Part shown: positions 1-64,000 of the stretch, piece by piece | How the letters are laid out: every line of letters starts with the position of its first letter | How positions within the stretch are numbered: the first letter of the stretch is position 1 | From: Bacteroidales bacterium | Lineage (GTDB): Bacteria > Bacteroidota > Bacteroidia > Bacteroidales > UBA7960 | DNA: 64,000 nt | Assembly: GCA_012521995.1 (NCBI GenBank) | Contig: JAAYLH010000009.1 | Location: 38,411 to 102,410, forward strand | Direction of reading: 5' to 3' | Program-made: the position numbers and the translations under genes | The notes under the pieces: model-generated | What the model saw: the letters and a program-made list of their open reading frames with translations, nothing else | Told to the model about the DNA's origin: nothing | The model's database searches: none

Positions 1-1599
1 CGCAGGCAGTATACAATTCTGTTTAAAGACCTGGAAACCGGAGCCATCTCTCCAAGCGAACTGTCAAATCTCAGCGGCAATGTTGTTTGGGCTGCCGACA
101 ATGCCACTGTGTTCTATACTGCCATCGACCCCGTGACTCTGCGCTACGACCGCGTGTTTCGCTTCAACTTCCTGAATGGCGAAGCGCCTGAACAAGTGTA
201 TTATGAAGCCGATGAGACCTTTTATAATATAGGGGTTTGGCGAACAAAGGACCAGCGTTTCGTCATGATGGAGATCAGCAGCACCCTCAGCAATGAGATT
301 CGTTTCCTGAACGCTGATAAGCCTGAGGATGACTTCCGGATATTCCAGCAACGCCAGCACGACCTGCTCTATGAAGTCACCCCCTTTAACGATAAGTTTT
401 TTGTGATTACCAATCATCAGGCCCAGAACTTCCGCCTGATGGAAACGCCCCTGGACAAGACCCCTGTAAATAACTGGAAAGAAGTGATTGCCCACCGCAG
501 CGATGTTTTGCTCGAAGGGCTGGAGGTGTTCTCCGATTACCTTGTCCTTGAAGAAAGGACCAAGGGCTTGAATCAACTGCGGGTCATCCGCCATGCCGAT
601 GGTCACGAACATTACCTGCCCTTTGAAGAGGAGGCCTACACCGCAGGGATCAGCGTCAATGAAGTGATGGATACCCCGCTTCTGCGCTACAGCTATACTT
701 CACTCACCACGCCAATGAGTCAATACGATTACAATATGGAAACGGGAGAGGTGACCCTTGTGAAACAGCAGGAAGTGCTTGGTGACTTTGATCCCGCCAA
801 TTATGAAACCCGCCGTTTCTATGTCCCCGCACGCGATGGCGTGGAAGTTCCCGTTACCCTCGTTTACCGTAAGGGCATTGAAAAGAATGGCAATAATCCC
901 CTCTTGCTTAATGGTTATGGATCATATGGTTACAGTATGGATCCGCGGTTCAGCGTACAATCAATCAGCCTGCTGGACAGGGGGTTTATTGGGGCAATGG
1001 CTCATATCAGGGGTGGACAGGAAATGGGCAGGCAATGGTATGAAGACGGTAAATTACTTAAAAAGAAAAATACCTTCAATGACTTTATCGACATTGCCGA
1101 TTTCCTGGTGGCTGAAGGCTATACCAATCCTGAAAAACTCTTTGCCAGCGGCGGCAGCGCTGGCGGCCTGCTGATGGGAGCCGTCATCAATCAGCGGCCC
1201 GAACTCTTCAAGGGGGTCATCGCTTCAGTCCCCTTCGTGGATGTGGTTACCACAATGCTCGACGAGACCATCCCTTTGACCACTGCGGAGTATGACGAAT
1301 GGGGAAACCCCAACCTAAAGGAGTATTACGATTATATGCTTTCCTATTCCCCCTACGACAACGTGGTTCCCAGGGCTTATCCCAACCTGCTGGTCACAGC
1401 AGGCCTTCACGACTCACAGGTGCAGTACTGGGAGCCCGCCAAATGGGTGGCCAAGCTGCGCCAGAACAATACAGGCGATAACCTGATCCTGCTCTATACC
1501 AATATGGAAGCAGGCCACGGGGGCGCTTCGGGAAGGTTTCGCCGCCTCAGGGAAGTGGCTCGCGAATTTGCCTTCCTGCTTGAACTGGCTAAAGATTAG
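1..1599 (+). CDS. ptrB: Oligopeptidase B (S9A serine peptidase), 5'-truncated by the window edge
   Basis: Frame is open from base 1 (RRQYTILFKDLETG). Motifs GYGSYG, AHIRGG, catalytic GGSAGG, HDSQV and AGHGG are present. Confidence 0.93.
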   Translation, partial: RRQYTILFKDLETGAISPSELSNLSGNVVWAADNATVFYTAIDPVTLRYDRVFRFNFLNGEAPEQVYYEADETFYNIGVWRTKDQRFVMMEISSTLSNEIRFLNADKPEDDFRIFQQRQHDLLYEVTPFNDKFFVITNHQAQNFRLMETPLDKTPVNNWKEVIAHRSDVLLEGLEVFSDYLVLEERTKGLNQLRVIRHADGHEHYLPFEEEAYTAGISVNEVMDTPLLRYSYTSLTTPMSQYDYNMETGEVTLVKQQEVLGDFDPANYETRRFYVPARDGVEVPVTLVYRKGIEKNGNNPLLLNGYGSYGYSMDPRFSVQSISLLDRGFIGAMAHIRGGQEMGRQWYEDGKLLKKKNTFNDFIDIADFLVAEGYTNPEKLFASGGSAGGLLMGAVINQRPELFKGVIASVPFVDVVTTMLDETIPLTTAEYDEWGNPNLKEYYDYMLSYSPYDNVVPRAYPNLLVTAGLHDSQVQYWEPAKWVAKLRQNNTGDNLILLYTNMEAGHGGASGRFRRLREVAREFAFLLELAKD

Positions 1600-1602
1600 G
1601 GC

Positions 1603-1977
1603 TTACTTTTTACCGAACAGCTTTTCGAGGACTTCCTTGACATATTCAATGCAGGCCTCACTCTTCACTACATAATTGTAAATGCCCGAATCCTGGGCAC
1701 GGGCAATCAGTTCAATGTCCTGTTGTGCCGACATGACAATGATCTCCGTGAACGGGCTTATGGAACGAATCGTTTTGATCAGGTCAATGTCGCGTTCGTC
1801 GTTCAGGCCCGTGATCAATACTTCAGGCTCCTCATCAATGCGGCTCAGGAGGGTGCGACCATCAGGGAAATTCTCCACCGAAATGTTCGGTATGGCCGAC
1901 AGGCACAGACGCAGCAGCATGCCTTCGGTCTTGTTGTCTTCGTGTATGAATACTTTCTTAAAAGGGGCTGGATTCAT
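1603..1977 (-). CDS. Single-domain response-regulator receiver-like protein, apparently lacking the phosphoacceptor Asp
   Basis: CheY-like pattern (VFIHEDN, IIVMSAQ, NYVVKS). Strand beta3 reads PEVLITGL. Start chosen at ATG 1977; the ORF track starts at 2007. Confidence 0.7.
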   Translation of the reverse strand: MNPAPFKKVFIHEDNKTEGMLLRLCLSAIPNISVENFPDGRTLLSRIDEEPEVLITGLNDERDIDLIKTIRSISPFTEIIVMSAQQDIELIARAQDSGIYNYVVKSEACIEYVKEVLEKLFGKK

Positions 1978-2088
1978 TCCAAGGAGTTTTGCGCCTGATT
2001 TCAGCATTCAAAGGTATTATTTTTTGCATTGAAAAAAGAAAGCACGCACCACAGGCAGAACAAAGCTTTCGGCTGTGGTTTTTAATCG

Positions 2089-2096
2089 TAATTTTG
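2089..2096 (+). promoter_or_regulatory. Bacteroidota sigma-A -7 element (TAATTTTG)
   Basis: Matches TAnnTTTG shortly upstream of the ATG at 2115. Confidence 0.5.
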
Positions 2097-2114
2097 CAAA
2101 AAATATTCTGTGTT

Positions 2115-2363
2115 ATGAAAGCTTCTGTTGAGATCAGCATGTATCCCCTGGGACGTGAATTCAAACCCGATATCAAGGCATTCATCGAACGGATGAAAAA
2201 CCACCATGACATCATCTGCGAAGTCAATGGGATGAGCACCCAAATGTTTGGCGATTACCGCGAGATTATGAATGCCCTGACGGAAGAAATAGCCTATTCA
2301 TTCGAAAAACACGGCAAGAGCGTGTTCGTGCTTAAGATCATCAATGCCTTTCTTCAGCAATAA
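2115..2363 (+). CDS. YkoF/thiamine-binding-protein family small protein
   Basis: MKASVEISMYPL...NGMSTQMFG pattern; ATG at 2115. Confidence 0.75.
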   Translation: MKASVEISMYPLGREFKPDIKAFIERMKNHHDIICEVNGMSTQMFGDYREIMNALTEEIAYSFEKHGKSVFVLKIINAFLQQ

Positions 2364-2371
2364 GCCCTGAA

Positions 2372-2899
2372 GTGAGTCTTACGCGCAAGATCGCCATCAC
2401 AGGCCCTGAGTCTACAGGCAAAAGCCGGCTTACCGCCGGCCTGGGCGGGCATTACCAGGCACCCTGTGTGCCTGAATATGCCCGCGATTATATCGATAGG
2501 CTTCAGCGGCCCTATCAACAGGACGACCTTCTGCAAATCGCCAAGGGACAAAGGGCTGCTGTACAGCTTGCTGAAAAGCAGTGGCCATCCATGCTTTTTT
2601 CAGATACAGAACTGATTGTGATCAAGGTCTGGAGCCTGCATAAATATGGCACTTGCGACCCCTTCATCCTCAGCGCCATCGAAAGCCAAAACTACGACCT
2701 GTACTTGCTTTGCGATGTGGACCTGCCCTGGGAATTCGATGAACAGCGCGAACACCCCCACTTGCGCATGTTCTTCTTCAACTGGTATCGCAAAGAACTG
2801 GAGCATTACGGCTTTCCCTATGCCGTGGTCAGGGGCCTGGGACAGGACCGCTTGCAGTGCGCCATTGAGGCCGTGGAAAGAGTGGTGAAAAGGGATTGA
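2372..2899 (+). CDS. NadR-type P-loop kinase/ATPase (AAA_28-like)
   Basis: Walker A GPESTGKS, VPEYAR, DTELI and YDLYLLC..D.PW motifs. Confidence 0.85.
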   Translation: MSLTRKIAITGPESTGKSRLTAGLGGHYQAPCVPEYARDYIDRLQRPYQQDDLLQIAKGQRAAVQLAEKQWPSMLFSDTELIVIKVWSLHKYGTCDPFILSAIESQNYDLYLLCDVDLPWEFDEQREHPHLRMFFFNWYRKELEHYGFPYAVVRGLGQDRLQCAIEAVERVVKRD

Positions 2900-2995
2900 T
2901 CAATTGTAGTTTGTGTGTGAAGGGAAATGCATTTTTTGATCAGGAGAACGGTCAAACTTTCGTGTATAATATTGAATATTTATATTTTTGATGTT

Positions 2996-3072
2996 AACAT
3001 TTAACCTTGAACCTCCAACCTTGAACATTTATTCCTGACCCTTGAACCTATAACCTTGAAATTTGAAATTTT
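2996..3072. repeat. Degenerate heptamer tandem array, consensus AACCTTG, about 11 units
   Basis: aacattt aaccttg aacctcc aaccttg aacattt attcctg acccttg aacctat aaccttg aaatttg aaatttt. Confidence 0.75.
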
Positions 3073-3096
3073 ACCCCTGATTATCAATAATTTAAT

Positions 3097-3987
3097 ATGA
3101 GCGCCCCGGGTCATATCAGGCAATACATTCACCTCCACTTTATCGTGGTGCTGCTGGGCTTCACAGCCATCATCGGGGCGCTGATCACCCTGCCTGCCCC
3201 CGACCTGGTTTGGTTCCGTATGTTCTTTGCCTTCCTGGGGCTCTGGGTGTTCCTGCTCTGGCGAAAGATCCCCTTCCGCATTCATGGGCGCGACATGCTC
3301 AGGCTGTTCGGGATCGGTCTTGTGGTGGCCCTCCACTGGATCACCTTCTTCCACGCGGTTAAGGTTTCGAACGTCTCGGTAACCCTCGGGGTCTTTGCCT
3401 CAGCAACCCTCTTTACCAGTTTCCTTGAACCCATACTGCAGCGCAGGAGGATTTTCTGGCTCGAGGTGCTCATCGGGATGGTGACCGTGGCCGGGATCTA
3501 TATCATCTTTCAATACGAATTCAGGTATATCGAGGGGATCCTGTTTTCGCTTGCCTCGGCTTTCCTCAACGGCCTGTTTGCCGTGTTTAACCGCAATATC
3601 AGCCACCGACACCATCCCACCGTGATCAGTTTTTTCGAGATGCTGGGCGGCTTTATTTTTATCTCCCTCTTCTTTGCCCTCTCGGGGCAGTTAAGCCTTT
3701 CAAGCCTGAGCCTCTCAGGCTCCGACCTCTTCTGGCTGCTGGTGCTCAGCCTGGTGTGCACCTCCTATGCCTTCACCGCCATTGTCGACATTATGAAGGT
3801 GCTCTCGGCCTATACCGTAATGCTGGCCATTAACCTCGAACCCGTTTATGGAATCATTATGGCTTATTTCATTTTCCCCGGGGCCGAACGGATGTCCCTG
3901 GGGTTTTATGCGGGCGCCTCCCTGATAGTCCTGGCCGTGGTGAGCTATCCTTACCTAAAACGTAAGATCAGAAAGATACCGTATTGA
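3097..3987 (+). CDS. DMT/EamA family transporter
   Basis: About 10 hydrophobic segments in two EamA repeats; NLEPVYGI motif. Confidence 0.88.
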   Translation: MSAPGHIRQYIHLHFIVVLLGFTAIIGALITLPAPDLVWFRMFFAFLGLWVFLLWRKIPFRIHGRDMLRLFGIGLVVALHWITFFHAVKVSNVSVTLGVFASATLFTSFLEPILQRRRIFWLEVLIGMVTVAGIYIIFQYEFRYIEGILFSLASAFLNGLFAVFNRNISHRHHPTVISFFEMLGGFIFISLFFALSGQLSLSSLSLSGSDLFWLLVLSLVCTSYAFTAIVDIMKVLSAYTVMLAINLEPVYGIIMAYFIFPGAERMSLGFYAGASLIVLAVVSYPYLKRKIRKIPY

Positions 3988-4809
3988 ATCTCCCTTTCGG
4001 GAAAAGGCGATAAAGCCCGGGTTGACGAGCCTGGGCTTGTTGTACGTCAGGGGCTTATGCTCCGTGATGTGCAGTAACTCCCCTCCCCGGGCCAGCAGTA
4101 GTGCGTGTCCTGCCGCCGTATCCCATTCCCAGGTGGGCGAATAGCGAATGTACAGGTCGGATCGCCCCTCCGCCAGGTCGCCAAATTTCAGGGCGCTGCC
4201 CTTTTCCATCAGGTTAACGGCCCCGAACTTTTCATTGATTTGGCCGATGAGTTTCAGGGTCTGCCCTTCCATATGCGAGCGGCTCACCGAGATCCCAATC
4301 TTTTGCCTTGCAGGTCCCGGCTTCAGGGCAATGGAGTGCCCTTCCAGGGCCTGCTCCGAAAAGCCTCCGGCCGGGTTTATATCCTTCAATTTAAATGCCC
4401 CTTCGCCCGCAATGCCCCACCAGGCCTCTCCTTTAAGGGGAGCGATGATGATCCCCATAAGGGGAAGGTTGCGATGCATCAGGCCGATGTTGATGGCAAA
4501 CTCGCCCTTGCGGCTGATGAATTCCTTGGTGCCATCCAGGGGGTCCACCAGCCAGAAATATTCCCATTGCCTGCGCATGCTATAATCCTCAATGCGGGTT
4601 TCCTCGCTGATGACAGGGATGCCCGTGGCCGAAAGAGCCCTGGTCAGGATGGCATTTGAGCGGCGGTCGGCCAGCGTGATGGGGCTGCCGTCGGCCTTGT
4701 CCTCATAGCCAAACCCTTGGGAATAAACCTCCAGGATGGCTGCCGAGGCCTTGCGACCCGCTTCAAATGCCACCCCTGCCAGCCTCAGCAATTCGCTTTT
4801 TACAATCAT
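3955..4809 (-). CDS. cysQ: 3'(2'),5'-bisphosphate nucleotidase
   Basis: KADGSPITLAD, ISEE, LVDPLDGTKEFI and WEWDTAAG motifs. Confidence 0.92.
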   Translation of the reverse strand: MIVKSELLRLAGVAFEAGRKASAAILEVYSQGFGYEDKADGSPITLADRRSNAILTRALSATGIPVISEETRIEDYSMRRQWEYFWLVDPLDGTKEFISRKGEFAINIGLMHRNLPLMGIIIAPLKGEAWWGIAGEGAFKLKDINPAGGFSEQALEGHSIALKPGPARQKIGISVSRSHMEGQTLKLIGQINEKFGAVNLMEKGSALKFGDLAEGRSDLYIRYSPTWEWDTAAGHALLLARGGELLHITEHKPLTYNKPRLVNPGFIAFSRKGDSIRYLSDLTF

Positions 4810-4909
4810 TCTAAAAAGTGTTTTTCAAAAGGTGAATTTATCATTTTATTTCAGAACATTCCTTACGGTGATTTGTTAAACAAGAGAAATCCTTAAAAAC
4901 TTAAGCCCT

Positions 4910-5485
4910 ATGAACCGAAATAAAGCACTGATCCTGTTCTCGTTTTTCGTGGTTTTTGCCCTGACTTCCTGCAACCTTTTCCCCGCAAAGGCCCAGGACA
5001 CCGCCTTTAAAACCCTCTACGACTTTAAGGTCGAGGATATTTATGGCGATGAATTTGACCTGGCCGGCCTAAAGGGCAAAAAGGTGATGGTGGTAAACAC
5101 CGCCTCCAAATGCGGCCTGACCCCACAGTATGAAGAGCTCGAGAAACTTTACCAGGAATACCGCGAAAGCGGCTTTGTCATCATTGGCTTTCCTGCCAAT
5201 AATTTTATGAACCAGGAGCCCGGCTCGAATGAAGACATCATCGAGTTTTGCACAGCAAACTACGGGGTCTCCTTCCCTATGATGGGTAAAATTTCAGTGA
5301 AAGGCAAAGACATGGCCCCCATCTACCAGTGGCTGACCCAAAAAAGCCGGAATGGAGTGCTTGATTCTGAAGTCACCTGGAACTTCCAGAAATTCCTCAT
5401 CGACGAGCAGGGAAAGCTGGTGGATGTCCTTCAGCCCCGCGAAAAGCCCTATTCCGAAAAGGTCATTGCCTGGCTGAATAACTGA
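4910..5485 (+). CDS. Glutathione peroxidase family (Cys-type), predicted lipoprotein
   Basis: VNTASKCGLTPQY, GFPANNF..QEPG and WNFQKFLID motifs; N-terminal lipobox LTSC. Confidence 0.92.
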   Translation: MNRNKALILFSFFVVFALTSCNLFPAKAQDTAFKTLYDFKVEDIYGDEFDLAGLKGKKVMVVNTASKCGLTPQYEELEKLYQEYRESGFVIIGFPANNFMNQEPGSNEDIIEFCTANYGVSFPMMGKISVKGKDMAPIYQWLTQKSRNGVLDSEVTWNFQKFLIDEQGKLVDVLQPREKPYSEKVIAWLNN

Positions 5486-5558
5486 TTTTTTATTAAAGGA
5501 CTTATTTCTTTTCAAATCCTTTTTTATGTGTTAATAAGGAATTAGGAAGGAAAATGTT

Positions 5559-5590
5559 ACGGAACAAGGTATGGCCCTGTTCCGTTTTTT
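5559..5590 (+). terminator. Rho-independent terminator after gpx
   Basis: acggaaca...tgttccgt stem followed by a T-run. Confidence 0.7.
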
Positions 5591-5656
5591 ATTGGCGATT
5601 TCCGTCTTTCTTAGAAAACACCTCACTGAACTCCTACAGGGACAGTTTGAAGCCAA

Positions 5657-5761
5657 AGTTTAGACGTAGTTCAGACGTAGTTAACACGTAGTTAAGACGT
5701 AGTTCAGACGTGTACACACGTCTGAACTACGTCTTATTTACGTCTTATTTACGTGTTAGTT
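5657..5761. repeat. 11-bp-period palindromic tandem element (copy 1)
   Basis: 5 units of AGTTHASACGT, spacer GTACAC, then 4 inverted units. Perfect 21-bp inverted repeat at 5693-5713/5716-5736. Confidence 0.92.
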
Positions 5762-5997
5762 TCGGTTTATATTTAATTCTGATTTGGTAAGGGAGGGTCT
5801 CGCTGAGGCTAAAAAGAACGAAAGGGTTTGCCAGGAATGAACAGAAGGTGACAGGCAGGGTGGGTCGGGCATATTTGATTTTTGGCCGATTTTCGGGCCT
5901 CGCGAGAAACCATGTCAGGTTTTGTTTTTTGCAAAAGACAATAATTGGGTATTATTTTTACCTTTGTTGGTTGTACCATTAGCATTGCAATTGAACT

Positions 5998-8900
5998 ATG
6001 CAACCACCCCAATACACAGGCTTCGAAAGCGGTCATCAGCTGGTATTTGCCATTACCGACAATCCCCCGCTGGGCTTGATGATCGAGCCATTTGCCGTGA
6101 AGGTCATCGGGGATGGTCAGTTCAGCTATGAATTTCACAGGCTCAGCCCGCTTACGGCAGGCGATTTTTTTCACAATATGAGCCAGCCTTACAAGCAGCT
6201 GCTGAAGGTGTATGGGCAGGTGACTGAAGACACCCTGCTGAAACGATTCAACAAAGACCATAAGAAGCCCTCCCTGTTTTTTGATCAACTTACGGCTGAT
6301 TTTATTGCCGAACACTTGCGGCCGCTGTTCGATAAGACTATGGCCGAAATGGCCGACCTGCTTTTTAAGCACGGGATAGCCCTGCATTACAAGGGTCTTA
6401 AGGACGAGCGGATTGTGGAGAAGCAGATTTGGGTGGCTCCCGGAAAGGTGGAACCCGTTTTCTTTTTTGAACGCTCAGAAAACGGGATACGCTACCGTTT
6501 GGAACTCATACACGAGGGCAGGGAACTTTCCCTGAAAGGGGAAGACACCCGAATGCTGGGAACAAAGCCTTGCCTTCTGAAGGTGGATGACAGGGTTTTT
6601 CGCTTCGATAAGGAATGGGACGGGAAAAAACTCTCCCCTTTCTTTACGCGCGACGAGATTATGGTGCCCAAAACTTCTGAGAAGGCTTATTTTCAGAAGT
6701 TCGTGCTCGATGCCATTCGTCATCATAAGGTCAAGGCCGTAGGTTTTGAGATCTGTGGCCGTGAGGAATCACCGCGTCCTGTTTTTAAACTGGAGCAGAA
6801 CTGGCAAAACCATTGGACCCTGCAGCTTTCCTTTGCTTATGGTGAGGTGGTTTTCCCCTTCAGCGAGGAGCAGCAGGCCAAGGTAGAGATGAAGCAGGAG
6901 GGCGATCGTTTTATTTTTATTAAAGTGGAGCGCGATGTCGCCTTCGAGCAGGAATGGGCAGGGCGCCTGAAGATGCTGGGCCTTATCAACAAGGGCGGCG
7001 AGGGATTTTACCTATGGTATCCTGCAAAGAAAACACTTGAATCGCCCGATGAGCCCGTGATGGCAGGGCTTTACGACTACCTCGACTGGCTTGCCGCCCA
7101 GCGTGAAGCTCTCGGCCTCCACAATATTGAAGTGCAGCAGGACGCGGGTTCGGGTGGTTTTTTTTTAGGCCGACCCCAGGTAAGCCTTGAAGTTACCGAC
7201 CGCAACGACTGGTTCGACCTTTACGGGACAGTGAGTTTTGGCCCCCACCGCATTCCTTTTCTCAGGTTAAAAAATCATATCTTGCAGGGCATTCGCGAGT
7301 TCAGCCTTCCCGATGGGTCTACGGGACTGATCCCTCTCGAATGGTTTGAGAAATACCAGGACGTGATGAAGTTTGCCCAAGGCAAGGGAAACACCCTGCA
7401 ACTGAAACGGCACCACTTCACCCTGCTTGGGAAACTGAAAGAGGCCAGCACGCCTGTGAAAGGACTTGATGAGGCGATGCGCGATTTTTCGCCTCCCATG
7501 CTTCCTCAGGGTATTGATGCCCAGTTGCGACCCTATCAGTTGCAGGGCTTCCAATGGATGAGCTTCCTGCATCAGCATCACCTGGGGGGATGTCTTGCTG
7601 ATGACATGGGCCTGGGCAAAACCCTGCAGACCCTTGTTATGCTGGTTTATGCCCACCGTGAACCGGGAGGGAAGAACAAACCTGCCTCAACGAACGAAGA
7701 AGCCCGTGAAAAGTCCGAAGAGACTCAGTTGTCGCTTTTTGAGGCCGAGGCCGGGGAAGCACCCCCAGCACCCCTTGGCACTTCCTTGTTGGTGATGCCG
7801 CTTTCGTTGATCCATAACTGGATGCGCGAGATCGGCCGTTTTACCCCGCAGCTCAGGGCGTTGCAACATACAGGCCCTGCACGCAGCACCAGCAGCCGCG
7901 CGTTCCTGCCCTACGACCTGGTGCTTACCACTTACGGAACCGTGCGCAATGACATTGATATGCTGGAAGGCTTTCATTTCAACTATGTGGTGCTTGATGA
8001 AAGCCAGATCATCAAAAACGCCGAGTCAAAGATCTTTAATGCCATCAAGAAACTGAAGGCAGGCCATCGGTTGGTGCTGACGGGGACTCCCGTAGAAAAC
8101 TCGCTGACCGATCTGTGGGCGCAGTTTTCTTTCCTCAACCCGGGGCTTTTGGGTAACCTGAATTACTTCCGTGAAGAGTTTGTGGTGCCTGTTGAGAAAA
8201 GCAACGACCTTCGCAAGCAACAGAAGCTACATTCGCTGATCGAGCCCTTTATCCTGAGGCGCACCAAGTCGGAGGTGGCAAAAGAGCTGCCCGAACTCAC
8301 CGAGCTGGTTCGCTATTGCGAAATGTCGGAAGAGCATCGCAAATTTTATGAAGCGAAGAAATCACAGATCCGCAACCTTATCCTTGAGCAGGTGGAGAAG
8401 CAGGGCATGGAACGCTCGCGCTTCTTTATTTTAAGCAGCCTGATGCGGCTGCGTCTTATGGCTAACCACCCCTTGATGGTGGATCCTGAATATGCTTATG
8501 ACTCAGGAAAATTTATCGAGGTGAGAGAGAACATTGGGAAGGTGCTTTCCGAGGGGCATAAGGTCCTTATCTTCTCACAGTTTGTGAAACACCTGAACAT
8601 TTACAGGAAATACCTTGACAGCCTGGACTTGCCCTATAACCTGCTGACGGGGCAGATGCCGGAGAAGGAGCGGGGAAGGCTGATCAACGATTTCCAGCAA
8701 GATCCTGAAAAGCGGTTATTCCTGATCTCGCTGAAGGCAGGTGGCTTGGGGCTTAATCTCACTGGGGCAGATTATGTGTTCCTGCTCGACCCTTGGTGGA
8801 ACCCTGCTGTGGAGAAGCAGGCCATCAACCGCGCCCACCGTATTGGTCAGAAAAAGAATGTGTTCGTGTATAAATTTATTACACGAGATACCGTAGAGGA

Positions 8901-9012
8901 GAAGATCCTCAGCCTGCAGCAGCGCAAATCGGCCCTGGCAGGCCTGCTGATCGACCAGAACAATCCCCTTAAAAACCTTGGACTGGATGAGATCAGCGAC
9001 CTGATTACCTAA
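5998..9012 (+). CDS. SNF2-family helicase/ATPase
   Basis: LRPYQ, LADDMGLGKT, DESQ, LTGTPVEN, ILRRTK, SLKAGGLGLNL and QAINRAHRIGQ motifs. Confidence 0.95.
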   Translation: MQPPQYTGFESGHQLVFAITDNPPLGLMIEPFAVKVIGDGQFSYEFHRLSPLTAGDFFHNMSQPYKQLLKVYGQVTEDTLLKRFNKDHKKPSLFFDQLTADFIAEHLRPLFDKTMAEMADLLFKHGIALHYKGLKDERIVEKQIWVAPGKVEPVFFFERSENGIRYRLELIHEGRELSLKGEDTRMLGTKPCLLKVDDRVFRFDKEWDGKKLSPFFTRDEIMVPKTSEKAYFQKFVLDAIRHHKVKAVGFEICGREESPRPVFKLEQNWQNHWTLQLSFAYGEVVFPFSEEQQAKVEMKQEGDRFIFIKVERDVAFEQEWAGRLKMLGLINKGGEGFYLWYPAKKTLESPDEPVMAGLYDYLDWLAAQREALGLHNIEVQQDAGSGGFFLGRPQVSLEVTDRNDWFDLYGTVSFGPHRIPFLRLKNHILQGIREFSLPDGSTGLIPLEWFEKYQDVMKFAQGKGNTLQLKRHHFTLLGKLKEASTPVKGLDEAMRDFSPPMLPQGIDAQLRPYQLQGFQWMSFLHQHHLGGCLADDMGLGKTLQTLVMLVYAHREPGGKNKPASTNEEAREKSEETQLSLFEAEAGEAPPAPLGTSLLVMPLSLIHNWMREIGRFTPQLRALQHTGPARSTSSRAFLPYDLVLTTYGTVRNDIDMLEGFHFNYVVLDESQIIKNAESKIFNAIKKLKAGHRLVLTGTPVENSLTDLWAQFSFLNPGLLGNLNYFREEFVVPVEKSNDLRKQQKLHSLIEPFILRRTKSEVAKELPELTELVRYCEMSEEHRKFYEAKKSQIRNLILEQVEKQGMERSRFFILSSLMRLRLMANHPLMVDPEYAYDSGKFIEVRENIGKVLSEGHKVLIFSQFVKHLNIYRKYLDSLDLPYNLLTGQMPEKERGRLINDFQQDPEKRLFLISLKAGGLGLNLTGADYVFLLDPWWNPAVEKQAINRAHRIGQKKNVFVYKFITRDTVEEKILSLQQRKSALAGLLIDQNNPLKNLGLDEISDLIT

Positions 9013-9050
9013 GCGATCCGGTTTTCACCAAAGCTTCAGAAAAACCCTTA

Positions 9051-10223
9051 CTAAACACGGCCATCCAGTACCTGGTGGATGGTTCGTGCCGCGGTTCCCG
9101 TTTCTAAAGAGGCCCCACATTTCCTCAGGGCGGTTTCTATGGCATCGGCAGTGGCAAGGAGGTCGTTTCGGTTCACGACACCCATATGGCCCACCCTGAA
9201 ATACTGCCCCTTAATGTCGGGCAACAGCCCTCCTGCCACAATGATCCCTGCGCCAGCGATGTGACCCAGCAGGTCTGCGGCCTTCATACCCTCGGGGTAA
9301 TAAGGGGCCGATAAGGTATTGGCTGACAGGCTTTCGCTGGTGGGGATCATCTTTAGCCCCAATGCGGTCATTGCGGCGCGGAAGGCCTGCCCGGTGCGCC
9401 GATGCCGGTGGAACCGCTCTTCCAGTCCCTCTTTAAGGATCAGGTCCAGGCTCTTTTCCAGGGCGATGATCAGGTTGACGGCAGGGGTGCCAAAGTAGGA
9501 GGGTTCCCTGTTTTCATAAGCCTGCATAATGGGCAGCCAGTGGGCCCAGTCACCATAATAATTTGCCACAGGGGTCCTTCGATTTTTGAATGCCTCCATC
9601 GCTTTGGGCGATACGACAAACAAGGCCAGTCCCGGGGGCACGCCAATGGCTTTCTGCGAGGCGGTAAGCACCACGTCGATGCCCCACTCTTGCTGACGGA
9701 TCTCCTCGCCAGCCACCGAGCATACTCCATCGAGGACGGTCAGTACATCATATTTTTGTCCGAGGGCGCCCAGGGCTCGCGCATCATTAAGTACTGCCGT
9801 TGAGGTATCTACATGGGTGAAGGTCATCATTTTGTATTTCTTTTCTCTCAGCCTGGCCTCAACCGTTGCGAGGGGGACCATATTCCCGGTCTCAGCCCTT
9901 AGGATATCCACCACCGCGCCATAGCGCTTCAGCAGCTCGGCATAGCGTTCGCCAAAGTAACCTGTGGAGATGACCAGGACGAGGTCGCCCGGCTCGGTAA
10001 GGCAAGCCCCTACCGAGTCCATGGCCAGGGTGCCTGTTCCCGCCAGGATAAAGGGCTGGCCTGAGGGGCACTGGCATACCCGGCGCATCATTTCAAGCGA
10101 GCGGCCAAAAGTGGCTATGAAGTCGGGGTCCACGTGGCTTGGCGTGGGGATGGCCATGGATTGCATTACTTCAGGATCGAACTCAATGGGCCCGGGGATC
10201 ATTAATAACTTACGTCCTTTCAT
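9051..10223 (-). CDS. Class V PLP aminotransferase (alanine-glyoxylate/serine-pyruvate family)
   Basis: LMIPGP, HVDTST, ASQKA (PLP Lys) and FRVGHMG motifs. Confidence 0.9.
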   Translation of the reverse strand: MKGRKLLMIPGPIEFDPEVMQSMAIPTPSHVDPDFIATFGRSLEMMRRVCQCPSGQPFILAGTGTLAMDSVGACLTEPGDLVLVISTGYFGERYAELLKRYGAVVDILRAETGNMVPLATVEARLREKKYKMMTFTHVDTSTAVLNDARALGALGQKYDVLTVLDGVCSVAGEEIRQQEWGIDVVLTASQKAIGVPPGLALFVVSPKAMEAFKNRRTPVANYYGDWAHWLPIMQAYENREPSYFGTPAVNLIIALEKSLDLILKEGLEERFHRHRRTGQAFRAAMTALGLKMIPTSESLSANTLSAPYYPEGMKAADLLGHIAGAGIIVAGGLLPDIKGQYFRVGHMGVVNRNDLLATADAIETALRKCGASLETGTAARTIHQVLDGRV

Positions 10224-10297
10224 TGGAATATCCTTCTTTTTTCTGTTATGTGTAGAATAAATTATTTTTGTTTATTGTTTTTTTGGCTTGTCGGTGA

Positions 10298-11836
10298 TCA
10301 GGGCAGGAGAGGTGGTTTACGGTGATGGGTGGCCTGTTCGTAGGCATAGGTAAGCCTGATCAGGGTAGGCTCGGCGTACATCCTTCCGAGGAACTGAATG
10401 CCTGCAGGGAGACCCTGGCCGCTGTATCCCATAGGAACAGAAAAGGCAGGCTGGCCGGTATGCGGGGCAATGATCTGGCTGTTGTCGCCCTTGTATTCCT
10501 CACGGAAACGGGCAATGTGCGCGGGCGGGTAATTCCAGGAGGGATACACAATAGCATCCAGTTGCAGGGCATCCATCGTTTGTTCGATGGCTTCTCTGAA
10601 GGCAATGCTACGGGAATCCTGATATACATCAGGGCATTCCGTCACGGAGTTTTGGCCCCTTCCGCGGTGATTCTTGAAATAATCGAGGGAGCCCGCGGCA
10701 TACTCTGAGTTGGTTCCAATGCGAATGATGTCTTCCAGTTTAGCTAGGGTGTCGCGCCTTACCCAGGTCTGGAGGTAGTCTTCCACATCCTTCCGGAAAT
10801 CGTCGCACCACTGGTTTTGGCGCAAATCGTCAAAGCCCGGAATCTCAACCGAGTCAATGATCACAGCGCCCTGTGCTTCCATTTCGTCAAGGGCCTGCCT
10901 GAAGAGGGAGCGGATTTCGGGATGCACGTCATCATAGCTTAAGGAGCCCAGCACCCCGATGCGTGCACCCTGAAGGCCTTCATGATCCAGGTATTGCAGG
11001 TAGTTTTCCGAAACCTTTCCTTTTCCATGTCTGGTGATGGGATCAAGGGGGTCGAAGCCGGCCATCACTTCCAATACCCTGGTGGCATCCTCCACACTGC
11101 GGCACATTGGACCTACTATATCGTTGCGCAGGTATAGGGGAATAATGGCGCTGCGGCTGATCAGTCCTTGGGTGGTGCGAAAACCAACTAAAGCGCAGTG
11201 TGAGGCCGGCCCGCGGATGGAGTTGCCCGTATCGGTGCCCAGGCCGATCACGGCCAGGTTTGCTGCCACAGCGGCGGCGGTGCCGCCGCTGGAACCCGCG
11301 GGGACAAATTCCAGCCCGTAGGGGTTACGGGTGATGCCTGCCGTCGAACTCTCCGTGTGCATCGGGCTGAACGCCCATTCGGCCATATTTGATTTGGCCA
11401 GGATGATGGCCCCTGCCTCTTTTAGTTTCTTGATGATGAAGGCATCGTCTTCGGGAATGAAATCTTTTAAGGCCAGTGCCCCTGCTGTGGTGGGCATCCC
11501 AGCGGTATTGATGTTGTCCTTCACAATAAGCGGGATGCCATGCAAGGGCCTTAAAATCCCTGTTGCTTTATATTCGCGGTCGAGCGCTTCAGCCACTGCA
11601 AGGGCATCGGGCTTGATGAAAGTCAGGGCGTTCAGGGTATCGTTCCATTGTGTAATGCTTTCCAGGTAAGCCTCCACCAACTGCACTGAGGTAAGCCTGT
11701 CTTCCTCAAAAGCCCGGTGGATCTGGGCAATACTTAGCTCGGCAATGTTCATTGGTTCATTTGTTTTTGCGTTTCTGCAGCTGTAGGTCCCTGCCAGAAA
11801 CAATAGGGCAAGGAGGAAGGAAATGATTCTCTTCAT
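10298..11836 (-). CDS. Amidase-signature family enzyme, predicted lipoprotein
   Basis: LHGIPLIVKDNI, GSSGG and GTDTGNSIRGP motifs; lipobox TYSC. Confidence 0.9.
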   Translation of the reverse strand: MKRIISFLLALLFLAGTYSCRNAKTNEPMNIAELSIAQIHRAFEEDRLTSVQLVEAYLESITQWNDTLNALTFIKPDALAVAEALDREYKATGILRPLHGIPLIVKDNINTAGMPTTAGALALKDFIPEDDAFIIKKLKEAGAIILAKSNMAEWAFSPMHTESSTAGITRNPYGLEFVPAGSSGGTAAAVAANLAVIGLGTDTGNSIRGPASHCALVGFRTTQGLISRSAIIPLYLRNDIVGPMCRSVEDATRVLEVMAGFDPLDPITRHGKGKVSENYLQYLDHEGLQGARIGVLGSLSYDDVHPEIRSLFRQALDEMEAQGAVIIDSVEIPGFDDLRQNQWCDDFRKDVEDYLQTWVRRDTLAKLEDIIRIGTNSEYAAGSLDYFKNHRGRGQNSVTECPDVYQDSRSIAFREAIEQTMDALQLDAIVYPSWNYPPAHIARFREEYKGDNSQIIAPHTGQPAFSVPMGYSGQGLPAGIQFLGRMYAEPTLIRLTYAYEQATHHRKPPLLP

Positions 11837-11856
11837 GGTGATGTATGGTAATGGTA

Positions 11857-12717
11857 CTAGGTTATGTTAAGTATTTCATTCCTTGTAATAAATGACGAAG
11901 GCAGGGGCATTTGGTAAACGCTTTCCCTTAGGAAAGCCCCGAAGGCTTTGCAATCATTGAATTGCTTTTGCTTTTCCACAGGGATGATCTCCCCGATGCC
12001 CAGGCGCTGGGTTTTTTGGCTTTTGTTGAATACCTCGTGGGGCATTCTCAGCAGCCTGACTCGCCAGTTAATTAGCCCCAGGGAATAAAAGAAGGGGGAG
12101 TTGGTGTCAAAAAACCGGATGGGGAGAATGGGGACCCTGGCCTTATGGATCAGGCGGATGATGCTTTCCTGCCACTGGCGGTCCCTGATGCGCATTTCTT
12201 TAAGGCTGAAATCGGAAACAGCACCCGATGGGAAAAAGCCTGCGGGATGGCCTCCTTTCAGATGGCTGAGGGTTTGACGAATACCTTGCAGGTTTGCTGC
12301 TGAGATGTCTTGTTTCTTGTTCCCGGTGGGGTTGACGGTAATAAAATTCTCGCCCATGGCCTTGATCATACCAAGAAACCGGTTGACCATAAATTTATAA
12401 CCCGATCGAAGATGACCGAACAGGTCTATCAGGATGATCCCATCGAGGGCGCCGTAAGGATGGTTGCTCACCGTGATAAAGGCTCCATAGGGCAGTTGTT
12501 TCAGGCGATCGGCATGGCCCACTGCATAATTTACGCCCAGGTCTTCCAGCAGGCTTCCTGCGAAATCAGCCCCACTAAGATGACCTGAGCGGTCGTAGAG
12601 GGCATTGACCTTATCGATGGCGGTCAGGCGCAGGAAAAAACGCGCCAGGCATTGACCGCTTTTTCCGCAAAAAACAGGGGATAAACGCCCCAGCTCTTCC
12701 GCGCTGATGACTCCCAT
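11857..12717 (-). CDS. PlsC-like lysophospholipid acyltransferase (hemolysin-like family)
   Basis: HX4D motif SNHPYGALDG and FFPSGAVS. Confidence 0.85.
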   Translation of the reverse strand: MGVISAEELGRLSPVFCGKSGQCLARFFLRLTAIDKVNALYDRSGHLSGADFAGSLLEDLGVNYAVGHADRLKQLPYGAFITVSNHPYGALDGIILIDLFGHLRSGYKFMVNRFLGMIKAMGENFITVNPTGNKKQDISAANLQGIRQTLSHLKGGHPAGFFPSGAVSDFSLKEMRIRDRQWQESIIRLIHKARVPILPIRFFDTNSPFFYSLGLINWRVRLLRMPHEVFNKSQKTQRLGIGEIIPVEKQKQFNDCKAFGAFLRESVYQMPLPSSFITRNEILNIT

Positions 12718-12757
12718 ATCTTTAATGTTCTTTTTTTATCCGTATCCTTTCCTGTTG

Positions 12758-13888
12758 TCAGGGTTTCAATTTTTTTATATAACACCTGGCCCGCTTGTGC
12801 TGCCTGAATTCAAAGCGGTGCCACAGGTTCTGCACCTTATGGTTTTCCTCCAGCTCACGGGTGGTCTCCACATTGGTGATGCCACTTTTTATGGCCGCAT
12901 TCCCGATGTCAAAAAAGATCAGGGCATTCACCCCTTTGTCCTTATAAGCGCTATCAATGGCAATCAGCAAGGAATCGAGGGTGTCGTTCTTCATAAGTGC
13001 CCGTTGAATATGCACCAGCCCCAAGGGAAACAACCTCCCCTTTCCTTTTTGCATGGCTTTGGACAGGGAGGGCATACAAAAGCCGAACCCAACAATTTTT
13101 CCCTCTTCATTCTTTACCACCGAAATATACTTGAGCCGCAGCACAGGGAGAAACTGTTTTTTCAGCGATTCGATCTGTGCTTTGGTAAGTTGCGAGAAAC
13201 CGTGGATGTTGTCGTACTCTTGATTCAGCAGTTCAAAGACTTGGTCCAGTTGGCTCAACAGTTCCTTCTTGGTCTTAAACCTAATGGATTGGAGCTTGTG
13301 ACGCTGCTTGATGATCTCCGCCATTTTGACGTACTTTTCAGGAAGGACGGGGGGGACCTTTACATTAAACTCAAGCCAGTCCACCTCTTTTTCGAAGCCC
13401 AATTTTTCCATCATGGGCCCGTAATAGGGGAAGTTGTATTTTCCGTAAACCGTGGGGATTTCCTCAAAGCCTTCGATGAGAGTGCCTGAAACATCAAAGT
13501 CGGTCATACCCAGGGGGCCATGCAGGCATTCGGCCTGTTGCTCCCTGGCCCATTGCTCAACGGTTTGTACCAGGGCTTTTAAAACGTCTTCGTCTTCAAT
13601 GAAATCGAGCCAGCCAAAACGCATGTATTTGGTGGCTGTCTTCTCGTTGTATATGGGGTTGATGATCCCTGCAATGCGGCCCACCAAACGGTTGCGTTCA
13701 TCAAAGGCCATCCAGTATCTGATCTGGCAGAATTCAAAGGCAGGGTTTTTGGTGCGCGATAATGTATTCATTTCTCCCGTAACCAGTTGTGGTACGTAAT
13801 ATGGATTGCCCTTATAGAGGCGGTTGGGGAATTCAACAAACCTCTTCATTTCACGGCGGGTGTTCACTTCCCTGATGGTTACCTTCAT
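12758..13888 (-). CDS. GNAT-like N-acyltransferase, YghO / bacterial ceramide synthase (bCerS)-like family
   Basis: FP..LYKGNPYYVP, NPAFEFC, VGRIAGIIN, RFGWLDFIED, GPLGMTDFD and YNFPYY motifs. Confidence 0.75.
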   Translation of the reverse strand: MKVTIREVNTRREMKRFVEFPNRLYKGNPYYVPQLVTGEMNTLSRTKNPAFEFCQIRYWMAFDERNRLVGRIAGIINPIYNEKTATKYMRFGWLDFIEDEDVLKALVQTVEQWAREQQAECLHGPLGMTDFDVSGTLIEGFEEIPTVYGKYNFPYYGPMMEKLGFEKEVDWLEFNVKVPPVLPEKYVKMAEIIKQRHKLQSIRFKTKKELLSQLDQVFELLNQEYDNIHGFSQLTKAQIESLKKQFLPVLRLKYISVVKNEEGKIVGFGFCMPSLSKAMQKGKGRLFPLGLVHIQRALMKNDTLDSLLIAIDSAYKDKGVNALIFFDIGNAAIKSGITNVETTRELEENHKVQNLWHRFEFRQHKRARCYIKKLKP

Positions 13889-13970
13889 GGGTTGAATGAA
13901 TTAATAGCCCTTACTGCCTGGGCAGTGGCTAAGTTCAATACAAGCGTTAGGATGGTCAAATTTAGCTAAT

Positions 13971-14459
13971 TTACGAAAGGAAGTATATAACATCGTTAAT
14001 AAATTCGGTGACTCCCTGTTCTATTTGCCGCATCAATGCAGGCTGGTGGTCGAAATCAGGATGTTCTGCAAGAGGGAGGGCCACGATTGCGTCCACCCCT
14101 TTGCCCGGCTCGGTCAGGGGTGCCTTATCCCAGCCTTTTTTTCTGAATAATTCACGGTAATGGTTTTGAACATGCCTGTTCACGGCTCCCAGCCAAACCT
14201 CAAAACGCATGGGCTTGTGCAGAAAAACGATGGCTATCTTCAGATCCTTTTTCTTCAGTATGGGCGGGGAATAAGAAAAGTAGGTCATGTCCATGTAGCC
14301 TTGGTAGATGCTGCCGGGAATGAGATGATCGGGGTATTTTTCCTTAAGGTATGAGCGCAGGGCAGAGTAAAAATCGAACAAGCCCCTGTAGGCCTGCTGT
14401 ATCATTCCCTTGTCCAGTTGTTTTTTATACTCTTGCATGTGTTGGTTAAGCGATGTCAT
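13971..14459 (-). CDS. Hypothetical protein (DUF7000-like)
   Basis: 162-aa ORF; YQGYMDMTYF and FEVWL motifs recalled from this family. Confidence 0.6.
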   Translation of the reverse strand: MTSLNQHMQEYKKQLDKGMIQQAYRGLFDFYSALRSYLKEKYPDHLIPGSIYQGYMDMTYFSYSPPILKKKDLKIAIVFLHKPMRFEVWLGAVNRHVQNHYRELFRKKGWDKAPLTEPGKGVDAIVALPLAEHPDFDHQPALMRQIEQGVTEFINDVIYFLS

Positions 14460-14513
14460 GGCGGTTGATATGTTTGTTTTACAGGAAATTTTGGTCAGGT
14501 CCTTGGCGGATGT

Positions 14514-15734
14514 TTATTTCTTGCATCTTGTTTTTCGGATAAAAAAGAGAGACATCGAAACGATAGCCAGTAACAAAAGGAAGAAAGCCTGATACCCGAA
14601 TTTTTCTATTGCCAGCCCTCCCACAAGGGGGAATAGGGCGGGCAAAATATTGCCGGCGCCTGCAAAGCCCGTATACACTGCTCTTTTTTCCTTGTTGCTG
14701 ATCTCAAGCAGCACCCCGTTCATGCTGATAGTGTAAAGAGAAAAAATAATTCCTCCGGCAATAAAGATATATTTTAGGGAAACATCGCTCTTTATCAGCA
14801 TGGTGTTGATGATCAGCAGAATGGAAAGGATGGCATTCAGGTATAGGATTGAGTTGTATTTAATCTTCTTTGATGTAAGAAAAACAAGGAGGCTGACCGA
14901 TACCACCCCTATAACCTTGAAAATAAGAAAGTTTCCTGTGTCGCTGCTCTGGGTGTTCACCGTGTCCTTGGCATAAAGCATCACAAAAGGCAGGAACGAA
15001 ATCATTAAGCCCTGGGTATTGATGAAGCCGAGGAAATAGGCAAGCCTTGGATTAAGCGAAAGCTCAGATCTAAGCAATCGGAAAAACGTTTTGATGCCAC
15101 TAATTTTCAATGCAGAGGGTTCCGTTTCCCTGATTTTCCAGAAACCGCCCGAGGCGATCAGCAAGAGGCTTCCCCCGATGAAGAACATTGCGGCGAAGTT
15201 TACCGGATATGCAAAGGAAGTCAGTGCTTTCTTTGCCAGGAAAGCTGATATCAGCACAACACTGCCGGCCACCAATTGCTTGACCGAGAAAAAAGTCTTG
15301 CGCTTGGTCTCGTCCACGCTCTTTCCCAGGATGTCCGTGTAGCTGATGTTTGTAAAAGCCCCTGCAAAAGAGAAGGTAGAGATGAAAAGGAAAATGAACC
15401 ACAAAATATTTCCAGAAAAATTTGACCTGAGGTAGAACAGGATTACCCCCAGGGCAAACAGGGACAATATCCGCGTGTTGATGCCCAGCAGCAGGAATTT
15501 TTTCTTAAAGGGCCGGTTGCTTACATAAGGGGCAAACAATAATTGCGAAAAACTGGCACCTCCCAGCATGATGGCTGTCATGATGCCGATATGCACGGCA
15601 CCGCCGCCGGATTCAATAATCATGGCAGGTATGATGGTATCTACATCCATGAAATTCTGGGCAAGGGCCAGGAAGCCTGCATGCCAGAGAAAAGCATGAA
15701 AGTTATGGGTGGAAATCTTTGGCGTTAAGGTCAT
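14514..15734 (-). CDS. MFS transporter
   Basis: 406 aa with about 12 hydrophobic segments. Confidence 0.8.
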   Translation of the reverse strand: MTLTPKISTHNFHAFLWHAGFLALAQNFMDVDTIIPAMIIESGGGAVHIGIMTAIMLGGASFSQLLFAPYVSNRPFKKKFLLLGINTRILSLFALGVILFYLRSNFSGNILWFIFLFISTFSFAGAFTNISYTDILGKSVDETKRKTFFSVKQLVAGSVVLISAFLAKKALTSFAYPVNFAAMFFIGGSLLLIASGGFWKIRETEPSALKISGIKTFFRLLRSELSLNPRLAYFLGFINTQGLMISFLPFVMLYAKDTVNTQSSDTGNFLIFKVIGVVSVSLLVFLTSKKIKYNSILYLNAILSILLIINTMLIKSDVSLKYIFIAGGIIFSLYTISMNGVLLEISNKEKRAVYTGFAGAGNILPALFPLVGGLAIEKFGYQAFFLLLLAIVSMSLFFIRKTRCKK

Positions 15735-16148
15735 TGATATGTATCCACGAAGGAAATTGAATGATTCTTTTTCTGAACGAAAACAAACAATTCAAATGTA
15801 GGAAATAATTGTACAGGTATTGCTGTTTCAGGCTTTTGCCAGCAGGGCTCAATGCTTTTTCAATTGGGTTTTTTTCTGTTTCGTTAGGATTTAAATTCTC
15901 AGGGCCGTCTAAAACCCTTGATTATGAGCCTGATTCTTGTTCTGCAGAATTCCCTGTTTTTGTTCTGAATAGGCGGTTCACATAATATCCGGAGTGGTTT
16001 GGGGTACCCACACAGGCGGGGGTTTAATGTTTAGCCGGGGCAAGCTGAAGATTCGGATCAATCGCCTGGTTTTTGACTTGTAATGAACCACCGTAGATGG
16101 CAGGGGATTTCAGGGGCTTAAATGGCTTAATACAGTCGTGCGGGTATG

Positions 16149-16220
16149 AGTTTAGACGGTGTATATTCGGTTTAAAACGAATATACACCGTCTAAACACC
16201 GTTTAAACCCCTGATTTGGT
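16149..16220. repeat. 11-bp-period palindromic element (copy 2)
   Basis: agtttagacgg tgtatattcgg TTTAAA acgaatataca ccgtctaaaca ccgtttaaacc. Perfect 20-bp inverted repeat at 16150-16169/16178-16197. Confidence 0.88.
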
Positions 16221-16302
16221 CTGGCTTTTGAGGGTTTTTGTATCATTTCAGCAAAGGGAAAAATGCTCTCCATAAGGAAAGGAAAATTTCAAAGCTTCTG
16301 AT

Positions 16303-16310
16303 TATCTTTG
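16303..16310 (+). promoter_or_regulatory. Bacteroidota -7 promoter element (TATCTTTG)
   Basis: TAnnTTTG match upstream of the CDS at 16398. Confidence 0.5.
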
Positions 16311-16397
16311 CAAACGGTATGGTATCCCTGAAAAAATGCTCCTTTTCAGCTCTGTTTCATCAGGATTGACAAGTGACTTGCTTATAAAAGGTACTTT

Positions 16398-17558
16398 ATG
16401 AAGAGATTGTATTCTATCAGCTTTTTGCTAATCCTGGCCCTGAGTTTTGGGGGTTGCGCGTTATTACAGCCCTTGCAGAAGAGCCAGATCATCTCGGTAT
16501 TTCACCTGATCGAAACGGCCAAGTACAATGAGGCCAAAGGGGTTGTCGACGAGATGATCAACAACGAGGAATCGGCCGAATGGGCCAGGGTGTGGTATGC
16601 CCGTGGCTTGCTTAGCCAAACAGCTTATCGCGAAGGGATCAAAAAGAACGACAAGAAGTTGTATGAACTTTATCCCGAACAGTTGTATGTGGCCTTCGAC
16701 TCGTATGAGCGCGCCGTGGAGCTGGACAAAAGGGGGCGGCTTGAGAAACAGCTGAAACCCAATTATGTGTTGCTTGTCAACGACCTGCAGAGCCTTGGTG
16801 AGCGTGAGTTTAAGGCGGGGAAGTACCCGGAAGCCCTCAAGGCTTTTGAACATGCGCTTTGCATCACCGACCTTGTGGATCAGTCAAAGGATCAGGACAC
16901 GGCCCTGGTCTACAATGCTGCCTTGGCTGCCTATGAGGGCGATAACTGGGCAAAGGCTAAGGAGCACCTGGGGCGCCTTCACAGCATCAGGTATTCGGTC
17001 AATGTGACCCACCTCTTTTTCAATGCCCAGTTGAATGCCGGGGATACCCTTGCGGCTCAGAGGGCTCTTGAGGAAGGCATTGATTTCTTTGAAGAAGATG
17101 AGATCCTGGTTTTGCTTCTGGCCGATTTACAGGTCAGGCTGGGTGAGCCCGACCAGGCCATCGGGGTGTTGGATGCCGCCATTGCCCGCTCGCCAGAAAA
17201 TGCCGTTTATCACAATACCAAGGGCCTGATCTATCAGAAAAATGAGGCTTACCAAGATGCTATCACCGCCTATGAACAGGCCATAGCCCTTGACCCCGAT
17301 GACCTGATGGCCTTCCTGAATATCGCCACCAGCTATTACAACATCGGGGTGGAGATTGAAGAAGGCACCTTGACGATGACCAATATATACCTTGTGCAGC
17401 GCGAGAAGGAAAAGTCGGCCCTTGCCCTGGAGTCGGCTGTTGAATGGCTCGATAAGGTGTATGAAAAGGAGCCCACAGACCCTGAAGTCCGCAATCGCAT
17501 GTATGAGCTTTACCGTGTGTTGCGCATCAACGAAAAGGTCATTTCCCTGGAAGACTAG
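16398..17558 (+). CDS. Tetratricopeptide-repeat protein, likely lipoprotein
   Basis: Signal peptide ending FGGC and several TPR patterns (e.g. AITAYEQAIALDP). Confidence 0.82.
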   Translation: MKRLYSISFLLILALSFGGCALLQPLQKSQIISVFHLIETAKYNEAKGVVDEMINNEESAEWARVWYARGLLSQTAYREGIKKNDKKLYELYPEQLYVAFDSYERAVELDKRGRLEKQLKPNYVLLVNDLQSLGEREFKAGKYPEALKAFEHALCITDLVDQSKDQDTALVYNAALAAYEGDNWAKAKEHLGRLHSIRYSVNVTHLFFNAQLNAGDTLAAQRALEEGIDFFEEDEILVLLLADLQVRLGEPDQAIGVLDAAIARSPENAVYHNTKGLIYQKNEAYQDAITAYEQAIALDPDDLMAFLNIATSYYNIGVEIEEGTLTMTNIYLVQREKEKSALALESAVEWLDKVYEKEPTDPEVRNRMYELYRVLRINEKVISLED

Positions 17559-17571
17559 ATGAAGTAATCCG

Positions 17572-19476
17572 TCAGAGCCTGAAGGAAAAGGTCAAGCCCA
17601 GAAACTGGTTGAACTGGGCCTTGGCCACCTTGTAGGGGGTCTGGTCGGGCAAGAGAACAGGCTCGCCAGCGGAGTTGAAGACAGGGAAGCGGACATCATC
17701 GTCGTAAATCAGGTGTAAGTTCAGGCGAATTGAGAAGAGGTAACTGATCTGCTTCTCGAGGCTCATCTCCCAATCCATATCTATATTTTGAGGCTTATCG
17801 AGATAGTTGGAAAACAACCTGATGTTGTTGTTGACCTTCAGGTCATCAAACAGGGTCATACTGTTTTTGATAACTATTTGTCCACCCATTTCCTGTCGGG
17901 TACGTTTGTCCTGCTCAATCCCGTGGTTTGTTTGGTTGATGTTTACGGTGTCGAGCACAAAAGTATTTCTGTAAGACAGGGGCGAAAAGTTGATCAGGGT
18001 CTTCTTGATGGGCTCGTATTCGAAACCCACCCCGACGGTGAAGGTTCCGGGGTTAAGGAATTTGGAGACCACCACAGTATCGGTTGGCGATTGGAATCCT
18101 TGGGCCACTTGGGTCTTTCCATAGAACACTGAGCTGAAGTCGAACTTCTCGAGGATCTTACGGTTGTATTGCGAGTTGATTTCAATCATGTCGGTGCTGG
18201 TCCTGAAGCCCCTTTCTTTAGTGCGTATGGTTCCATAGCGGAGGCGTCCGCTGCTGGTCCATTGGTCCTTGGATTCCTTGTTGGAGTATTTTGCTGTACC
18301 TGTGATGTCGATCATTCCCGAAAGGGAACTCTCACCCCCGCGTGACCAGTTGGATAGGTAGTTCTGATTCATTGAGAAGGCATTGATCAGGTCGTAGCTC
18401 CAGTACACTGGAATTTCCTTCAGCGCTGTCAGGCTTGCCAGTGTCCTCACAGGTCTGGCGGTGGGTATGACCATATCGTCGGCGGTTCGTTTCTCAAGCC
18501 GTTCCACATAGATGTCATCTTCCAGGACGACGTTCAGTTCATATTTCGAGGGGTTGGACATCCATACCGTGACCGAGTCGTTTCGTAAATTCTTTACCCA
18601 ATAGCGGTAAGGGTCTCTTTCATTAGAGCTAAGCCAGAATGGGGTTTTTCGGTTTTCCAGGTTGTTGACGTACAGGAGGATGCTGTCGCGCGTGAAGGTG
18701 TAATCCAAGAGAATTTCAACGGCCAGATTTAGGGAGTCAGGCAGGGTTTTATCGGGGACGATGTGAAATGGCGATTCCTCGTTGGCCAGGTTTACCCTTA
18801 AGGACTCGGTAAAGACAATGCCCGTGGAGTCGGCTAAGAACTTTACGGTCTTACGGCTCCTGCGGGGCAGCAGGGGCGGGGTGATGTCATCGTCGTCCAC
18901 TTCGTAGATCTGGACTTTTTTTTGCGCCAGGTAGCGGGTGTCAATGACTGTTTGGGTCAGGGTGTCCTTTACCTGAAGCAGGGAATCTATCCTGGGAAGG
19001 AAGTCGGGCAACAGCCTTAGGCTGTTGATTGAAATGGTGTCGACGGCCCTCATGACAATTGTGGTGTAGGTCACGAAAGGGTCTTTGTCGAGGGGGATAG
19101 TGTCGACGATGAACGAAAATGGAGCCAGCCAGCGGATGGGGACTGTGTCGTGGTTGATGATCCAGCCGGGGTTGATATTGATTGAGTCATATCGGAACCT
19201 CCTGATTCTATTCCCGATTGTGTCGAAAGGTTCTTTGTAGTGGTCTACCAGTCTTTTCAGCGAAAAGCGGAGGGTGTCGTTTTCATCCTTCCACAATTTT
19301 TCGCTTTCCACCAGCCTGAGAATGTATTGTGAGGCCATTCCGGGGGTAAAGGGCAGGGGGGGGGCAAGGATGCTGTCGGCTGGCGTTGCTGTGGTTTGGT
19401 TTTTGTTCTGGGCAAGACCTTGCTGGAGGTTTACCCATCCAAGAATAATAAAAAGAAAAAAAGCTGTTCTGCGCAT
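17572..19476 (-). CDS. DUF3078-like outer-membrane beta-barrel protein with long N-terminal extension
   Basis: Signal peptide; NQNYLSNW..GGESS and YDDD motifs; C-terminal beta-strand pattern LGLTFSFRL. Confidence 0.75.
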   Translation of the reverse strand: MRRTAFFLFIILGWVNLQQGLAQNKNQTTATPADSILAPPLPFTPGMASQYILRLVESEKLWKDENDTLRFSLKRLVDHYKEPFDTIGNRIRRFRYDSININPGWIINHDTVPIRWLAPFSFIVDTIPLDKDPFVTYTTIVMRAVDTISINSLRLLPDFLPRIDSLLQVKDTLTQTVIDTRYLAQKKVQIYEVDDDDITPPLLPRRSRKTVKFLADSTGIVFTESLRVNLANEESPFHIVPDKTLPDSLNLAVEILLDYTFTRDSILLYVNNLENRKTPFWLSSNERDPYRYWVKNLRNDSVTVWMSNPSKYELNVVLEDDIYVERLEKRTADDMVIPTARPVRTLASLTALKEIPVYWSYDLINAFSMNQNYLSNWSRGGESSLSGMIDITGTAKYSNKESKDQWTSSGRLRYGTIRTKERGFRTSTDMIEINSQYNRKILEKFDFSSVFYGKTQVAQGFQSPTDTVVVSKFLNPGTFTVGVGFEYEPIKKTLINFSPLSYRNTFVLDTVNINQTNHGIEQDKRTRQEMGGQIVIKNSMTLFDDLKVNNNIRLFSNYLDKPQNIDMDWEMSLEKQISYLFSIRLNLHLIYDDDVRFPVFNSAGEPVLLPDQTPYKVAKAQFNQFLGLTFSFRL

Positions 19477-19601
19477 ATATCCTTATTGTTGTTGAATACA
19501 AAAGCAGTTGCGAAAAAGGGGCATTTTTTAATAAACGTTGCCTTAAGGGGTATATTTTCCTTTTTCGCTTTCTCCTGAATACCTTTAGAGGTTAAAAGTT
19601 T

Positions 19602-19634
19602 AAAAAAACCGCCCCGCCATTTATGACGGGGCGG
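19602..19634 (-). terminator. Rho-independent terminator of gyrB
   Basis: ccgccccg...cggggcgg stem with an adjacent A7 (U-tract on the minus strand). Confidence 0.8.
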
Positions 19635-19658
19635 AGGGTTGTTTATGTTATGGCGGGG

Positions 19659-21644
<1,986 letters not shown>

Positions 21645-21652
21645 TTAACTGG

Positions 21653-21660
21653 CAAAGGTA
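21653..21660 (-). promoter_or_regulatory. -7 promoter element for gyrB (TACCTTTG on minus strand)
   Basis: caaaggta on the plus strand, shortly upstream of the gyrB start. Confidence 0.55.
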
Positions 21661-21717
21661 CGATTTTTCGGGGAGTTTTTGGGCAGAAAACAAGCTTTTG
21701 GGCAGGAAATTATTAAC

Positions 21718-21763
21718 AAAAAAAACATCCTGAAACCCTTGATTTTGTTTTGATTTCAGGATG
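21718..21763 (-). terminator. Probable terminator of the TPR/beta-barrel operon
   Basis: catcctgaaa...tttcaggatg inverted repeat with an adjacent A-tract. Confidence 0.6.
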
Positions 21764-21818
21764 CCTTTCGAACTTGTTGATAAGTTAGACCAGGCTGTCA
21801 AAATAGGGCCTGAAAAGC

Positions 21819-23531
21819 CTAAAATGACCAGGTGGCTCCGCCCATGATGTGAAACTTCTGGGAAGGGTAGTTTAGCCAGCGTTCGAGGGATTGGTTGGCC
21901 AGGTTCTGGAAGTTGAGGAAGAATGACAAAATCCGGGAATAACGGTATTCAAGGCCCAGGTTGGCATCAATATGCCAGTCGTAGAGCTGATAGGCCTCAG
22001 GCTTGCCCAGTTCGTTGAAGATGCGGCCATAGGCTGCGTCGCGTGAGGAAAGATCAGCGCTGAGGATGATCTTGTCTTGCATGTTGTACTTCATGTTTAG
22101 CCCTAAAATGAGGTTTGGCAGGTGCCAGGCTTCGAGTTCGACCTCAGGGTTATTTTGGAAATAGCTGGCCGATAGCCTCACTTGAAAGCGGCTGCCAAAC
22201 TGTCCGAAGAGCTCGCCCCTGACCTGCAATTGATGCAGGTTGTCATATGCAAGGGTGAATTCATTGTGGAGGAGGCTGGTGGTGTCGGTGACAAAGAAGG
22301 GGTAATTGTCTATTCTTGAGCTGAACAGTCCCAGGTTATAGGAAAACTGATCGGTGAAGGCTCCTTTGATGCCTGCCGAGATTTTCATTTTGTTGTTTTG
22401 AAAGGCCAGAGGGACATTTGAGGTCATGAAGGGGTTCTCTCGAAGGAGTTCGCGAAGAGATTGCCGTTTCATCCCCCCTGAGAACTCGCTGTGCAGGATC
22501 AGGTGGCGGTCGATAAGAGCGGCTTCAAGACCAATATTGGGATATACCCTGAAATAGGAAGCCGTGTCGGCCTGGACGTTTATATTCACGCCTGCAAAAA
22601 GCTTCAGGATGTCGTATTTCACCATGATCTTTGGAAAGATGCTGATCAGCGCATTGCTTATGGTATCGACGGGCATGCGGTTCCGGTAAAAATCGGTGCC
22701 GAAGTCCAGCCCGAGATATAACTGGTCGAGCAATGCAAAGGGGTCTTCCATCTCACGGCCGATTCCTCCCCTGAAGCGAATGTTGTGTTCCATGGCATCA
22801 TAGCGGTCGGTAAGCCAGTTGTATTCCAGTCCCGAATGATAGCTGATGCGGGCCGAGTCGGGAAAATTAGAGCCAAAGCCCACACTGGCATTAAGTTGGT
22901 TAATGCGCTGGCGGAAATCCTTACTTGTCATATCCTCCAGGGTTTGTTCGATGGGGGTGTCCAGGTAGTCATCAGGTTTGTATCCATAATAATGGATCAT
23001 GTTGCGGTCGAAGCGGATGCCCCCATTGAGGACATTGGTTCCGAAAAAGCGCTTTCCGTAAATGTGGGCCAGGTTGTCGCTGTATCCGTTGTAGCCGTAG
23101 TCTTTAATTCCACCCTTAGAAGACCGGTGTTTCAGGTGAAGACCCAAGGCATAGGTGTTGGAGCGGAGGGTGTTGTAAAAGGCTTCTACATAGGGGGTTG
23201 TGTAGTTGCCGAAGCCCCCCTTGATGTGTCCCTGGTACAGCTTTGTCAGGGGTTCTCCGCGCATGCGGGCAGCGGTGAGCGGTTCAAGTTCAAACTGGGT
23301 GTTGAGCCCGCGCGGCCTAATGGCATAGGTAAACGATGGCTTGACCTGTAGGGTGTCGTCAATGCGGGGGTTGTCGTTGATTTTGAAGGCATCCGATACG
23401 GTGGGCTGGTAAGGTGCTACCACGCGAATCTCTTCAATGTCCATTGGCCGCTGTCCGAATAGCGGGGCAGAGGCTATCAGCATCACGAAGCTGCTGAGCA
23501 TCAGGATTCTGAAAATGGGCTTTATATTCAT
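21819..23531 (-). CDS. Outer-membrane beta-barrel protein (TonB-dependent-receptor-like)
   Basis: Signal peptide, EEIRVVAPYQP motif, alternating beta pattern and C-terminal GATWSF. Confidence 0.75.
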   Translation of the reverse strand: MNIKPIFRILMLSSFVMLIASAPLFGQRPMDIEEIRVVAPYQPTVSDAFKINDNPRIDDTLQVKPSFTYAIRPRGLNTQFELEPLTAARMRGEPLTKLYQGHIKGGFGNYTTPYVEAFYNTLRSNTYALGLHLKHRSSKGGIKDYGYNGYSDNLAHIYGKRFFGTNVLNGGIRFDRNMIHYYGYKPDDYLDTPIEQTLEDMTSKDFRQRINQLNASVGFGSNFPDSARISYHSGLEYNWLTDRYDAMEHNIRFRGGIGREMEDPFALLDQLYLGLDFGTDFYRNRMPVDTISNALISIFPKIMVKYDILKLFAGVNINVQADTASYFRVYPNIGLEAALIDRHLILHSEFSGGMKRQSLRELLRENPFMTSNVPLAFQNNKMKISAGIKGAFTDQFSYNLGLFSSRIDNYPFFVTDTTSLLHNEFTLAYDNLHQLQVRGELFGQFGSRFQVRLSASYFQNNPEVELEAWHLPNLILGLNMKYNMQDKIILSADLSSRDAAYGRIFNELGKPEAYQLYDWHIDANLGLEYRYSRILSFFLNFQNLANQSLERWLNYPSQKFHIMGGATWSF

Positions 23532-23569
23532 GGGCTGTTTGTTTTTCCTTTTTGAAAGCAGTGCCTTGA

Positions 23570-26500
23570 TTAAAACGCGTTTCTTCCGAGGTCAATCTCC
23601 ACGGGTTCGTTTTTCGGGGTCTGGTTTTGGATCCGTTCCTGTTCAAGGATTGCATCCAGTTTTTGGATGGCCTCCGAGCGCAGGTCCTCGCCTTCGTAGT
23701 TGTCGATAATGCTCTGCAGGGTATGTTTGGCCTGGAAAACATTATCAACGGCCAGGTAGTTGTCGGCAAGGAGGATGAAGGTCTTGGCAAGCCAGTAGTC
23801 GTAGGCTGACATATTGTTGAGGAAATCGAAGATCATTTTCTCTGATTGCCCGTAGTTCCCAGCACGGTATTCAATTAAAGCCAGGTAATACATTGCCTCG
23901 GCAGCGGTTTCGTTTTCGGCAATGTTCATGGCACTGCTGAAACTTGTTCTGGCCTGGGCCATGCGATTGAGTTCCAGTGCTGAATTCCCTGAGATCAGAT
24001 GGGCTTCCTGCTGCACCTCGCGTGGAGTTTTTTCGTTGGCAAGCACTGTTGAGGCTAGCGCAAGGGTCTCTTGGTAGCGTTGCAGGCGGAATTGTGACCT
24101 CATCTGGCCGATTTGGGCCTCCAGTTTATTGCTTGGCAATTCAGCCACTTCTTCCAGTTTTCGATAAGTGGTCAGGGCTGCCGCATAGTTCTGCTGGCGG
24201 AACTCGATGGTGGAAGCCCGCAGCAAGGAATTTTCAGTAAACCTCGATCTGGGCCTGCTGATGACATAATTATAGCCTGTAAGGGCCTGAGGAAGGTTAC
24301 CTGCCCGATAATCACATTCAGCAAGGTAGAAATGGGCATTGATTGTAAAGATGCCGCTTGGGAACCTGTCGAGGTAGTTGCTGAAGCTACGGGAGGAGTT
24401 CTCACAGTCGCCTTGCATATAACGGTTCTCCGCGGCAATATAAGTAAGCGAGTCTTGTTGGGCCGTGGTAATATTGGCAAATCCAAGCCCTTCAGAGAAT
24501 CGGATGAATTCTTCGACACGGTCGAGGCTCACATAAATGTTGCGGATGGCAAGCAGGGCTTCCTGTGATTCGGGTGTGCCCGGGTAGCGGTTGACGACTT
24601 CTTTAAATATCTGCAGGGCTTGGTCATCGCGACTGGTGTTAAAATAAATGAGCCCTGATTTCAGCATTGCACTCTTAACATAACTGCTGTTGGGATGCTG
24701 TGAGATGACCTGCCCGAAGAAGTTCATGGCCTGATCATTGTTGTCGAGCGTGAGCCATGAATTTGCAATTTCGTACAAGGCATCGTCGTGATAGTTGGAG
24801 GAAGGGAAGCGCTGGATGAGCCCCTGCATGGTGCTGATCTTGTTCTCAAATCGCCCCATTACCCCCTGCACCAAGCCTTTCTGGAAGATGGCATAGTCGG
24901 TGTCGAGAACAGCCAGGCGGATGGCCTGGTCATAGTAGTCAAGAGCAAGGGGGTATTCCTTAGAGATGAAATAGCTATCGGCAATCCTCAGGGTTGCATC
25001 ATTGATTAGGCGGGGTTCTTCCTTAGTGCCTGTCAGGAACTTGCGAAAGGCGGTAATGGCGCGGGCGTAGTTCTTGTTTTTAAAGTGGCCGTACCCTATG
25101 GTGTAGTTAGCCCTGTTGTATACCTCCAAGGGGAAGGCTTCCTGTGAAATGAGGAAGCGCTCCATGGTCGAGATTGATTCGGTGAATTTTTCCTGGCGGT
25201 AAAGAGCTTCTCCCTTCCAGTAGAGGGTTTGTGCTGCCATGCTCAGGTTGTCGGGATATCTTGCCGATTTGTCAAAGTGAGTCACGGCACCTGCAAAGTC
25301 GCCGTTGTTGAAGAGCTCTACCCCGCGGTAGTAGGCGATACGCTGAAATGCTGAACGCAAACGGGGAGCGTTGATTTGGATCTTTTCTATGGAAGCCATG
25401 GCATCGCGATAATTGTGGGTGGTCAGGTAGATATCTACCAGGTAGCGGTAAGCTTCCTCTATGCGTTCAGAACGCGGATATTCCTCAATGTAACGCTGGA
25501 AGGAGAGGATGGCTTCGTTATAGGGGTCAATGGCCAGCTCATACGATAGTTTGGCATAGTTAAAAAGGGCGTCTTCGGCAATGGCATCATCGTGTTTGTT
25601 CTGGAAGGCTGCCATGAAGGCATTGCGGGCGAAACGCTTTTGGTCGGTTTTCAGGTATGCATCGGCCAGATGGTAATGGGCATTCTGGGCCATGGCGTCA
25701 CTGCCCGAGATCACCTTGTCGAAATGGTTGATGGACTTGCTGTAGCGACCTGCACTGTAATAGGCAAATCCCATCTGGTACTGGTCGTCGCGGGTAATGC
25801 GCTGGGGGCTTTGCTCGAAATAAGTCTCCAGATAGGGTAAAGCCCTTTGGTAGTCCCCTTTTCTGAACCAGGCTTCGCCCATGAGTTTTGCTATCTCGGG
25901 CCCTCGCCTTGCCGTGGCTTCTTCAAGGAGGGGTTCGGCATAGTTCAGCAAGAGATCGTATTCTTCCTGCATATAGTAAATATGGGTGATATAATAAGGA
26001 ACCACCGATCCAAAGGTTTCATCGTTTTCAAGTTCGCTGAAAGTTTCCAGTGCTGAGGGGAGATCTCCATCCAGGTAGTCCATATGCCCGTGGTAATAAG
26101 ATGCAGGGGGGTAATAGCGCGAGTTGGGGTTCCTAATCTGGCTGAACATCTGACGAGCCCCATTATTGTCATTGGTCATGAACAAACTGTATCCCCTTTT
26201 GAAATAATACTCCTCACGTGAGGAGGGATTCAGCTCCCGAACATTGACGCTGGCAAACCAGCGTGAGGCATCGCGATACTTCCGGTCGCGGTACTTGACA
26301 TTCCCCAGCTGGAAACGCGCCTGGTTTTGTTGTGGATGGGATGGGTGCTGATCGACAAAGGACAGCAGCAGCGCTTCCGCATCGGGGTTAAACAACTCGG
26401 CAGCACACACTCCTGAATAGTAGAGGGCGCTGACCCGTACTTCGTTGTGTGGGTCACTGATCTGGTTTGTGATCTGGTCGAACAACTCACGGGCAGCCCC

Positions 26501-26644
26501 AAACTTCTCTTTTTCAAAAAGATCAATGGCCAATCGGTAGGTGGCATCGGGATCGTCGTGAACAGGAGTCTTCTGGGCAAAGCCGGCAATGGGGAATAGC
26601 AGGGCCAGCATCAGCAGGAGTGTAAAGATCTTTCGGATCATCAT
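23570..26644 (-). CDS. Large periplasmic TPR protein (about 1020 aa)
   Basis: Signal peptide (AGFA|Q) and many TPRs with YP.S motifs. Start chosen at ATG 26644. Confidence 0.88.
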   Translation of the reverse strand: MMIRKIFTLLLMLALLFPIAGFAQKTPVHDDPDATYRLAIDLFEKEKFGAARELFDQITNQISDPHNEVRVSALYYSGVCAAELFNPDAEALLLSFVDQHPSHPQQNQARFQLGNVKYRDRKYRDASRWFASVNVRELNPSSREEYYFKRGYSLFMTNDNNGARQMFSQIRNPNSRYYPPASYYHGHMDYLDGDLPSALETFSELENDETFGSVVPYYITHIYYMQEEYDLLLNYAEPLLEEATARRGPEIAKLMGEAWFRKGDYQRALPYLETYFEQSPQRITRDDQYQMGFAYYSAGRYSKSINHFDKVISGSDAMAQNAHYHLADAYLKTDQKRFARNAFMAAFQNKHDDAIAEDALFNYAKLSYELAIDPYNEAILSFQRYIEEYPRSERIEEAYRYLVDIYLTTHNYRDAMASIEKIQINAPRLRSAFQRIAYYRGVELFNNGDFAGAVTHFDKSARYPDNLSMAAQTLYWKGEALYRQEKFTESISTMERFLISQEAFPLEVYNRANYTIGYGHFKNKNYARAITAFRKFLTGTKEEPRLINDATLRIADSYFISKEYPLALDYYDQAIRLAVLDTDYAIFQKGLVQGVMGRFENKISTMQGLIQRFPSSNYHDDALYEIANSWLTLDNNDQAMNFFGQVISQHPNSSYVKSAMLKSGLIYFNTSRDDQALQIFKEVVNRYPGTPESQEALLAIRNIYVSLDRVEEFIRFSEGLGFANITTAQQDSLTYIAAENRYMQGDCENSSRSFSNYLDRFPSGIFTINAHFYLAECDYRAGNLPQALTGYNYVISRPRSRFTENSLLRASTIEFRQQNYAAALTTYRKLEEVAELPSNKLEAQIGQMRSQFRLQRYQETLALASTVLANEKTPREVQQEAHLISGNSALELNRMAQARTSFSSAMNIAENETAAEAMYYLALIEYRAGNYGQSEKMIFDFLNNMSAYDYWLAKTFILLADNYLAVDNVFQAKHTLQSIIDNYEGEDLRSEAIQKLDAILEQERIQNQTPKNEPVEIDLGRNAF

Positions 26645-26698
26645 GTTTAACGGGTTGTTGGTTAAAGCTTTCAAATGGTCTCCCTAAAAATACAAAAG

Positions 26699-27077
26699 AA
26701 AAGGCAGGTCTGTAAGCCGGGTTCTGTATTCCGCCGAAGCGGACTCCCTGTCATTTGTCTGGGCTGTGGCTTGCGCAACAGCTCTAACGGCCTACCCTCC
26801 GGGATTGGGCGAGCTACCCTCAAGCCCCGGTATATTTGGCCTTTCAACGCATAAGGTTTACCCCCCGCTACAGTCACCTGTAGCGGTCGTGAGCTCTTAC
26901 CTCACGTTTTCACCCTTACCTGACCCGCAATGCGGAATGCAGGCGGTTGTTTTCTGTGGCCCTTTCTCGCAGCCCGCCTGGGGCGGACTGGCTTCCCGTT
27001 AGGAAGTATGCTGCTCTGTGTTGCCCGGACTTTCCTCCTGCTGCCTGGGCAGCAAGCGACAAGACAACCTGCCTTTT
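26699..27077 (-). ncRNA. rnpB: RNase P RNA (bacterial type A)
   Basis: Minus strand has GAGGAAAGTCCGGGC, GGCCACAGAAAAC, AGGGTGAAAACGTGAGGTAAGAGCTCAC and ACAGAACCCGGCTTA. Terminal P1 helix AAAAGGCAGGT/ACCTGCCTTTT. Confidence 0.96.
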
Positions 27078-27168
27078 CAATGATCGTAATTAAATTTTTT
27101 AATTCATTTTCCCTTTGGGCGCCTTGTCTTGTGTGCATTGGCCAAACCAAGGAAACACTAAAAGCGCC

Positions 27169-28236
27169 TTATTTGTTCCTGTAAAAAAATACCTCCGTTG
27201 CCCCCATGCCATAACGGGCATAAGCTGCGTCATAAAACTCAACGCCGGGGGTATTCCTCAAATATCTCAGGATCTCATTCTTCAGAGTGCCGTTGCCTAC
27301 CCCGTGGATAAAGATCATCTTTGACATTTTTTCCACTTCTGCTTGTTCCATACAGCGGCGGAAATAATCCATCTGAATTTTGAGCATCTCCACATTGGAG
27401 AGTCCTGATATGCTGTCTGAAAGCTCGGTTATGTGCAGGTCAACTTCAGCTATACGGTCATCCACCTTGTGCTTGTCGAGTAAGCTTTCCACTTTTGGTG
27501 TATTATCCTGCTTTCGTGTTCCTGCCGTGATCTTTTCGTTCAAGAACTTGATGTTTTCCGTCGTGACTTCTGTCCCTTCAGCCTTGATTGCCAGGTCCTC
27601 CAGGAGTGCCAGAGGAACCATCATAGCCTTTTTTCGCAGCAATGCGTCAAAGGGGAAGCTGTCCTCCTTATAAATCTTGACAGGCTTGAATGAAATGCTT
27701 GCGGAAGCCGGTTTTACAGGAACGGTTTTTCCCGGCCCGAAAAACATAATCTGCACCAGCCCATTCGGCCAGTCTTCAATCTGGTTTCGCTCGTCTTGCC
27801 GGATGAATAGTTTTGAGTCGGCTTCAACAAAGCCGTATTCTATCCCATGGAAGTTGCCCGAACGGTTCAGGTAAATCCCAAAAAGCATCTCCGAATCGGT
27901 GTGGTTCACCAGGTAAAAGTCGAGGGGGCTCTGCAGCAGCTGCTCCTGATCAGCGGGCACAATGGCCAGGTAGGCCCCTGCGGCTATTTGTCCCAGCTTA
28001 TTGGGCACCGAAAATAAGGGCGACTGATCGGGATTCGCGACCTCATCTTCCTCTTCGATATGACGGGTCATATCGGCCATGGAATCACCCACTTTAAGCA
28101 GGTCGGTCAAGGCATAGGGTATTTCAAATCCGTCTTCGATGGAAACGTAGGCTATCTTTTCATCCACAATGCGTGCGATGACCCCGCCTCCTTTTTCATT
28201 CAAAAATGCGACCCTGTCGCCTGGTTTAAACTTCAT
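27169..28236 (-). CDS. DUF2027/Smr-domain protein
   Basis: N-terminal KOW-like FKPGDRV; C-terminal Smr motifs EVDLHI, IHGVGNG and YGMGAT. Confidence 0.85.
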   Translation of the reverse strand: MKFKPGDRVAFLNEKGGGVIARIVDEKIAYVSIEDGFEIPYALTDLLKVGDSMADMTRHIEEEDEVANPDQSPLFSVPNKLGQIAAGAYLAIVPADQEQLLQSPLDFYLVNHTDSEMLFGIYLNRSGNFHGIEYGFVEADSKLFIRQDERNQIEDWPNGLVQIMFFGPGKTVPVKPASASISFKPVKIYKEDSFPFDALLRKKAMMVPLALLEDLAIKAEGTEVTTENIKFLNEKITAGTRKQDNTPKVESLLDKHKVDDRIAEVDLHITELSDSISGLSNVEMLKIQMDYFRRCMEQAEVEKMSKMIFIHGVGNGTLKNEILRYLRNTPGVEFYDAAYARYGMGATEVFFYRNK

Positions 28237-28507
28237 AGTGTGTTCCCGTACTTATCCTAAACCCCACCTTAATAACGTCACAAGAGTTCAGTCAATATAT
28301 GCGCTACAAAAATTATACAAAATTAACATAAATAGCGCTTGAAGGGCCTGCTTTTCACCAAAATCCCTTCCATTATTTATATGCCCCCTGTCTGATAAAT
28401 TTCTTTCAAAAACGATTTGCCAAAACAAAAGTTTTTAATTTTGAGGAATTTCAGGTCCCCTGCGTTTTGTTTCAGGTAAGGCCGTTTACGGAAAGCGCCC
28501 CTATTGC

Positions 28508-30007
28508 ATGCAGCGAAAGTTTTTGAAAAACCTGGTTTTACTACTGGTCCTCAACCTTCTGATAAAACCATTCTGGATTTTAGGCATTGACCGAGCGGTG
28601 CAAAACACTGTAGGGGCATCTGAGTATGGCTTTTATTTTGCCATCCTCAACTTCTCCTTTTTGTTCAATATCTTGCTCGACTTTGGAATCACCAATTTCA
28701 ACAATCGAAACATTGCTCAGAACAACCATTTGTTGGGAAAGCACCTGCCCAATATTTTCGTTTTAAAGACGGCTTTGTTTGTCGGTTACCTGATCTTTTC
28801 CTTCGTGAGCGCGCTCTTTATCAACTACAGCAGCGAACAGTTGCTCATGCTGGCCCTGCTGGCTTTCAACCAGTTCCTGTTGAGCTTTATCCTTTACCTG
28901 CGTTCGAACCTTAGCGGATTGCACTTGTTTCGTACCGACAGCCTCATATCAGTATTAGACAGAACTCTCATGATTATCATTGTTGGGGTGCTGCTCTGGG
29001 GAAATGTGGTGCAAGAGTTCAAAATCAAGTATTTCGTATTTGCACAAACCTTTAGCTATCTGCTGACGTTTGGCATTACCTTCATCATTGTCCTGCGAAA
29101 GGCAGGCACAACAATTTTCAAGCTTCACTGGGATCTGCCCTTTATGCTGATCATCATCCGCAGGAGCTTGCCTTATGCGCTGCTGGTGCTGCTGATGACC
29201 TTTTACAACCGGGTGGACAGCGTTATGCTCGAGCGCCTTTTACCCGAAGGGGCCAAATACAGCGGCATTTATGCATCAGCCTATCGTTTGCTGGATGCGG
29301 TAAACCAATTTGCATACCTGTTTTCTGTCCTACTGTTGCCAATCTTTGCGCGTATGATAAGCCACAAACAAGAGGTCCAGGGCATGGTGAGGCTGGCTTT
29401 TACCCTGGTAATAACCCCCGCGGTTATTGTTGCAATAGGTTCTTTTTTATACGCAAGTGAAATCATGCATATGCTTTATCCAATTCACCCTGGGGAAAGC
29501 GCGTTCGATTTTGCCTTCCGCATGGATGCCTCCAGCCGTGTTTTTGCCCTTCTGATGCTTTGCTTCATTGGCACGTCTACCAATTACATATTCGGGACCT
29601 TGCTGACCGCCAACGGAAGTCTGAGGCAACTGAACCTGATTTCCCTTTCGGGAATGATCATCAATATTGGTCTGAACCTTTGGCTTATCCCAAAGCACCA
29701 GGCCATTGGATCGGCCTTTGCGAGCTTGGTGACCCAGAGCCTGGTAGCCCTCGCTCAAGTCATTGTTGTTTTCAGGATCTTCAGGATGAAACCCAAGAAG
29801 GCATTTATTTGGCGCCTGTTCATGCTGATTTGCGGAGCCTTGATCATTGGCCTCCTCAGCCAGTTGCTTCCTTTCCACTGGTTTGTTAACCTGACCATTA
29901 TGGGTTTGGTTAGCCTCATGCTTGCCATGATGATCCGTTTCTTTCGCATCGGCCAATTTGTTCGCATCATGCGATTCGGTGAACAACCTGATGTCCAGTC
30001 ATCATAA
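28508..30007 (+). CDS. Oligosaccharide flippase (Wzx/MOP family)
   Basis: Multi-TM protein with LLDFGI, RVDSVML and GIYASAYRL motifs. Confidence 0.85.
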   Translation: MQRKFLKNLVLLLVLNLLIKPFWILGIDRAVQNTVGASEYGFYFAILNFSFLFNILLDFGITNFNNRNIAQNNHLLGKHLPNIFVLKTALFVGYLIFSFVSALFINYSSEQLLMLALLAFNQFLLSFILYLRSNLSGLHLFRTDSLISVLDRTLMIIIVGVLLWGNVVQEFKIKYFVFAQTFSYLLTFGITFIIVLRKAGTTIFKLHWDLPFMLIIIRRSLPYALLVLLMTFYNRVDSVMLERLLPEGAKYSGIYASAYRLLDAVNQFAYLFSVLLLPIFARMISHKQEVQGMVRLAFTLVITPAVIVAIGSFLYASEIMHMLYPIHPGESAFDFAFRMDASSRVFALLMLCFIGTSTNYIFGTLLTANGSLRQLNLISLSGMIINIGLNLWLIPKHQAIGSAFASLVTQSLVALAQVIVVFRIFRMKPKKAFIWRLFMLICGALIIGLLSQLLPFHWFVNLTIMGLVSLMLAMMIRFFRIGQFVRIMRFGEQPDVQSS

Positions 30008-30044
30008 GGCTAGGTTTCAAAAAGCCTGAAACTGCATTTTTGCT

Positions 30045-30052
30045 TATCTTTG
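30045..30052 (+). promoter_or_regulatory. -7 promoter element (TATCTTTG)
   Basis: TAnnTTTG match upstream of the CDS at 30118. Confidence 0.45.
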
Positions 30053-30117
30053 GCGTGGCATAAATAAAACGCACTGCCTTTCGTTTTTTTTGTTAAACAG
30101 ACCCAAACATCAATCAA

Positions 30118-31164
30118 ATGGACCAAAGCAAAAAGGATTTTGATTCAACCAATGTCTTCCTCTTTGTCATCCGCTGGTGGAAGCATTTGGCAATCATTGG
30201 TTTTTTGGCTGCGCTTGCAGGGGTGATCTTCTCGGGACCCCGTTTCATTACCCCAATGTATGAATCGACAGTTACTATGTTTCCCACCTCCACTTCCAGT
30301 ATCTCCCGCGCAGTGTTGGGCGGCCCCGGGACTTATGGACAGGACTTCCTGCAATACGGTGGTGTGGATGATGCCGAACGTCTGCTGCAGGTGCTTGGCT
30401 CGGTGGCTATCCGCGACCGGGTGGCAGAACGCTATAACCTGATGGACCATTACGGCATTGGGTCTGAAGAACAATACAGGCGTACGCGCCTGATAAAAAC
30501 CTATGCTGAGAACATCTCTTCACGCCGCACCCAATTCGGGGCTGTGGAAGTCTCTGTTCGCGATAAGGACCCTGTGATGGCGGCCGATATAGCCAATGCT
30601 ATTGCTGCCCTTGCCGACTCAGTGCAGAACGAGATGCGTTATCAACGAGCCCTTCAGGCCTATGAAGTGGCTAGAAGCAATTATGAGGAATTGCGGGGAC
30701 AACTGCGCGTGACAGAAGACTCCCTTAGAAAGGTCATGCAGGCTGGTGTATACGATTTCGAAGGGCAGACCTCTATGCTTACCCAGCAACTGGCCATAGA
30801 CCTTTCCGCCGGAAACCAGCGTGGGGTAAGGGCCATCGAAGAGCGGCTTGATGCTCTAAGCGAAGGCGGCGGGGCTTATCTGTTTCTCTCCAACAACCTG
30901 CAGGCCATCAGCAGCAACCTGGTGGCGTCGCAGCGACGAATGCAGGAAGCTAAAACCGACCTTGACAACTTCCTGAACTTTAAGTTTATTCTCGATCCCG
31001 CTTTTGAAGCAGAGCGAAAAGTATACCCCACCCGCTGGCTTATTGTATTCCTGTCGGCCTTCGGGGCCACCTTTATGGGGATCATTGCCCTGATGGTTTT
31101 CGAAAACCTAGTGTCGAAAGGCATCATTGCCGAAAAGAAATCCGCAGGGAAAAAACCTGAATAG
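30118..31164 (+). CDS. Wzz-like polysaccharide chain-length determinant
   Basis: N- and C-terminal TM segments, periplasmic coiled coil, DPVMAADIAN and KVYPTRWLIV motifs. Confidence 0.8.
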   Translation: MDQSKKDFDSTNVFLFVIRWWKHLAIIGFLAALAGVIFSGPRFITPMYESTVTMFPTSTSSISRAVLGGPGTYGQDFLQYGGVDDAERLLQVLGSVAIRDRVAERYNLMDHYGIGSEEQYRRTRLIKTYAENISSRRTQFGAVEVSVRDKDPVMAADIANAIAALADSVQNEMRYQRALQAYEVARSNYEELRGQLRVTEDSLRKVMQAGVYDFEGQTSMLTQQLAIDLSAGNQRGVRAIEERLDALSEGGGAYLFLSNNLQAISSNLVASQRRMQEAKTDLDNFLNFKFILDPAFEAERKVYPTRWLIVFLSAFGATFMGIIALMVFENLVSKGIIAEKKSAGKKPE

Positions 31165-32590
31165 CGTGGAGGAGCAGCAAAAGCAAAAAATGCTTTACCG
31201 CTTCGGCCTGTGGTTCACAGTGCTGAACATCGTCCTGATGGTCAACGGGCATTACTGGCTTTCGGCCATTCCCATAGCACTGGGCATCATGCTGCTGTTT
31301 TTCTTTTCAATCGATAAGCTTCTGCTGATGATTGTGTTTCTAACTCCTTTCACCTTTAAGTTCGAGATTGAGCAATTAGGGGTCACCATCAATATGCCTA
31401 CCGAGCCGCTTATTGTAGCCGCAATGCTTTTGTTCTTCCTGCGGATGATCCACGAACCCGTTTACGACCGCAGGGTGCTGCGCCATCCTATTACCATCGT
31501 TCTGCTTCTGAACCTGATCTGGATGTTCATCACGTCTGTTACCAGCGAACTTCCCCTGGTCTCATTCAAATATTTTGCATCCCGCCTTTGGTTCGTGGTT
31601 ACCTTTTTCTTCCTTACCGTATTGTTGTTTAAGGAATATAAAAACTACAAGCGCTTTCTTTGGTATTTCGGGGCAGCATTGGCCCTTGTGGTGATTGTGA
31701 TCACTGTGAAGCACTCGGCCTTTAGCTTTGAACGGATGGTGGGTACCTGGATTGTGTCCCCGTTCTTTAACGATCATACCAACTACTCTTCGACCCTTGC
31801 CCTAGTGGCTCCCTTTTTCCTGGTCATGGCCTTTAACAAGGAATACAGCCCCCTGCGAAGAACCGGTGCAGCATTGCTTTTCCTGATCTTTTGCATGGGC
31901 ATTCTTTTCAGCTATAGCCGTGCTTCCTGGTTAAGTCTCATGGTTGCGTTTTCAGGCCTGGTCATCCTGGTGATGAAAATTCCCTTCAGATGGCTGCTTG
32001 GCGGGTTTGTGCTCCTGTTGGCCACCGTCTTTACCTTTCAAACCCAGATCATCATGCAGCTGGAGCGCAATACCCAGGAGTCTTCAGGGGACTTCCAGGA
32101 ACATGTCAAGTCCATTACCAACATTTCTTCAGACGCCTCCAACCTCGAACGCATCAACCGTTGGCGCAGCGCCTTCCGGATGTTTGATGAGCGCCCTGTC
32201 GTGGGATGGGGGCCGGGGACCTATCAGTTTGTTTATGCACCCTTTCAGCGCTCAGAAGACTTCACCATCATCACCACCAACTTTGGCGATCTGGGGAATG
32301 CCCACAGCGAGTATATCGGCCCACTGGCGGAAAGCGGATTGCCCGGAATGCTTCTTTTTATTGCCCTGGCCTTGCTTGTGTTGAAAACGGGGGTAGACCT
32401 TTGGAAAAAAGCTCCGTCCCGCGAGATGCGGTTGATGGCCCTGGGCATTACCCTTGGGTTTATTACCTATTTTGCACACGGGGTGCTCAATAATTTTCTG
32501 GATACAGACAAGGCCTCGGTGCCCTTCTGGGGTATGATGGCCATGCTTGTCTCTCTGGATGCTTTTTACAAACCTAAAGACAGTGGCTAG
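31127..32590 (+). CDS. O-antigen ligase/Wzy_C family membrane protein (start uncertain: 31127, 31166 or 31190)
   Basis: SYSRASW, ERINRW, GWGPG and AHSEY..LAESG motifs. Confidence 0.85.
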   Translation: MPKRNPQGKNLNSVEEQQKQKMLYRFGLWFTVLNIVLMVNGHYWLSAIPIALGIMLLFFFSIDKLLLMIVFLTPFTFKFEIEQLGVTINMPTEPLIVAAMLLFFLRMIHEPVYDRRVLRHPITIVLLLNLIWMFITSVTSELPLVSFKYFASRLWFVVTFFFLTVLLFKEYKNYKRFLWYFGAALALVVIVITVKHSAFSFERMVGTWIVSPFFNDHTNYSSTLALVAPFFLVMAFNKEYSPLRRTGAALLFLIFCMGILFSYSRASWLSLMVAFSGLVILVMKIPFRWLLGGFVLLLATVFTFQTQIIMQLERNTQESSGDFQEHVKSITNISSDASNLERINRWRSAFRMFDERPVVGWGPGTYQFVYAPFQRSEDFTIITTNFGDLGNAHSEYIGPLAESGLPGMLLFIALALLVLKTGVDLWKKAPSREMRLMALGITLGFITYFAHGVLNNFLDTDKASVPFWGMMAMLVSLDAFYKPKDSG

Positions 32591-32686
32591 CCAGGTGAAG
32601 AATCCTGAATTATCTCAAAAAGTCATGGACAGTTCTTTGGCAGCTAGGCATAAAACCTTAATTTTACTGCCCAAAATCTGCTTGTC

Positions 32687-33448
32687 ATGAACCATACCCT
32701 GAAGACCCTTCTGAGCCATAAAACCATCCGCAACTACAAAAGCGACCCCATTCCTGATGATATGCTCAGCCATATCCTGGAAGCTGGCTTTCGCGCCTCC
32801 ACCACGGGAAATATGCAGGTTTACAGCGTGATCGTCACGCGTGATGAGGAAAGGCGCAAGGAATTGTGCCAACTTCATTTCGGACAAAAAATGGTGGAAC
32901 AAGCACCTGTGTTGTTGACCTTTTGCGCCGACTTTAATCGCTTCAACAAATGGTGCCGTCAGCGCGAGGCTGAACCCGGTTACGATAACTTCCTGTCATT
33001 TTTTACTGCCGCCATCGATGCGCTACTGGTAGCCCAAAATGCCTGTGTGGCTGCAGAATCTTTCGGTCTGGGCATCTGTTACCTGGGGACAACTACCTAT
33101 CAGGCCGACAAGCTGATCGATTTCTTCAACTTGCCCGAAGGTGTGATGCCCATCACCACGGTAGTGCTAGGTTACCCCAATGAAGATCCCGAAAAGGTCG
33201 ACAGGCTCCCGGCTGAAGGGGTGGTCCATTACGAAACCTATAAGGATTATCTGGCCGAAGACATCGACCGCATTTATCACGAGAAGGAGCGCTTGCCTGA
33301 AACCGCCCGCCTCATCAAGGAAAATGAATTGGATAACCTTGCCCAGATCTTCGCCTATAAGCGATACAGCAAAAAGGACAACCTTCAATTCAGCAAGGTG
33401 TTCCTTGACGCCATTACCGATCAGGGCTTTATGAACCACAAAGAATAA
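32687..33448 (+). CDS. Nitroreductase (NfsA/Frp family)
   Basis: HKTIRNY, ASTTGNMQ, AAESFGLGICYLG and RLP motifs. Confidence 0.9.
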   Translation: MNHTLKTLLSHKTIRNYKSDPIPDDMLSHILEAGFRASTTGNMQVYSVIVTRDEERRKELCQLHFGQKMVEQAPVLLTFCADFNRFNKWCRQREAEPGYDNFLSFFTAAIDALLVAQNACVAAESFGLGICYLGTTTYQADKLIDFFNLPEGVMPITTVVLGYPNEDPEKVDRLPAEGVVHYETYKDYLAEDIDRIYHEKERLPETARLIKENELDNLAQIFAYKRYSKKDNLQFSKVFLDAITDQGFMNHKE

Positions 33449-33462
33449 TAAAGTGAAGGCCT

Positions 33463-34020
33463 CTAGTCTTCCGCTCCCTTTTCACCGATAAAATACTGCT
33501 CCTTGTGCTTGAAGAGCACGTTGAAGGTAGTTAGTGAGCCGTATATCCGTGTGATGTATTGTTGTAGGTTGACCTTCTCGTTATCTTCGAGTTTCTCGTT
33601 GCTGTTGATGCGCTGTTCAAGGACTCTCAAGCGGTCGCGCACCAGCACAATCTTATGGAAAAAGCTGTCGATGGGAATCTCCTTGGGCTTGAGTTCAGAC
33701 GATGCAGGCTTCAGGATCAGGGTGCCTTTTTTCCAGCGGTCAGCCATTTCTACAGTCTCTGGAAAATCAACATAGCGCCGCAGCACCCCTGTAAATACCT
33801 TCTCCAGGTCTGCAAGGCTGATGGAGGGGGCTCTGCCTCCCTGATCCGTAACTTTCGATTCCTCCACAAGTTTCAGGCCCTGGAAATTGCGGGCAATTTC
33901 CTTGTCGCCGCGGTTCATGAAGAATATTGTTAGGGTCGTGAGATTGGCATTGGTGATTACTCCAAGGCCAAATTGCGAATGCTCAACTTTGGTACCGATG
34001 ACAAAAAGGTCTTGTTCCAT
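33463..34020 (-). CDS. Conserved hypothetical protein with N-terminal Tudor-like motif
   Basis: GTKVEHSQFGLGVI at the N-terminus; helical C-terminus FFHKIV..RDRLRVLEQ..YITRIYGSLTTFN. Confidence 0.7.
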   Translation of the reverse strand: MEQDLFVIGTKVEHSQFGLGVITNANLTTLTIFFMNRGDKEIARNFQGLKLVEESKVTDQGGRAPSISLADLEKVFTGVLRRYVDFPETVEMADRWKKGTLILKPASSELKPKEIPIDSFFHKIVLVRDRLRVLEQRINSNEKLEDNEKVNLQQYITRIYGSLTTFNVLFKHKEQYFIGEKGAED

Positions 34021-34043
34021 AGGATAATGATTGCTCGTTAAGG

Positions 34044-35567
34044 TTAGTACTTGAAACTGCTGCCCCCGATGAACTCTCTCAGGATGGAAGTAGGGGGGAT
34101 GTCGGCGGGGTCAATGGGCTTGAATAGCGAAAGCAGTCGGTTGAGGCGCATAACCTCTTGGCGGATTTGTTCATTTGCGGCGCGTTCAGGCTTAAGGATG
34201 GCTGGCGCATAATGGGCAAAGACCGCAATTTCGTAAATCAGCGCAGAATTGAAAATGGCGTGTGCGCTTTCCTGGAAAGGGAAAATACTCTTATATTCAT
34301 TTTGCATCACATCGGGCCAGCGCGTGATGGTTTCGTTGAAGTCGTAACCCCTGAACAGGTGATCGCGCACCAATCGACGGATCAACCGGTGATCAGAAGT
34401 AGAGAAGGGCAGATGGTCATGGATGTTCAGGGTGCTCAGCGCAGAAACATATAGGCGGTAGGATTCAATGTCCATCACGTCTTTCCACATCTGGGGGTTC
34501 AGCCCGTGGATCCCCTCTACGATTACATAGGTTTCGGGGCCAATCACGGTGGCTTCAGGAGAAGGTACAGAACCCTTGCCGTCAAACATGTATTTGGGAA
34601 GGTGCACAGAATTGCCCGCAATAAGGTCGTTGATGTTCTGCCGGAAAAGCTCCAGGTCGAGGGCAGTGATCAACTCAAAGTTCTTAATCCCGCTTACAGG
34701 ATCGTCAGGAATGGCATCGTGGGGCAAATAATAATTGTCGAGCGAGAGAATCAAAACACTTTTGCCCAACACCTTAAGCTCTATGGCCAGGCGGTTGGCT
34801 GAGGTGGTTTTTCCCGATGAGGTTGGGCCTGCAAGGAAAATGACCCTGGGCTTCAGGGGGTGGGATATGATGTTGTCGGCAATTCGTGAGAATCTGCGCG
34901 CCTGGTACACCTCAGCAATTTTGATGAATTCAGGAAGTTCACCCCGCGCAATGACATCATTCAGCTCGGCTACACTCGAAATGCCCAGTTGCATCATGGC
35001 TTCTTCGGTTTGGTCAAAGCGCCTGAAGTATTTGCTGTGCTCCAGCTTGGCAGGCATCACCCTGTCGAAGAAATCAGGGTCGGCTACAAGGAAAAACCCA
35101 TCTTTGAAACGGAACAACCTGAAGTCTTCAAGCTTGTCGTAATGCTCCCGCAAGCTGTTGATGAACAGTTCACTCATTCCGTTGATGTGGGCCAGATGAA
35201 GGCCTTGCATGGCTTGGGGACAAACTCCCCTTGATCCCAGCAGGTGGGTGATGTCGCTGCGTTTGTTTGCCTCAAAATATGTAATGATCTGCTCTGGAGA
35301 CAGGGACTCCTGGGTAATGCTTACCTTTTCACGGATCAGCCTGTTCATTCGGGTCCTGATGCGCTGCAGGTCCTCATCCGTAGGCACATAGTGTTTGAAA
35401 TATCCGTAAACTCCCCCCGGAATGCTGTAAGCAATGTAATAAGGCTCGTCTTTCAGTATTTGGGCGCTGGCCATGTTGAACAGCACCAACAGGGGTTCCA
35501 TCAGGTTACGGAATGAAAGCTTGAAATATCCCGAAAGGGTATGTGCCTGGGGCTCGATCTGTGTCAT
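34044..35567 (-). CDS. Nucleoside (uridine) kinase family protein with ThrRS-like N-terminal region
   Basis: Walker A GPTSSGKTT, SLDNYY, EGIHGLN and SILREFIGGS motifs. Start chosen at ATG 35567. Confidence 0.85.
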   Translation of the reverse strand: MTQIEPQAHTLSGYFKLSFRNLMEPLLVLFNMASAQILKDEPYYIAYSIPGGVYGYFKHYVPTDEDLQRIRTRMNRLIREKVSITQESLSPEQIITYFEANKRSDITHLLGSRGVCPQAMQGLHLAHINGMSELFINSLREHYDKLEDFRLFRFKDGFFLVADPDFFDRVMPAKLEHSKYFRRFDQTEEAMMQLGISSVAELNDVIARGELPEFIKIAEVYQARRFSRIADNIISHPLKPRVIFLAGPTSSGKTTSANRLAIELKVLGKSVLILSLDNYYLPHDAIPDDPVSGIKNFELITALDLELFRQNINDLIAGNSVHLPKYMFDGKGSVPSPEATVIGPETYVIVEGIHGLNPQMWKDVMDIESYRLYVSALSTLNIHDHLPFSTSDHRLIRRLVRDHLFRGYDFNETITRWPDVMQNEYKSIFPFQESAHAIFNSALIYEIAVFAHYAPAILKPERAANEQIRQEVMRLNRLLSLFKPIDPADIPPTSILREFIGGSSFKY

Positions 35568-35797
35568 ACTATTGAATACAAAGTGTTTTGGATTTACCTT
35601 GTCAAATATCTTGCCAGGAAAAACCACCTGCAAAGATAATGCTTTCGGGGCGGTTTTCCGATTACAAACCAACCCTAACCCTCCCCTTGATTTAAAAATT
35701 CAAATAATTCGCCGCCTTTGTTTAGGTTTTTGAAAATGGTTCTTTAAATTTGTCGGTTGTAAACAGGAAAAGAGTCATGTACCCAAATCCACCCAAA

Positions 35798-36784
35798 ATG
35801 ATCGATTTATCCACCACTTATATGGGCCTTTCGCTTCGAAGCCCCGTTATCGTAGGTAGTTCTGGCCTTACACGAAGCATCGACAACCTGAAGGAAATTG
35901 AGGCCCACGGGGCTGGTGCCGTGGTGCTCAAATCGCTTTTCGAAGAGCAGATCAAGTTTGAGATCCGTAAAGTGTTTTCCTACGACGATATGGTTAGTGC
36001 CTATACCGAGGCCGACGATTACATCCGCAACTATGCACGCACCCATGCCCTCGACGAATACCTGAACCTGATCCGTGAAGCTAAAAAGGCCATCACCATC
36101 CCTGTCATTGCCAGCATTAACTGCGTAAGCGCTGAAGAATGGACCAGCTTCGCCAAAAACATCGAAGAAGCAGGAGCCGACGGCCTTGAGCTAAACATCT
36201 TTGTGGTGCCGTCCGACGTGGATATGGAAGGCAGTCAGTATGAAAAACTGTACTTTGATATCGTTGAAAAGGTCAAAAAGGAAATCAATATTCCCCTTGC
36301 GCTGAAGATTTCCTCTCATTTCTCAGGTTTGGGCAATATGGTAAAGAAACTTTCGTGGACAGGGGTAAAAGGGATCGTGCTGTTCAATCGTTTTTTCAAT
36401 CCCGACATTGACATCGAGAAGATGCGCATGAGCGCTGGAAATATCTACAGCACCCCCGATGAGATCACCACTTCCCTGCGCTGGATTGGCATCCTGGCAG
36501 GCCGCGTTCAGACCGACCTCTGTGCCTCAACAGGGGTTCACGATGGCAAAGGCGCCATCAAGCAGTTACTGGCAGGCGCCAAAGCAGTGCAGGTATGCTC
36601 TACCCTTTACAAGAACGGATTCGGGCAAATTGAACGTATCCACGAGGAAATGAAGGAGTGGATGTCAGGCAATGGATTCACCAAGCTTAGTGAATTCGAT
36701 GGCAAGATGAGCTTCAAAAAGGGTGAACACCCCGGAGCCCTCCAGCGCGTGCAGTTCATGAAGCACTTCGCAGGGATCGATTAA
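35798..36784 (+). CDS. Dihydroorotate dehydrogenase-like flavoprotein
   Basis: DLSTTYMGL.L.SP, AVVLKSLFEEQI, LFNRF and STGVHDG motifs. Confidence 0.88.
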   Translation: MIDLSTTYMGLSLRSPVIVGSSGLTRSIDNLKEIEAHGAGAVVLKSLFEEQIKFEIRKVFSYDDMVSAYTEADDYIRNYARTHALDEYLNLIREAKKAITIPVIASINCVSAEEWTSFAKNIEEAGADGLELNIFVVPSDVDMEGSQYEKLYFDIVEKVKKEINIPLALKISSHFSGLGNMVKKLSWTGVKGIVLFNRFFNPDIDIEKMRMSAGNIYSTPDEITTSLRWIGILAGRVQTDLCASTGVHDGKGAIKQLLAGAKAVQVCSTLYKNGFGQIERIHEEMKEWMSGNGFTKLSEFDGKMSFKKGEHPGALQRVQFMKHFAGID

Positions 36785-36804
36785 GCAAATGAAGAATTTA
36801 AAAT

Positions 36805-36839
36805 AAAAAATGGCCGGGGCATTTTCCGGCCATTTTTTT
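36805..36839. terminator. Bidirectional Rho-independent terminator
   Basis: aaaaaatggccgg...ccggccattttttt between convergent genes. Confidence 0.85.
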
Positions 36840-36844
36840 GATGC

Positions 36845-37564
36845 CTATTGTTGTGCAAAGACTTTTTTTAGCAGTTCAGTAACCCGTGCTGCGGGGTCCC
36901 GCCTGATTTTGGCCTCTTCTTCCGCTACCATGAGGAACAGCCCGTCGAGGGCCTTGTTGGTAGCGTAGTCGGCCAGGTCGGTATTTACTTTGTTGAGGTT
37001 GGGTGATAGGGTGGCAATTGTATTGTAGGCGTTGGTCAGTTCTGCCCAGGCATTTTGGGCTCCTACGCTGTTGAGCGAACGGATCACATCGGGCTTAAAC
37101 GCGCTGTAAAGCTGGCTGTAGGTCCTGTCGTGCAAGTAATTGGTGGCGGCGTTCTGTCCCCCGCGCAAAATGCCCCAAGCATCCTGAATGGTGATGTCGC
37201 GGATGGCATTGGTGAAAATGGGCCGTGCATTCACGGCAGCTTGCTCTGCAGCACGGTTCAGCCGCAGCACAAATTCGTTCAAAAGAGGTCTGAGCAGCGC
37301 CGAATTCTGCATGTAGTTCATGGCTCCCGCTGCCTCGGCGGGAAAGGGGATCTTAATGGCATCGTTGCCAAAATAGCCATTTTCCTTGTTGGTTGCCAAC
37401 ACCGCATTGACGGCGCCAATGGTCAGCGCTTCACGTAAACCGCTGGCTACTTCAGCCTCGCTCATGGGTAGGCTGATAAGTTCTTCACAACTATTTACAC
37501 TCATACTGAAAAAACCGATGACCGCAAATAGCAGGATCACAGGCCGGCTGTACAATCTTTTCAT
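36845..37564 (-). CDS. DUF4197-like lipoprotein
   Basis: Lipobox VNSC; GLREAL, LNRAAE.A and EEAKIR.DP.AR.T.LL.KVF motifs. Confidence 0.85.
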   Translation of the reverse strand: MKRLYSRPVILLFAVIGFFSMSVNSCEELISLPMSEAEVASGLREALTIGAVNAVLATNKENGYFGNDAIKIPFPAEAAGAMNYMQNSALLRPLLNEFVLRLNRAAEQAAVNARPIFTNAIRDITIQDAWGILRGGQNAATNYLHDRTYSQLYSAFKPDVIRSLNSVGAQNAWAELTNAYNTIATLSPNLNKVNTDLADYATNKALDGLFLMVAEEEAKIRRDPAARVTELLKKVFAQQ

Positions 37565-38025
37565 AAGGCTCTTTATTAAAGGTTTATATTGTTCGTCGTT
37601 TCTCGATTTTCTTCAAATTTACCCATAATTCCCAAAACTGTAATTTAATTTTTTCCCCCTGGCATCTTGGGTGCGCTTTTCATAAGGGTTTTGATTTGGC
37701 ACAACAGTGCTTTATCAAATGGATACTCAAGCCCCGTCATTCATTATGGACCATCAAAGGATTATACCTGCATCGTTTTTTTCAATCCCCGATAAACCAA
37801 ATCAATCATTTTGTCCCCATGCCTCTTCAGTTCTTTTTTGATGCGCTACTTCTGGTACTGGTTTGGTTTTTTTGAAGATGGTTCTAGTGTTAATTTCAAG
37901 CATCTAGATGCCTTTATGCTTCCATAAACAAAATGTAAACTTTTTTGTTATTCCTACTTGGCCAACAACTTACTCGTTGTCCTTTTGAATTAAATTAACT
38001 GAAAAACAGAAAATTAAAGAACGAC

Positions 38026-38490
38026 ATGTCGAAAAAACAAGAAAGCAAAAAACAAAGCATGCGTCCCATGCTCGTTGCTTTTGGAATCATTGCACTGGCC
38101 CTTGGCGCCTATGCCATCTTCAGCAATACCCAAAAAGATGTGAATGAGGAAGTAGTTGTGGTAAACACCGAAGAAAGCCTGGTGACTGTATTGAACGAAG
38201 GAAACTTCAAGCAGATAACTGATCAGGGTGTGGTTTTGATCGATTTCTGGGCCACCTGGTGTCCTCCCTGCCGTATTCAAAATCCCATTGTGGAAGATGT
38301 TGCTGCTGAGATCGGCGACAAGGCCCGCATCGCCAAACTTGATGTGGACCAAAATGGCCGTTTGGCTGCTTTGTATGAAGTGCGCAACATTCCAACTCTG
38401 ATCATCTTTAAGGATGGCGAGCCTGCGCGCCGCTTTGTCGGGGTTACCCAGAAAGAAACCCTCCTTGAGGCCATCAACGAACTTCTTTAA
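38026..38490 (+). CDS. Thioredoxin with N-terminal membrane anchor
   Basis: DFWATWCPPC active site; hydrophobic N-terminal segment. Confidence 0.88.
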   Translation: MSKKQESKKQSMRPMLVAFGIIALALGAYAIFSNTQKDVNEEVVVVNTEESLVTVLNEGNFKQITDQGVVLIDFWATWCPPCRIQNPIVEDVAAEIGDKARIAKLDVDQNGRLAALYEVRNIPTLIIFKDGEPARRFVGVTQKETLLEAINELL

Positions 38491-38524
38491 TTACGCATCC
38501 CGAAACATTAATCAATTTTTTCAT

Positions 38525-38881
38525 ATGGAACATTTAACTTTAGAATCATTCAAAACCAAAGTGTTTAACTTTGAAGAAAACAAAGAATGGAAATTTGAAG
38601 GCGAAAAGCCTTGTATCATTGATTTTTACGCCGACTGGTGCGCGCCCTGCCGTATGGTAGCACCCGTACTGGAAGAACTTTCGAAAGAATACGACGGTAA
38701 AGTGGATATCTACAAAATTGATACTGAAGCTGAGCAGGACCTGGCTGCCTTGTTTGGAATCCGGAGCATCCCTTCTATCTTGTTTGTGCCTATGAACGCA
38801 CAGCCCCAGATGGCCCAAGGCGCCCTGCCCAAGAATGCCCTCGAGCAAGCCATAAAGGAAGTACTCGCCGTTGAAAAATAG
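38525..38881 (+). CDS. trxA: Thioredoxin
   Basis: DFYADWCAPC and GIRSIP motifs; ATG at 38525. Confidence 0.88.
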   Translation: MEHLTLESFKTKVFNFEENKEWKFEGEKPCIIDFYADWCAPCRMVAPVLEELSKEYDGKVDIYKIDTEAEQDLAALFGIRSIPSILFVPMNAQPQMAQGALPKNALEQAIKEVLAVEK

Positions 38882-38896
38882 TTTTGGTTTGGTGGT

Positions 38897-38934
38897 AAGC
38901 CTGGTGCAGCTTCTGGCTGCCCCGGGCTTTTTTT
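38897..38934 (+). terminator. Rho-independent terminator after the thioredoxins
   Basis: aagcctgg-gcagc...gctgc-ccgggctt stem plus a T-run. Confidence 0.7.
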
Positions 38935-38948
38935 AATGAGAATCTACG

Positions 38949-39209
38949 ATGGAACGACAATCCACAGAAAATAAAACGGACCTGCACAATAGGAAATTTC
39001 CCTTCCGGGTGTCCTCACGTCCCTATTTATGGATCATCGCGGCCTTTACTGTAATTGGAGTGGCTGGCGGCTTGATTTATTACTTAAAGGTTGGCTGCAA
39101 CACGGGTGGCTGTATGATCACCTCTAGCCCTTATATGAGTATGATATGGGGCGGACTGGTTGGATATCTGATACCAGATTTTTTTGTAAAACAAGAAACC
39201 GGGTCTTAA
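38949..39209 (+). CDS. DUF6132-like small membrane protein with CxxxxC
   Basis: GLIYYLKVGCNTGGCMITSSP between two TM segments. Confidence 0.75.
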   Translation: MERQSTENKTDLHNRKFPFRVSSRPYLWIIAAFTVIGVAGGLIYYLKVGCNTGGCMITSSPYMSMIWGGLVGYLIPDFFVKQETGS

Positions 39210-39222
39210 TCCCGGTTTTTTT
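39196..39222. terminator. Terminator between convergent DUF6132-like gene and lptF/G
   Basis: aaaccggg...cccggttttttt. Confidence 0.7.
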
Positions 39223-40297
39223 ATTTAGGCGCTATCTTATAGAGGTATATCCCGATCAGTCCGAAAACGAGGTTGGGAATCCATACCGAGGGCAGGGGGT
39301 GCAGGTTGCCCTTGGTGGCAAATGTAGTGGAAATCTGCATAAATAAAATAAAGGCAAAGCTGAAGGCCAACCCTGCTCCCAGGTGCAACCCGATACCACC
39401 CCTGGCCTTGCGGCTCGAAAGCGACACCCCGATCAACGTCAGCACCAGCGTGGCAAAGGGGAAGGCCGTCCGTCTGTACATCTCCACTTCGTAAAACTTT
39501 ACGTTCTCTGAGCCTTTCAGCCGTTCGTTGCGGATATAATCCCTCAGTTCGGTGTAGTTCATAGTCTCCATCTCCTTCAGGTTCTGGATGAAGTCGCGCG
39601 GAGTGAAGGGTAACACGGTGTCGAGGCGATTGCCAAACGAAAGCTCTTCCTGCATCCCGGTGATGGTGCGCACGTAATAATTCTCAATGCCCCAGCTCCC
39701 GTTGATGCTGTCCCAGCGAATGTTGTCGGCGCTCATCTTGTACACCAGCTTCCCTTCTTCGATCTTCTCCAGCGAAAAACGCCAGCCAATGCCGCTGCGG
39801 TCATTGTACGACTCCATGAAAATAAAGGTCCCGGGCCTTACCTGCATGTGGATGTTACGCTCCCTGAAGGCTGGCGGGTTTTTTATGTACACAGCCTCAA
39901 AATCAAGGCGCTTCTTATTGGCAGGCGGAATGATGATGTTGGCCAGGTAAAAGGTGAGTAGCCCCAGGAAAAGGGCCGAGATCAGGTAGGGAACCATCAG
40001 CCGCTTGAAACTCAGGCCTGAACTCAGCATGGCGACAATTTCTGTGTTTGTGGCCAGGCGCGATGTGAAAAAAATTACCGCAATGAAGGTGAACAGGGGA
40101 CTGAACAGGTTGATGAAATAAGGGATGAAGTTCAGGTAGTACGAAAAGATAATCTCCTTCAGCGGGGCTTGCTTCTCAATGAAATCGTCGATTTTTTCCG
40201 AAAAGTCAAAAACGATGACGATCACGATGATCAGGGCCATAGCAAAGAAGAAGGTCCCCAAAAATTTCTTGATGATATACCAGTCGAGTTTTTTCAC
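39221..40297 (-). CDS. LptF/LptG family LPS export permease
   Basis: KKLDWYIIKKFL, EIVAMLSSG.S..RL and WIPNL motifs. Confidence 0.92.
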   Translation of the reverse strand: MKKLDWYIIKKFLGTFFFAMALIIVIVIVFDFSEKIDDFIEKQAPLKEIIFSYYLNFIPYFINLFSPLFTFIAVIFFTSRLATNTEIVAMLSSGLSFKRLMVPYLISALFLGLLTFYLANIIIPPANKKRLDFEAVYIKNPPAFRERNIHMQVRPGTFIFMESYNDRSGIGWRFSLEKIEEGKLVYKMSADNIRWDSINGSWGIENYYVRTITGMQEELSFGNRLDTVLPFTPRDFIQNLKEMETMNYTELRDYIRNERLKGSENVKFYEVEMYRRTAFPFATLVLTLIGVSLSSRKARGGIGLHLGAGLAFSFAFILFMQISTTFATKGNLHPLPSVWIPNLVFGLIGIYLYKIAPK

Positions 40298-40366
40298 CGG
40301 GCTGATGCCTGTATGGTAATGTGATTATTTGCTTCTTATTCTCAACGGCTCAAAGTTACGCTTATT

Positions 40367-41497
40367 TTACAATCGTTGGCTGAGGCGTTTAACCGCGCTC
40401 GTCTTCCAGGAGCTGAAATCGCCTTCTGAGATATGCTGCCCTGCCTGTTTTACAAGCTCGAGGTAAAAGCTCAGGTTGTGCATAGTGGCAATCATGGGCC
40501 CCAGCATTTCATTGCCTACGAAAAGGTGCCTCAGGTAGGCCTTGCTGTAATGATGGTCAACATAAGCTGTGCCATTGGGGTCGATGGGGCTGTAGTCGTC
40601 CTTCCATTTTTGGTTGCGGATGTTGATGATGCCTTCGCTGGTGAACAGCGTGCCGTTGCGGCCGTTACGGGTGGGCATCACACAGTCGAACATATCCACC
40701 CCCAGGGCAATACTCTCGAGGATATTCACGGGGGTGCCCACCCCCATCAGGTATCGGGGCTTGTTCTGGGGCAAAATAGCACAGACCAGTTCGGTCATCT
40801 CATACATTACTTCTGCGGGCTCACCCACCGACAACCCGCCGATGGCATTGCCTTCGCGCCCGCAGTCGGCTACAAAACGCGCCGACTCTGTCCGCAGGTC
40901 CTTAAAGGTGCTGCCCTGCACAATGGGGAAGAGTGCCTGACGGGGGCCGTAATGTCCCTGGCCCGCATCGAAGTGATCGATGCAGCGCTTCAGCCAGGCT
41001 TGGGTGATGTTCAAAGATTTTTTGGCATAGTCGTAATCGCATGGGTAGGGCGTACATTCGTCAAAAGCCATAATAATGTCAGCCCCGATTACGCGCTGAA
41101 TGTCCATCACCCGCTCGGGTGTGAACAAATGGCGCGAGCCATCGATGTGCGATTGAAACGTCACCCCTTCTTCGGTGAGCTTGCGGCGATGGGTCAGCGA
41201 ATATACCTGATAACCTCCGCTGTCGGTCAGGATGGGCTTGTCCCAGTGCATGAAGCGGTGCAGCCCTCCTGCATTTGACAATACTTCCAGCCCCGGCCTA
41301 AGGTATAAATGGTAGGTATTGCCCAGGATGATCTGTGCCTTCACTTCCTCCTCCAGATCGCGGTGATGCATGGCCTTCACCGTGCCCGCCGTGCCCACAG
41401 GCATAAAAATGGGGGTTTCTATGCGGCCGTGATCCGTGAGGATAGATCCCCTGCGGGCACTGCTCTCTTTGTCACGCGCACTAATGATAAACTCCAT
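40367..41497 (-). CDS. tgt: tRNA-guanine(34) transglycosylase
   Basis: TPIFMPVGT, GNTYHL, TDSGGYQ and DMFDCVMPTRNGR motifs. Confidence 0.97.
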   Translation of the reverse strand: MEFIISARDKESSARRGSILTDHGRIETPIFMPVGTAGTVKAMHHRDLEEEVKAQIILGNTYHLYLRPGLEVLSNAGGLHRFMHWDKPILTDSGGYQVYSLTHRRKLTEEGVTFQSHIDGSRHLFTPERVMDIQRVIGADIIMAFDECTPYPCDYDYAKKSLNITQAWLKRCIDHFDAGQGHYGPRQALFPIVQGSTFKDLRTESARFVADCGREGNAIGGLSVGEPAEVMYEMTELVCAILPQNKPRYLMGVGTPVNILESIALGVDMFDCVMPTRNGRNGTLFTSEGIINIRNQKWKDDYSPIDPNGTAYVDHHYSKAYLRHLFVGNEMLGPMIATMHNLSFYLELVKQAGQHISEGDFSSWKTSAVKRLSQRL

Positions 41498-41584
41498 ACG
41501 CCTTTTCTGAAATTTTCCGCAAAGATAGAAACTATTCCACAGGATTGGGTAATTTTGCAGCTTTCCAAAACCCCGCTTATATCT

Positions 41585-42727
41585 ATGGAGTGGCTCAGGG
41601 AGGTCCCGCTTACGTATGATTGGATTCTGCTTTATGCCTTTGGCCTCACAGCCCTCGTCCAGCTGTTCTACTACTGGTTTTTCTTTAGCCGCTTGGCTTT
41701 CAAAAAACCACGCAAGCCCTATGACTCCACTCCGCCCGTCACCGTCATTATCTGCGCCAAAAACGAATACCTCAATCTGGAGGAAAACCTGCCCGCCTTC
41801 CTCGAGCAGGATTATCCTGACTACGAGGTGCTGGTGATCAACGATGGCTCAGACGACGATACCGAGCTGTTGCTGCACGAATACAAGGGCCGCTTCCCGC
41901 GCCTGAGGGTGGTGCAGTTGCAGAAAAACGTCAATTTCTTTTCGGGCAAGAAGTTCCCCCTGGCCATTGGCATCAAGGAAGCCAGGCATAATATGCTGTT
42001 GCTTACCGATGCCGACTGCCGCCCTGACAGCCCCCATTGGATTGCCTCCATGGTGTCGGGCTTCGACCCCGCCACGGAAATCGTGCTGGGCTACGGGCCT
42101 TACCGCAAAAGCAAGGGACTGCTCAATCAGCTGATTCGCTACGACAGTTTTTTCATTGCCCTTCAATACCTTTCCTATGCCCTGGCAGGACAGGCCTATA
42201 TGGGCGTGGGACGCAACCTGGCTTACCGGCGCGAAGTGTTTTACAGGGTGAAGGGCTTCACCTCCCACTATAAGGTCGCATCGGGCGATGATGACCTGTT
42301 TGTCAACCAAGCCGCCACCCCTCGTAATGTCCGCATCGAAGTCCGCCCCGAAGCACATACCCTCTCCCTTCCAAAGGAGACCCTAGGAAAATGGTTTCAC
42401 CAGAAACGCCGCCATATGACCACGGGGAAATACTACAGGCCAAAATTCAAATTCCTGCTGGGGCTCTTCAGCCTTTCACAGGCTTTGTTTTATCTCCTTT
42501 TTATCATTATCCTTGCCTGCTGCTTTTTTTCAACAATTGCCCTGATTGCCGCGGCAATCTTCGCCCTTCGTATGATAAGTATGTTAATAATTTTTTTCAG
42601 GGCAGGAAAAAAGTTAAATCAAAGCCGATTATCTTTATATTCGCCGCTGTTTGATATTATGATGCTGGCGCTGAACCTGATTTTTTCTTTTTCAGCCTTG
42701 TTTTACTACAATAACCGATGGAAGTGA
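41585..42727 (+). CDS. GT2 family membrane glycosyltransferase
   Basis: VIICAKNE, VINDGSDD, TDADC, GDDD and QKRRH motifs; ATG at 41585. Confidence 0.9.
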   Translation: MEWLREVPLTYDWILLYAFGLTALVQLFYYWFFFSRLAFKKPRKPYDSTPPVTVIICAKNEYLNLEENLPAFLEQDYPDYEVLVINDGSDDDTELLLHEYKGRFPRLRVVQLQKNVNFFSGKKFPLAIGIKEARHNMLLLTDADCRPDSPHWIASMVSGFDPATEIVLGYGPYRKSKGLLNQLIRYDSFFIALQYLSYALAGQAYMGVGRNLAYRREVFYRVKGFTSHYKVASGDDDLFVNQAATPRNVRIEVRPEAHTLSLPKETLGKWFHQKRRHMTTGKYYRPKFKFLLGLFSLSQALFYLLFIIILACCFFSTIALIAAAIFALRMISMLIIFFRAGKKLNQSRLSLYSPLFDIMMLALNLIFSFSALFYYNNRWK

Positions 42728-43323
42728 AGACCAAGCTTACCGAAAAAGGACAGAAAGACTACCTGCTGGTGAGGGAGGCTGTGGACAAAGGCGACCAACG
42801 GGCCTATTCCGAGTTGATGGATCGTTACAAGGACACCATTTATTTCATGCTGCTCAAAATGGCCGGTAATACCGAGGACGCTGAAGACCTCACCGTCGAA
42901 GCTTTCGGAAAGGCTTTCAAAAACCTCGAACAATACACCCCCGATTACGCCTTCAGCACCTGGCTTTTTAAGATCGCTTCAAACAACTGTATCGACTTCC
43001 TGCGCAAGAAGAAAAAAAACGTGCTCAATTACGAGGCCAACGAAGAACTCAACGAGTCGTATAAGGCCAGCAACCTGCCGTCTGACACCGGCGATCCTGA
43101 AGAGAAACTGTTGCGCAGCCAGAAGGTGAAGATGATGCGGGAGGTGGTCGACGGTCTCAAGCCCCGCTACCGGCAGCTTATCGAACTGCGCTACTTCCAG
43201 GAACTGAGCTACGAGGAAATCTGCGAAGAGCTGAACCTCCCCCTGGGCACCGTCAAGGCTCAGCTCTTTCGCGCACGCGAGTTCCTCTACAATATCCTCA
43301 AGAACTCGAGGGATAACTTCTGA
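42718..43323 (+). CDS. ECF-type sigma-70 factor
   Basis: AEDL..EAF, FSTWLFKIA.N and SYEEI..L..PLGTVK..LFRAR motifs. Confidence 0.93.
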   Translation: MEVKTKLTEKGQKDYLLVREAVDKGDQRAYSELMDRYKDTIYFMLLKMAGNTEDAEDLTVEAFGKAFKNLEQYTPDYAFSTWLFKIASNNCIDFLRKKKKNVLNYEANEELNESYKASNLPSDTGDPEEKLLRSQKVKMMREVVDGLKPRYRQLIELRYFQELSYEEICEELNLPLGTVKAQLFRAREFLYNILKNSRDNF

Positions 43324-43407
43324 AACCCCGTTTTTTTTCTGAAGCATCCCTGTCGTGGATGTTTACCCGATTATTACAGGGGTGTTTTGGCCCCCCTCCT
43401 TAATGGT

Positions 43408-43512
43408 ATCCCCATCGTTCTTGGGCTGTTCTTACACCTTTTAAAGGGGGAGTTAAAACAGCCTAGGAAAGGACTTGGTACGGACTTGGTACGGACTTGG
43501 TAGGGAGAAAAC
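43408..43512. repeat. 11-bp-period repeat element (degenerate copy 3) with GGACTTGGTA x3
   Basis: Tandem ggacttggtac ggacttggtac ggacttggtag at 43471-43503. Imperfect inverted repeat at 43418-43430/43457-43469. Confidence 0.75.
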
Positions 43513-43922
43513 CTCCCTTTAGGGTATTGTTAAAGTCATTCCCCAACCCTATGTCGTAATTGCCTGTCAGACGTAAAAAGACCCAGAAAAGGAGTTTGGC
43601 AGGCTATTGATTCAACGAAAATAAATAATTAAGAAGAACAGGGAACATATTTAATGAATGTAAATACAATAAATGGTTTTTGTTGTTGATAATGAATGAT
43701 TAGGTTTTGGGGGTTGAAGGGCTGGGTCAGCTATGGGCAGGGGACTTGAAGGGTATTGAAGGAAATTTGTTAGTTGGGTAGATAACTACGAAGGCCGCTG
43801 AAGTCTCAAAATACCATTGATGATGCAGTGATCAGGAGCCGACATTTTTTGCCTTATGGTTTTTGAATTCAGAAAAAGTTTAGTTTTGAGGGTTTGTTTG
43901 TTAGCCATGAAAGCCCTTGAAA

Positions 43923-44708
43923 ATGAATAATTTCACCACAAAAATATTTCCAAAATCAAGGATTGCCACCCAGGATATTTGTGCCATGGGGCTGAGGAAA
44001 CACCACGTGGTGGTTATGATTGAACTGGATGTTACAGCCGCCCGGGCCAAATTAAAGGAACATAAAAAGTGCAGGGAAAGGATCTCATTTTTTGGCTGGC
44101 TGATCAAGGCCATCAGTGTCAGTATTAAGGATCACAGGCCGGTTGCAGCCTTCTTGAAAGGAAAACGCAAATTGTTCATATTCAATGATATAAACCTATC
44201 TGTTGCCATTGAAAAAGAAATCGCCGGGAACAGAGTGCCCATTCCGCTGGTCATTGAAAATGCCGGTGAAAAAACAATTGAGGCCATCACTGCAGAAATA
44301 AGCCAGGCCAAGGAGCAGGTACTGACCGACCAGGATATTGTGCTGCAAAACAAATCAAACAGGTGGGAGCAAATTTATTATGTGTTGCCGGGCTTTGCCA
44401 GGCGCTGGTTTTGGCATTATTTAACCAGTCACCCAAGGATAGCATATAAAAAAATGGGGAATGTGGCCATCACTTCGGTAGGGGGGCTGGGTGGCGCAAA
44501 TGCATGGTTTACACCCATATCGGTTCACCCGGTTTGTTTTGGGATAGGCGATGTTGTGAAAAAACCAGTGGTCATCAACGACAGCATTGAAATCAGGGAA
44601 ATATTGAACATGACCATTCTGCTCGATCATGATGTGGCGGACGGCATGGAAATGGCCAGATTCATCAAGCGGTTGAAAAATAATATTGAGCAAGGAGTTG
44701 ATTTGTGA
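43923..44708 (+). CDS. Stand-alone 2-oxoacid-dehydrogenase E2-like acyltransferase catalytic domain
   Basis: ELDVT, GNVAITSVG, KKPVVI and DHDVADG motifs; no lipoyl domain. Confidence 0.82.
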   Translation: MNNFTTKIFPKSRIATQDICAMGLRKHHVVVMIELDVTAARAKLKEHKKCRERISFFGWLIKAISVSIKDHRPVAAFLKGKRKLFIFNDINLSVAIEKEIAGNRVPIPLVIENAGEKTIEAITAEISQAKEQVLTDQDIVLQNKSNRWEQIYYVLPGFARRWFWHYLTSHPRIAYKKMGNVAITSVGGLGGANAWFTPISVHPVCFGIGDVVKKPVVINDSIEIREILNMTILLDHDVADGMEMARFIKRLKNNIEQGVDL

Positions 44709-44916
44709 CCTTACCTGGTCAGAGGCTGATCTTTCCCTGATCAAGATACCAAAAGTTTGGCCCCACTATTCTTCGGTTCGTTTTTAGATTTTTTATTCCC
44801 TGAGGGGGTTATTTATGAAATCTGTTTGGAAATATTTATTTTTACGGACACATGTGGTTTATTTACAATGATCGATTGTTTTTTGATCTATCAATGGCCA
44901 GGCAGGGCGGAAAAAT

Positions 44917-45624
44917 ATGCTTAAAAAAGAATTTTCTTTTAAAATACCCCCAAAGAAATTTCAGCCCAAAGGGCTGACCATTCTTTATGAGGACCAGCAT
45001 ATCCTTATCGTGGATAAGATACAGGGGTTGCTGACGATGGGGACAGATAGGGAAAAGGAAAAAACTGCTTATTTCCTTTTGAATTCGTATGTAAAAAAAG
45101 GGAATGAGCGATCGAGAAACCGGGTGTTCATAGTCCATCGCCTGGACAGGGACACTTCGGGGCTTTTGGTTTTTGCCAAAAATGAATACGCAAAACGGTT
45201 TCTGCAGGATCACTGGCAGGGGTTTAGCAAAAAATATTATGCAGTGGTACACGGGAAGTTTCGGGAGAAAGAAGGTGAGATTTCCTCTTTCCTGTTTGAA
45301 AGCAAGGCTTATAAAGTGCATTCTGTAAATGATCCCGAATCAGGGAAATTTGCCAAAACAGGCTTTAAGGTCCTGAAAGAATCGGAAAAATATAGCCTGC
45401 TGGAGATCAGTTTGTTTACGGGAAGAAAAAACCAGATCCGCGTGCATTTATCTGATGAGGGACATCCGGTTGCCGGCGATAAAGTTTACGGCAATCCTGA
45501 TAAAGAAATGAAAAGGTTAGCCCTTCACGCTTACTCGCTAACCATTTCCCATCCGTTTTCAAAAAAGGAAATGCGCTTTGAAACAAAGATTCCCGAGTAT
45601 TTTAAGGAACTGGTAAAGAGTTAG
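44917..45624 (+). CDS. RluA-family pseudouridine synthase
   Basis: VHRLDRDTSG, TGRKNQIRVH, GDKVYG and LALHA motifs. Confidence 0.93.
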   Translation: MLKKEFSFKIPPKKFQPKGLTILYEDQHILIVDKIQGLLTMGTDREKEKTAYFLLNSYVKKGNERSRNRVFIVHRLDRDTSGLLVFAKNEYAKRFLQDHWQGFSKKYYAVVHGKFREKEGEISSFLFESKAYKVHSVNDPESGKFAKTGFKVLKESEKYSLLEISLFTGRKNQIRVHLSDEGHPVAGDKVYGNPDKEMKRLALHAYSLTISHPFSKKEMRFETKIPEYFKELVKS

Positions 45625-45758
45625 TTGGCTTCCATGGTCGCTCTCAAATGCAAGTTCGGAAAATTGAAATTTCACTTGCCATTCGCCAAATGATAAACGA
45701 CAGGCAAAGCCCTGAGGGAACCTGGAAATGAATATTTTATCAATTTTAGCATTTCAAT

Positions 45759-46331
45759 ATGAAACAAGACGAATTTAAGGAACTTAGGACGGAAATCCAG
45801 CTTGAGGCAAAAAAGGGCATTGATTTTATCCTGGGGGCAGGCATCATTTGGCTTGGGATTTATTTCATCTGGAGGCTGGATCAGCCTTCATACGAAAAAA
45901 GCATCCTGACTTTTATGTTCGGGGCTTTGCTGCTTCCCACCGCCCTTGGTTTGTCGAAGGTTTTTAAAACCAACTGGAAGATCAAGGATAATCCCTTGCA
46001 GCCGCTTGGCCTGTGGCTGAATTTCGCCCAGCTGATCTATTTCCCCTTCCTGATATTTGTGCTGATCAGGTATCCCGACTATTTCATTATGGCTTATGCC
46101 ATCATTACCGGGGCTCACCTTTTTCCCTATGCCTGGTTTTACGACGAAACAGGGTATGCTGTGGCAGCCATTTTGATTTCTGTGGGCTCCCTGCTCATTG
46201 CACTGAGCTCCGCCGTGGGAAACATCGCATGGATCCCGTTATTTACTTCAGTGGCTTTATTGTTTTTGGCTGCCTGGATTTTTATGGCAAACAGAAGGTT
46301 AAGAAAAGAAAACGCCATCCGGGGAAACTGA
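45759..46331 (+). CDS. Membrane protein (DUF7010-like)
   Basis: About 6 TM segments; NPLQPLG and GAHLFPYAW motifs. Confidence 0.7.
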   Translation: MKQDEFKELRTEIQLEAKKGIDFILGAGIIWLGIYFIWRLDQPSYEKSILTFMFGALLLPTALGLSKVFKTNWKIKDNPLQPLGLWLNFAQLIYFPFLIFVLIRYPDYFIMAYAIITGAHLFPYAWFYDETGYAVAAILISVGSLLIALSSAVGNIAWIPLFTSVALLFLAAWIFMANRRLRKENAIRGN

Positions 46332-46371
46332 AAAATCAGGGGGTGGGTTCCATTGTAAGGGAGGTCTTTTG

Positions 46372-47178
46372 ATGAACGAAAAGAAGCTTGACAAAAGGAA
46401 GACCCTGGAAGAGTCCATTGCAGCGGCAATGGATTGCGAGGAAAAAGGGATCATGCCTTTCTTGCCTTATATCCTTCAGGATTTCTGGGAGATGGGTTCT
46501 GATCCTGAAACGATTATTGGCCTGGTCAGGAAATTTACTGGCGGCCTTGACAGCCCCAAAGTTCTTGATTTAGGCTGCGGTAAAGGGGCTGTTTCAGTAA
46601 AAATTGCAGCAGAGCTGGGTCTGGAATGCCTTGGCATCGATGGCATTCCTGAATTCATTGATTATGCCAGATCCAAGGCCCATGAATTTAAAGTGAGTGA
46701 ATTATGCCGTTTTGAGGTGGGGGATATCAGGGAAAAGATCAAGGGCCTGAAGCAATATGATGTCATTATCCTGGGGGCCATTGGGCCAGTGTTTGGTGAT
46801 TATTTTGAAACCCTGAGCATCCTCAAGCCTTATCTGAAAAAGCACGGAATCCTTATCGTGGATGATGGATTTACAGAGGATGGAAGTGAATTCTCCCATC
46901 CGCAGGTTTTAAAAAGAGGTGAATTGCTTCAACAGGTCTCCAGGGCTGGTATGTTGATGGCAGATGAAGTTCAGGTTATTGTTGATCAGGGCATTACGGA
47001 TAATCACCAACGGGAATATGACCGTATTGTCAAGCGCTCGCAGGAATTGATGGAGCGCTTTCCTGAAAAAGCCGGTATGTTTTTTGATTATGTGAACAAA
47101 CAGCGGGAAGAATACGAGTCCTTTCAATTTGACATCATTTGCTCGACGATGGTGTTCAAAAAGAAAGGGTCACAATAG
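46372..47178 (+). CDS. Class I SAM-dependent methyltransferase
   Basis: VLDLGCGKG motif I. Confidence 0.85.
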   Translation: MNEKKLDKRKTLEESIAAAMDCEEKGIMPFLPYILQDFWEMGSDPETIIGLVRKFTGGLDSPKVLDLGCGKGAVSVKIAAELGLECLGIDGIPEFIDYARSKAHEFKVSELCRFEVGDIREKIKGLKQYDVIILGAIGPVFGDYFETLSILKPYLKKHGILIVDDGFTEDGSEFSHPQVLKRGELLQQVSRAGMLMADEVQVIVDQGITDNHQREYDRIVKRSQELMERFPEKAGMFFDYVNKQREEYESFQFDIICSTMVFKKKGSQ

Positions 47179-47256
47179 TTTCAGAACATTTTTCTGACCC
47201 ATGCGCAGAGAAATTTTACATGCTGTTTCAATAGAAAAATGATAGGCTATCGAAAA

Positions 47257-47275
47257 TCCAGGATTTATTCAGAAT
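47257..47275 (+). promoter_or_regulatory. Putative OmpR-type tandem binding site (TCCAGGA..TTCAGAAT)
   Basis: Direct repeat with 11-bp spacing upstream of the response regulator; a similar site lies at 49234-49252. Confidence 0.5.
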
Positions 47276-47305
47276 TGATGTCATACCTTGCGGAAATTTT
47301 TAGGC

Positions 47306-47983
47306 ATGAAAATACTGGTGATAGAGGATAATAGGGAATTGCTGGATTTAATCGCGGAAACGCTTAGGAAAGAAAAGTATGTCTGTGAATTGGCGGACCG
47401 CTTTAGCCTGGCCGAGGAGAAAGTCCACCTGTATTCTTATGACATTCTGGTGGTGGATATCAATTTGCCCGATGGTTCAGGGCTGGATATCATCAGGGCT
47501 ATCAAGAAGATCAACCCTCATGCCGGGGTTATTGTGATCTCTGCCCGTGACTCTCTTGATAATAAGATTGAAGGGCTGGAGCTTGGGGCTGACGACTATA
47601 TCACCAAGCCCTTTGACATGGCGGAACTGGTGGTCAGGGTGAAGTCATTGCTCAGGCGAAGGTATTATTCAGGAAGCGACATTATTACCCAGGGAGATAT
47701 CACCCTTAATACTTCCACCAGGGAGGTAAAGGTGGGCGCTACACTTGTTGAATTGACCCGCAGCGAGTACGACATCCTGCTGTTTTTCTTCTCGAATCCG
47801 GGGAGAGTGATCTCAAAGGAAAGCCTGGCAGAGCACATTTGGGGAGACCATATGGATCTGGCTGATTCCTTTGATTTTATATACTCGCACATCAAGAACC
47901 TTCGGAAAAAGTTTACTGTTGCCGGGGCTTCCGACCCAATCAAAGCGGTATATGGGATGGGGTATAAACTGGAAATAAACTGA
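47306..47983 (+). CDS. OmpR-family response regulator
   Basis: MKILVIEDN, VDINLPDG, GADDYITKPF and winged-helix HIKNLRKK/YGMGYK motifs. Confidence 0.93.
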   Translation: MKILVIEDNRELLDLIAETLRKEKYVCELADRFSLAEEKVHLYSYDILVVDINLPDGSGLDIIRAIKKINPHAGVIVISARDSLDNKIEGLELGADDYITKPFDMAELVVRVKSLLRRRYYSGSDIITQGDITLNTSTREVKVGATLVELTRSEYDILLFFFSNPGRVISKESLAEHIWGDHMDLADSFDFIYSHIKNLRKKFTVAGASDPIKAVYGMGYKLEIN

Positions 47984-47988
47984 CCTGC

Positions 47989-49230
47989 ATGAAATTAATC
48001 CGCCGTACCTACAGGCTTTCCCTTTTGTGGCTTTTGCCCGTGCTGCTTTTGGGCAGTATTTTTGTTTTTTTCATGATCAACTACGTTGTTTATGAGGAAA
48101 CTGACGAGTTTTTGATCTATGAAATGAACCGCCTGGTGAGTTTTCATAGAGAGTACAATGACCTGCCCGATTTTCATATGGTTTCTGATATTCTTGAAGA
48201 TGTGGATTATCCCGAGCCTGTTTTTAAGGACACCCTGTTGCTGGAATCCGGGGATAATGAAATGGTGCCTTACCGGGAGTTGTATTTTACAATTGACCAC
48301 AGAGGGAAAAAGGTGACCCTGGTGTTAAGGCACCTTTTGGTCGGCGAGGATGATATTCTGAGGGGCACCCTCCTGATCGTTGCAGGACTGGCTTTGTTGG
48401 TGGCCATTACCTTCCTGCTGATGATCAAACAGGTGTCGGGAAAGATTTGGAAGCCTTTTTACCAGACCTTAAAGACCATCAGGGGCTTTAAGATCAATGA
48501 ACCCGTGCCCGCCCTTCCTGTAACAGGGATTGATGAGTTCAATACCCTCAATACCACCGTGGAAGGATTCCTGAAAAAGATCAGCACCGACTATAAGCGT
48601 ACCAAGGAGTTTAACGAGAATGCCTCCCATGAATTGCAGACCCACCTGGCGGTAATTCGTGCCAACGCCGAGTTTTTACTAAATGAACCGGAGGCCGAAA
48701 AACCGGATGAAAAGCATCTTCAAGCCATTTACAATGCAACAGTAAAACTTTCGCAAACACAGAAGTCCCTCTTGCTTTTAAGCAAAATTGGCAATCAGGA
48801 ATTCAATAATCCGGTGGCCCTTGACTTGGGTGAAGTGCTTAAGCAGTCGCTGCAATTGTTCAGGGATGCTGCGGAATTGCGGGATATTTCCGTGAGGCAA
48901 GACATTGGAAAATGTACGCTTCAAATGGACCCCGGCCTTGCAGATGTCATGGTCAACAACCTGGTAAAGAATTCGGTGAAGCACAATGTAAAGGGTGGGT
49001 ATATTTCTATCCTGCTTGAGTCTTCCTCTCTAACGATTGAAAACAGTGGGCATTCCCATGAGGGTGAGCCCGAGACCCTGCTGGAACGCTTCAAAACAGG
49101 CACTAAGGGGAACCTGGGAATTGGTCTGGCCATTGTTAAACAGATCTGCGATTTATACAAGTTTGACATTTTGTATCGCATTGAGAAAGAAAATGTGCAT
49201 TTTATAAAAGTTTCCTTCCCCAAAGCCTAA
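47989..49230 (+). CDS. Sensor histidine kinase
   Basis: Two TM segments, H-box NASHELQT, N-box NLVKN.VKH and G-box GIGLAIV. Confidence 0.92.
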   Translation: MKLIRRTYRLSLLWLLPVLLLGSIFVFFMINYVVYEETDEFLIYEMNRLVSFHREYNDLPDFHMVSDILEDVDYPEPVFKDTLLLESGDNEMVPYRELYFTIDHRGKKVTLVLRHLLVGEDDILRGTLLIVAGLALLVAITFLLMIKQVSGKIWKPFYQTLKTIRGFKINEPVPALPVTGIDEFNTLNTTVEGFLKKISTDYKRTKEFNENASHELQTHLAVIRANAEFLLNEPEAEKPDEKHLQAIYNATVKLSQTQKSLLLLSKIGNQEFNNPVALDLGEVLKQSLQLFRDAAELRDISVRQDIGKCTLQMDPGLADVMVNNLVKNSVKHNVKGGYISILLESSSLTIENSGHSHEGEPETLLERFKTGTKGNLGIGLAIVKQICDLYKFDILYRIEKENVHFIKVSFPKA

Positions 49231-49233
49231 AAC

Positions 49234-49267
49234 TCCAGTTTTTCTCCAGAATCGTGTTTTAGTTTTG
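49234..49267 (+). promoter_or_regulatory. Second putative response-regulator tandem site plus -7 element
   Basis: TCCAGTT..TCCAGAAT (11-bp spacing) followed by TAGTTTTG. Confidence 0.5.
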
Positions 49268-49354
49268 TCCTGGAATTACAACAATCCAAGTATTCCGGGA
49301 GGAGTCCTGAAAATCCCCAAAAGAGAGTAAGGAATAAAAAAAAAGAGAAAATAA

Positions 49355-49780
49355 ATGAAGAAAATATTTTTGCTTGTCGTGGCAGGCGTATTATTTGCCA
49401 GCTGTGAAAAAGAAACGGTTCTTCCAATGGGTGAAGTGCCTTCTGAAATTACTTCCTATACTGATACTCATTTTCCTGAGCATCCGATTGTCCAGGTGGT
49501 AAAGGACAACGACGGGTTTGAACTCACCTATGATGTTTTGCTGGAGGGGACTATTTCCCTGGAGTTTAACCGTAAGCGGGAAGTGATTGACATTGACTCG
49601 CCATTCAGACTGCCTGATAGTGTCATTCCTCAAAAGATTCTGGATTATGCTTCAGCCAACTATGCGGATTATTTTATTGTTGGCTGGGGAATCGACGACC
49701 GCAATCAGCAAGTCAAACTGAACCATGGACTGGAACTTGAGTTTAATATGAGTGGTGATTTTATTCGTATTGACGATTAA
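49355..49780 (+). CDS. PepSY-like lipoprotein
   Basis: Lipobox FASC; repeated P..I..Y...FP and LEFN motifs. Confidence 0.8.
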   Translation: MKKIFLLVVAGVLFASCEKETVLPMGEVPSEITSYTDTHFPEHPIVQVVKDNDGFELTYDVLLEGTISLEFNRKREVIDIDSPFRLPDSVIPQKILDYASANYADYFIVGWGIDDRNQQVKLNHGLELEFNMSGDFIRIDD

Positions 49781-49805
49781 TAATCAAAAGGAAGGAAATG
49801 AAATC

Positions 49806-50183
49806 ATGAAAAAGTTTGTAATATATATAAATCTTGCCTTTGTCCTTTTTCTTTCTTCAGAAAAAGCCTTTGGACAATACCAGGGCCCAGGGGTTTCGGG
49901 GACCTTGACAACCGTGAAAGAGGTAAAGAAGCATGCAGCACCGTTGGATCGCTCGGATGCCTTGGTGAGGGTTGAGGGGTTTATTATCAGGCAGATCAAT
50001 CAGGACACCTTCGAATTCAAGGATTCGACCGGAACCGTTAAGGTGGAAATCGACCGGGATAAACTTCCCGAAAAGCCCTTTGATGAAAACACCCTCCTGA
50101 TCCTGGTAGGAGAAGTGGACTATGACCTGCTGGAGGGAACGGAGATAGAGGTTGAACAGATTCTCTTCCCGGATCAACCCTGA
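49806..50183 (+). CDS. Bacterial OB-fold (YgiW/YdeI/NirD) stress protein
   Basis: Signal peptide, YQGP, FEFKDSTG.VKVEID and GEVD motifs. Confidence 0.82.
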   Translation: MKKFVIYINLAFVLFLSSEKAFGQYQGPGVSGTLTTVKEVKKHAAPLDRSDALVRVEGFIIRQINQDTFEFKDSTGTVKVEIDRDKLPEKPFDENTLLILVGEVDYDLLEGTEIEVEQILFPDQP

Positions 50184-50217
50184 CCTGCTTTCTGAGGCAA
50201 TCGACCTAAAGAAATTG

Positions 50218-50249
50218 AACCGGATCTTTTTTTGAGGTCCGGTTTTTTT
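50218..50249 (+). terminator. Rho-independent terminator
   Basis: aaccggatc...ggtccggttttttt. Confidence 0.75.
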
Positions 50250-50281
50250 GTTCTTCACGGAAGTTTTTTAAAAATGTTAGC

Positions 50282-50327
50282 AATATTTTAAAATATTAAC
50301 AATGTTAATTAAATTTGCAATGTTAAT
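50282..50327. promoter_or_regulatory. Putative TetR operator/promoter
   Basis: Palindromes AATATTTTAAAATATT (50282-50297) and ATTAACA-A-TGTTAAT (50295-50309) next to TAAATTTG (50310-50317). Confidence 0.5.
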
Positions 50328-50342
50328 TTGTTGAAATTCTTT

Positions 50343-50939
50343 ATGAAAAACAAGGATCTGCAGGAACAAAGGATGCGGGGGTATTTTATTCAGGCCACAC
50401 GGGAGATATTGAAAAGAGAAGGGATAAAAGCCGTCAGTGTGCGCAATATTGCCGAACAGGCCGGGTACTCGTTTGCGACGCTATATAATTATTTCAGGGA
50501 TATCAATGAGCTGGTTTTTCACAGCGTGAGTGATTTCCACGAAGAGTGCAAAGCGTTTGTGGCTGAACATACGATTAAAGAGCCACGGGGCTTAAAAAAG
50601 CTGAAGGCCTCCATTCTGGCCTATATCCGTTATTTCACGGAATATCCGGGGATTTTTGAGTTGTTTTATCTGACCAATGGGGGTGACTTTGGGAACCGGC
50701 AGCAAACCCTTGATGTGATTTCCCATTCCCTCGACAAGGTTTGTGAAGCGGAATGGGATTTTTGTGTCGGGTATGGGAGGTTTTCAGAAACGGAAGCATC
50801 GCAGAAGAGGGCTCAATTGCGGTACGCTGTCATTGGCATGCTGACCCTTTACCTGAACAGGCTGACGCCAAAGACCTATACTGAGTTTATAAGGGAGGCC
50901 AATCAGTTGATTGATTCGGTGCTTGGGCAGGAGGAGTAG
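50343..50939 (+). CDS. TetR/AcrR family regulator
   Basis: SVRNIAEQAGYSFATLYNYF helix-turn-helix. Confidence 0.9.
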   Translation: MKNKDLQEQRMRGYFIQATREILKREGIKAVSVRNIAEQAGYSFATLYNYFRDINELVFHSVSDFHEECKAFVAEHTIKEPRGLKKLKASILAYIRYFTEYPGIFELFYLTNGGDFGNRQQTLDVISHSLDKVCEAEWDFCVGYGRFSETEASQKRAQLRYAVIGMLTLYLNRLTPKTYTEFIREANQLIDSVLGQEE

Positions 50940-50969
50940 AAAGTAGGAAGTAGAAAGTAGAAAGTAAAT
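50935..50969. repeat. Heptamer tandem repeat AGTAGAA, about 5 units
   Basis: agtagaa agtagga agtagaa agtagaa agtaaat. Confidence 0.75.
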
Positions 50970-51010
50970 AATTTTTACTTGGCCGAAAGCAAAAGCAGAA
51001 TGCTGGCAGG

Positions 51011-51451
51011 TTATTTTGAAAGAAAGTTGATGATGATGGTGAGTTGGTCTTTGAGGCGGATCAGGTCTTCCGCTTTGAGATTTCCTTTTAATAATTGACT
51101 GACCAATTGTTCGGGGATTGGGGCAGCCTGTTCCTGCAGCTGTTTTCCTTTTTCGGTGAGGTAAACCAGGACCTTTCGCTCGTCTTCCTCTGAGCGACGG
51201 CGCTCTACCAGGCCCTGCTGCTCCATTCGCTTCAGCAAAGGCGTGATGGTGTTGGTGTTCAGCACCAGTTTTTTGGCAATGTCATTCACGGGGAGTTGGT
51301 CTTTTTCCCAGAGGATCATCAAAACCAGGTATTGGGGATAGGTTATTCCCAGTTCATCAAGCAGGGGCTGATACTCGCGGGTGATGAGGCGGGAAGCCGC
51401 ATACACGGGGAAACACAATTGGTTTTCAAGTTTGAGTTGATCGTACGCCAT
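51011..51451 (-). CDS. OhrR/OspR-like MarR regulator (single Cys)
   Basis: LENQLCFPVYAASR, TYPQYLV and DERKV motifs. Confidence 0.88.
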   Translation of the reverse strand: MAYDQLKLENQLCFPVYAASRLITREYQPLLDELGITYPQYLVLMILWEKDQLPVNDIAKKLVLNTNTITPLLKRMEQQGLVERRRSEEDERKVLVYLTEKGKQLQEQAAPIPEQLVSQLLKGNLKAEDLIRLKDQLTIIINFLSK

Positions 51452-51465
51452 CAATAAAATTTAGG

Positions 51466-51507
51466 CAGGGATTCAATCAAATTTAAGGAAATTTGATTGA
51501 ATCCTTG
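51466..51507. repeat. Perfect 16-bp inverted repeat between gpx and marR
   Basis: ggattcaatcaaattt-aagg-aaatttgattgaatcc at 51469-51504. Confidence 0.85.
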
Positions 51508-51519
51508 CGATGAAACAGT

Positions 51520-52005
51520 TTAGTTGTTGAGTATTTTCTTCACATATTTCTCAATCGCCTCAGGTTTTGTGGTGGGAGAGAACCTTTTGGAAGGCTTGCC
51601 CCTGGTGTCGATCAGGAATTTGGTGAAGTTCCATTTCACGCGCCTGCCAAAAGTTCCCCTCAATTCGCTGGTCAGGTACTTGAAGATGGGGTGAGCGTTT
51701 TCACCATTGACATCCACTTTGGAAAACATCGGGAAGGTGACGCCGTAATTGATCAGGCAGCCTTCGGAGATGGATTTTTCATCGCCCGGCTCCTGGTTGG
51801 CAAACTGGTTGCTGGGAAATCCCAAAATGACCAGTCCCCGGTCCTTGTATTTCTTGTAAAGGGCTTCCAGTCCTTCGTACTGGGGGGTGAGGCCGCATTT
51901 GCTGGCGGTATTTACTACCAGCACGGCCTTGTCCTTGTAGGCTTCCATTTTAATGTCCTTGCCCTGTATGCTTTTTGCTTCAAACTGATAAAAGTTACTT
52001 TTCAT
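51520..52005 (-). CDS. Glutathione peroxidase family (Cys-type), cytoplasmic
   Basis: VNTASKCGLTPQY, GFPSNQF..QEPG and KWNFTKFL motifs. Confidence 0.93.
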   Translation of the reverse strand: MKSNFYQFEAKSIQGKDIKMEAYKDKAVLVVNTASKCGLTPQYEGLEALYKKYKDRGLVILGFPSNQFANQEPGDEKSISEGCLINYGVTFPMFSKVDVNGENAHPIFKYLTSELRGTFGRRVKWNFTKFLIDTRGKPSKRFSPTTKPEAIEKYVKKILNN

Positions 52006-52019
52006 AATGCTTTACGGTA

Positions 52020-52472
52020 TTATTTGTTTTTGTTTCTGTTTCTGAATGCTTTAAAGGCCCCTGTTGACCATAAAGCCCAGGCCACCAATACGGGTTGGAA
52101 GAAAAGCCTGATGAGCCTTGCCTGATCGGTGTCCAGGCCAAAGGCATCCACCTGGTTGACATATTGTGCAATGTTTCCGGGAAAGATCAGGACGAAGAAC
52201 AGGGCCACAATCCAGCCAACCAGGGCTTTCCACTTTGGCAAGAAAACTAGGGAGAGGCCCAGCGTGATTTCGGCAATGCCTGAAAGCACCACCACCAGGT
52301 CATCGGGCAGAGGAACCCAGTTTGGTACCTGGGCAACAAATTCCAGTCGGGAGAAGCTGAGGTGGCTGATTCCGGCAAAGAGGAGGGTAAGCCCCAGCAG
52401 GATCCTCAGGGCATTCAGGATCCAATGAGTTTTGACTCCGTAGGTCCATTTACAATTTTCTGTTATTTTCAT
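52020..52472 (-). CDS. DoxX-like membrane protein
   Basis: AGISHL, SGIAEI.LG, IFPGNI and RLFFQP motifs. Confidence 0.8.
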   Translation of the reverse strand: MKITENCKWTYGVKTHWILNALRILLGLTLLFAGISHLSFSRLEFVAQVPNWVPLPDDLVVVLSGIAEITLGLSLVFLPKWKALVGWIVALFFVLIFPGNIAQYVNQVDAFGLDTDQARLIRLFFQPVLVAWALWSTGAFKAFRNRNKNK

Positions 52473-52503
52473 TAAGTTGTTGTTAGTTAAGATCTTTTTT
52501 GAT

Positions 52504-52560
52504 TGTGTCGTTTGCGATACAAAAGTACAAAAAAATTTTATATCGGAAGCGATATAAAAT
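52504..52560. promoter_or_regulatory. Two putative MarR/OhrR operators flanking the minus-strand -7 element
   Basis: ATTTTATATCG-gaag-CGATATAAAAT (52535-52560) and TGTGTCG-tttg-CGATACA (52504-52521). TACTTTTG on the minus strand at 52520-52527. Confidence 0.65.
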
Positions 52561-52669
52561 GATTTTTTTAAGGATTAACAAAAAATTACAGGCTGATTCC
52601 TCCAAGCCCTTGGTTTGGAATTGATTCAATTGTATTTTTGTGTGATAGTTCAAAAAATCTTCAACCAAA

Positions 52670-53098
52670 ATGATTACCATGAAAAACGTTCTCAGCTTTA
52701 TTATTTTACTTTTCGGGATACTGGCTTTTAGCAGTTCAGTTTTTGCTCAGCGGGGTTTTGAAGACTATGGTACAGAAGAAGGCATCCGAATTCAGTACAG
52801 CTGGGGGCGGGAAAAGATAACCAAGGCTGAGGGTAATGCGGCCCTATCGTTGCGTTTGACCAACACCCACGATTATCCGGTGAGGGTAGTGCTTGATGTT
52901 TCCTTTTACCGCGACCACCTTGAATTGTTTGAGAGCCGTGGGAATGTTTATTGTTTGGAGGCAGGTCAGAGCCTGAGGGGTGCCCTGGCAGGGATGCGTT
53001 TCGTTGCCGAGGGTGTAAGCCTGAGTGATGTCCGGGAAGAATGGTTCTCTTGGGAGGTGGCAGAAATTACCGTAGAGGAGATTTCGGGCTGTAAATAA
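52670..53098 (+). CDS. Hypothetical secreted protein
   Basis: Signal peptide (VFA|Q), beta-rich, two Cys. Confidence 0.65.
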   Translation: MITMKNVLSFIILLFGILAFSSSVFAQRGFEDYGTEEGIRIQYSWGREKITKAEGNAALSLRLTNTHDYPVRVVLDVSFYRDHLELFESRGNVYCLEAGQSLRGALAGMRFVAEGVSLSDVREEWFSWEVAEITVEEISGCK

Positions 53099-53168
53099 TC
53101 GGTTTTATGGGTTTTTGGGCTGTCTTTCCCCCTTCAAAATGCTTAATTTTGCAAGAAAAAAAGCTGTC

Positions 53169-55184
53169 ATGAGCCTACCTGATTTTCATCGTGTCATTTT
53201 GCAGGGCATCCCCGAAGAATTGCCTGCTTCCAAACCCTTTGATCCGGGGGTTAACCACGCGCCCCGGCGCAAGGATTTATTGAGCCTTACTGAGAAAAAG
53301 CTTGCTGTGAAGAATGCCTTGCGTTATTTTCCCGTAAGGCATCATGCAATGCTGGCGCCTGAGTTTGCCAAAGAACTGGAAGATTATGGGCGGATCTATA
53401 TGTATCGGCTTCGTCCTGATTATCCCATTACGGCCAGGGATATTGATGCTTTTCCGCACCAGAGTAAGCAAGCTGCTGCCATTATGCTGATGCTGAGTAA
53501 TAACCTGGATTACGCTGTGGCCCAGCACCCTCACGAGCTGATCACCTATGGAGGCAATGGGGCTGTTTTCCAGAACTGGGCCCAGTACCTGCTGACGATG
53601 CAATACCTAGCCACGATGACCGATGAACAGACCCTTGTGCTTTACAGCGGGCATCCGATGGGCTTGTTTCCCTCGCACAGGGAAGCCCCGCGGGTGGTGG
53701 TCACCAATGGGATGATGATTCCCAACTATTCGAAGCCGGACGACTGGGAGCGCTTCAATGCATTGGGGGTGACCCAATATGGTCAGATGACAGCAGGATC
53801 GTTTATGTATATCGGGCCCCAGGGCATCGTACATGCCACCACCATCACCGTGCTCAATGGAGGGCGGAGACTGCCAGGCAGCGATGGCAGCCTGGCGGGA
53901 AAAGTATTTGTGACAAGTGGGTTGGGGGGTATGTCCGGGGCCCAAGCCAAAGCTGCCGTGATCGCAGGGGCCATAGGCGTTCTGGCAGAGATCAACCCCA
54001 AGGTGACGAAAATCAGGCATGAACAGGGCTGGGTTGATGAAGTTTATCACGATCTGAATACCCTGGTAAACCGTATTAAAGAAGCGAAGCGTCATAAAGA
54101 GGCGGTAAGTCTGGCATACCAGGGTAATATCGTTGACCTTTGGGAAAAGCTGGCGAAAGAAAATGTTCACATCGAACTTGGATCAGACCAGACCTCCCTA
54201 CATAATCCCTGGGCAGGGGGGTATTACCCTGCAGGGCTCAGCTTCGAGGAATCAAATGAGATGATGTCCAAAGACCCTGTGGATTTTAAGGAGCACGTCA
54301 GGGTTTCACTGATCCGCCAGGTGAATGCCATCAGGCAGATGACCGCAAGGGGGATGTATTTCTGGGACTATGGCAATGCCTTCCTGCTGGAAGCGGGCAG
54401 GGCAGGGGCCAATGTGTTCAGAGAGGACGGCACTTATATTTACCCCTCCTATGTCCAGGACATAATGGGACCAATGTGTTTCGACTACGGCTTTGGGCCT
54501 TTCCGCTGGGTATGCACTTCCTCTGACCCCAAAGACCTTCAACTTACTGATCAGATTGCTGCAGAAGTCCTTGAGAAGATGATGCAGGAAGCCCCGGAGG
54601 AAATTCGTCAGCAACTGGCAGATAATCTTTTGTGGATCAGGCAGGCTGAGGAAAATAAACTGGTGGTGGGTTCCCAGGCCCGAATCCTGTATGCCGACAG
54701 CGAGGGGCGCATCCGCATTGCCAAAGCCTTTAACCAGGCTATTCGTGACGGACGCCTTAAAGGACCTGTGGTCCTTGGGCGTGATCATCACGACGTGAGC
54801 GGCACGGACAGCCCTTACCGGGAGACCTCCAATATTTATGACGGTTCACAATTTACCGCTGATATGGCTGTGCAGAATGTCATCGGCGACAGTTTCAGGG
54901 GGGCCACCTGGGTCAGCATCCACAACGGCGGTGGGGTTGGCTGGGGCGAGGTCATCAATGGGGGATTTGGCATGCTGCTCGATGGCACACCGGAGGCTGA
55001 CCGCAGGCTGGAGTCGATGCTTTTCTGGGATGTAAATAACGGCATTGCCCGCAGGAGCTGGGCCCGAAACGAAGGCGCCATCTTTGCCATACAACGTGCT
55101 ATGGAAGTGGAGCCCCGATTGAGGGTGACCCTTCCCAATATGGCCGATGAAAAAATGATTGAAAGTCTCTTCAAAAAAGAATAG
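53169..55184 (+). CDS. hutU: Urocanate hydratase (long form)
   Basis: YGQMTAGS, GLGGMSGAQ, SDQTSLHN, GRDHHDVSGTDSP and HNGGGVGWG motifs. Confidence 0.96.
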   Translation: MSLPDFHRVILQGIPEELPASKPFDPGVNHAPRRKDLLSLTEKKLAVKNALRYFPVRHHAMLAPEFAKELEDYGRIYMYRLRPDYPITARDIDAFPHQSKQAAAIMLMLSNNLDYAVAQHPHELITYGGNGAVFQNWAQYLLTMQYLATMTDEQTLVLYSGHPMGLFPSHREAPRVVVTNGMMIPNYSKPDDWERFNALGVTQYGQMTAGSFMYIGPQGIVHATTITVLNGGRRLPGSDGSLAGKVFVTSGLGGMSGAQAKAAVIAGAIGVLAEINPKVTKIRHEQGWVDEVYHDLNTLVNRIKEAKRHKEAVSLAYQGNIVDLWEKLAKENVHIELGSDQTSLHNPWAGGYYPAGLSFEESNEMMSKDPVDFKEHVRVSLIRQVNAIRQMTARGMYFWDYGNAFLLEAGRAGANVFREDGTYIYPSYVQDIMGPMCFDYGFGPFRWVCTSSDPKDLQLTDQIAAEVLEKMMQEAPEEIRQQLADNLLWIRQAEENKLVVGSQARILYADSEGRIRIAKAFNQAIRDGRLKGPVVLGRDHHDVSGTDSPYRETSNIYDGSQFTADMAVQNVIGDSFRGATWVSIHNGGGVGWGEVINGGFGMLLDGTPEADRRLESMLFWDVNNGIARRSWARNEGAIFAIQRAMEVEPRLRVTLPNMADEKMIESLFKKE

Positions 55185-55237
55185 TTTGGCAGGAAATTTG
55201 ACATTGTGAAGGTATGCAACCACAAAAACACTTTGTC

Positions 55238-55660
55238 ATGAAATCACATAAGGCCCTGTTATTCCTCCTTTTCATCCTTGCTGCCGGGTTTTTAACCAGC
55301 TGTATCGACGATATTGACGATCCTTTTGCTGATCCCGTTGATAAGTTTCTGGGCAGTTGGAAAGCCACCGAGACCAGCACCCTTTACGGTCCGGGATATG
55401 TGTATGACGTGACCGTTACGAGAAACACGGCTAACAGTGTCGAGATCCTGATCTCTAATTTTTACATGCAGGGGGTTCAGGAAAGGGCAAAAGCCCTGGT
55501 CAATGGCAATACGCTCACCATCGTTGAGCAGACCATTTGCGACGGCACCATCACCATTGAAGGGAGCGGCAAGTATGTTTCTGAAAAAATTGAGCTGACT
55601 TACACTGCCCTCGATGGGGCTGATCTGGACCATGTAACGGCCACCTATACCCGCAGGTAA
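55238..55660 (+). CDS. Hypothetical lipoprotein
   Basis: Lipobox LTSC followed by acidic residues; KFLGSW beta domain. Confidence 0.7.
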   Translation: MKSHKALLFLLFILAAGFLTSCIDDIDDPFADPVDKFLGSWKATETSTLYGPGYVYDVTVTRNTANSVEILISNFYMQGVQERAKALVNGNTLTIVEQTICDGTITIEGSGKYVSEKIELTYTALDGADLDHVTATYTRR

Positions 55661-55668
55661 GTTGCGGA

Positions 55669-56142
55669 TTATTCCAGAAATAACTGGGGCCCATCTGCAT
55701 TGAGTGAGTCTTGGCTCAGGCTGTCTGTCTTTGTTTGGGCTTGTTGGCGTTCCAGAAGAAAACCTTCATGTGCAGCTTCTGCTTCCGACATTTTTATGCT
55801 CAGACGATTCAGTATCTCTTCGTGTATCTTCTCCATATCCTCGGGGTGAAGCAGATAACAATCCATGGCTCCCTTAAACTCTTGGTAAGTGACTCCGTGT
55901 TTAGAAAACACCCCTGCAAAAAAATACTCAACAGAGTCCCGGGTCTGCAATAAGGTATTCTGGCGGTTGGAAAGATACCCTTCCATTAGGTAGATGTCGG
56001 TCAGGATATCGGTAACCTTTTCAGCGGGCAGGATCTTGTGGCAGGACTCACGGTCGGGGGATCGAAAGAATCCACAGGAGCCCAGGATCATGGCCATAAT
56101 GATCATGATAGAGAAAGGTTGCAACACATACTTCTTCGGCAT
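55669..56142 (-). CDS. DUF4296-like lipoprotein
   Basis: Lipobox LGSC; ILTDIYL.EG and VFSKHGVT...F motifs. Confidence 0.7.
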   Translation of the reverse strand: MPKKYVLQPFSIMIIMAMILGSCGFFRSPDRESCHKILPAEKVTDILTDIYLMEGYLSNRQNTLLQTRDSVEYFFAGVFSKHGVTYQEFKGAMDCYLLHPEDMEKIHEEILNRLSIKMSEAEAAHEGFLLERQQAQTKTDSLSQDSLNADGPQLFLE

Positions 56143-56194
56143 AAGGAATTATCGTTTTGGGGATTTGCTCTGTCCTTAGACTTATTGCATTATT

Positions 56195-57547
56195 TTACCT
56201 GGAGAACTCTAGTGCTTGCCCCCTAATGCTTTCGTTAAAGGTGCCTTTCTCAAAAACGGGTGTCCCATTGACAAAAGTATATATTACTGAAGAATTTAGG
56301 ATCGTCCCTTCCAGTGGAGACCATCCGCAATGGTAAAGCACGTTTTCTTCTGTCACCGTTTGTTGGCTATTGGGGTCAACGACAACCAGGTCAGCAGCAT
56401 AGCCATGGCGGATAAAACCACGGTTTTTTACCTGGAAGCATATGGCAGGATTGTGGCACATCAATTGAACCATTTGTTCCAGGCTCAATACCTTTTGTCT
56501 AACCAATTGGAGCATGACTGGCAGCGAATGCTGAACCATAGGAGCTCCTGAGGGGCATTTGAGGTAGGGCTCTTGTTTCTCCGGGAAGGTATGCGGGGCA
56601 TGGTCAGTAGCCACCACGTCAATAAGTCCGTTCAGTAAAGCTTCCCTGAGGGCCTTGCGGTCAGCCCGGGTTTTGATGGCTGGGTTCCATTTGATGAGGC
56701 TGCCCCGTTCGGAATAATCGGCATCAGTAAACCAGAGATGGTGCACGCAAACTTCAGCAGTGACCAGTTTATCCTTGAGGGGAATCTTATTGTCGAGCAA
56801 TTTCATCTCGTCGGCAGTACTCAGGTGGAGCAGGTGGAGCCGGGTGCCGTACCAATTTGCCAGGTCAACAGCCAGTTCGGAGGACCGCATGCAGGCTTTG
56901 CGGCTTCTGATGACGGGGTGCTGGTCCATCGGGATTTTTTCCCCGAAAGATTCTTTTGCCAAGGCAAGGTTCTCGCTGATGGTGGCTTCGTCTTCGCAAT
57001 GCACGGCCACTGGCAGGCTGGCGTACCTGAATATCCCTGAAAGAGTCTTGGGGTTATCCACCAGCATATTGCCTGTTGAGGCACCCATAAAAATCTTGAT
57101 GCCGCAGACGTGTTGCGGGTCGGTGGCCTTCACCTCCTCAAGGTTGTCGTTAGTGGTGCCCATGTAAAAGGAGAAGTTGGCCAGGCTGTTTTGCTGACCC
57201 AGCAGGAATTTCTCTTCCAGGGCTTTTTGGGTTACCGTTTGGGGTTGGGTGTTGGGCATTTCCATAAAGCTGGTCACTCCCCCAGCCACGGCTGCTTTTG
57301 ATTCGCTGTAGATATTCCCTTTGTGGGTAAGCCCGGGTTCGCGGAAATGTACCTGGTCGTCAATTACCCCGGGCAAAAGCAGGAGCCCCTCCAGATTTAT
57401 GTGACGATAGTTCTCGCTGATACTCCCCTGTAAACTACCTTCAAAGACCTTTTCAATTTTGCCGTCCCTGATCAACAGGCTTCCTTTAAAGGATTTGCCT
57501 TCGTTTACAAGGGTGGCATTTTTCAGAAAAAATGCATTGCCCGCCAT
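56195..57547 (-). CDS. pyrC: Dihydroorotase
   Basis: PGVIDDQVHFREPG, EMPNT, KWNP and ATDHAPH motifs. Confidence 0.9.
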   Translation of the reverse strand: MAGNAFFLKNATLVNEGKSFKGSLLIRDGKIEKVFEGSLQGSISENYRHINLEGLLLLPGVIDDQVHFREPGLTHKGNIYSESKAAVAGGVTSFMEMPNTQPQTVTQKALEEKFLLGQQNSLANFSFYMGTTNDNLEEVKATDPQHVCGIKIFMGASTGNMLVDNPKTLSGIFRYASLPVAVHCEDEATISENLALAKESFGEKIPMDQHPVIRSRKACMRSSELAVDLANWYGTRLHLLHLSTADEMKLLDNKIPLKDKLVTAEVCVHHLWFTDADYSERGSLIKWNPAIKTRADRKALREALLNGLIDVVATDHAPHTFPEKQEPYLKCPSGAPMVQHSLPVMLQLVRQKVLSLEQMVQLMCHNPAICFQVKNRGFIRHGYAADLVVVDPNSQQTVTEENVLYHCGWSPLEGTILNSSVIYTFVNGTPVFEKGTFNESIRGQALEFSR

Positions 57548-57591
57548 GGTTTTAATGTTTTGGGTCAGAAAAAGTTGAAAAGAAAAACAAA

Positions 57592-58329
57592 TCAGGCTTT
57601 ACGTTCGTAAGTCCTGAAGAAACTCTGCCAGCGCAGTTTGATAACGCCCAGAACAGCTTCTTTGAAGATTCCCTTACTCATTTTGGAAACGCCTTCTGAG
57701 CGGTCCATGAAAATGATGGAAATCTCTTTGATTTTGAAACCCATTTTCCAGGCGAGGAATTTCATCTCGATCTGAAAGGCATAGCCAGTGAACTGAATTT
57801 TGTTCAGGTTGATTGCCTGGAGCACTTCTCTGCGGTAACATTTGAAGCCCGCCGTAGTGTCTCGGATTCCCATACCCGTGATAAGGCGAACATAAGCCGA
57901 TGCATAGTAGGACATCAGCACCCTTCCCATGGGCCAGTTAACCACATTGACCCCATTGATGTATCTTGAGCCAATGGCCAAGTCATAACCATCCACGGCA
58001 CAAGCCTCATGAAGACGGAGCAGGTCTTCGGGATTATGGGAGAAGTCGGCATCCATTTCGAAGACATATTGGTAATCTCTTTCCAAAGCCCATTTGAACC
58101 CGTGGATATAGGCCGTTCCCAGTCCTTGCTTGCCTTTTCTGACTTCAAGAAACAACCTGTCTTTGAAAGATGGCATCAATTCACTGACGATATCCGCAGT
58201 GCCGTCGGGAGAGTTATCGTCAATCACAAGGATATGGAAATCTTTGGGCAGGCTGAATACCTTCCTGATCATCTTTTCGATGTTCTCTTTCTCCTTGTAA
58301 GTCGGTATAATAATCAAGCTTTCGGCCAC
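57592..58329 (-). CDS. Polyprenol monophosphomannose synthase (DPM1-like GT2)
   Basis: IIPTY.E, DDNSPDGT, GLGTAY and MDADFSH motifs. Confidence 0.92.
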   Translation of the reverse strand: MAESLIIIPTYKEKENIEKMIRKVFSLPKDFHILVIDDNSPDGTADIVSELMPSFKDRLFLEVRKGKQGLGTAYIHGFKWALERDYQYVFEMDADFSHNPEDLLRLHEACAVDGYDLAIGSRYINGVNVVNWPMGRVLMSYYASAYVRLITGMGIRDTTAGFKCYRREVLQAINLNKIQFTGYAFQIEMKFLAWKMGFKIKEISIIFMDRSEGVSKMSKGIFKEAVLGVIKLRWQSFFRTYERKA

Positions 58330-58512
58330 GGTCTCATTCAGGTTTTGGGCTCCGGAGTATTGGATCCTGGAAAAGATAACTTTTTATGGATGCTGTAATT
58401 TCCCTTTTCTTTAGAAAAGTCAAAATTAGTGTTTTGAACCGAATAATTAAAAAAAAATGCATTTTAAAGGTTTTGAAGGGTTTTCCTGCAACAGAATAGC
58501 TAATTTTGAATC

Positions 58513-59649
58513 ATGAAGCGTACGCTGATATATTTTGATAATGCGGCTACTACGCCGGTCTTTCCTGAAGTGGCCGAGTTAATGTTTCAACTGGTATCGG
58601 GCAATTATGGCAATCCCTCCAGTATACATGAAATTGGGCGCAGGGCAAAGGTTGAATTGGAGGCTGCCCGCAGACAAATTGCACGGTTGCTGCATGTGCA
58701 GCCAGGAGAAATTTATTTTACATCAGGTGGTACAGAGGCAAACAACGCCCTTCTCTGGGGCTGCTGCAAAAGCCTGAAGCGAAAGCGGTTTATCACCACC
58801 AAGCTTGAGCATCCCTCGGTGATACAAACCCTTGAATCATTAAGGGAGTTTATGGGATGTTCGATAGAATTTGTACTTGTGAACGAACAGGGAGCTCCCG
58901 ACCTTGATCATCTTGAAAGCTTGCTTTTTGATGGAGCTCCTGCAGTGGTTTCGCTTATGCATGCCAACAATGAAATTGGCAACCTTTTGCCTGTAGAAAA
59001 GGTTGGTGAATTGTGTAAAAAGTATGGAGCTTTATTTCATAGCGATACGGTACAGACTATTGGCAAAATGGCCATAGATATTGATCGTTCACCCTTCGAT
59101 TTTGCCGTGGTCAGCGCACATAAATTTCACGGGCCCAAAGGTGCAGGGGCCATGTTTGTCAGGTCTGGTAAGGGTATAGGCCCATTTGTCAGTGGTGGGT
59201 CACAAGAGCGTAACATGAGGGCTGGCACCGAAAACCTTGCAGGAATCGTGGGTATGGCTAAAGCTCTTGAATTAAGTTATGTGGATATGGATATTACCGA
59301 GGGAAGAATTAAAAAGATCAGGGACTTCCTTTTAGAGGCTTTGCCAGCAGAGATCCCTGGCCTTCGCTTCAACGGGAACCCTATGGGGCAAGCCATTTAT
59401 ACCATCCTGAACGTTTCTTTGCCAGCGGGAATGGACGCTGATATGTTGCTCCCCCGCCTTGACCTCGCGGGAGTCTGTGTCTCTACAGGCAGCGCTTGTT
59501 CTTCAGGAAGCAATAAACCCTCGCATGTATTATCTGCCCTTGGGATTGATCAGAAGACACCCAACCTGCGGCTGTCTTTCAGCAGGAATAATACACTGGA
59601 AGAAGCCGAGCGACTTGTTGAGGTGCTCAAGGAAATGTATAAAAAATAA
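58513..59649 (+). CDS. Group I cysteine desulfurase (IscS/NifS family)
   Basis: YFDNAATTP, TSGGTEANN, SAHKFHGPKG and STGSACSSG motifs. Confidence 0.93.
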   Translation: MKRTLIYFDNAATTPVFPEVAELMFQLVSGNYGNPSSIHEIGRRAKVELEAARRQIARLLHVQPGEIYFTSGGTEANNALLWGCCKSLKRKRFITTKLEHPSVIQTLESLREFMGCSIEFVLVNEQGAPDLDHLESLLFDGAPAVVSLMHANNEIGNLLPVEKVGELCKKYGALFHSDTVQTIGKMAIDIDRSPFDFAVVSAHKFHGPKGAGAMFVRSGKGIGPFVSGGSQERNMRAGTENLAGIVGMAKALELSYVDMDITEGRIKKIRDFLLEALPAEIPGLRFNGNPMGQAIYTILNVSLPAGMDADMLLPRLDLAGVCVSTGSACSSGSNKPSHVLSALGIDQKTPNLRLSFSRNNTLEEAERLVEVLKEMYKK

Positions 59650-59673
59650 GGAGGCACTGCCCCCTTATTTTTT
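59641..59673. terminator. Bidirectional terminator
   Basis: aaaaaataagg.ggca..tgcc.ccttatttttt between convergent genes. Confidence 0.75.
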
Positions 59674-61309
59674 AGTTTCCTTCAGCAAGGCTAACCTTGC
59701 TGACTTCCCAAGTTGCACCTGCAGAAGCGGAACTGATGTATTTAAGTGCGATGCGGACGGTTTGCCCATCGTAGGCAGACAGGTCAATGTTCCCGCTGTC
59801 CTGGAATGTCCAGGTGTTTCCCGGAGGCCTGCTGAAGCCGCTCAGTTCGGTCCATGTGCCACTTTGAGTGGGGTCGCCGCCTGTATAATCGCTGGAAACA
59901 AACACCTTCAAATCATCATAACTGGTGATGTAGTTGATGGCTTCTCTAATTTGAAGCTGAACGTTGTTTTTTCCTGAGAGGTCAATAGCGGGCGATACCA
60001 GCCAGTCCTCATTGACATGGTTGGTGTTGTTGGCAAAGCCGCTCATCACGGCACAACCCCCGTCGTAAGTTTCATGGCCCCATTCCTGGGCGCCGGAGAT
60101 GTTGAATGGGGTAAAAGTACCTAATCCTGAAGAAAAGCTTTCTTCAAAGAAACTAACCACGGGTACTATACCTTCCCCATCCAGCCAGTATCCCGATAGG
60201 GTTTTAATACCAGCCTGGCTAAAATAGCTTTCCAGGTTCCCCAGTACCTTCACCAGTTTTCCTTTATTATCGGGGTTGGCGTTGAGGTTGAGGGCTTCCC
60301 GGATGGGGCCTATGGGCAACTGGACGATCAGGCAGTTGTTGAGGTTGGTTTCATCGGGGCTGTCGGAAAGGATCAGGTTGGAGTTGGTCCGCCAGGGGCC
60401 ATCAAAGTTTGGTGCAAAAGGGTCCTCGTCGGTTTCCATAACTCCAATGATATAGCCTTCCACCCATTTGTTCACCCCTGAATTAAAGGTGATGCCGTAG
60501 GCCACGTTATAGGGGTCGTCAAAAGTCCCGGAACCCTGCGGATTTCCGCCTGTTTGGCAACGCTCCCCTTCCATGACCACCTCTTCGACCTCACGGATCA
60601 GCAATTGCCAGGTAGTGCCAAATACTGACACGATGGCTGTCAGGCTGCCATTGCCCTGGGCTACCTGGGTCCCTGCAAAAGTGGCAAAACCACTGGTGCG
60701 AACAATAATCTTGTTTCCATCGCAATCTTCAAGGTCCCGATTTTCGGTTATTTGATCAAGGGCATTGGCATAGGTTTTGTTTAACTCACCAGGAGCAAAC
60801 TGCACGTTTTCAAGTTTTATCAATTGCCCCTGCAAGCCCCCAGTAATGATCTCGGGGATTGTAACCAACTTCGGCTCAACCACAAGGCCACGGTCCTGGG
60901 TGATTAGGTTTTTGCCATAATCCACCGAATCCACCTGAAGCATATTGTTGTATGAACTAAGGATTGTTCCTTTAAGCGAAAGCCTAACCGAATCACCTAC
61001 TGCAAGGTTTACCCCTGTGTCCAGCCTGATGTTGATGGCACCAGTGTGATCCTGGATATAATGGCTTCGGTAAAAATTCCCCGAGTGCTCATCGGTAGTG
61101 ATGACGCCAAAGACATTGTAATCCTCTTGAAAACTAACAGGCACCCCAGTAAAAAGGGATCGTAGTTCCTGAATGGTGAGGATCTTATTCTGGTCGATTT
61201 CATTCAATGGGGGTTGATCAAAATCATCTTTCTGGCATCCAGCAAAGGCAAGGATTACAAGTATCAAAAGTGCTGAGAAACGGAAAATATTCAAATGGAA
61301 TTTCATCAT
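59672..61309 (-). CDS. DUF5689-like surface lipoprotein with additional C-terminal beta domains
   Basis: Lipobox FAGC|QKDD; YIQD.TGAI, LIKLENVQF, VRTSGFATFA, WVEGYIIG and EDWLVSP.IDL motifs. Confidence 0.75.
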   Translation of the reverse strand: MMKFHLNIFRFSALLILVILAFAGCQKDDFDQPPLNEIDQNKILTIQELRSLFTGVPVSFQEDYNVFGVITTDEHSGNFYRSHYIQDHTGAINIRLDTGVNLAVGDSVRLSLKGTILSSYNNMLQVDSVDYGKNLITQDRGLVVEPKLVTIPEIITGGLQGQLIKLENVQFAPGELNKTYANALDQITENRDLEDCDGNKIIVRTSGFATFAGTQVAQGNGSLTAIVSVFGTTWQLLIREVEEVVMEGERCQTGGNPQGSGTFDDPYNVAYGITFNSGVNKWVEGYIIGVMETDEDPFAPNFDGPWRTNSNLILSDSPDETNLNNCLIVQLPIGPIREALNLNANPDNKGKLVKVLGNLESYFSQAGIKTLSGYWLDGEGIVPVVSFFEESFSSGLGTFTPFNISGAQEWGHETYDGGCAVMSGFANNTNHVNEDWLVSPAIDLSGKNNVQLQIREAINYITSYDDLKVFVSSDYTGGDPTQSGTWTELSGFSRPPGNTWTFQDSGNIDLSAYDGQTVRIALKYISSASAGATWEVSKVSLAEGN

Positions 61310-61317
61310 TTTGTTTT

Positions 61318-62688
61318 TTACTTGCTTGAAATATCATTCAGGTTCCTGATAAGAAACTGGGGCGAATTGTATTCAGAAACGATACCTGTAAGGGTTACAG
61401 TTCCTGAAGGCACGGGTGTGCCAGCAAAGCTTGCCCAGCTGTAGGTGTAAAGGAGCATCTGGCCTGTGCCATCCGAAATGTTCAGGTTACCCGTAAAGGT
61501 GGTGCCTCCTGTTATGGTAACATTGGGAATGGTTACCAGGGTTGATTCATACATTTCCAGCATGGAGTTGATGTTTCCAATGGTGGTCTGAACAGGCTGC
61601 GGCATAGTCCCGGGGCCCAGGTCATAGGCATTGCCCAGTGGGATGTTTTCGATTTGAAGCAGTCCGTTGAATTCATTCATGGCCATATTGGAAACAATAA
61701 CCCTGATTTTGGCGCCCATTGGGAATTCATGGAAATCAGAGAACCTCAGGGCAATCCCGGCACCTGACTCATCCTGCAGGAAAAGATTTTGACCCGGGTG
61801 GTTGTCGTTTTCAAAGTCAGAAATCACCACTCCTTCAATTCGGGTATTGGGCGGGATGTTGCTAACCCCTTCACTGTAATTCTGACGAAGGTTTGCAAGG
61901 CTGATCAGGTTGAGGTCTTCGCCCGGGATGGGGCATCGATCGCCGTTGAGCTCCACTTCATTGAGCCTGCGGATGTAAAGCTGAATATCGGAACCAAAGG
62001 TGGCTGCTATGGCAACCAGAGGGCCGCTCCCTTCGGGAATGGGCTTGTCGGCAAAACCTGCGTATCCGCTTGTGCGCACAATGATTCTGTTGCCTGAGCA
62101 GTCCTCCAGTATGCGGTTCTCCGTTACAAGGTTTTCCTTGTCGGCAAAAGTCTTGCCCAGTTCGGCCAGGGCAAACTGGACCTCCTCAAGTCTTACCAGC
62201 CTTGACTGGTAGTTGCCTGAAAGGACATCCGTAATGCTGAGTGTGGTTGGGGGAAAGTCCTTTTGGGTGGCCAGTTTGATGATGTTGTGGTCAACGTTCA
62301 CATTGTCAAGCTGAAGCATGCGCTGATAAGAACTGAGGATGGTCCCCTTCAGGAAAATTCTGACGGAGTCTCCTTCGTAGATTCCGCCTGGTGCCTGTAA
62401 ACGAAGGTTTAGAGCTCCTGTCTCATCTTCCACATATGCACTGCGGTAAATGTTGCCCGACTTATCGTCCATAGTGACGGTTGCATATACTGAAAAATCC
62501 TGGTCGAATTCGATGGCCTCGCCCTGGAACATGCTCCGTAGCTCAGCTATCGTAAGGACTGTGCCCACGGGGACATTGACCTGGTCAGGGTCATCGAAAT
62601 CATTCTTGACGCAGGAACTGAAAGCCAGTGTCCCTGCAATCAGGATGAGTACTGAGAATATTTTTCTGGATGTTATCATGAGTCTCAT
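61318..62688 (-). CDS. DUF5689-like surface lipoprotein with two internal repeats
   Basis: Lipobox FSSC|VKND; duplicated QDE.GA / YES.LV pattern; paralogous to the neighbouring gene. Confidence 0.75.
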   Translation of the reverse strand: MRLMITSRKIFSVLILIAGTLAFSSCVKNDFDDPDQVNVPVGTVLTIAELRSMFQGEAIEFDQDFSVYATVTMDDKSGNIYRSAYVEDETGALNLRLQAPGGIYEGDSVRIFLKGTILSSYQRMLQLDNVNVDHNIIKLATQKDFPPTTLSITDVLSGNYQSRLVRLEEVQFALAELGKTFADKENLVTENRILEDCSGNRIIVRTSGYAGFADKPIPEGSGPLVAIAATFGSDIQLYIRRLNEVELNGDRCPIPGEDLNLISLANLRQNYSEGVSNIPPNTRIEGVVISDFENDNHPGQNLFLQDESGAGIALRFSDFHEFPMGAKIRVIVSNMAMNEFNGLLQIENIPLGNAYDLGPGTMPQPVQTTIGNINSMLEMYESTLVTIPNVTITGGTTFTGNLNISDGTGQMLLYTYSWASFAGTPVPSGTVTLTGIVSEYNSPQFLIRNLNDISSK

Positions 62689-62703
62689 TATTTTTTCTGA
62701 AAA

Positions 62704-64000
62704 TCAGATGCGGTAAGCAATGTTAAGGAAATAGGTGCGGCCATAAAGGTAGAAATACTTGGAGGCGAACTTGCCGGGATCCTGTGAGTCATACCTTAGC
62801 TGTTCAAAGCCCCCGATCCTGAAGTCGGTAACATCGAGCAAATTGCTTACACTCAGGTTGATGGTAATATAATGTCTTTTCTTGGTTCGGTATGAGTAAC
62901 CTGCAAAAACGTCAAGGGTGTAATTGTTGTCCATTTTTTCCTGATCAAGGATCTGATTCCATTGGGGATCAGTATTTACCAGGTTGGCAACAGCATCTGA
63001 AGTGCGGCGGTCGGGGTTGATGTCAATATATATGTCATCAAAATAATTCATGTTCACCCCAATAAACCAAAACCTTGGGTCATTGTAACGAAATCCGACG
63101 GAGCCTGCAGTATGAGTCATTCCACCGATTTTATAGTTTTGCAGGTACACCTGTCGCTGATCAGCAAGCACTTCCTTGTCGTTGTCGCGGGCAATGGTAA
63201 CATTTGGACGTGAGTTGTAGATGTAGTCGCCTGTTCCCGCCACTACATATCCTGAAAGGGTGCTGGTGATGTTGACGTCCATCCCAAATTCAAGGCCCAT
63301 ATGGCGCGTATCAACCCCTGTCATAATGTAGTTGACAAACGAACGGAATTCCTCGTGGTAAAAGCTTCTTGACCAGGTCTGGTCACGGAATTCAGTATAG
63401 AATGCAGTCAGCCTTGTTTTTACTTTTGGGGTACGAATGAGGTAGTTGATGTCGCCCGAGAAAATGGTCTCATTGGTTAACCCATCAATAATGTCGTCTC
63501 TAACCCTGGAAGAAATATAGGCGTCGCGGAAAAAGGGAGCGCGGGTGAAGAACATTCCGTTAGCTGTCACGTAGTGACGGCCTGTGATTTTATAGGTTGT
63601 ACCCCCTTTAAGGCCAAAATTGGTGAAGTTATGTTTTTCACCATCCCCGTATGAGTTTTCGGGGAAGCGGCCGTTTTGCATATGCCCTGTACGCCAGAAA
63701 GTGGTTTGGGATACTGAGGCTGCCACATAAAAGTCCCAACGGGGTAATACCCAGTCGCTTTGTGCAAAAGCCTGGTATTCGTTGATGTTTCCCGTGAAAT
63801 CATAACCAAACACATCACCCTCCTGAACCACTCTGTTGGGGTTCATCAGGTCGTTTTGCGACATATTGGGGTCGTCAAAATCTCTTTCTGCAAACTGGTC
63901 AATGTCGTACCAGAACTCACCTCCCAGCAGGTCGTCAATAACTTTGAACTGGTGGGTCTTGGCAAGCGAAACGTTCACTCCCCCGCTTAGGTGATGCGTT
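62704..64000 (-). CDS. TonB-dependent-receptor-like outer-membrane protein, C-terminal part (5' end outside the window)
   Basis: Beta-barrel pattern; DDLLGG, TGG/IGGFEQLR-type motif and C-terminal YGRTYFLNIAYRI. Frame stays open to the window end. Confidence 0.82.
   Translation of the reverse strand, partial: THHLSGGVNVSLAKTHQFKVIDDLLGGEFWYDIDQFAERDFDDPNMSQNDLMNPNRVVQEGDVFGYDFTGNINEYQAFAQSDWVLPRWDFYVAASVSQTTFWRTGHMQNGRFPENSYGDGEKHNFTNFGLKGGTTYKITGRHYVTANGMFFTRAPFFRDAYISSRVRDDIIDGLTNETIFSGDINYLIRTPKVKTRLTAFYTEFRDQTWSRSFYHEEFRSFVNYIMTGVDTRHMGLEFGMDVNITSTLSGYVVAGTGDYIYNSRPNVTIARDNDKEVLADQRQVYLQNYKIGGMTHTAGSVGFRYNDPRFWFIGVNMNYFDDIYIDINPDRRTSDAVANLVNTDPQWNQILDQEKMDNNYTLDVFAGYSYRTKKRHYITINLSVSNLLDVTDFRIGGFEQLRYDSQDPGKFASKYFYLYGRTYFLNIAYRI

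Follow-up and report, generated by a model that had tools for sequence, protein, structure and literature searches.

Arrays of inverted 11-bp units dispersed in a Bacteroidales genome and their association with DUF6266 genes

The pho boxes of PhoB, the heptad arrays of omega and the met boxes of MetJ consist of tandem direct or inverted units that are occupied cooperatively and combine strong with weak sites; to our knowledge, none of these operator arrays has a large dispersed orphan population. In REPIN-RAYT systems, a genome carries several repeat families, each with a cognate single-copy gene that is flanked by its own type of repeat. The REP units are stem-loops of 20-40 bp that carry a GTAG or CGTC tag left unpaired (PMC3733652). 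The parC site of plasmid R1 comprises two sets of five 11-bp iterons, with one binder per unit, and serves both as operator and as platform; it extends across the promoter of the operon that encodes its binder, ParR (PMC2241845). In Porphyromonas gingivalis, the BrickBuilt MITE is described as an invariably intergenic element made of head-to-tail 23-nt direct units with promoter activity (PMC4596501).

This work concerns an array of 11-bp units in a Bacteroidales MAG (G000; 3.26 Mb, 140 contigs, 49.5% G+C). The window, that is, the whole stretch of DNA analysed, spans 64,000 nt of contig C93 (C93:38411-102410). An initial annotation, made from the sequence alone, had described the array as a palindromic element and had offered a protein-binding array, a hairpin or cruciform substrate and a REP/BIME-like repeat as possible readings. 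Its view of the element as dispersed and unrelated to CRISPR stood up to analysis, and a protein-binding array is the reading best favoured by the evidence; the hairpin reading was weakened, no RAYT-type link was found, and the connection with DUF6266 genes had gone unseen.

Anatomy of the window array and its genome-wide family

The array is located between a glutathione-peroxidase gene, gpx (4910-5485), and a SNF2-family helicase gene (5998-9012), and begins 65 nt past the gpx terminator hairpin. This terminator occupies 5559-5591 on the forward strand, as context outside the array, and comprises a hairpin at 5559-5585 (11-nt arms, 91% complementary, 5-nt loop; -156 to -129 from the array centre) followed by a T-run, which confirms the earlier separation of the terminator from the array, even if the consensus terminator scan left the hairpin uncalled. 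Also on the forward strand, in the left flank (5631-5656), ctcctacaggg is a weak CCnnTTnCAGG-like motif and tttgaagccaa a degenerate sixth unit, as judged from flank alignments and the consensus of 47 copies. The strong arm, at 5657-5711 on the forward strand, consists of five head-to-tail AGTTnAnACGT units (5.0 copies at period 11 with 88% matches in TRF), and was delimited by TRF, the inverted-repeat search and copy comparison; its third position is taken by the variant AGTTAACACGT, which occupies that position in 15 of the 27 type-A copies defined below. The unstranded centre GTACAC (5712-5717), recognised by comparison of type-A copies, has 6 nt of alternating purines and pyrimidines and separates the two arms. 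Copy comparison places the AT-richer weak arm at 5718-5772 on the forward strand, with four inverted units, each starting with ACGT, at 5718-5761 and a degenerate fifth at 5762-5772. The right flank (5773-5793, forward strand) retains, by flank consensus, a remnant of a conserved GAATnTGA-like motif (ttctgatttgg).

TRF and the inverted-repeat search therefore bear out the arrangement first reported from 5657 onward, namely five units, a 6-bp centre and four inverted units. The inner arms pair perfectly over 19 bp around the 6-nt centre, and the perfect inverted repeat of 21 bp initially claimed holds if the GT/AC of the centre is counted. The array had been drawn to 5788; it is present there as described, but its structured part stops near 5772-5793 rather than exactly at that position.

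Two more copies had been proposed in the window. At 16149-16209 (unstranded), where the same layout was reported, an inverted period-11 array does exist, but it is smaller, with ACGG/CCGT cores: two forward units ending in CGG, the centre TTTAAAA and three inverted units starting with CCG or CG. TRF calls period 11 at 16185-16208, inside this small array, which is similar to the AGTTAATACGG type that precedes the DUF6266 gene at C93:19298. The degenerate copy placed at 43408 gave way to a direct repeat of an unrelated 11-bp unit, GGACTTGGTAC, present in 3.3 copies at 43471-43506 (forward strand, TRF); no inverted arm was seen beside it, and its membership of the family is doubtful. At the gathering threshold of Rfam, the window holds only RNase P (26697-27075), with no match at the array, and a tRNA scan returned none in the window.

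Across the whole genome, runs of at least three ACGT at fixed spacing numbered 65 at period 11 and one at period 6, with none at any of the periods 7-10 and 12-19, and a two-unit pattern gave 287 matches against 8 for its reversed control. The period-11 runs merge into 47 loci, which contain 397 of the 4592 genomic ACGT sites (8.6%), ACGT being scarce in this genome. The scarcity of ACGT was also considered as a signal of restriction avoidance, and this was rejected, as the observed/expected ratio of 0.84 lies outside the most avoided words. A lag-11 autocorrelation scan revealed 10 further period-11 loci with other units, including GGTCGAGATAC, CCGTATAAACT and TACGGTTAAAG, mostly with inverted arms. 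With 47 ACGT-core loci and these 10 others, the proposal of a dispersed, apparently undescribed element is upheld, and the search of the genome and its relatives for period-11 arrays that accompanied this proposal did find further copies with the inverted layout.

When oriented on the better-kept arm, 47 of 47 copies share a common plan: a degenerate sixth unit, TTCAnnnTCnn, then five strong units, a short centre, four to five weaker and AT-richer inverted units, and the right flank tGAATnTGAAAcaGG. Type A (27 copies) has the unit AGTTCAGACGT and a centre of 6 nt in 24 of 27 copies, mostly of alternating purines and pyrimidines. Type B (20 copies) has the unit ACCTTAGACGT and a centre of 7 nt in every copy, which sets all ACGT cores of both arms in one continuous 11-bp phase. 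This polarity, together with position-specific unit variants kept between copies, points to descent by copying and not to local slippage. Identity between copies reaches 89% in the strong arm and 67-71% in the weak arm, and the nearest copies are only 87-92% identical across both arms, which argues against a recent burst.

Association with DUF6266 genes

The copies on contigs C25, C31 and C78 have paralogous right flanks encoding proteins of 211-213 aa that match Pfam DUF6266. These ORFs begin 63 nt from the weak arm, and the three modules are homologous over exactly array, promoter and ORF, about 798 bp. G000 contains nine DUF6266 matches, seven of them with upstream DNA, and in all seven an array directly precedes a conserved ATTTGnTTAnnTTTG stretch that lies ahead of the start codon and that we take to be the Bacteroidetes -7 promoter element (consensus TAnnTTTG, with TTTG at -33). 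In gene-linked copies, the array overlaps or abuts this predicted promoter on its weak-arm side. The paralogues bear type A at C31 and C78, type B at C25, GGTCGAGATAC at C51, AGTTAATACGG at C93:19298, CCGTAGTTTAA at C122 and another unit at C127. Unrelated unit sequences occur in other genomes (for example, GGTAGACAAAA, TAAGCGTCTTA, TTCAACCAATG, GGTTGAGCCGG, TTTAACCGGTC and TTTGATGCGAA), with the period and the inverted layout kept.

The count of linked arrays covered 32 genes of a divergent clade, hereafter MAY (starts MAY, MAF, MAK and the like), from eight genomes, and 400 control ORFs drawn from array-carrying contigs. A lag-11 score of at least 23/33 within 250 nt upstream was found in 24 of the 32 MAY-clade genes versus 5 of the 400 controls, and a palindrome score of at least 25/40 in 25 of 32 versus 5 of 400. 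Of the eight genes below the lag threshold, most carry either a short 2+2 array or one located farther upstream. None of five genes examined from the canonical DUF6266 clade (MGKIN starts, 295-330 bits) has an array; a canonical gene adjoins a DUF6943 gene in two of three loci examined, with a holin-like gene also following in one. A metagenome search yielded only 11 related loci, most from the same or a near-identical organism, and there one distant relative of 9 was without an array. DUF6266 occurs in 6/6 array-positive genomes compared with 8/35 array-negative ones; in those eight, the genes belong to the canonical clade or the arrays are built from non-ACGT units. The association of the arrays with DUF6266 genes is tight, both statistically and by position. 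As gene and upstream region are inherited together, the match between lineage and array type is expected from linkage alone.

The window array (5657-5772) belongs to type A and is an orphan; the gene-linked copies of this type are on C31 and C78. Each multi-copy orphan type in G000 also has a gene-linked copy in this genome. For types A and B, orphans stand to gene-linked copies at about 15:1, an excess that an operator model alone leaves unaccounted for. The C31 gene, which adjoins two tRNA-Leu genes, gives one view of how orphans form: at the corresponding locus of the closest relative, G001, the array, the promoter and the first eight ORF bases are kept, and 800 bp are replaced by 341 bp, so that at least one orphan arose by gene loss in place. 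Typical orphans, however, share only the array and 10-20 nt with gene-linked copies, and most are therefore not simple relics of that kind.

Five G000 paralogues scanned score 36.9-65.8 bits against the Pfam DUF6266 profile (PF19781; gathering threshold 23.4) and are thus divergent members, and a profile of the clade retrieves 2250 clusters (50% identity) at E <= 0.001. In the AlphaFold model, which is confident (pLDDT 94.6), the N-domain consists of three helices and a three-stranded sheet together with a basic loop, which reads RSRPSGKRRP in the C31 protein; the C-domain is FN3-like (VIA: Z 9.0, rmsd 2.3, 85 residues aligned to 1fnh; best Foldseek E 3.3e-3). Median net charge is +10 for the N-domain, positive in 127 of 127 aligned members, and -3 for the C-domain. 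When the N-domain was searched by itself, the top fold match reached Z 4.9, and none of the matches listed was a DNA-binding fold; the best viral fold match to DUF6266 is an uncharacterised protein. Searches of PDB sequences, of PHROGs and, by tblastn, of plasmids and phages each gave 0 matches, and the name DUF6266 had no mention in the literature searched. Homodimer prediction scored 0.05 (mark 0.42). The near-invariant residues are mostly glycines and aromatics, and no nuclease or recombinase signature was recognised on reading the alignment alone.

Genomic setting, turnover and alternative explanations

All 47 loci lie outside ORFs of at least 100 aa, as called by a crude longest-ORF procedure. 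Of these arrays, 17 are located between convergent and 24 between tandem genes; divergent genes surround another 4, and the remaining 2 are at contig ends. Where a neighbouring gene points its 3' end towards the array, its terminator hairpin stands at a strikingly constant distance: on the strong side, it ends 209-228 nt from the array centre in 10 of the 21 hairpins found; on the weak side, it starts 169-189 nt from the centre in 11 of 17. Five copies can be aligned over about 470 bp, from terminator to terminator, and an alignment of 46 copies has weak conservation over the same span. Motifs of 35-45 nt at +/-170-250 were considered as TIRs and rejected, since they are the rho-independent terminators of neighbouring genes.

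Comparison with 40 relatives, chosen as species representatives and, being kin, not independent of one another, revealed considerable turnover. The gpx-SNF2 spacer measures 512 bp in G000, about 350 bp in G001 and about 90-130 bp in G004, G006, G009 and G010. The C119 locus has 538 bp in G000, 31-33 bp in G004, G006 and G009, where a single bidirectional terminator remains, and 0 bp in G010, and at the C134 and C20 loci G000 is longer than its relatives by about 360-480 bp and about 440 bp, respectively. The empty orthologous sites that had been suggested as a check were therefore found at 4/4 loci examined. The ACGT-core pattern occurs in 4 of 10 other congeners, in 1 of 8 other genera sampled from the family and in 0 of 16 other families of the order (one genome each), which makes 6 of 41 genomes array-positive; the reversed control pattern occurs in no relative. 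The same architecture is also present in several named Bacteroidales MAGs. Array copies have been gained and lost among species. At two loci, G000 and G001 bear different array types at the same place, which requires either insertion hot spots or type switching.

About 47 scattered intergenic copies, their patchy occurrence among congeners and the empty sites recall a non-autonomous mobile element of MITE or REPIN-like kind, moved by a transposase encoded elsewhere, with DUF6266 genes merely carrying or attracting a copy; weak inverted flank motifs at about -95 (CCnTTTTCA, left) and +80 (TGAAACAGG, right) agree with this account. We nevertheless consider it unlikely. Target duplications, another of the proposed checks, did not emerge: across 46 copies, direct repeats of 6-9 nt at either candidate boundary were no commoner than between mismatched flanks. 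From 62 nt outward, the flanks have inverted matches of only 9-13 nt, in 10 of 47 copies, and are not inverted repeats of one another. In G000, no gene, transposase or other, separates the two arms of any locus. Co-occurrence with HUH/RAYT genes, which had also been suggested, failed to appear in a search that covered one transposase family, PF01797, in a genome of 140 contigs: the single Y1_Tnp gene of G000 lies at C20:154-492, with the nearest array on C20 at 10883, and Y1_Tnp is present in 34/41 genomes regardless of arrays. The lack of a recent burst counts in the same direction. Mobility also fails to explain why the same layout, built from unrelated units, stands upstream of each DUF6266 lineage.

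A second account keeps the binding array and changes the binder, so that the arrays would be sites of another host regulator that recognises tandem 10-11 bp sites (e.g., a winged-helix response regulator), with DUF6266 genes among its targets. An 11-bp register is typical of winged-helix-type response regulators, and genomes of Odoribacter, Butyricimonas and Ignavibacteria do have direct period-11 ACGT arrays upstream of promoter-like motifs. Nevertheless, the units differ completely between DUF6266 lineages within one genome, so that many co-varying regulators would be needed. Moreover, the DUF6266 ORF is the only gene co-inherited with each array, and stands singly among unrelated housekeeping genes (symporter, aldehyde dehydrogenase, dnaN, gltX and the like). 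We regard this regulator as distinctly improbable.

A third account would have the element act through nucleic-acid structure, as a cruciform, an ssDNA hairpin involved in recombination, replication or gyrase action, or a long RNA hairpin. As a single strand, the 120-nt core does have a strong predicted fold (median -43.7 kcal/mol, z about -6.8 versus shuffles), the inner 19-21 bp of the window copy are perfectly paired, and the purine/pyrimidine alternation of the type-A centre would suit such a structure. The arms, however, do not covary: at variable positions, complementarity within a copy is no higher than between arms of different copies (0.385/0.392 for type A and 0.295/0.285 for type B). 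Watson-Crick pairing between arms is 82% for the innermost pair of units and declines outward to 54% for the fifth pair, and the weak arm has a position-specific consensus of its own. The gene-linked arrays, furthermore, lie upstream of the promoter as we take it from its consensus, and thus presumably outside that mRNA. In the absence of covariation, the inverted layout looks like an orientation of binding sites and not like a selected stem. Selection for a hairpin is unlikely, the cruciform or hairpin substrate first envisaged is weakened accordingly, and a structural role for the element as a whole has only a slim chance.

Finally, Illumina adapter carry-over or repeat mis-assembly, suggested by the identity of the inner unit and two further bases with 13 nt of the TruSeq read-2 adapter and by Logan contigs that end within the array, has a negligible probability, as the adapter head and tail motifs have 0 matches in the genome, the 47 loci have unique flanks and position-specific variants, and the same families occur in assemblies of five other species and in named MAGs. 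Because of this adapter identity, literature matches by unit sequence were adapter or primer methods papers only, and short-read contigs are expected to break inside the array because it is a repeat. The 801-nt stretch around the array is also represented at 0.99-1.00 of sampled words in 13 DNA runs from 7 studies, any of which may be the source of the assembly. Those runs came from a digester, compost, manure, a bioreactor and others. In two metatranscriptome runs, contig cover is absent at about 5501-5993, and contigs of a third reach into both arms; no contig bridged the array in any run examined, a result that is not firm on either transcription or spanning reads.

A proposed cooperative binding array and its relation to known systems

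The reading that we favour, with moderate confidence, is that the cognate DUF6266 protein binds the arrays cooperatively, at one site for each turn of the helix. The argument rests on a layout conserved despite complete turnover of the units, on the basic N-domain and on orphan types that match the resident paralogues, and the evidence thus favours the one-site-per-turn array of the initial annotation, binding itself being what we infer. One DUF6266 protomer or dimer would occupy each 11-bp unit, all on the same face of the helix. Nucleation would take place on the strong arm, followed by cooperative spread across the weak arm, and the higher identity of the strong arm fits a division into high- and low-affinity sites. 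In a gene-linked copy, where the weak arm overlaps the promoter, the DUF6266 protein may regulate its own gene. On balance, it is also somewhat probable that the promoter-proximal regions of DUF6266-family genes were the founding copies of the array family. Orphans would have kept the binding arms and lost the promoter and ORF, and would sit in inserts of 0.45-0.54 kb between genes, shielded by inward-facing terminators.

A wider proposal is possible and is put forward tentatively. MAY-clade DUF6266 proteins might represent a new class of sequence-specific DNA binders that polymerise in an 11-bp register through their basic N-domain and FN3-like domain. The orphans, insulated by terminators between convergent genes, might then serve as chromosomal platforms (insulators, roadblocks, or sites of cohesion or segregation), in a partnership of gene and repeat that resembles REPIN-RAYT in organisation, involves no transposase fold and gains diversity of specificity as paralogue and array co-evolve.

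DUF6266 is a large family without a proposed function, and its link with the arrays provides a first testable functional hypothesis. This hypothesis supplies a protein, a predicted site, about 50 predicted genomic targets and, in the unit types A, B and others, a set of natural controls. If confirmed, it would reveal a novel architecture of DNA binding and would add a dispersed repeat of a new kind to the few repeat families described in Bacteroidales; it would also provide a second gene family, besides REPIN-RAYT, that maintains its own genomic repeat population. In addition, the arrays account for many long intergenic spacers and contig breaks in MAGs of the same group.

Two kinds of repeated locus are readily set apart from these arrays. 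A CRISPR array is ruled out, in agreement with the initial annotation, since the units abut head to tail without spacers. An integron attC site is likewise ruled out, as the arms lack covariation and the site is upstream of the linked ORF rather than downstream.

The closest parallel in layout is R1 parC/ParR, which the arrays resemble in placing 5 + ~5 units of 11 bp at a gene promoter, as in 7/7 G000 genes. The parC iterons, however, are all direct and surround a 39-bp promoter core, whereas the arms here are inverted and 6-7 bp apart, and the weak arm has the promoter at its outer end. Next to the array is DUF6266, which combines a basic N-domain with an FN3-like C-domain and is no known ribbon-helix-helix ParR. 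Unlike R1 type II partition, moreover, DUF6266 loci have no ParM-like neighbour, and the arrays are chromosomal, with dozens of orphan sites. Operators of cooperative repressors differ from the arrays in their proteins and unit lengths. BrickBuilt, the nearest described Bacteroidales repeat, is likewise intergenic and made of short head-to-tail units; its description gives it leader and tail subunits and small inverted ends, and mentions neither inverted unit arms nor a linked protein gene.

The REP/BIME-like character first proposed holds for distribution and fails for unit structure and for the HUH/RAYT link. Compared with REP sequences, the units here are 11 bp long and self-complementary at the ACGT core only, and they are not hairpins. 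In contrast to REPIN-RAYT, these arrays flank their cognate gene on a single side, and that gene is no Y1/HUH transposase. Like REPIN-RAYT and REP-BIME sequences, however, the arrays are dispersed, intergenic, palindromic repeats found at the 3' ends of genes and patchy between species, and, as in REPIN-RAYT, paralogous genes each stand beside their own type of repeat, with orphans of the same type dispersed through the genome.

Period-11 sites of the window and their surroundings

Besides the array at 5657-5772, the window carries a near-perfect palindrome at 16149-16209, in which two and three 11-bp units, their cores reading ACGG/CCGT, are arranged about a TTTAAAA centre, between an MFS transporter gene (14514-15734, minus strand) and a TPR gene (16398-17558, plus strand). 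A similar array type precedes the DUF6266 gene at C93:19298 of the source genome. The direct repeat GGACTTGGTAC is present in 3.3 copies at 43471-43506, 150 nt past an ECF sigma-factor gene (42718-43323), and no inverted arm for it was seen there.

The innermost unit of the 5657-5772 array and the GT that follows it (5701-5713) match, base for base, 13 nt of the Illumina TruSeq read-2 adapter. The agreement is a coincidence; adapter trimmers could nevertheless clip reads at array loci.

Probable promoter box, terminators and RNA gene

Downstream of this array, a TAccTTTG box at 5959-5966, about 30 nt ahead of the start codon of the SNF2 helicase gene, is kept in five congeners (as TAtcTTTG and similar) and is probably the -7 element of the SNF2 promoter. 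A single hairpin family (GAGGCyGyCTC ... GAGrCrGCCTC, plus runs of A and T) accounts for many terminators of the genus and is seen genome-wide, for example at L170-L172 and in the flanks of the 47 array loci. The 31-33 bp convergent-gene spacer in three congeners (G004, G006 and G009) is a single bidirectional terminator of this family. The only Rfam match within the window is a class A bacterial RNase P RNA (26697-27075, minus strand, 269.7 bits).

Neighbours of DUF6266 genes

Canonical DUF6266 genes, a separate clade without arrays in the five genes examined, are immediately preceded by DUF6943 genes at L161:3354-5224 and L162:1041-2260. In one genome the next gene after such a pair is phage-holin-like, a hint that the DUF6266 family came from a prophage.

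Two DUF6266 modules adjoin giant surface protein genes (L081:4986-10430 and L080:2-5536, both minus strand), with SprB repeats and a T9SS sorting tail, and Ig-like/CarboxypepD_reg repeats. At the C31 locus the DUF6266 gene is followed, 220 nt further on, by two tRNA-Leu genes (gag, cag; L082:4281-4488).

Array types in the closest relative and beyond

At two loci, L010:1930-2320 and L174 (C94:111170-111840) of the closest relative G001, long spacers are found in both this genome and the source genome. Each holds a period-11 inverted array in the same place but of a different unit type, those of G001 being AGTTAATACGG/CCGTATAAACT and TACGACCATGG.

Direct-only arrays of ACGT-core 11-bp units occur in Ca. 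Odoribacter faecigallinarum (L028, L046, L052, L053), Butyricimonas (L035, L059) and Ignavibacteria MAGs (L042, L043, L050, L055, L058, L062, L064), the Odoribacter arrays being followed by a conserved motif with TTGACA-like words.
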